Assembly: GCA_038153405.1 (NCBI GenBank)
Contig: JAYOYH010000066.1
Location: forward strand, 1-21,070
Direction of reading: 5' to 3'
DNA from: Gemmatimonadota bacterium
GTDB taxonomy: Bacteria > Latescibacterota > UBA2968 > UBA8231
Length of the DNA stretch: 21,070 bases
The notes beneath the pieces were generated by a model. It was not told where the DNA came from. It ran no database searches and was given only the letters and a program-made list of their open reading frames with translations. The position numbers were made by a program, and so were the translations under genes. Below are positions 1 to 21,070 of this stretch, in pieces (positions within the stretch are counted from its first letter, which is position 1; each line of letters begins with the position of its first letter).

Positions 1-22
1 TTCTCTTACAAGGACTTATCAG

Positions 23-100
23 TGGTCGGGGTGGGCGGATTCGAACCGCCGACCCCCTGCTCCCGAAGCAGGTGCGCTAGCCGGGCTGCGCTACACCCCG
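23..100 (-). tRNA. tRNA-Pro(CGG)
   Basis: Reverse complement CGGGGTGTAGCGCAGCCCGGCTAGCGCA-CCTGC-TTCGGGA-GCAGG-GGGTCGGCGGTTCGAATCCGCCCACCCCGACCA: acceptor stem, anticodon CGG, GTTCGAATC T-loop, encoded CCA. Confidence 0.96.
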
Positions 101-145
101 TCACAAAGCTGTTCCGCCAGAGCAAAACAGCCCTTTATAAACACA

Positions 146-223
146 TGGTCGGGGTGACTGGATTCGAACCAGCGACCTCTTCCACCCCAAGGAAGCGCGC
201 TAGCCGGGCTGCGCCACACCCCG
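146..223 (-). tRNA. tRNA-Pro(GGG)
   Basis: Reverse complement CGGGGTGTGGCGCAGCCCGGCTAGCGCG-CTTCC-TTGGGGT-GGAAG-AGGTCGCTGGTTCGAATCCAGTCACCCCGACCA: anticodon GGG, T-loop, encoded CCA. Confidence 0.96.
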
Positions 224-254
224 ACCCATTGCGTTTATATGTGCGAAGACACTA

Positions 255-331
255 TGGTGAGCTATCCAGGATTCGAACCTGGGACCTCCGGTTCCGGAGA
301 CCGGCGCTCTATCCAACTGAGCTAATAGCCC
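255..331 (-). tRNA. tRNA-Arg(CCG)
   Basis: Reverse complement GGGCTATTAGCTCAGTTGGATAGAGCG-CCGGT-CTCCGGA-ACCGG-AGGTCCCAGGTTCGAATCCTGGATAGCTCACCA: anticodon CCG, D- and T-arms, encoded CCA. Confidence 0.95.
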
Positions 332-343
332 CCGATAGCACGA

Positions 344-439
344 TTATATGTTCTTCTTCTTATGGCGATTCTTGCGCAAGCGCTTCTTGCGCTTATGCGT
401 AGCGATCTTATGCCGCTTTCTCTTCCTGCCACACGGCAT
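344..439 (-). CDS. Small ribosomal subunit protein bS22 (AURKAIP1/COX24/mS38-like), 31 aa; absent from the ORF track
   Basis: Hand translation MPCGRKRKRHKIATHKRKKRLRKNRHKKKNI*. Purine-rich GGAGAAGAGAG lies directly upstream of the ATG. Closely matches the Bacteroidota-type bS22 pattern MPxGKKRKRHKxATHKRKKR..xNRHKKK as I recall it. Confidence 0.88.
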   Translation of the reverse strand: MPCGRKRKRHKIATHKRKKRLRKNRHKKKNI

Positions 440-746
440 CTCTCTTCTCCCCTGGATCAGTTCCTTCGGTGTGGTTGTCAACGCGGGCTCGAAGCTCTTT
501 TGACGGTTTAAACGTCGGTGCCTTGCGGCTGCTTATTTTAACTTCGGACCCGGTCCGCGGATTGCGCCCAGTGCGGGGCGCGCGCTCTACTACTTTAAAT
601 GTGCCAAAACCTCTGATTTCTATGTGCTCGCCGCGCTCAAGGGCTTCAATAACCGCCTCGATAAAACCGTCTACAACGGCGGCTGTGTCCGTCTTGGTCA
701 AGCCCGTGCCCTGGGAAATTAGACGCACGATATCTGCCTTGGTCAA
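408..746 (-). CDS. hup: HU/IHF-family nucleoid DNA-binding protein (about 112 aa)
   Basis: (M)TKADIV...IEIRGFGTFKVVERAPRTGRNPRTG...PTFKPSKELR is the HU/IHF signature. Start moved to TTG at 746, which has GGGAGGA just upstream. Confidence 0.92.
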   Translation of the reverse strand: MTKADIVRLISQGTGLTKTDTAAVVDGFIEAVIEALERGEHIEIRGFGTFKVVERAPRTGRNPRTGSEVKISSRKAPTFKPSKELRARVDNHTEGTDPGEKRDAVWQEEKAA

Positions 747-790
747 GGCGTCCTCCCGGTAACCATGAACAGTTATTGACAAGAAATACA

Positions 791-819
791 AGAATATGGC
801 ATGACGAACCCCTTGTCAA
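791..819 (-). promoter_or_regulatory. Sigma70-type promoter for hup-bS22-tRNAs
   Basis: Minus strand TTGACA(819-814)-N17-TATTCT(796-791), about 45 nt upstream of the hup start. Confidence 0.65.
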
Positions 820-852
820 GGGAGCACAGGGGGTTAGAGAAGGCCAATGAAC

Positions 853-1617
853 TCAATTGGGCCGCATAATAAATACTTCTTCGAGGTCGAGAAAATTGAC
901 CTGGGCTTCAACGAAGACAATCTGAAAAACGGGCTCTCTTGGATCCTCGCTCACTTCGACAACGCGACCGATCGGTATGCCCTTGGGGAAGCGCCCACCC
1001 AAACCCGATGAAATGACGTGGTTCCCCTCTTCGACTAGACTGCTCTTATCGACAAAATGCAGCCTAAAACGGCGGCCCTGTACCCACGAAACAATGCCTT
1101 GGGCCCTCGATTCCTGCACAATGGCACTGATCCGCGAACGCATGAGTAATTGCACTACCGCGCTTTGGTCGTCCACTTGCACAACGTGGCCGACCAAACC
1201 ATCCGCTGTTACCACCGGCCAATCAACTCCAATCCCACGGTCGGTGCCGGCATTTACGACAATCGTATCGTCGATCTGGTCCGGATCGCGCCCAATGACT
1301 TCTGCAGGTACGATCTGGGGAATATTCTTTTGCCCGACAAAAGTAAGCGCTTGGCGCAAGCGCACATTTTCCCACGCCGCTTCGCGCAAGGCCATGTTAT
1401 CGAGAGCAAAATAGCCGTTCTGTGTCAGCAAGAAGCGCGAGCGCTCTTCGTTTCGCGCAAAGTCAATTACGCGAGAAAACAGCCACTGGCAGGTGGAAAA
1501 CACGCCGGCGCGCCCCATTTCGGCCAAGTAGTTTTTTTGCGGCTGTGGAAGTCCCATAAGGCTGACAGAAAGCGCAGCTACGCCCCCGAAGACCACGAGG
1601 CTCTTCGATACGGCCAT
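853..1617 (-). CDS. mreC: Rod shape-determining protein MreC
   Basis: N-terminal hydrophobic anchor, coiled coil (ENVRLRQAL), AEVIGRDP, GLVGHV, SSGLGGRFPKGIPIGRV. Starts 3 nt after the mreB stop. Confidence 0.93.
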   Translation of the reverse strand: MAVSKSLVVFGGVAALSVSLMGLPQPQKNYLAEMGRAGVFSTCQWLFSRVIDFARNEERSRFLLTQNGYFALDNMALREAAWENVRLRQALTFVGQKNIPQIVPAEVIGRDPDQIDDTIVVNAGTDRGIGVDWPVVTADGLVGHVVQVDDQSAVVQLLMRSRISAIVQESRAQGIVSWVQGRRFRLHFVDKSSLVEEGNHVISSGLGGRFPKGIPIGRVVEVSEDPREPVFQIVFVEAQVNFLDLEEVFIMRPN

Positions 1618-1620
1618 CCG

Positions 1621-2640
1621 CTAGAACAGCACTTTTCTAAAGCGATCGAACTCTTCTAAGATGCGGGCATTCCCGCGCACAACGGCCGATAGCGGGTCTT
1701 CGCTGTCCACAAAGGTGGGTAGGCTTGTGCCTTCGATCAGTCGCTCCTTGAATCCCTTCAGGATACCGCCCCCACCGCTTAGGATCATGCCGCGATCGAG
1801 GATATCCGCGGCCAATTCAGGCGGGGTTTGTTCGAGTACGCGGCGGACGCCGGCGACGATTTGCGCCACCGGTTCGCGCAGGGCCTCGCGGATTTCGCGC
1901 GAGTCAACGGTCAGGGTTTTGGGTATACCCGCCACCATATCGCGTCCGCGCACCGGGGCCTCCTCTTCGGGATCCAATTCCATGGCCGAACCGATTTGCC
2001 ACTTCAGAATCTCCGCACCGCGCGCGCCGATGAGCAGATTGTACTGCTTTCGCATCCAGTCGATGATAGCCTGATCCATAGCATCTCCGGCAACCCGGAT
2101 CGATTCATGCGTCACAATGCCCGACAGGGCGATCACGGCGATTTCCGTCGTCCCGCCCCCAATGTCAATCACCATGGAACCAATGGGCTGCTCAACCGGA
2201 AGTCCAATGCCGATAGCGGCGGCCATGGGCTCGCTGACCAAATGGACTTCCCGAGCCCCCACGCGCTCGCACGAATTGCGCACGGCCCGTTTTTCCACTT
2301 CCGTGCTGCCCGAGGGCACCGAAACGACGATGCGCGGCCTGACAAAGAGCTTGTTTTTCTGCACTTTGCGAATAAAGTGGCGAATCATCTCCTCGGTCAC
2401 CTCAAAATCAGCTATAACGCCGTCTTTGAGCGGGCGTATAATCTGGATATCCGCGTTTTCTCGCCCCACCATTTCCTTTGCTTCCATGCCGACGGCGATA
2501 ACTTTTTTGGTAGCAAACTGCCGCGCGACAATAGATGGCTCGTTTAGTACGATACCTTCACCCTTTACAAAAATCAGCGTATTGGCCGTACCCAAATCAA
2601 TGCCGATATCATTAGAAAAAAAACGCGAGAAAAAACCCAT
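1621..2640 (-). CDS. mreB: Rod shape-determining protein MreB (339 aa)
   Basis: DIGIDLGTANT, EPMAAAIG, DIGGGTTEIAVI, LSGGGG actin-like motifs. Start reassigned to ATG 2640, with GGAG upstream. Confidence 0.97.
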   Translation of the reverse strand: MGFFSRFFSNDIGIDLGTANTLIFVKGEGIVLNEPSIVARQFATKKVIAVGMEAKEMVGRENADIQIIRPLKDGVIADFEVTEEMIRHFIRKVQKNKLFVRPRIVVSVPSGSTEVEKRAVRNSCERVGAREVHLVSEPMAAAIGIGLPVEQPIGSMVIDIGGGTTEIAVIALSGIVTHESIRVAGDAMDQAIIDWMRKQYNLLIGARGAEILKWQIGSAMELDPEEEAPVRGRDMVAGIPKTLTVDSREIREALREPVAQIVAGVRRVLEQTPPELAADILDRGMILSGGGGILKGFKERLIEGTSLPTFVDSEDPLSAVVRGNARILEEFDRFRKVLF

Positions 2641-2665
2641 ATGGACTCCGTTGATGGTGAAGGGA

Positions 2666-2815
2666 CTATTTGCCCTTTTCCGCCGACTTGTCAAGCCACA
2701 TTTTTAGCAACTTGGCAGCGTCTTCGCTCTGGTTTGTAATCAACGTCCTTATGTTGGCCAGACGCCGATCCCGGTCTTCCTTTTCTTCCACCGCTTTATC
2801 TTTTTTTTCGTCCAT
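2666..2815 (-). CDS. Small 49-aa protein resembling the FliF C-terminal FliG-binding helices; absent from the ORF track
   Basis: Hand translation MDEKKDKAVEEKEDRDRRLANIRTLITNQSEDAAKLLKMWLDKSAEKGK*. Charged amphipathic-helical composition, ends 25 nt upstream of mreB on the same strand. SD is weak (GGACGG). Confidence 0.6.
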   Translation of the reverse strand: MDEKKDKAVEEKEDRDRRLANIRTLITNQSEDAAKLLKMWLDKSAEKGK

Positions 2816-2895
2816 ATATGCAGCCGTCCATAAAGGAGGAAATTCCCGTCTTTATATATACCCACTCGAGTCTAAAATAACACGGGCAAATTGGA

Positions 2896-2926
2896 TTTGC
2901 CAAATCACGGCCCCCCCTTATATTTG
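2896..2926 (+). promoter_or_regulatory. Candidate promoter for the 2999-5912 cluster
   Basis: TTGCCA(2897-2902)-N16-TATATT, which can also be read as TTTG-N19-TATATTTG. Overlapped by the inverted repeat GGCAAAT-TGG-ATTTGCC (2885-2901). Confidence 0.4.
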
Positions 2927-2998
2927 GAACGGCTCGTTCATACTCTGTTAAAACATGTGCAACTCTTTTAAAAACAGCTTTTAGGGAGGTTGATTGTA

Positions 2999-3484
2999 AT
3001 GAAAAAGGCAGCCCGTTCTGTCCTGCGCCGCATCGGTCCTGACAGCAACGTCGACAATCAGCGCGAGGCACTCTTGTCGCGCGAAGTAGAAGAGGCACAG
3101 GCGAAATTGCGCGAACGGAATGAGGGCGATTCTTCTCAGGTCTTTGAGGCGATTCCCGAAGAAATGCTGACCGAGTCGGAGAAGCGGCACGGCAAGTATC
3201 GACGCCAGCAAGCGCAAGCCGGGCGCTTTACACCGGCCGCCGACCGCCTGCCGATCATGACCAAGGAGGAGCGAGAGGCCCACAACAAGAACCGACCCAA
3301 ATGGCAGCAGACCCAATTTGAGGGTCCCATAGAGAAACTCATCGAGAAATACAAAGACCTCGACGAAGTGAGACGTCACCTTTCGCTGGGCCAAGCAATG
3401 AAGTACGAATTTACCGAAGACGGACGCGTGCTCGACCAAAAAGGCAATCTCATTTACGACGGCGAAAAATTGGTCAAGCCTTAA
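2999..3484 (+). CDS. Hypothetical charged cytoplasmic protein (161 aa)
   Basis: Long ORF with AGGGAGG SD at 2983-2989 before ATG 2999. No family recognised. Confidence 0.8.
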   Translation: MKKAARSVLRRIGPDSNVDNQREALLSREVEEAQAKLRERNEGDSSQVFEAIPEEMLTESEKRHGKYRRQQAQAGRFTPAADRLPIMTKEEREAHNKNRPKWQQTQFEGPIEKLIEKYKDLDEVRRHLSLGQAMKYEFTEDGRVLDQKGNLIYDGEKLVKP

Positions 3485-3496
3485 AACCCTCTGATT

Positions 3497-4210
3497 ATGA
3501 TTTCGAAGCAGCGGTTCTTTTATGCCACCCTACTGTCGGCATTCATCCTTTCCTGTTCCCAATCCCCTTCCACGCCGGAGGAATACCTTGCGCAGGGCGA
3601 TGCGCAACTCGAGCGGGGCGACTTGTCGAGCGCAGTGGAATCCTACCGTTTAGCTCTTCATCAGGACACCTTAAACCCCGTTATTCTCGCCCGTCTTGCG
3701 CAAGCTTACAGAAAACAGAAAAAGTTCGATGCGGCCGATAACTTTTTTTACAGAGCGATCGACATCCCCTTTTCTGCTGGCGTAGAAGCCCTCAAGTCAG
3801 GGGACGATAGCACGGCATTCGCCTCTTTTCAGCGCACCCTTGAGATCTATCCCCAACATCCGCTGGCCCTGGCCAAACTCGGCGATATACTACTGGCGCG
3901 CGGACAGGACGACGAGGCCCTACGCCACTTCCAAAAATCATCTGAAGCCAATCCAGAATTGGCCGATACATGGGTTAAACTTGGCCGTCTCTACGCGCAG
4001 AAAAAGCAGACTGAGCAGGCGAAAGCAGCGTTTAACAAAGCGATCCAGATGAATATCAACTCGTTCAGATCCTATTTGGGCCTTGGGCAAATCTATTTAG
4101 AAGAAAAAAACTGGCTCCTTGCAGCTGACCAATTTGATAAAGCGCTCCAAGTGAACCCACAGTCTCAGGCGGCGCGTGACGGCCTGCAACAAGCCCGGCA
4201 AAACTTCTAA
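3497..4210 (+). CDS. TPR-repeat lipoprotein
   Basis: Signal peptide with lipobox ILSC. Several TPR motifs (ALAKLGDILLARGQDDEA, TWVKLGRLY, SYLGLGQIY..ALQVNP). Confidence 0.88.
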   Translation: MISKQRFFYATLLSAFILSCSQSPSTPEEYLAQGDAQLERGDLSSAVESYRLALHQDTLNPVILARLAQAYRKQKKFDAADNFFYRAIDIPFSAGVEALKSGDDSTAFASFQRTLEIYPQHPLALAKLGDILLARGQDDEALRHFQKSSEANPELADTWVKLGRLYAQKKQTEQAKAAFNKAIQMNINSFRSYLGLGQIYLEEKNWLLAADQFDKALQVNPQSQAARDGLQQARQNF

Positions 4211-4226
4211 CGTAAGGATGGGAAAC

Positions 4227-4805
4227 ATGGCGACTCGCTTACTTGCGGCATGGTGTGCGTTTGTTTTGGCGTCCTGTGGAAGCCAATCGCAGGACGCGAT
4301 CCCCGAACAGGATCAACCCTCGCCGCGCCAAGAGCCCAAGACCAGTGCGGGGCAGAACACCCTATATGGGAATTCAGCCGACATTGAGGCCTATCTGCAG
4401 GCGATCAACCCGCACATCCAGGAAATTGGTCGCATTCAGCTCGACGTCGACAAGAGCGTGGGTAGCACCGGCAAGGCAACGGGCGAGAACTTAGCTTCAG
4501 CGATGGAAGTCTATAAGCCGCGGCTCGAAGCGGTCTTGGAAAGCCTCTCCACCGTGGACCCCCCTCCTCTATTGGCTTCCTTTCACGGCGATGTTAAAAA
4601 ACTGGTCACCTTGCGCATTTCGGGATACGACGACACCATTCGCGGCAGGTTGGCCGAGCAGAATTCGGGCGATATAACGCTCTATGAAAACGCTGAGATA
4701 ACACTAAAAGAAGCCAATGTCCTCATAGGACATCTCAATAGCGAAATGCAAAAAATCAACGCAGCACTCAGCAACAACTCTCCGACCCAAACGGCCTCGC
4801 CCTGA
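4227..4805 (+). CDS. Hypothetical lipoprotein (helical)
   Basis: MATRLLAAWCAFVLASC lipobox, Pro/Gln-rich linker, then a helical domain. AAGGA SD lies 8 nt upstream of ATG 4227. Confidence 0.8.
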   Translation: MATRLLAAWCAFVLASCGSQSQDAIPEQDQPSPRQEPKTSAGQNTLYGNSADIEAYLQAINPHIQEIGRIQLDVDKSVGSTGKATGENLASAMEVYKPRLEAVLESLSTVDPPPLLASFHGDVKKLVTLRISGYDDTIRGRLAEQNSGDITLYENAEITLKEANVLIGHLNSEMQKINAALSNNSPTQTASP

Positions 4806-4814
4806 GCTGAGGCC

Positions 4815-5912
4815 ATGCCCAGAAGGTTTAGGCCAGGTCACAGGGCTGCCGTTCTGGGCATTCTACTCCTTACCGCGCTATCGGCCTGTGAGATCGGCTA
4901 TTACAGCCATCTGGCCGTCGGCCAGGGGAAGATCCTTCTCAATACGCAGTCCATACACAACCTGCGTTCAACCCCCCATCTACCCGATTCGACCCGCAGC
5001 CAGCTGGCTCTGGTAGATTCGATTCTGGCTTTTGCCCAATCGCTGGGCCTCCACACGGGCGGCAGCTATACCGAATACTACGATACAAAAGGCCAACCGA
5101 TAAGCTGGAACGTGAGCGCGGCGCCCAAGGATGCGCTACAACCCCACCTTTGGCATTTTCCCATAGTAGGCAGCCTGCCCTACAAAGGGTTTTTTGAGCG
5201 CGAGCGCGCCGAACGCACCTTCGCCGACCTACAAAAAGCCGGCTATGACGCCTATCTGCGCCCGGTAAACGCCTACAGCACGCTCGGTTATTTCAACGAC
5301 CCTTTACTCAGCACCATGCTCGATGATCCGCCCGAAGCGCTGGCCGAAGTGCTGCTGCACGAATTGGCCCACGCGACGATTTTCGTCGACGGGCACACCG
5401 ATTTTAACGAGAGTTTAGCCACGTTTGTCGGTCAGCGCGGAACGCTGCTATTTATAGCGCAGCACTTTGGCAACGATACCTCACTCATCGACAAAGTGCA
5501 CGCTCAGCGTCGCGATGCGGAGCGCTTTCGCCTCTTTGTTGCCGGGGTAGTCCAATCACTCGATAGCTTATACTCGGCCGGACTCGCCTTAGACGAAGTT
5601 CTCGTGCGGCGCGAGGAAGTCTTTGCTGATGCTCAGACGCGCTTTCGCCCTACGCTCGGCCAATACGCCAATCCACGCTACGACTATTTTCTCACTTGGC
5701 AATTAAATAACGCGCGGTTGCTCTCCTTCAAACGCTATCAGAGCAAACAGGACCTTTTTGAACGCGTATTGAGCCTGCACGGAGGCGATATGAACGCCGC
5801 GCTGTCCGTCTTTGCAGCGTGCGGAAAAACGGACAGTCCTTGGAACTGTCTCGAACGGTCTGCGGTCGACCAGTCACCTGCGCCCCTCGATCAATCTCCT
5901 GAGCCGCAATAG
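4815..5912 (+). CDS. Putative Zn-dependent aminopeptidase lipoprotein (Aminopep/DUF2265-type)
   Basis: Lipobox LSAC; WHFPIVGSLPYKGFF, AYSTLGYFNDPLLST, HELAH (HExxH) followed by FNESLA (third-ligand Glu). Confidence 0.85.
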   Translation: MPRRFRPGHRAAVLGILLLTALSACEIGYYSHLAVGQGKILLNTQSIHNLRSTPHLPDSTRSQLALVDSILAFAQSLGLHTGGSYTEYYDTKGQPISWNVSAAPKDALQPHLWHFPIVGSLPYKGFFERERAERTFADLQKAGYDAYLRPVNAYSTLGYFNDPLLSTMLDDPPEALAEVLLHELAHATIFVDGHTDFNESLATFVGQRGTLLFIAQHFGNDTSLIDKVHAQRRDAERFRLFVAGVVQSLDSLYSAGLALDEVLVRREEVFADAQTRFRPTLGQYANPRYDYFLTWQLNNARLLSFKRYQSKQDLFERVLSLHGGDMNAALSVFAACGKTDSPWNCLERSAVDQSPAPLDQSPEPQ

Positions 5913-6933
5913 ACCCTGGTGTTCTGGCTTGGTGCGCAGCCCATCAGCCACAATCCGGCCTGCCCGCTTCCACTGGCCCAGCTCCAGCAGCGCGAGTGCA
6001 AGGCTTTCATAGGCGGCAATATACAGGGGTTGATCGGCGATGAGCTGCTCTAATTGGGCGACCCCGTCCTGCGCGTTACCGCCCTCGATCTCGAGTAGGG
6101 CGAGAGCCCGGCGCCCCTTTGCATAGTCCGGGTTGCGCCGAACAACTTCACCGTAGCATGCGCGCGCCTTTTCGTATTGGCCCCTACCGAGATACAGTGC
6201 GCCCAGATTATAGCGCGCATCCGCAAAATTAGGATAAATCTGCAGAGCTTCGGCATAGGCCTTTTCGGCCTGATCTTCGAGTCCGTTGCGATGCAGCGTC
6301 AAAGCCAATCCGTAGTGTGCACGCGCGCTCCCCGCTGCCGCTCAACAAGAGAAGGGCAAACAACAATCCGCTCTCTTTTGCCATCGTCGAAGCGAGCAAA
6401 AGGCCCCATGTACATCCCCAACGCAAAGGCGATAGTACGCCTGTTTTAGGCGCGCTATCCCATACTAGCCACCCACCTATTCCGAGGGCAAATGCGAGCA
6501 GTTCAGCCCTGCCAACTATGCCGGCTACCGCTTCGACTAACAGCGGGTTGCATAGGAATAGAGCAGACGCATAAACAGCCGATGCCCGGTTAAGGCGAAG
6601 GCGAACGAGTGCAAAGAGTAGGAGGGCGTTTACGGCATGGAGGGCGACGTTGACCAGATGAAAAGGCCCCGCCTGCAATCCACCAAAGGCTACATTGAGG
6701 CCATAGCTAAGTGTTGTTAAAGGCCGGTAAAGTCCATTGGTATCGTTGTTCCAATAACTATTGCTTAGCATGCCAGCCCAATCGAGGCGAACCACTGCGC
6801 TATTCTCGACGATGATGCCCAAGTCGTCATAGCAAAATTCAAAGCCCGCGGTCTGTCCGTATAGGGCTAACGCAACGAAACCCACACAAAGCGAATAGCG
6901 AATAGACCAAGTGTCGATGTCTTTACCACGCAT
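5874..6933 (-). pseudogene. TMTC-like GT-C membrane glycosyltransferase/TPR gene, split into two frames with apparent internal deletion
   Basis: 6229..6933 has FCYDD, YRPL, HLVNVALHAVN, GRAELL and KES motifs, then turns non-homologous. A different frame (5874..about 6341) reads AAAGSARAHYGLALTL...ADARYNLG (TPRs), is preceded by TGA and lacks a convincing SD. Confidence 0.6.
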
Positions 6934-6971
6934 AGGACTAGGACCGCTCAGCAGGAATCGACTCCGCTACC

Positions 6972-7000
6972 TTGACGTATAATTTGAACCTTGGCATATT
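6972..7000 (+). promoter_or_regulatory. Candidate sigma70 promoter for the TPAT operon
   Basis: TTGACG(6972-6977)-N17-CATATT(6995-7000) with TG at 6992-6993 (extended -10). A TATAAT also occurs at 6978-6983. Confidence 0.4.
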
Positions 7001-7013
7001 ACCCTTAAAAACT

Positions 7014-7922
7014 ATGGTCTTTGCAATCCCTCACCGCCGTTTCCACTCCACTACCCAATACATCATAAAGATAAGCGCACTGTGTATTTTAGGCGGCATC
7101 GCGTTTTCCGGCTGTGCCAACCGGATTAAAATATCGCTGGCCCAGTCCTTGGTAGCTGACGTCGCCCAAGCGACCGAACGCCATGACGACCCTGCCCTTG
7201 TAATGCAGTCCATGCCGGCATTCCTCCTCCTCCTTGAGGGGCTACTCGAAGAGAATCCGCGCAACGCCAACTTGCTCCTTACAGCGACCGAGGGCTACGC
7301 TTCCTATGCAACGCTCATCGAGCTAAACGATAGAGAGCGTGCCCATAATAGCTACGGTAGAGCCAAGGAGTTTGGCCTTCGGGCACTACACAAACGCAAA
7401 AAAATACGGCACTTATTAGGGGCGCCCTTTACCCAGTTTTCTACGATAACTGCACATTTAAAACCGAAAGACCTACCCCTTGTATTTTGGACGGCGAGTG
7501 CCTGGGGCGGCTGGATAAGCACCAACCTTGAGTCCATGGCAGCCCTAGCCGACTTACCTAAGGTCATCCACTTAATGGAGTGGGTTATCGGCGTAGACGA
7601 GGGCTTTAAACACGCGGCGCCCCACCTTTTTTTGGGTGTGTACTACGCCGCACTTCCTCCCATGCTCGGCGGCCAACCCGACAGGGCACTCCATCACTTT
7701 AACCGCAGCCATGAACTGACCAATGGCACGTCACTTATGGTCCACGTGCTGAAGGCTCGCTACTATGCCCGACAGATCTTTGATCGCGATCTGCACGATG
7801 CGCTGCTGCGAGAGGTCCTGCAAACAGAGACCGCGCCCGAAGCATCCGACTTGATCCTGCAAAACGAAATGGCAAAGACTATGGCGCGCCAACTATTAGA
7901 GGAGAGCGATGCATTCTTTTAG
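7014..7922 (+). CDS. TRAP transporter TatT component (TPAT lipoprotein)
   Basis: Lipobox-like FSGC; D.DP.LV..SMP..L..LEGLL, LFLGVYYA..PPMLGG.P..A..HF, ARYYA and QNEMAK..AR.LL fit the TatT family. Overlaps the dctP start. Start codon uncertain. Confidence 0.82.
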   Translation: MVFAIPHRRFHSTTQYIIKISALCILGGIAFSGCANRIKISLAQSLVADVAQATERHDDPALVMQSMPAFLLLLEGLLEENPRNANLLLTATEGYASYATLIELNDRERAHNSYGRAKEFGLRALHKRKKIRHLLGAPFTQFSTITAHLKPKDLPLVFWTASAWGGWISTNLESMAALADLPKVIHLMEWVIGVDEGFKHAAPHLFLGVYYAALPPMLGGQPDRALHHFNRSHELTNGTSLMVHVLKARYYARQIFDRDLHDALLREVLQTETAPEASDLILQNEMAKTMARQLLEESDAFF

Positions 7923-8940
7923 GCACCGCCTCGCGCGAAGAACCGCCCCCTACGCCCTATTATTGGTGTTGGCCACTGTGCAGGCCCTAAGCGCGCAGAC
8001 GCTTAAAGTGGCCACTATTGCGCCCGAGGGCAGCAGTTGGGTAAAGGCTTTGCGCTCAATCGACGCAAAGGTGCAGCAGGCGACGGACGGTGCGGTGCAG
8101 CTCAAAATCTACGCCGGCGGCGTGCAGGGCGATGAAAAAGTGGTGCTGCGCAAAATGCGCATTGGCCAGTTACATGGAGGCGGCTTTGCCGGCCAGGGCG
8201 CTAGCATTGTGCTGCCGGATATCCTTGGCTTGCAAATGCCCTTTCTCTTCGACGATTACGAGGAGATCGACTGCGTAATCGATTCGATGAATACGACCTT
8301 AAAGAAAGCCTATCAAGACAAGGGATTCGTCCATTTGGGTTGGGCCGATATAGGCTTTGTACACATACTGTCTAAATCGCCGATTAACAGCATAGAAGAT
8401 ATTCGTCGACACACCGTTTGGCGCTTAGAAGAGGAACCCATTACCGAAGTCCTCTTTCGCCTGGCTAATGTGCGCTCGGTGCCACTGGCCATCCCCGATG
8501 TCCTGCTCGGCCTGCAGACCAATATGGTCGATGTAGTCTACGCTCCGCCTGCCGCCGCAATTGTTCTGCAGTGGTTTACCCGCGTGGCCTACATCAACAC
8601 AGTACCTATTAACTACACGCTCGGCGCATTTATTGTCAGCGCTCGGGCATTTGCCCAACTGGCTCCAGACCATCAGACGGCCCTGCGCGAAATCGCAGAG
8701 AAAGAGATGCGCACCTTATCGCTTAAAACCCGGGTAGAAAATGAGGAAGCGCTGCACGTGATGATAGATAACGGGTTGAAGGTCAACGGACTGGACGAGG
8801 GGGCCATCGAAGCCTTCAGAGAGCTGGTGCAATCAACCCAAGCCGAATTGGTCGGCGCCACCATACCCCTTGCCACACAGCAGCGCATCGATTCCCTGCT
8901 GGCGGCATTTCGGCAGGCGCGCGCCCAACGCAGAGATTGA
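7909..8940 (+). CDS. dctP: TRAP substrate-binding protein DctP (TatP-type)
   Basis: Signal peptide; LKVATIAPEGSSW, IYAGGVQGDEKVVLRKMRIGQLHG, VLLGLQTNMVD. Confidence 0.92.
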   Translation: MHSFRHRLARRTAPYALLLVLATVQALSAQTLKVATIAPEGSSWVKALRSIDAKVQQATDGAVQLKIYAGGVQGDEKVVLRKMRIGQLHGGGFAGQGASIVLPDILGLQMPFLFDDYEEIDCVIDSMNTTLKKAYQDKGFVHLGWADIGFVHILSKSPINSIEDIRRHTVWRLEEEPITEVLFRLANVRSVPLAIPDVLLGLQTNMVDVVYAPPAAAIVLQWFTRVAYINTVPINYTLGAFIVSARAFAQLAPDHQTALREIAEKEMRTLSLKTRVENEEALHVMIDNGLKVNGLDEGAIEAFRELVQSTQAELVGATIPLATQQRIDSLLAAFRQARAQRRD

Positions 8941-8950
8941 GGGCTCGGAC

Positions 8951-9436
8951 ATGGGCCGACTTCGCGCCTTAGAAGACGGCGTTCTCGTTTTTTTATTTGC
9001 CGTCTTATTCCTCCTATCGGTCGGGCAAATCGCGCTGCGCAACGCGTTTGTCCAGACTATGCCCTGGGCAGATCCCCTCGTGCGCCATTTGGTCATGTGG
9101 GTCGGACTTTGGGGCGCGCTCATAGCAACGCGCGAAGACCGACATCTCAGCATTGAGGCGCTTAAACCGTTTATTCCACAGAAAATTGCCGGACCGCTAC
9201 AACGGGTTCTACATGCATTTTCAGCCCTTGTATGCGGCTTGCTTTGCTGGCATTCGATTCGCTTTGTAGCGCAGGAAAAGAGCTACGCGACCAAAGCCTT
9301 TCAGGACGTCGATGCCTGGGTGCTCCAGTTGGTATTTCCCCTTGTGTTCTCGCTTATGACCATCCGTTATGCAAAGCGGATGCTGAAAAAGCCCGTGCAC
9401 TCACAGCCTTTCCAGCCCTTGGCAGATTCTCCGTGA
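8951..9436 (+). CDS. dctQ: TRAP small permease DctQ
   Basis: Four TM segments; QIALRN...WADPLVRHLVMWVGLWGALIATREDRHLSIE. Start reassigned to ATG 8951. Confidence 0.88.
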   Translation: MGRLRALEDGVLVFLFAVLFLLSVGQIALRNAFVQTMPWADPLVRHLVMWVGLWGALIATREDRHLSIEALKPFIPQKIAGPLQRVLHAFSALVCGLLCWHSIRFVAQEKSYATKAFQDVDAWVLQLVFPLVFSLMTIRYAKRMLKKPVHSQPFQPLADSP

Positions 9437-10686
9437 TCTCATTTGTCACCGCTCTTTTAGCCGCGCTCGGCCTTCCCCTTTTTATCGCCATTAGTGCTTT
9501 GGCAATGTTCAGCTTCTACGTTGCCGAAATCGATCTGACGGTGCTCTCCATAGAAATGTACCGCATTGCAGAAACGCCCACCTTAACGGCAATCCCGCTC
9601 TTCGCCTTTGCCGGCTTTATCTTAGCCGAGAGCAAGGCGGCCAATCGCCTCGTCGCCTGTTCAAAGGCTCTTCTCGGCTGGCTGCCCGGCGGATTGGGCA
9701 TTATGGCCCTCGTCGTCTGCGCGCTTTTCACCTCGCTTACGGGCGCTTCCGGCATGACAATCGTGGCGCTTGGTGGCCTGCTCTACCCAGCCCTGCAAAA
9801 GGCTCACTACGACGAACGTTTTTCCCTAGGCCTATTGACCACTTCGGGTAGCTTGGGCCTGCTCTTCCCTCCCAGTTTGCCGTTGATTATTTATGGCATT
9901 GTGGCTCAAACCCCGATTGACGACCTATTTATCGCCGGCATACTTCCCGGCCTTCTATTGGTTTGCAGCCTTTCGCTGTATGCCTATATCTACGGCCGCA
10001 GGCATCTTCCCCCAACTCCACCCGCCGATTCTGGACAGGCCCTGGCCCGACTGCGCGAAAGCTTTTGGGAGCTTATCCTGCCTTTTATTGTTCTCGGAGG
10101 TATTTTTAGTGGCATTATTGCCCTGAGCGAAGCAGCCGTACTCTGTGCCACCTATGTATTGATCGTCGAAATGTGCATCAAGCGAGAGGTCGCTCTGGGT
10201 GATTTACCGCGCATAATACGCGAGTGCATGGTGCTGGTCGGTGGCATCTTTATCATACTGGCTGCCGCCATGGCCTATACGAGCTTCCTCATCGACGCGC
10301 AAATTCCAAACCGACTGTTGGATACCATCGCCGAGCACATTGAGAGCAAGCTGCTCTTTCTCATACTCCTAAATGTCTTTCTCCTAGTCGTCGGCTGCAC
10401 GCTCGATATGTTTTCCGCCTTGATTCTCGTCGTGCCCCTGGTACTTCCCATCGCCCAAGCGTATGAAGTCCACCCCGTTCATCTCGGCATTATTTTTCTC
10501 ACAAACCTCGAAATTGGTTATTCAACTCCTCCGGTAGGATTAAACCTCTTCATCGCCAGCATGCGGTTTAATAAACCCATTTTAACGCTCTATATCGCCT
10601 CGCTACCCTATTTGGCCATCATGCTCATCTGCCTCATCTTAGTGACCTATCTACCATCGCTCAGCCTGTTTTTTATTACGCCATAA
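9433..10686 (+). CDS. dctM: TRAP large permease DctM
   Basis: LTAIPLFAFAG, SGSLGLLFPPSLPLIIYG, NLEIGYSTPPVGLNLF. GTG start overlaps the dctQ stop (GTGA). Confidence 0.93.
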   Translation: MISFVTALLAALGLPLFIAISALAMFSFYVAEIDLTVLSIEMYRIAETPTLTAIPLFAFAGFILAESKAANRLVACSKALLGWLPGGLGIMALVVCALFTSLTGASGMTIVALGGLLYPALQKAHYDERFSLGLLTTSGSLGLLFPPSLPLIIYGIVAQTPIDDLFIAGILPGLLLVCSLSLYAYIYGRRHLPPTPPADSGQALARLRESFWELILPFIVLGGIFSGIIALSEAAVLCATYVLIVEMCIKREVALGDLPRIIRECMVLVGGIFIILAAAMAYTSFLIDAQIPNRLLDTIAEHIESKLLFLILLNVFLLVVGCTLDMFSALILVVPLVLPIAQAYEVHPVHLGIIFLTNLEIGYSTPPVGLNLFIASMRFNKPILTLYIASLPYLAIMLICLILVTYLPSLSLFFITP

Positions 10687-10746
10687 CTGTTCAGTCAAGA
10701 CCGCATTGCCTATGTTTCGGCAAACGCCATTTCCGGGGGAGATACC

Positions 10747-11955
10747 ATGGCAAAGATTACGGAGATTCGCACCCTTCGCACGCGCGCAAACGGAACCTGG
10801 GTAATCGTCAAAGTGCTGACCGACCAACCCGGCCTCTACGGCATTGGATCGGCTAGCGACCATCACCATTCCGCCACTATCATTACCGCGATACAAGAAG
10901 TCATCGCCCCACTGCTTATCGGTCGAGATGCTCGTCATATTGAGGACATTTGGCAAAGCACCTATACGAGTGCCTATTGGCGCAATGGCTCCATCCTGAA
11001 CACGGCGCTAGCCGGCATTGATATGGCACTATGGGATATCAAGGGCAAAGAGGCCGGCATGCCCGTATACCAACTGCTGGGCGGCGCCGCGCGCACGGCC
11101 GTCCCCTGCTACGCCCACGCCGGCGGCAACGATTTGGAAGCGCTCATCGACGATATACAGCGCTATATCGAAGAAGGCTACGAAGTTATACGCTGCCAGC
11201 TGGGGCCCTATGGCGGCGGGGGGTTTCGCCCGGCAGAAGAAATTCCACTGCCGCGCAAGGCGCGTCCTAAGGATCGCTTTTTCGACGACGAAATGTATTT
11301 GGAGACCATTCCGAAGATGTTTGCCGATCTGCGAGCTCGCCTTGGGTTTGGTCCCAAATTAACGCACGACGTCCACGAGCATCTGCATCCGCACAACGCC
11401 GTCACCCTGGCCAAACTGCTCGAACCCTACCGCCTGTTCTTCCTCGAAGACGTCCTCTCTCCAGAGCAAATCGCCTGGTTCCGCCACATTCGCGAACAGT
11501 GCACGACTCCTCAGGCCATGGGCGAACTCTTTATCAATCCACACGAGTATTTGCCCCTTATTTCGGAACGCCTTATCGACTTTGTTCGCGTTCGCGTCTC
11601 CAAGGCCGGTGGCATAACCCCGTGCCAAAAAATTGCCCATCTGTGCGAGTTTTTCGGCGTACACACAGCCTGGCAAGAAGGCGGCGACAACGATCCGGTA
11701 AACCAGGTAGCCGCCATGCATCTGGACCTGGCTTCTACGAGTTTTGGCATCCAAGAAGAGAACCACTTTAACCAACGAGAATTGGACGCATTTCCCGGGC
11801 ATGCCGAGCTAAGCGGCGGTTACCTCTACGCCAACGATGAACCAGGCCTGGGAATTGATATAGACGAGGACCGCGCGCGCGCCCTGCTCGAAACAAACGG
11901 AATACATCACGCAGCCGAAGACCGCCGACCAGACGGCTCAATCGTTCGGCCCTAG
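10747..11955 (+). CDS. Enolase-superfamily acid-sugar dehydratase, ManD/RspA subgroup
   Basis: YWRNG, GIDMALWDIKGK, RCQ, metal ligands in HDVHE / FFLED / MGE, C-terminal RRPDGS. GGGGAG SD. Confidence 0.88.
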   Translation: MAKITEIRTLRTRANGTWVIVKVLTDQPGLYGIGSASDHHHSATIITAIQEVIAPLLIGRDARHIEDIWQSTYTSAYWRNGSILNTALAGIDMALWDIKGKEAGMPVYQLLGGAARTAVPCYAHAGGNDLEALIDDIQRYIEEGYEVIRCQLGPYGGGGFRPAEEIPLPRKARPKDRFFDDEMYLETIPKMFADLRARLGFGPKLTHDVHEHLHPHNAVTLAKLLEPYRLFFLEDVLSPEQIAWFRHIREQCTTPQAMGELFINPHEYLPLISERLIDFVRVRVSKAGGITPCQKIAHLCEFFGVHTAWQEGGDNDPVNQVAAMHLDLASTSFGIQEENHFNQRELDAFPGHAELSGGYLYANDEPGLGIDIDEDRARALLETNGIHHAAEDRRPDGSIVRP

Positions 11956-12000
11956 GAAAGGGTAGGTTGGGGGGATTTGTTTCTATTCAATCAATTATAT

Positions 12001-13188
12001 TTACATAAATTTATTTATATGGCAATTAATATAGTCCAACACCTGCTTTCCGCCCGCGCACCCCACTCCACCGGCAAAGTCGAATCCCAGTGCATGCACC
12101 TCTACATCGCCCACGTGTAAAATCCCCGGTTTCATTCTATCGTGTGGATAGAGCAGAAAACCGCACCGCACACCCAGATGCACGGCATAGGCGGCCATTT
12201 GCTGAACATCAGCCGGCGACGGCAGTAGGTCGAGCTTGTATTTGGTATCGAATACGGCACGTGGAGCCCCCGTTTGCAGGTCTAGTAGAGCAAGGTCGAT
12301 GCGAAACGACAGTGGGTGGCTGCCTGGCACCGCGACCTGCCACTGTCGCTTTACCGCATAGCGATCGGCGTAGTGGTCCACCATCCACTGCGCCATACAC
12401 GCTTCATAGAGCGACGGCATGTGCAGTATAAAGGGGGTTATGCGCGCCAAACCGCGCCCAATTCCCGGCCCGCTTCCTTCGAGAAAGAATCGACTTAAGT
12501 AGTGCAGCGGCGCGTAATCGGCTCTGCTGCGGCCGTAGGACAATCGAAGCATCTTCTGCCCTCCTACCGGCTCTAGCCCGACCTGTGTGGCCAGCGTCCT
12601 ATACAGGCGCTTTAGCCGCTGCTGCAGAGGGCCATTCCAGGGCATGGTGCACAAATGGTGCAGCGCCCACAGCGGCACTTGGTTTATGAGGTGATCCGTC
12701 CCCCCCTCGGCAAAGCGGTAGCGCAGAGACCAGGAGCTGCGGAAATCGGGGCCCACGATTTTGCCGCGCAGCGGCGTCCCGGCGGCTTGTCTTTCCGTGA
12801 AATCCCAAGCCAATCCTCTCCGCAGCCGCGCCTGCATTAATTCGATAAATTCCTCTGCCAGCGATGAGGCAATGCCCTCGAGAGATTCTGTTGGCACCGA
12901 TCCGCGCATCCAGCGCATCTTACCCAGTTTGTAGGCATAGTCCAACATACCCCAAACGGATGCGCAGGACACCTTGGGCACCACGTGCAGGACGGAATCC
13001 TTGTTCAGGGGAAATAGGCCAATATACCCCCTCGAGCGCAGGCTGTAGTAGCGCTGCGGACCCAATACCTCAAGGCGAAGCGATACATAGGAAGCGTAAT
13101 GGGTCGCGATGCGCTCCGCTGCGCCCGGAGCCAACTCCTCCTCAGCAATGGAGATGGCTCCCTCCTCTACGATGGAAAAAACCCTCAC
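12001..13188 (-). CDS. mcrC: McrC-family PD-(D/E)xK nuclease subunit
   Basis: GYIG..PKV...MLDYAY, PLRGKI, FILHMPSLYE, RIDL...FDTKYK, DVQQMAAYA. GTG start overlaps the mcrB stop (GTGA). Confidence 0.85.
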   Translation of the reverse strand: MRVFSIVEEGAISIAEEELAPGAAERIATHYASYVSLRLEVLGPQRYYSLRSRGYIGLFPLNKDSVLHVVPKVSCASVWGMLDYAYKLGKMRWMRGSVPTESLEGIASSLAEEFIELMQARLRRGLAWDFTERQAAGTPLRGKIVGPDFRSSWSLRYRFAEGGTDHLINQVPLWALHHLCTMPWNGPLQQRLKRLYRTLATQVGLEPVGGQKMLRLSYGRSRADYAPLHYLSRFFLEGSGPGIGRGLARITPFILHMPSLYEACMAQWMVDHYADRYAVKRQWQVAVPGSHPLSFRIDLALLDLQTGAPRAVFDTKYKLDLLPSPADVQQMAAYAVHLGVRCGFLLYPHDRMKPGILHVGDVEVHALGFDFAGGVGCAGGKQVLDYINCHINKFM

Positions 13189-14663
13189 GCCCCGTGGCCC
13201 AACTCGGCCAAACGGTTTTTAACACCTTCCCAGCGATAGCGCTCAACCGCTTCGGGAAATTCGTATAGAGCTTCGTCGAGATAGGGCTCTATCTCAGAAC
13301 GCCAGATATCTTCCAACACCTCGGGCAAACGCGCCCCATCCTGCAAAAAAAACGAGATGCCCAAGAGCCGATCTTCGCTGTCAATCAGGGCGTTAATCTC
13401 CTCTACCAGCGCGATTAACGGCTGAGGGTCCAACCCCCAGTTGCGCAGTGCTTGGGCGAGGATAGCGAAGTTGGGACTGAGTCGCACAAAGGCGAAGCGG
13501 CGAATCAGAGCCTGGTCGACGGCAGCAATAGAGCGATCTCCCCCGTTCATCGTCGCGAGAATAAGAACGTTGGGAGGAACGGAAAATAGCTGCCCGCTGG
13601 CCGACAGCCGAATCGTCTCGTCGCGATACTCCAGAAGGTAGAGCAATTCGCCAAAAACCCGCGCGATGGGGGCCCTGTTGAGCTCATCAATAAAAAATAC
13701 GTGGTTCGCTTGGGGATTTGCTCGCGCCCGTTGACAGAACTGCAGAAACGTTCCATCGGCATATTCATAAAAGGTCTTGCCCCCTTGTTGGCGCGGCCGC
13801 AGCCCCCGTATAAAGTCCTCATAGGCTGTGGCGGGGTGAAATTGCACCGTTTCGACCGACCCACCGTTTTGTCCGGCGATCCATTGGGCAAAGTGGCGGG
13901 CGACAAAGGTCTTGCCCGTTCCCGGTGGACCGCTGAACACGAGGTGTTTTTTTCGCAAGAGCAGCCGTTGCCAGCGCTCTACCTCAGCTTGCGCATAGCC
14001 TGTTTTTTTAAAGAGTTCCCCTGTGCTTGCGGTCAAATTGCCCCCTTTCACTACGGACGAATCTCCGGCATAGAGGCGCATGGCCACTACAACTGACTGC
14101 ACGCGTGTTGCCCAGGCGTCCTCCGATAGAACCGGCCGCATATTGCGCGCGCGGAAAGGCCGAACCTTTTGCAGACCTACGCCCCGCTGTTTTTCTACGG
14201 ATACGGGGTCTATTTCATAAGCGCGGAATACGGTCAGCCAGAGCGCAGCGCACCGTTGGGCAGCCCACGCACGCAGAGCAGTGCCTCGCCAGGGCGTCAA
14301 CTCTTCGGCCAGCGCGCCGATGGCTTCCGCGTCATCCAATCGGTAATGCGCATAGGGCACGGCAACGAGCGAACATTGGTTTTCGCTCTGGCCGCCCAAT
14401 GAGCGCGCCCGTTCTGCATCGATGAAATCTTCCGCCCGCCACCCAGCCGGTGCCTTGGCAACGTAATAGCAGGCCCTTTCACCGCCCATAATGGGCACGG
14501 GGTGGAGCATTTTAAATCCGCGGATAAGGGAGACCGTGCTCCCCGCTCGCATCGCCTTCACTTCTGGCAGCGGCCTTCTTAACACCTGGACATAGGGACC
14601 TGCAAGCGGCTTGGACAGCCGCAGCCGCAGGGGTTCCAATTCGTCTACTGCACTGTAATTCAT
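13185..14663 (-). CDS. mcrB: McrB-family AAA+ GTPase with a DUF1802-like N-terminal domain
   Basis: Walker A GPPGTGKT, VQFHPATAYEDFI, Walker B FFIDELNRA, FGELLYLLE, McrB NxxD motif TMNGGDRS, LIRRF. AGAGGG SD 7 nt before ATG 14663. Confidence 0.88.
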   Translation of the reverse strand: MNYSAVDELEPLRLRLSKPLAGPYVQVLRRPLPEVKAMRAGSTVSLIRGFKMLHPVPIMGGERACYYVAKAPAGWRAEDFIDAERARSLGGQSENQCSLVAVPYAHYRLDDAEAIGALAEELTPWRGTALRAWAAQRCAALWLTVFRAYEIDPVSVEKQRGVGLQKVRPFRARNMRPVLSEDAWATRVQSVVVAMRLYAGDSSVVKGGNLTASTGELFKKTGYAQAEVERWQRLLLRKKHLVFSGPPGTGKTFVARHFAQWIAGQNGGSVETVQFHPATAYEDFIRGLRPRQQGGKTFYEYADGTFLQFCQRARANPQANHVFFIDELNRAPIARVFGELLYLLEYRDETIRLSASGQLFSVPPNVLILATMNGGDRSIAAVDQALIRRFAFVRLSPNFAILAQALRNWGLDPQPLIALVEEINALIDSEDRLLGISFFLQDGARLPEVLEDIWRSEIEPYLDEALYEFPEAVERYRWEGVKNRLAELGHGA

Positions 14664-14699
14664 TGCCAATCCCTCTGCTTTTACATCAGCGCCATCGCA

Positions 14700-14730
14700 G
14701 TGACAAGAAATTTATTTCGCCCTATCTTTG
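14700..14730 (+). promoter_or_regulatory. Candidate promoter for mltB-DASS
   Basis: GTGACA(14700-14705)-N17-TATCTT(14723-14728)TG in the divergent intergenic region. Confidence 0.45.
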
Positions 14731-14760
14731 CCAAATCCATTCAACTCGTGAGAACGCCTC

Positions 14761-15714
14761 TTGCCCTCTATAGCCTCGCTCCTACTCGTCATCTTCATCG
14801 TTCCTTGTTCGGCCCAGCAGGACTTTGTCGATTGGCTTGCCGCCCTGCGCACCGAAGCTATCGCACAGGGCATTCGCCCCGCCAGTTTCGAAACGGCCCT
14901 GCCCTACCTAAAAATAGACGAACGCGTTCACCAACTCGAAAGCAAGCAACCCGAATTCAACCAAACGCTGAGCGATTACCTCGATAAACGCATTTCAGAC
15001 CAGCGCGTGCAAACCGCTCGACGCCTGCTGTCCGAAAATGAGTCCCTGCTCGACTCGATCTATGCGATCTATGGCGTACCCCCGCGTGCCATTGTCGCCC
15101 TTTGGGGCATGGAGAGCGATTTTGGCCGCTATATGGGCCAGTTTCAGGTCCTCACCTCGCTGACTACGCTAGCCTATTCGAGCCGGCGCGGCGATTATTT
15201 TCGACGCGAACTGATGGCCGCACTCAAGGCAGTAGACGATGGACACGCAACCCCAGAGCATATGCTGGGCTCATGGGCCGGTGCCATGGGGCAGTGTCAG
15301 TTTATGCCTTGGAACTACCAGCGCTATGCCGTCGACTTTGATGCGGATGGCAAGCGCGATATTTGGCATACAAAGGCCGATGCCCTAGCGTCGATAGCCC
15401 ACTTTCTTCAGGCGCTAGGCTGGGACGATTCGCTGACCTGGGGCCGCCCCGTACAGCTTCCAGCCAACTTTGATAGAAACCTAGCAGACGGCAAAACGCC
15501 CAGAGCATTGGCTGAGTGGAACGCCTTAGGGGTGCGCCGCATGAACGGCGACGAATTGCCCCTGCGTCCAATCGATGCGCGCCTGTTGGCCCCCAAACGG
15601 GCGAGCGGAAGGACCTATCTCGTTTACGGTAATTTCGACGTATTCATGAAGTGGAATCGCTCTCACTACTTTGCAATAGCCGTCGGATCACTGAGCGACC
15701 AGCTGCGGCGCTAA
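14761..15714 (+). CDS. Lytic murein transglycosylase, MltB/SltB (family 3) type
   Basis: Signal peptide; ALWGMES (catalytic Glu), GSWAGAMGQCQFMP, EF-hand-like DFDADGKRD, WNRS.YFAIAVG.L. Confidence 0.92.
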   Translation: MPSIASLLLVIFIVPCSAQQDFVDWLAALRTEAIAQGIRPASFETALPYLKIDERVHQLESKQPEFNQTLSDYLDKRISDQRVQTARRLLSENESLLDSIYAIYGVPPRAIVALWGMESDFGRYMGQFQVLTSLTTLAYSSRRGDYFRRELMAALKAVDDGHATPEHMLGSWAGAMGQCQFMPWNYQRYAVDFDADGKRDIWHTKADALASIAHFLQALGWDDSLTWGRPVQLPANFDRNLADGKTPRALAEWNALGVRRMNGDELPLRPIDARLLAPKRASGRTYLVYGNFDVFMKWNRSHYFAIAVGSLSDQLRR

Positions 15715-17090
15715 TGGACGTCAAACAGCGGGCGGGCCTCTGCATTGGCCTTATTGGCCTCTTATTAGGCATCGCCTCGCCTCTTACCAACGTCTCGCCA
15801 ACCATCCAAACCGCTCTGGGTATGGCCGTTTTTGCCCTGGCTTTTTGGACTTTTGAACCGGTCCCCATTGAGTATAGCTCGCTGTTGCTCTTGCTGGCCT
15901 TTCCCTTAAGCGGATTGCTCAGCTTTGAACAGAGCTTTGCCCCGTTTGCCGGCAAGACGGTCTGGCTCATTTTTGCCGGCATGGCCCTGAGCATGGCCCT
16001 GAGCGAAACGGGCATCGGCGAACTCGTTGCATCGGCTCTCAAACAGTATATCTCACACCGGCCGGCCGTGCTCATTGTCCAACTACACGCCGTGGGCTTG
16101 GCCGCGGCCTTTCTCGTTCCATCCGGGGTAGTCCGCGTCCTCTTACTGATGCCCATCGGCCTTTCTATTTGCAGCATGTTTCGCGGCGCCGATGCCCAGC
16201 GCCTGACGACCTGCGTGCTGCTTTCACTCGTATCGAGCACCATTTTTGGCGGTTTTGGCCTGCTGACGGGCGCCGTGCCCAACCTCGTTATCGCTGGCCA
16301 AGTCGAGCACATGGGCGGAGAGCCCATATTTTGGTCGACCTGGTTTGTATGGATGTTCCCCCTTGTCGGCCTGGCCCGCACCGCCTTGTCGGCCGCCGTT
16401 ATCTGGCTGTTTTTCGCCCGCAATTTAGCGGCGCTTTCGCCGGCTTCAACGAGTGCAACCCAACTTTCCATTTCGCAGCCGCAGCGCAAGACGCTGGCCA
16501 TTCTAACCCTGGGAGTTGGTTTATGGGCAACGGATACTCTCCACCAAATCCCCCCTGTCTTCATCGCCCTTTTTCTCGTACTATTGCTGATTTTTCCGCG
16601 CTTTGGCCCCCTAAATAGCGAGGCGCTAGGCAAGCTAAACTTTCCCTTCCTGTTCTACATAGCCGCGCTCTTCTCGCTGGGGACGGCCCTCGACACCAGT
16701 GGATTTAACCAATTGTTTATCCGCCATGCGACCCAGTGGATCGAACTGTCGACCTGGGATTTGCCGCATCGCTACTTCGCCCTCACCCTACTTACCGTTC
16801 CGCTCAATTTCGCCATGGATATAGCGGCTGTTGCCGCTGTTTTAACCCAGCCCTATATCGATTTGGCGTTATCGCACGGGATGGATCCCATGGGGGCAGC
16901 CATGGGCATCGGCATGGCCACAACGCTGGTTTTCCTGCCCTATCAAGCGGCACCCTTTATGGTCGCCTACAGCTTCAGGCGTTTCCCCCTCGACCATTTG
17001 GTGCTGACCCAATGCGCAATTTCGACCCTTTCACTCCTGCTAATCTACCCGCTCAACCCGCTGCTGTGGCATTACTTCGGCCTGATCTGA
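15714..17090 (+). CDS. SLC13/DASS-family anion permease
   Basis: Many TM segments; WTFEPVP, VWLIFAG, FLVPS, LTGAVPNL, FLPYQAAP. ATG overlaps the mltB stop (TAATG). Confidence 0.85.
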   Translation: MDVKQRAGLCIGLIGLLLGIASPLTNVSPTIQTALGMAVFALAFWTFEPVPIEYSSLLLLLAFPLSGLLSFEQSFAPFAGKTVWLIFAGMALSMALSETGIGELVASALKQYISHRPAVLIVQLHAVGLAAAFLVPSGVVRVLLLMPIGLSICSMFRGADAQRLTTCVLLSLVSSTIFGGFGLLTGAVPNLVIAGQVEHMGGEPIFWSTWFVWMFPLVGLARTALSAAVIWLFFARNLAALSPASTSATQLSISQPQRKTLAILTLGVGLWATDTLHQIPPVFIALFLVLLLIFPRFGPLNSEALGKLNFPFLFYIAALFSLGTALDTSGFNQLFIRHATQWIELSTWDLPHRYFALTLLTVPLNFAMDIAAVAAVLTQPYIDLALSHGMDPMGAAMGIGMATTLVFLPYQAAPFMVAYSFRRFPLDHLVLTQCAISTLSLLLIYPLNPLLWHYFGLI

Positions 17091-17093
17091 TCG

Positions 17094-17750
17094 CTAGCGG
17101 GTCCGTATGTACTCTTCAATGTCCTCCCCCAATCGCCGCTTGACCTCTTCTGCATTAAGATGCGCATCCAGTGCCGTGAAGCCATCGGCCATATAAGTCG
17201 TTTGCATAAAGTGCGCGCCAAAGCCGTCTCCCCAGCTAAACGCTCCCTGCAAGCACAAGGTCAAATACTTGTCGTCCGGCAGAATATCGCCGTGCAGCAG
17301 ACCGCAAAACCCCAATAGTGCAACCTCGCGAAACACATCGGGCCGTTCAACGGCTAGCTCATCTGCGGTATATCCCCGATAGAGACAGACCGGGGCCACC
17401 GGTTCGCGCGAAAAAAAATCGACGGCCGCCACGCCCTCAACGCGCCTGTAATACAGTTCGCGGCGATCAAGGCCGGCTAGATGGGCGCGGGCAACCGGAA
17501 AGGCGATCCCGGCAAGGTCAGCAGAAGGGTCCTCGCACACATTGAGCACGGCTACCGGCTGACCTGCCGTCGCGCCGACTTGCAGTTGATGGCGCCTGGC
17601 CAAATTAAAAAGACGGCGGAACCCGCGCACGATGACTGGCCGCATATCGCGCCTATCCACGCCTGATACAGTGCGGCGTAGCGAAGCGCAGTGCATCAGC
17701 GACCCATAGCCGAGCACCCATAACCATTCATCCTTTGGGGCCAATGCCAT
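17094..17750 (-). CDS. Gamma-glutamylcyclotransferase-fold (GGCT/ChaC/AIG2-like) protein
   Basis: WVLGYGSLM, V.GFRRLFN, LDRRELYY motifs. GAGGAG SD before ATG 17750. Confidence 0.75.
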   Translation of the reverse strand: MALAPKDEWLWVLGYGSLMHCASLRRTVSGVDRRDMRPVIVRGFRRLFNLARRHQLQVGATAGQPVAVLNVCEDPSADLAGIAFPVARAHLAGLDRRELYYRRVEGVAAVDFFSREPVAPVCLYRGYTADELAVERPDVFREVALLGFCGLLHGDILPDDKYLTLCLQGAFSWGDGFGAHFMQTTYMADGFTALDAHLNAEEVKRRLGEDIEEYIRTR

Positions 17751-17805
17751 ACAATTCTCTCCTCGTGCTGCGCATCGCTGCAGCCTCAATACAATTAACG
17801 CGTCT

Positions 17806-18624
17806 CTAGCGCCGAGCAAAGCGCATAAAGAGTCCTCCGACGATAAATGCCCCTCCGAGGTAGGTCGAAGCCGCCGGAACTTCTCCCACTACCCAAAAGA
17901 CCCACACGGGATTGAGCAACGGCTCCAACAAACTGATCAACGCCGCATCGCGGGCTACGACGCGACGCAGCGCATAGGCGTAGAGCACATAGGGGCCACC
18001 CAACTGGACGGTTCCCATAACGAGCATCAGCAGCATATCGCGGGGAGATAGCCACAGTCGATCCCACACCCATGGTAGGAGCAACACAGCCACCACCAAA
18101 TTATTGAACGAAATCGTTTGTAGGGGATCGCTGCGTTGGTAGCGCCGCAGTAGCACCGTTAAGAGAGCGAACCCTACGCCGCTGGCCAACCCATAGGCAA
18201 TCCCGGCAAAGGCTGCCCCTCCTGCCTGAGTAAAAATACACCCTACGCCGACCATCGTGCTGGCCAAGACCAACCAATCATAGCGTGCGGGCCGTTCATT
18301 TAGCAGAGGTATAGCCAACACAAAGACAAAGGCCGGTGCGGCGTATTGCAGAATAATGGCGTTAGCCGCCGTGGTCGCCTTGGTCGATACCACGAGCAGA
18401 ATGACCGCACCGCAGTAGGCAGCGGCTGTATATAGGTTGCTCTTTTCGATCGAGTAGGGTCCTCTGCCCACTGCCCACACACCGACAAACAGCCCCGCTA
18501 TCGCACTGCGGTAAAACGCAATGGGGAGCGCGTCCATCTCAACCGTCTTAATGATAACCCCACTCAGGCTCCAGCCCAATGAGGTTATCACCAGTAGAAT
18601 TAAGCCCGTTTTATCAATTGACAT
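17806..18624 (-). CDS. DMT/EamA-family transporter
   Basis: About 10 TM segments in two repeats; TTAANAIILQY.AP, LISLLEPLLNPVW...GE.P. Confidence 0.92.
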   Translation of the reverse strand: MSIDKTGLILLVITSLGWSLSGVIIKTVEMDALPIAFYRSAIAGLFVGVWAVGRGPYSIEKSNLYTAAAYCGAVILLVVSTKATTAANAIILQYAAPAFVFVLAIPLLNERPARYDWLVLASTMVGVGCIFTQAGGAAFAGIAYGLASGVGFALLTVLLRRYQRSDPLQTISFNNLVVAVLLLPWVWDRLWLSPRDMLLMLVMGTVQLGGPYVLYAYALRRVVARDAALISLLEPLLNPVWVFWVVGEVPAASTYLGGAFIVGGLFMRFARR

Positions 18625-18718
18625 AATTTTATTTATATGATTTTAGCCATTGTTCTGGCGTGGGTTTTTATTAATGCTTATGCTTACTGTTCCCCTGTAT
18701 TGAACAAGCCAATAAAGT

Positions 18719-20149
18719 ATGACAGAAACTTCTTCTATCGCCAATGTGCTAGCCCTGCGCTATGCCAGTCCATCTATGCAAGCCCTGTGGTCCGAACGCG
18801 GACGCATTGCGCTTGAGCGCGAGTTCTGGCTTGCCGTGCTGAAGGCCCAGCGCGCGCTGGGTATCGACATACCCGCTGAGGCCATTGATGCCTATGAGCG
18901 CGTCAAAGACCAAATCGACCTCGCCTCCATCGCCCAGCGCGAGGCAGTCTCCCGCCATGATGTGAAAGCGCGCATCGAAGAGTTTTGTGCCCTGGCTGGC
19001 TGCGAGCACATTCACAAGGGCATGACGAGTCGAGACCTGACCGATAACGTCGAACAATTCCAGGTACTGCGCTCGCTTCGCCTTGTGCAAAGCAAGTATA
19101 TCGCTCTTATCCATAAGCTAAGCCTGCGCGCCGTGCAGTGGAGCGACCTGGTAATTGTTGGCCGCACGCACTATGCAGCCGCCCAACCCACAACCATGGG
19201 CAAGCGCTTGGCCATGTTTGGCGAAGAGATGCTTCAAGCGTACGCCCATCTCGACGAACTGTGTCAGCGCTATCCCCTGCGCGGACTCAAAGGAGCCGTT
19301 GGCACCGGGCTAGACCAATTAACCCTGTTGGGCAACAATGCGGCCAACCTCGCGCAGTTACAGAGCCATATTCGCAGCCACCTAGGCTTTGGCAGCGAGA
19401 TTAATGCCGTCGGTCAAGTATACCCGCGCAGCCTCGACTTCGAGGCGATTAGCTGCCTGTACCAACTCGGATCTGGGGTGGCCAACTTAGCGCGCACCAT
19501 GCGCCTTATGGCCGGCAATGAAATGCTTACAGAAGGCTTTGCCCAAGGACAAGTAGGCTCCTCGGCCATGCCGCACAAGATGAACACGCGCAGCACCGAG
19601 CGCGTCAACGGTTTCCAGGTCATTCTCGGCGGCTATTTGCACATGATCAGCGGTCTGAATGGCGACCAGTGGTTTGAGGGCGATGTCTCCTGCTCCGTCG
19701 TGCGCCGCGTCGCGCTGCCCGACAGTTTCTTCGCCTTTGATGGCATGCTGGAAACCATGCTGCACGTGCTCGATGATATGGGCGTATACGAGGCCGTCAT
19801 CGAGCGCGATGTCGAGCGCTATCTCCCCTTTCTATCGACCACCACCCTGCTCATGGAAGCCGTGCAGAGGGGGACGGGCCGCGAACAGGCCCATGAGGCG
19901 ATAAAGGAACACGCCGTGGCTGCAGCGCTGGCGCTGCGCGAGGGACAGCCTGCAAATGATCTGCCCCAGCGCTTGGCCGACGATCCTCGCTTTCCCCTCG
20001 ATGCAGGGGATATTGCGCAGATACTCGAACGCAGCCGCACGCTAACGGGTTTGGCCAAGCAGCAGGTCGAATTCTTTGCCCAACGCGCCGAACACCTTTA
20101 CAACGCCCACCCCGAAGCGGGCGAAATTAAAAAGGGCCGTCTTCTTTGA
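18719..20149 (+). CDS. purB: Adenylosuccinate lyase
   Basis: RYAS, RHDVKA, HKGMTSRD, GRTH..AAQPTT.GKR and the fumarase-superfamily signature GSSAMPHKMN. Confidence 0.96.
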   Translation: MTETSSIANVLALRYASPSMQALWSERGRIALEREFWLAVLKAQRALGIDIPAEAIDAYERVKDQIDLASIAQREAVSRHDVKARIEEFCALAGCEHIHKGMTSRDLTDNVEQFQVLRSLRLVQSKYIALIHKLSLRAVQWSDLVIVGRTHYAAAQPTTMGKRLAMFGEEMLQAYAHLDELCQRYPLRGLKGAVGTGLDQLTLLGNNAANLAQLQSHIRSHLGFGSEINAVGQVYPRSLDFEAISCLYQLGSGVANLARTMRLMAGNEMLTEGFAQGQVGSSAMPHKMNTRSTERVNGFQVILGGYLHMISGLNGDQWFEGDVSCSVVRRVALPDSFFAFDGMLETMLHVLDDMGVYEAVIERDVERYLPFLSTTTLLMEAVQRGTGREQAHEAIKEHAVAAALALREGQPANDLPQRLADDPRFPLDAGDIAQILERSRTLTGLAKQQVEFFAQRAEHLYNAHPEAGEIKKGRLL

Positions 20150-20199
20150 TTCGCACACTCTCCCTCCACCAATTCTCCCAGAAGCGATGAACACCGTTT

Positions 20200-20940
20200 A
20201 TGCGATACAAGCGCGTTCTCTTAAAACTCAGCGGTGAAGCGGTTTCAGGCGACGGCGATTCGGGCTTTGACCCAGAAGCGCTGGAGCATATCGCCGACGA
20301 AGTCCTCAATTTGCACCGACAGGGCATAGAAGTTTCAATCGTCATTGGCGGAGGAAATATTTTTAGGGGAACGCTGGCCGCCCAATGGGGTATTGAGCGG
20401 GCTGAAGCCGATAATATCGGCATGATGGGCACGGTGATTAACAGCCTCCTGCTGCGCGGCGTACTCTCGGCAAAAGGGCTCGGTCAAGTCGAAGTGCGCG
20501 TAATGAGCGCCATCCCCATCAACACCGTCGCCGAACCTTTTATTCGCCTGCGCTCAATCCACCATCTCGAAAAAAAGTATATCGTCATTTTTGCCGCAGG
20601 CATTGGCAACCCCTACGTCACCACCGACTACACCGCGGCACAGCGAGCCATCGAAACGCGCTCCGATGCACTGCTCTTTGCCAAAAACAAGGCGCGCGGC
20701 ATTTTCACTGACGACCCGCAAAAAAACCCAGATGCGCGCTTTTATCGACGAATGCACTACAATACCATTATTCAAAACAACCTGACCATTATCGACCAAT
20801 CCTCCATCCTCCTGGCCCGAGACCACCGGCTCCCCATACACGTATTCGACTTTGGCGAGCGCGATACGATGGATCGCATATGTAAGGGAGAAGATCAGGG
20901 AACGTTGGTATACGATGTCGAGGAAGATATCCTAGAATAG
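20200..20940 (+). CDS. pyrH: UMP kinase (PyrH family)
   Basis: YKRVLLKLSGEA, VIGGGNIFRG, AD.IGMMGTVIN, GNPYVTTD, DP.KNPDA. Confidence 0.9.
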   Translation: MRYKRVLLKLSGEAVSGDGDSGFDPEALEHIADEVLNLHRQGIEVSIVIGGGNIFRGTLAAQWGIERAEADNIGMMGTVINSLLLRGVLSAKGLGQVEVRVMSAIPINTVAEPFIRLRSIHHLEKKYIVIFAAGIGNPYVTTDYTAAQRAIETRSDALLFAKNKARGIFTDDPQKNPDARFYRRMHYNTIIQNNLTIIDQSSILLARDHRLPIHVFDFGERDTMDRICKGEDQGTLVYDVEEDILE

Positions 20941-20959
20941 GACGAGTTCAGAGCAAAGA

Positions 20960-20996
20960 AAAAGGGCCGGCGAACAATCCATTCGCCGGCCCTTTT
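20960..20996. terminator. Bidirectional intrinsic terminator
   Basis: Perfect 15-bp inverted repeat AAAAGGGCCGGCGAA-caatcca-TTCGCCGGCCCTTTT between convergent genes, with T-tracts on both strands. Confidence 0.88.
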
Positions 20997-21015
20997 GTAG
21001 TTGGATTTGCCTCCG

Positions 21016-21069
21016 TTAGAATCCGTAGGCAAACGAGAAGCGATGCGCGCCGTTGGTCTCGGTCAGATC
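21016..21069 (-). CDS. 3' end of an outer-membrane beta-barrel protein (PorV/PorQ-like C-terminus), partial
   Basis: ...DLTETNGAHRFSFAYGF*: alternating aromatic residues and terminal Phe (BAM beta-signal), ending just before the terminator. Only 17 aa are visible. Confidence 0.6.
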   Translation of the reverse strand, partial: DLTETNGAHRFSFAYGF

Positions 21070-21070
21070 C

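Follow-up and report, generated by a model that had tools for sequence, protein, structure and literature searches.

A divergent DUF1802 domain with a predicted ASCH-type fold in the reader position of an McrBC-type gene pair from a Latescibacterota genome

The window analysed here is a stretch of 21,070 nt, one entire contig of its genome, whose completeness is 93%. It carries on the minus strand an mcrB-like gene (13185..14663), which starts with ATG and encodes a protein of 492 aa made up of a putative DUF1802/ASCH-fold N-terminal domain, a linker of about 30 aa and a McrB-family AAA+ GTPase. Adjacent and downstream on the same strand lies an mcrC-like gene (12001..13188), which starts with GTG and encodes a protein of 395 aa consisting of the McrC N-terminal region and a PD-(D/E)xK nuclease. 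The TGA stop codon of mcrB and the GTG start codon of mcrC share 4 nt (13185..13188, minus strand), which is consistent with translational coupling of the two genes. The first-pass annotation had described a coupled mcrB-mcrC pair with recognisable GTPase and nuclease motifs; both ORFs were recovered at the coordinates given above with their motifs intact, and the N-terminal McrB motifs that it had quoted are present in the translation. The neighbours of the pair within the window are a mandelate-racemase-family gene and mltB. No cognate methyltransferase gene was found next to the pair, be it in this window or, for 15 long loci, among the annotated neighbours that are conserved, and no second copy of McrB or McrC was detected by tblastn in the 93% complete genome. 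The counts of promoters and terminators predicted at the locus were equal to the shuffled expectation. One sparse metatranscriptome (word share 0.09; 8 of 30 bins covered, so that it is silent on expression) yielded no RNA contig over mcrBC.

The GTPase domain of McrB (aa 228-478; 13230..13982, minus strand) matched the GTPase of E. coli McrB with an E-value of 1.4e-41. The protein also matched Pfam AAA_5 (E 1.2e-21) and the NCBIfam McrB model PRK11331 (E 2.3e-39), the latter with 135 bits, far under its equivalog cut-off of 637 bits. Walker A (aa 245-252), Walker B (aa 325-330), the MNxxDRS signature (aa 372-378) and the double-arginine motif (aa 385-390) were intact in 95 of 95 full-length sequences, a set in which the window protein is counted twice and one genus dominates. 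McrC matched Pfam McrBC (PF10117, E 9.4e-19) and PRK09736 (E 6.6e-11), and its nuclease active-site motifs (D298, D314-x-K316 and Q330-x3-Y334; 12187..12306, minus strand) were invariant in all 16 aligned sequences. A phmmer search found no solved McrC structure matching this McrC. Residue R220, which sits in a conserved Y-x-R-x4-Y block, may be a counterpart of Lys157 of E. coli McrC, the basic residue that stimulates the McrB GTPase. The sequence features of a canonical two-gene McrBC system are thus present, namely the GTPase motifs, an adjacent downstream mcrC and a folded domain of about 200 aa fused to the N terminus of McrB, and judged by sequence the pair is a member of the McrBC class, R220 being a candidate for the basic McrC residue. 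As described for this class, McrB assembles into a hexameric ring in the presence of GTP, McrC docks on this ring, accelerates the hydrolysis of GTP and performs the cleavage, and the target is chosen by McrB's N-terminal domain (PMC7680126, PMC12707154).

The N-terminal domain had been proposed to be related to DUF1802. The N-terminal 200 aa of the window McrB, searched alone, had no family match in Pfam, NCBIfam or PADLOC and no match in the ESM Atlas or among shorter proteins; its alignment profile retrieved no solved structure by sequence, and the window protein did not match DUF1802 (PF08819; Pfam gathering cut-off 25 bits) even at E<=1. While the window sequence alone shows nothing, the link becomes visible because orthologues and profiles bridge the gap. 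Searching 168 genomes of the phylum with the DUF1802 Pfam model gave hits in 10, comprising 7 stand-alone genes and 3 ORFs of about 480 aa that are McrB orthologues, and orthologues exceeded the cut-off with 25.2, 26.6 and 28 bits. When 25 aligned N-domains were compared with DUF1802, 16 gave a match at E<=1, the best having an E-value of 2.4e-6; that of the window protein was not one of the 16. The profile of the N-domain aligned by hhalign to six stand-alone DUF1802 proteins with a probability of 93 and an E-value of 3.4e-7 over 159 columns. The reciprocal search of 1.84 billion representatives with the N-domain profile returned 31 matches, of which 16 sequences were inspected and 19 were scanned with Pfam, the remaining short high-scoring ones being taken as orthologue fragments. 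Six matches were not orthologues, and five of these are DUF1802 proteins above the cut-off. The closest non-orthologue, P0023 (E 1.2e-17), carries DUF1802 in the middle of a protein of 530 aa; a look-up of its genomic context returned no locus. P0119, from a separate search, combines DUF1802 with an HSDR_N nuclease-type domain in one protein and is thus a DUF1802-nuclease fusion; the first-pass annotation had suggested such fusions for cyanobacteria. The sixth non-orthologue, P0028, consists of repeats and was discarded as spurious. We also rejected PF28529, which is listed for the McrB protein, as the family of the N-domain, since P0042 has the whole N-domain and lacks both the last ~60 residues and PF28529. 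Taken together, the reciprocal searches, the orthologue matches and the hhalign result uphold the proposed relationship and support the view that the domain (about aa 11-200; 14064..14633, minus strand) is a divergent DUF1802 relative, the window protein itself falling below the cut-off for membership. In a survey of long DUF1802 fusions 85 of 86 rows were orthologues of this McrB; 7996 candidates were scored, and other DUF1802-McrB fusions are possible. One stand-alone DUF1802 gene was located on a 2.7-Mb Paenibacillus replicon.

The AlphaFold2 model of McrB residues 1-200 had a mean pLDDT of 87. ZmASCH took the top rank in the Foldseek search with this model (E 1.2e-3, probability 1.00), and no PDB match was obtained at E<=0.001. 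Among 48,161 chains compared with VIA-align, ZmASCH (5GUQ) gave a Z of 8.7 with an rmsd of 3.4 over 121 aligned residues, a Z barely above the level that VIA-align calls common and, by the program's own note, middling. Further ASCH matches were CXorf40A/EOLA1 (6KIR, Z 7.5), YqfB (9KYF, 7.1) and TRIP4 (6.5), and the top five rows, with Z from 8.7 to 6.0, were all ASCH-family proteins. EVE and YTH proteins scored below them (Z 3.3-4.6), and the domain has no EVE or YTH Pfam match. E. coli McrB-N was absent among the 50 structural matches listed and may occur further down. A control model of a stand-alone DUF1802 protein found the same top three chains, with Z of 8.3, 8.1 and 7.4. An ASCH-type barrel is favoured despite the middling Z values because the matched family agrees across the rows and between both models. 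These models therefore support an ASCH-type fold for the N-domain, and the PUA-like fold anticipated in the first-pass annotation was recovered in two separate models, both of which match the PUA superfamily with ASCH, not EVE or YTH, as the best family.

ASCH domains carry the octapeptide G-x-K-x-x-[E/T/S]-x-R, the Lys and Glu/Thr of which are reported to be needed for ac4C hydrolysis (PMC6803910, bioRxiv 10.64898/2026.02.27.708502). The equivalent stretch in the window protein (aa 41-48; 14520..14543, minus strand) was mapped by spacing and position, not by superposition. Its G41 and R48 were invariant in 95 of 95 rows, and the places that by spacing correspond to the Lys and the Glu/Thr (aa 43 and 46) hold T/A/C/S and I/L/V, respectively, in all 95. 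Five stand-alone DUF1802 proteins that span this stretch likewise have no Lys and Glu/Thr there. As the ASCH catalytic residues appear to be replaced, the sequences suggest that the domain is a binder and not a hydrolase. The invariant aromatic and basic residues of the domain, R30, R48, F80, W125, W133 and W142, could line a pocket.

The N-domain profile matched 40 of the 168 genomes of the phylum, all within the window's family (39 of the 75 other family genomes). By genus, carriers were 30 of 31 genomes in g14, 4 of 5 in g13, 3 of 7 in the window's own genus (g1), and the single genomes of g4 and g11 (1/1 each). A g14 query brought back 26 records, of which 3 bear the label Gemmatimonadota and the other 23 the label Ca. 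Latescibacterota or Latescibacteria. SLC13, mltB or purB lies upstream of the pair in 15 of 15 long loci, and the TRAP gene dctM lies downstream in 13. Of 10 non-carriers, 8 had a dctM that could be located, and all 8 keep the neighbourhood but lack the pair. Trees built with FastTree from 16 McrB and 16 McrC sequences grouped the genera as did a tree from four neighbouring genes, and GC and GC3 of the pair match those of the neighbours; a recent horizontal arrival was rejected on these grounds. Among six g14 genomes the N-domain had a Nei-Gojobori omega of 0.25, the GTPase one of 0.15 and McrC values of 0.11-0.17, compared with 0.06-0.16 for five neighbours; larger sets gave 0.20, 0.12 and 0.11-0.12, respectively (one or two divergent rows were left out of the sets, and the pairs are not independent). 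Frameshifted copies were found in two g13 genomes, G019 and G153. With the queries used, no copies were detected on plasmids or phages; one relative on a viral contig was reported, for which no locus was returned. Given the fixed site, the congruent trees, the omega values, the empty sites and the frameshifts, we concluded from the sequences that the pair is old, vertically inherited, maintained under purifying selection and dispensable.

The carriers are rich in methyltransferase genes. Matches to C5 methyltransferases occur in 25 of the 30 g14 carriers, with as many as 12 in one genome, and D12-class matches in 24; N6/N4 matches occur in 31 of 31 g14 genomes, up to 23 each. Such matches are not copy numbers, and the genes could be unexpressed or work in different contexts. 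The window's genome (G000), with two N6/N4 matches and four to N6_Mtase, showed no C5 match, nor did its three carrier congeners; one non-carrier of the same genus has a C5 match. That most g14 carriers encode C5 methyltransferases argues against a generic 5mC reading, as avoidance would be expected for a reader like that of E. coli McrB; plain 5mC may be the ligand of the window's own protein, given the lack of C5 matches in its genome and in the three carrier congeners. The range of likely ligands is narrowed by the fixed position among housekeeping genes and by the many host methyltransferases that co-occur with the pair.

We favour, with a probability of roughly 0.5, the explanation that DUF1802-McrB and McrC cut foreign DNA bearing a modified base that the host methyltransferases do not make; modification-dependent restriction as a whole, whatever the mark, is probable. 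McrB would provide an intact GTPase motor and McrC the nuclease, and the DUF1802 domain would act as a non-catalytic ASCH-fold reader that steers cleavage. The cavity of the ASCH barrel would take a flipped base, and the mark would be a phage hypermodification, most plausibly a hydroxymethylated or further decorated base. A phage-type mark is favoured because host methyltransferases are abundant and because BapA, an ASCH-like defence protein reported to remove glucose from glucosyl-5hmC phage DNA (PMC13160076), sets a precedent on hypermodified phage DNA. The restriction role is supported by the GTPase motifs and the McrC nuclease motifs, which are intact in every sequence aligned. The reader role is supported by the ASCH proteins at the top of the VIA-align rows, by the agreement of the stand-alone DUF1802 model and by the nuclease fusion in P0119, and the domain lies where each characterised McrB has its specificity domain (PMC12707154, PMC7680126). 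The purifying selection on the reader in methyltransferase-rich g14 carriers supports the reading of a foreign mark, and the empty sites (8 of 8) and the frameshifts in G019 and G153 speak for this explanation as they indicate dispensability. It counts against this explanation that the pair is not set in a defence island, that its GC content equals that of its neighbours, and that defence genes are not usually kept by as many as 30 of 31 genomes in a genus.

The pair might instead be an ordinary type IV restriction system in which DUF1802 reads 5mC, 4mC or 6mA in a narrow context that the host methyltransferases avoid. E. coli McrB is described as reading RmC and the McrB of T. gammatolerans as reading 6mA (PMC7680126, PMC12707154), ASCH domains have been predicted to be 6mA readers (PMC4738411), and the four carriers of the window's genus, without a C5 match, would fit such a ligand, the one C5 match of the genus being in a non-carrier. 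This explanation is weakened by g14, where the reader is conserved (omega about 0.20-0.25) beside large and variable C5, D12 and N6/N4 sets that would often make self-targets, and we regard it as unlikely. A domesticated housekeeping machine, i.e. a DNA-repair or cell-cycle factor for damaged bases or DNA structures comparable to the McrB-derived PcdA of Staphylococcus, would account for the single copy at a fixed site among purB, pyrH, mltB and TRAP genes, for the congruence of the trees with those of neighbour genes, for omega values near the neighbours' and for the retention in g14, as well as for the lack of a plasmid copy and of any copy returned from viral contigs. However, PcdA is reported to have lost its McrC partner and to have degraded Walker motifs (PMC10602043), both of which are intact here; many relatives, two congeners included, lack the pair at an otherwise intact site, and two g13 genomes have frameshifts. 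We therefore consider domestication quite unlikely.

It is improbable, in our estimate, that the domain reads no DNA modification at all and responds to an unmodified site in the manner of LlaJI, to RNA, or to a free modified nucleotide that triggers the nuclease. LlaJI-type McrBC relatives are described as recognising unmodified sites (PMC12707154), ZmASCH acts on RNA and YqfB and EOLA1 on ac4C (PMC6803910, bioRxiv 10.64898/2026.02.27.708502), and a PUA-domain defence system has been reported to sense m6-dAMP; against this, neither the window nor the 15 long loci, as far as their conserved neighbours were annotated, show a cognate methyltransferase next to the pair, McrC appears from its motifs to be a standard DNA nuclease, and McrB keeps MNxxDRS where the CoCoNuT branch, which targets RNA, has the NxD variant. 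That the pair is a non-functional remnant under neutral drift, to which the frameshifts in G019 and G153 and the absence of an RNA contig over the genes in the one sparse metatranscriptome might point, is very improbable and largely refuted by the selection data, with omega of 0.11-0.25 in all parts and catalytic residues invariant across genera.

The pair can be compared with known systems. The McrBC of E. coli K-12 (6UT6, 6HZ4) has the same two-gene layout, GTPase motifs and McrC PD-(D/E)xK nuclease, but its reader is DUF3578/ADAM, to which the present DUF1802/ASCH-fold domain has no sequence match, and the carriers of the present pair coexist with many C5 methyltransferases. YTH-McrB of T. 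gammatolerans (6P0G) and EVE-McrB of S. marinus (6N0S; PMC7641849) likewise have a barrel of the PUA superfamily in the reader slot of McrB, but their N-domains reached a Z of only 3.4-3.5 to our model, compared with 7.1-8.7 for ASCH proteins. ZmASCH (5GUQ), EOLA1/CXorf40A (6KIR), YqfB (9KYF) and TRIP4 share the predicted fold and the Gly...Arg spacing of the octapeptide after the first helix; identity is 8-12%, and the present domain differs in that the Lys and Glu/Thr of ac4C hydrolysis appear to be absent and in that it is fused to a restriction motor. The CoCoNuT branch, with its NxD motif and long coiled-coil fusions, is unlike the present McrB, with MNxxDRS in 95 of 95 rows and a linker of ~30 aa.

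BapA, from the Brig3-BapA operon (PMC13160076), is likewise an ASCH-like barrel, there taken from an AlphaFold 3 model, that acts against phages on hypermodified DNA; it differs in being a free-standing glucosyl hydrolase made of two barrels, with a glycosylase as its partner. In the predicted operons of Orc/Cdc6, ASCH-REase and triple-wHTH (PMC10853773) ASCH is also proposed to be the modified-DNA reader of a restriction nuclease, but in those operons it is the nuclease that carries the reader, and the NTPase resembles Orc/Cdc6; McrB is unmentioned in the main text of that paper. It speaks against a DNA reader here that most ASCH proteins with a characterised activity have RNA or ac4C as their substrate (PMC6803910, bioRxiv 10.64898/2026.02.27.708502). 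Although ASCH domains were predicted to read 6mA (PMC4738411), a role as DNA reader was called unconfirmed in 2024 (PMC11037411).

The McrB readers listed in PMC12707154 are SRA/DUF3578, YTH, EVE and B3. DUF1802 is absent from the main text of PMC7641849, and both DUF1802 and ASCH are absent from the main text and four supplements of PMC11090510. In the literature searched (including the accessible text of PMC7641849, PMC4738411, PMC11037411, PMC7680126, PMC12707154, bioRxiv 10.64898/2026.08.31.748284, PMC10602043, PMC10853773 and PMC12191111) no ASCH- or DUF1802-McrB fusion is described, a passing mention, for example in supplements, being possible. The full-text literature search returned DUF1802 only from a soil gene-network study, which in the text available notes homology to ligase and endonuclease domains. 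Reader swapping on McrB is well known, and a DUF1802/ASCH reader on McrB is new within the literature searched.

We tentatively extend this comparison to DUF1802 in general, which may be a non-catalytic ASCH-type reader of phage hypermodification on several restriction effectors (McrB, and HSDR_N in P0119), the present pair being an McrBC with ASCH guidance that became fixed at its core chromosomal site early in the history of the family and sees a mark that the host methyltransferases never make. If a phage hypermodification is read, the protein might find use in detecting the base concerned, and one would understand why methyltransferase-rich genomes can retain a fixed restriction system. 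The long-standing prediction that restriction enzymes use ASCH domains to recognise modified DNA lacks direct proof (PMC11037411), and DUF1802-McrB offers a cleavage readout for testing it. With its motor and nuclease intact, it also offers a route to assigning the ligand of DUF1802. The value of the pair beside the known McrBC systems lies in a directly testable class of reader combined with an unusual history of fixed, vertical inheritance.

At the conserved chromosomal site of the mcrB-mcrC pair, among the purB, mltB and TRAP genes, mcrB is frameshifted at two loci of genus g13, L068 in genome G019 and L057 in genome G153, suggesting either that mcrB is being lost in this genus or that the assemblies contain errors. 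The genomes of genus g14 in the same family (G123-G152 and G020) harbour very large repertoires of DNA methyltransferases, with up to 12 C5, up to 9 D12-class and up to 23 N6/N4 matches per genome.

Three tRNA genes, Pro(CGG), Pro(GGG) and Arg(CCG), lie on the minus strand at the start of the contig (23-331). The 164-aa protein encoded at 2990-3484 (+), for which a Pfam scan gave no significant match, is kept in relatives with identities of 64-81%, and there its gene is constantly neighboured by mreB and an aminopeptidase gene. A membrane-plus-TPR gene encoding 564-571 aa in two relatives is split in the window (5874-6933, minus strand) into two separate ORFs of 234 and 144 aa, which lie in different frames and leave residues 194-412 of the relative's protein without a match.

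DUF1802 was also found in other proteins and settings. Stand-alone DUF1802 genes from other families of the phylum (L016 and L019-L022) adjoin genes that, named by eye, appear to encode lipoate synthase and a GWxTD-type protein; judged from these neighbours, their setting looks like a non-defence one. The nearest link between this family and the McrB reader, the divergent DUF1802 N-terminal domain of the window McrB, is P0023, a protein of 530 aa in which residues 199-349 are DUF1802 and the N- and C-terminal regions on either side are unannotated; inspection by eye suggests that the C-terminal one may be EVE-like. A search for the genomic neighbourhood of P0023 gave no locus. P0119 (403 aa) is a fusion of DUF1802 with an HSDR_N nuclease-type domain, and the Atlas cluster nearest to it is archaeal and bears the automatic name "predicted restriction endonuclease".
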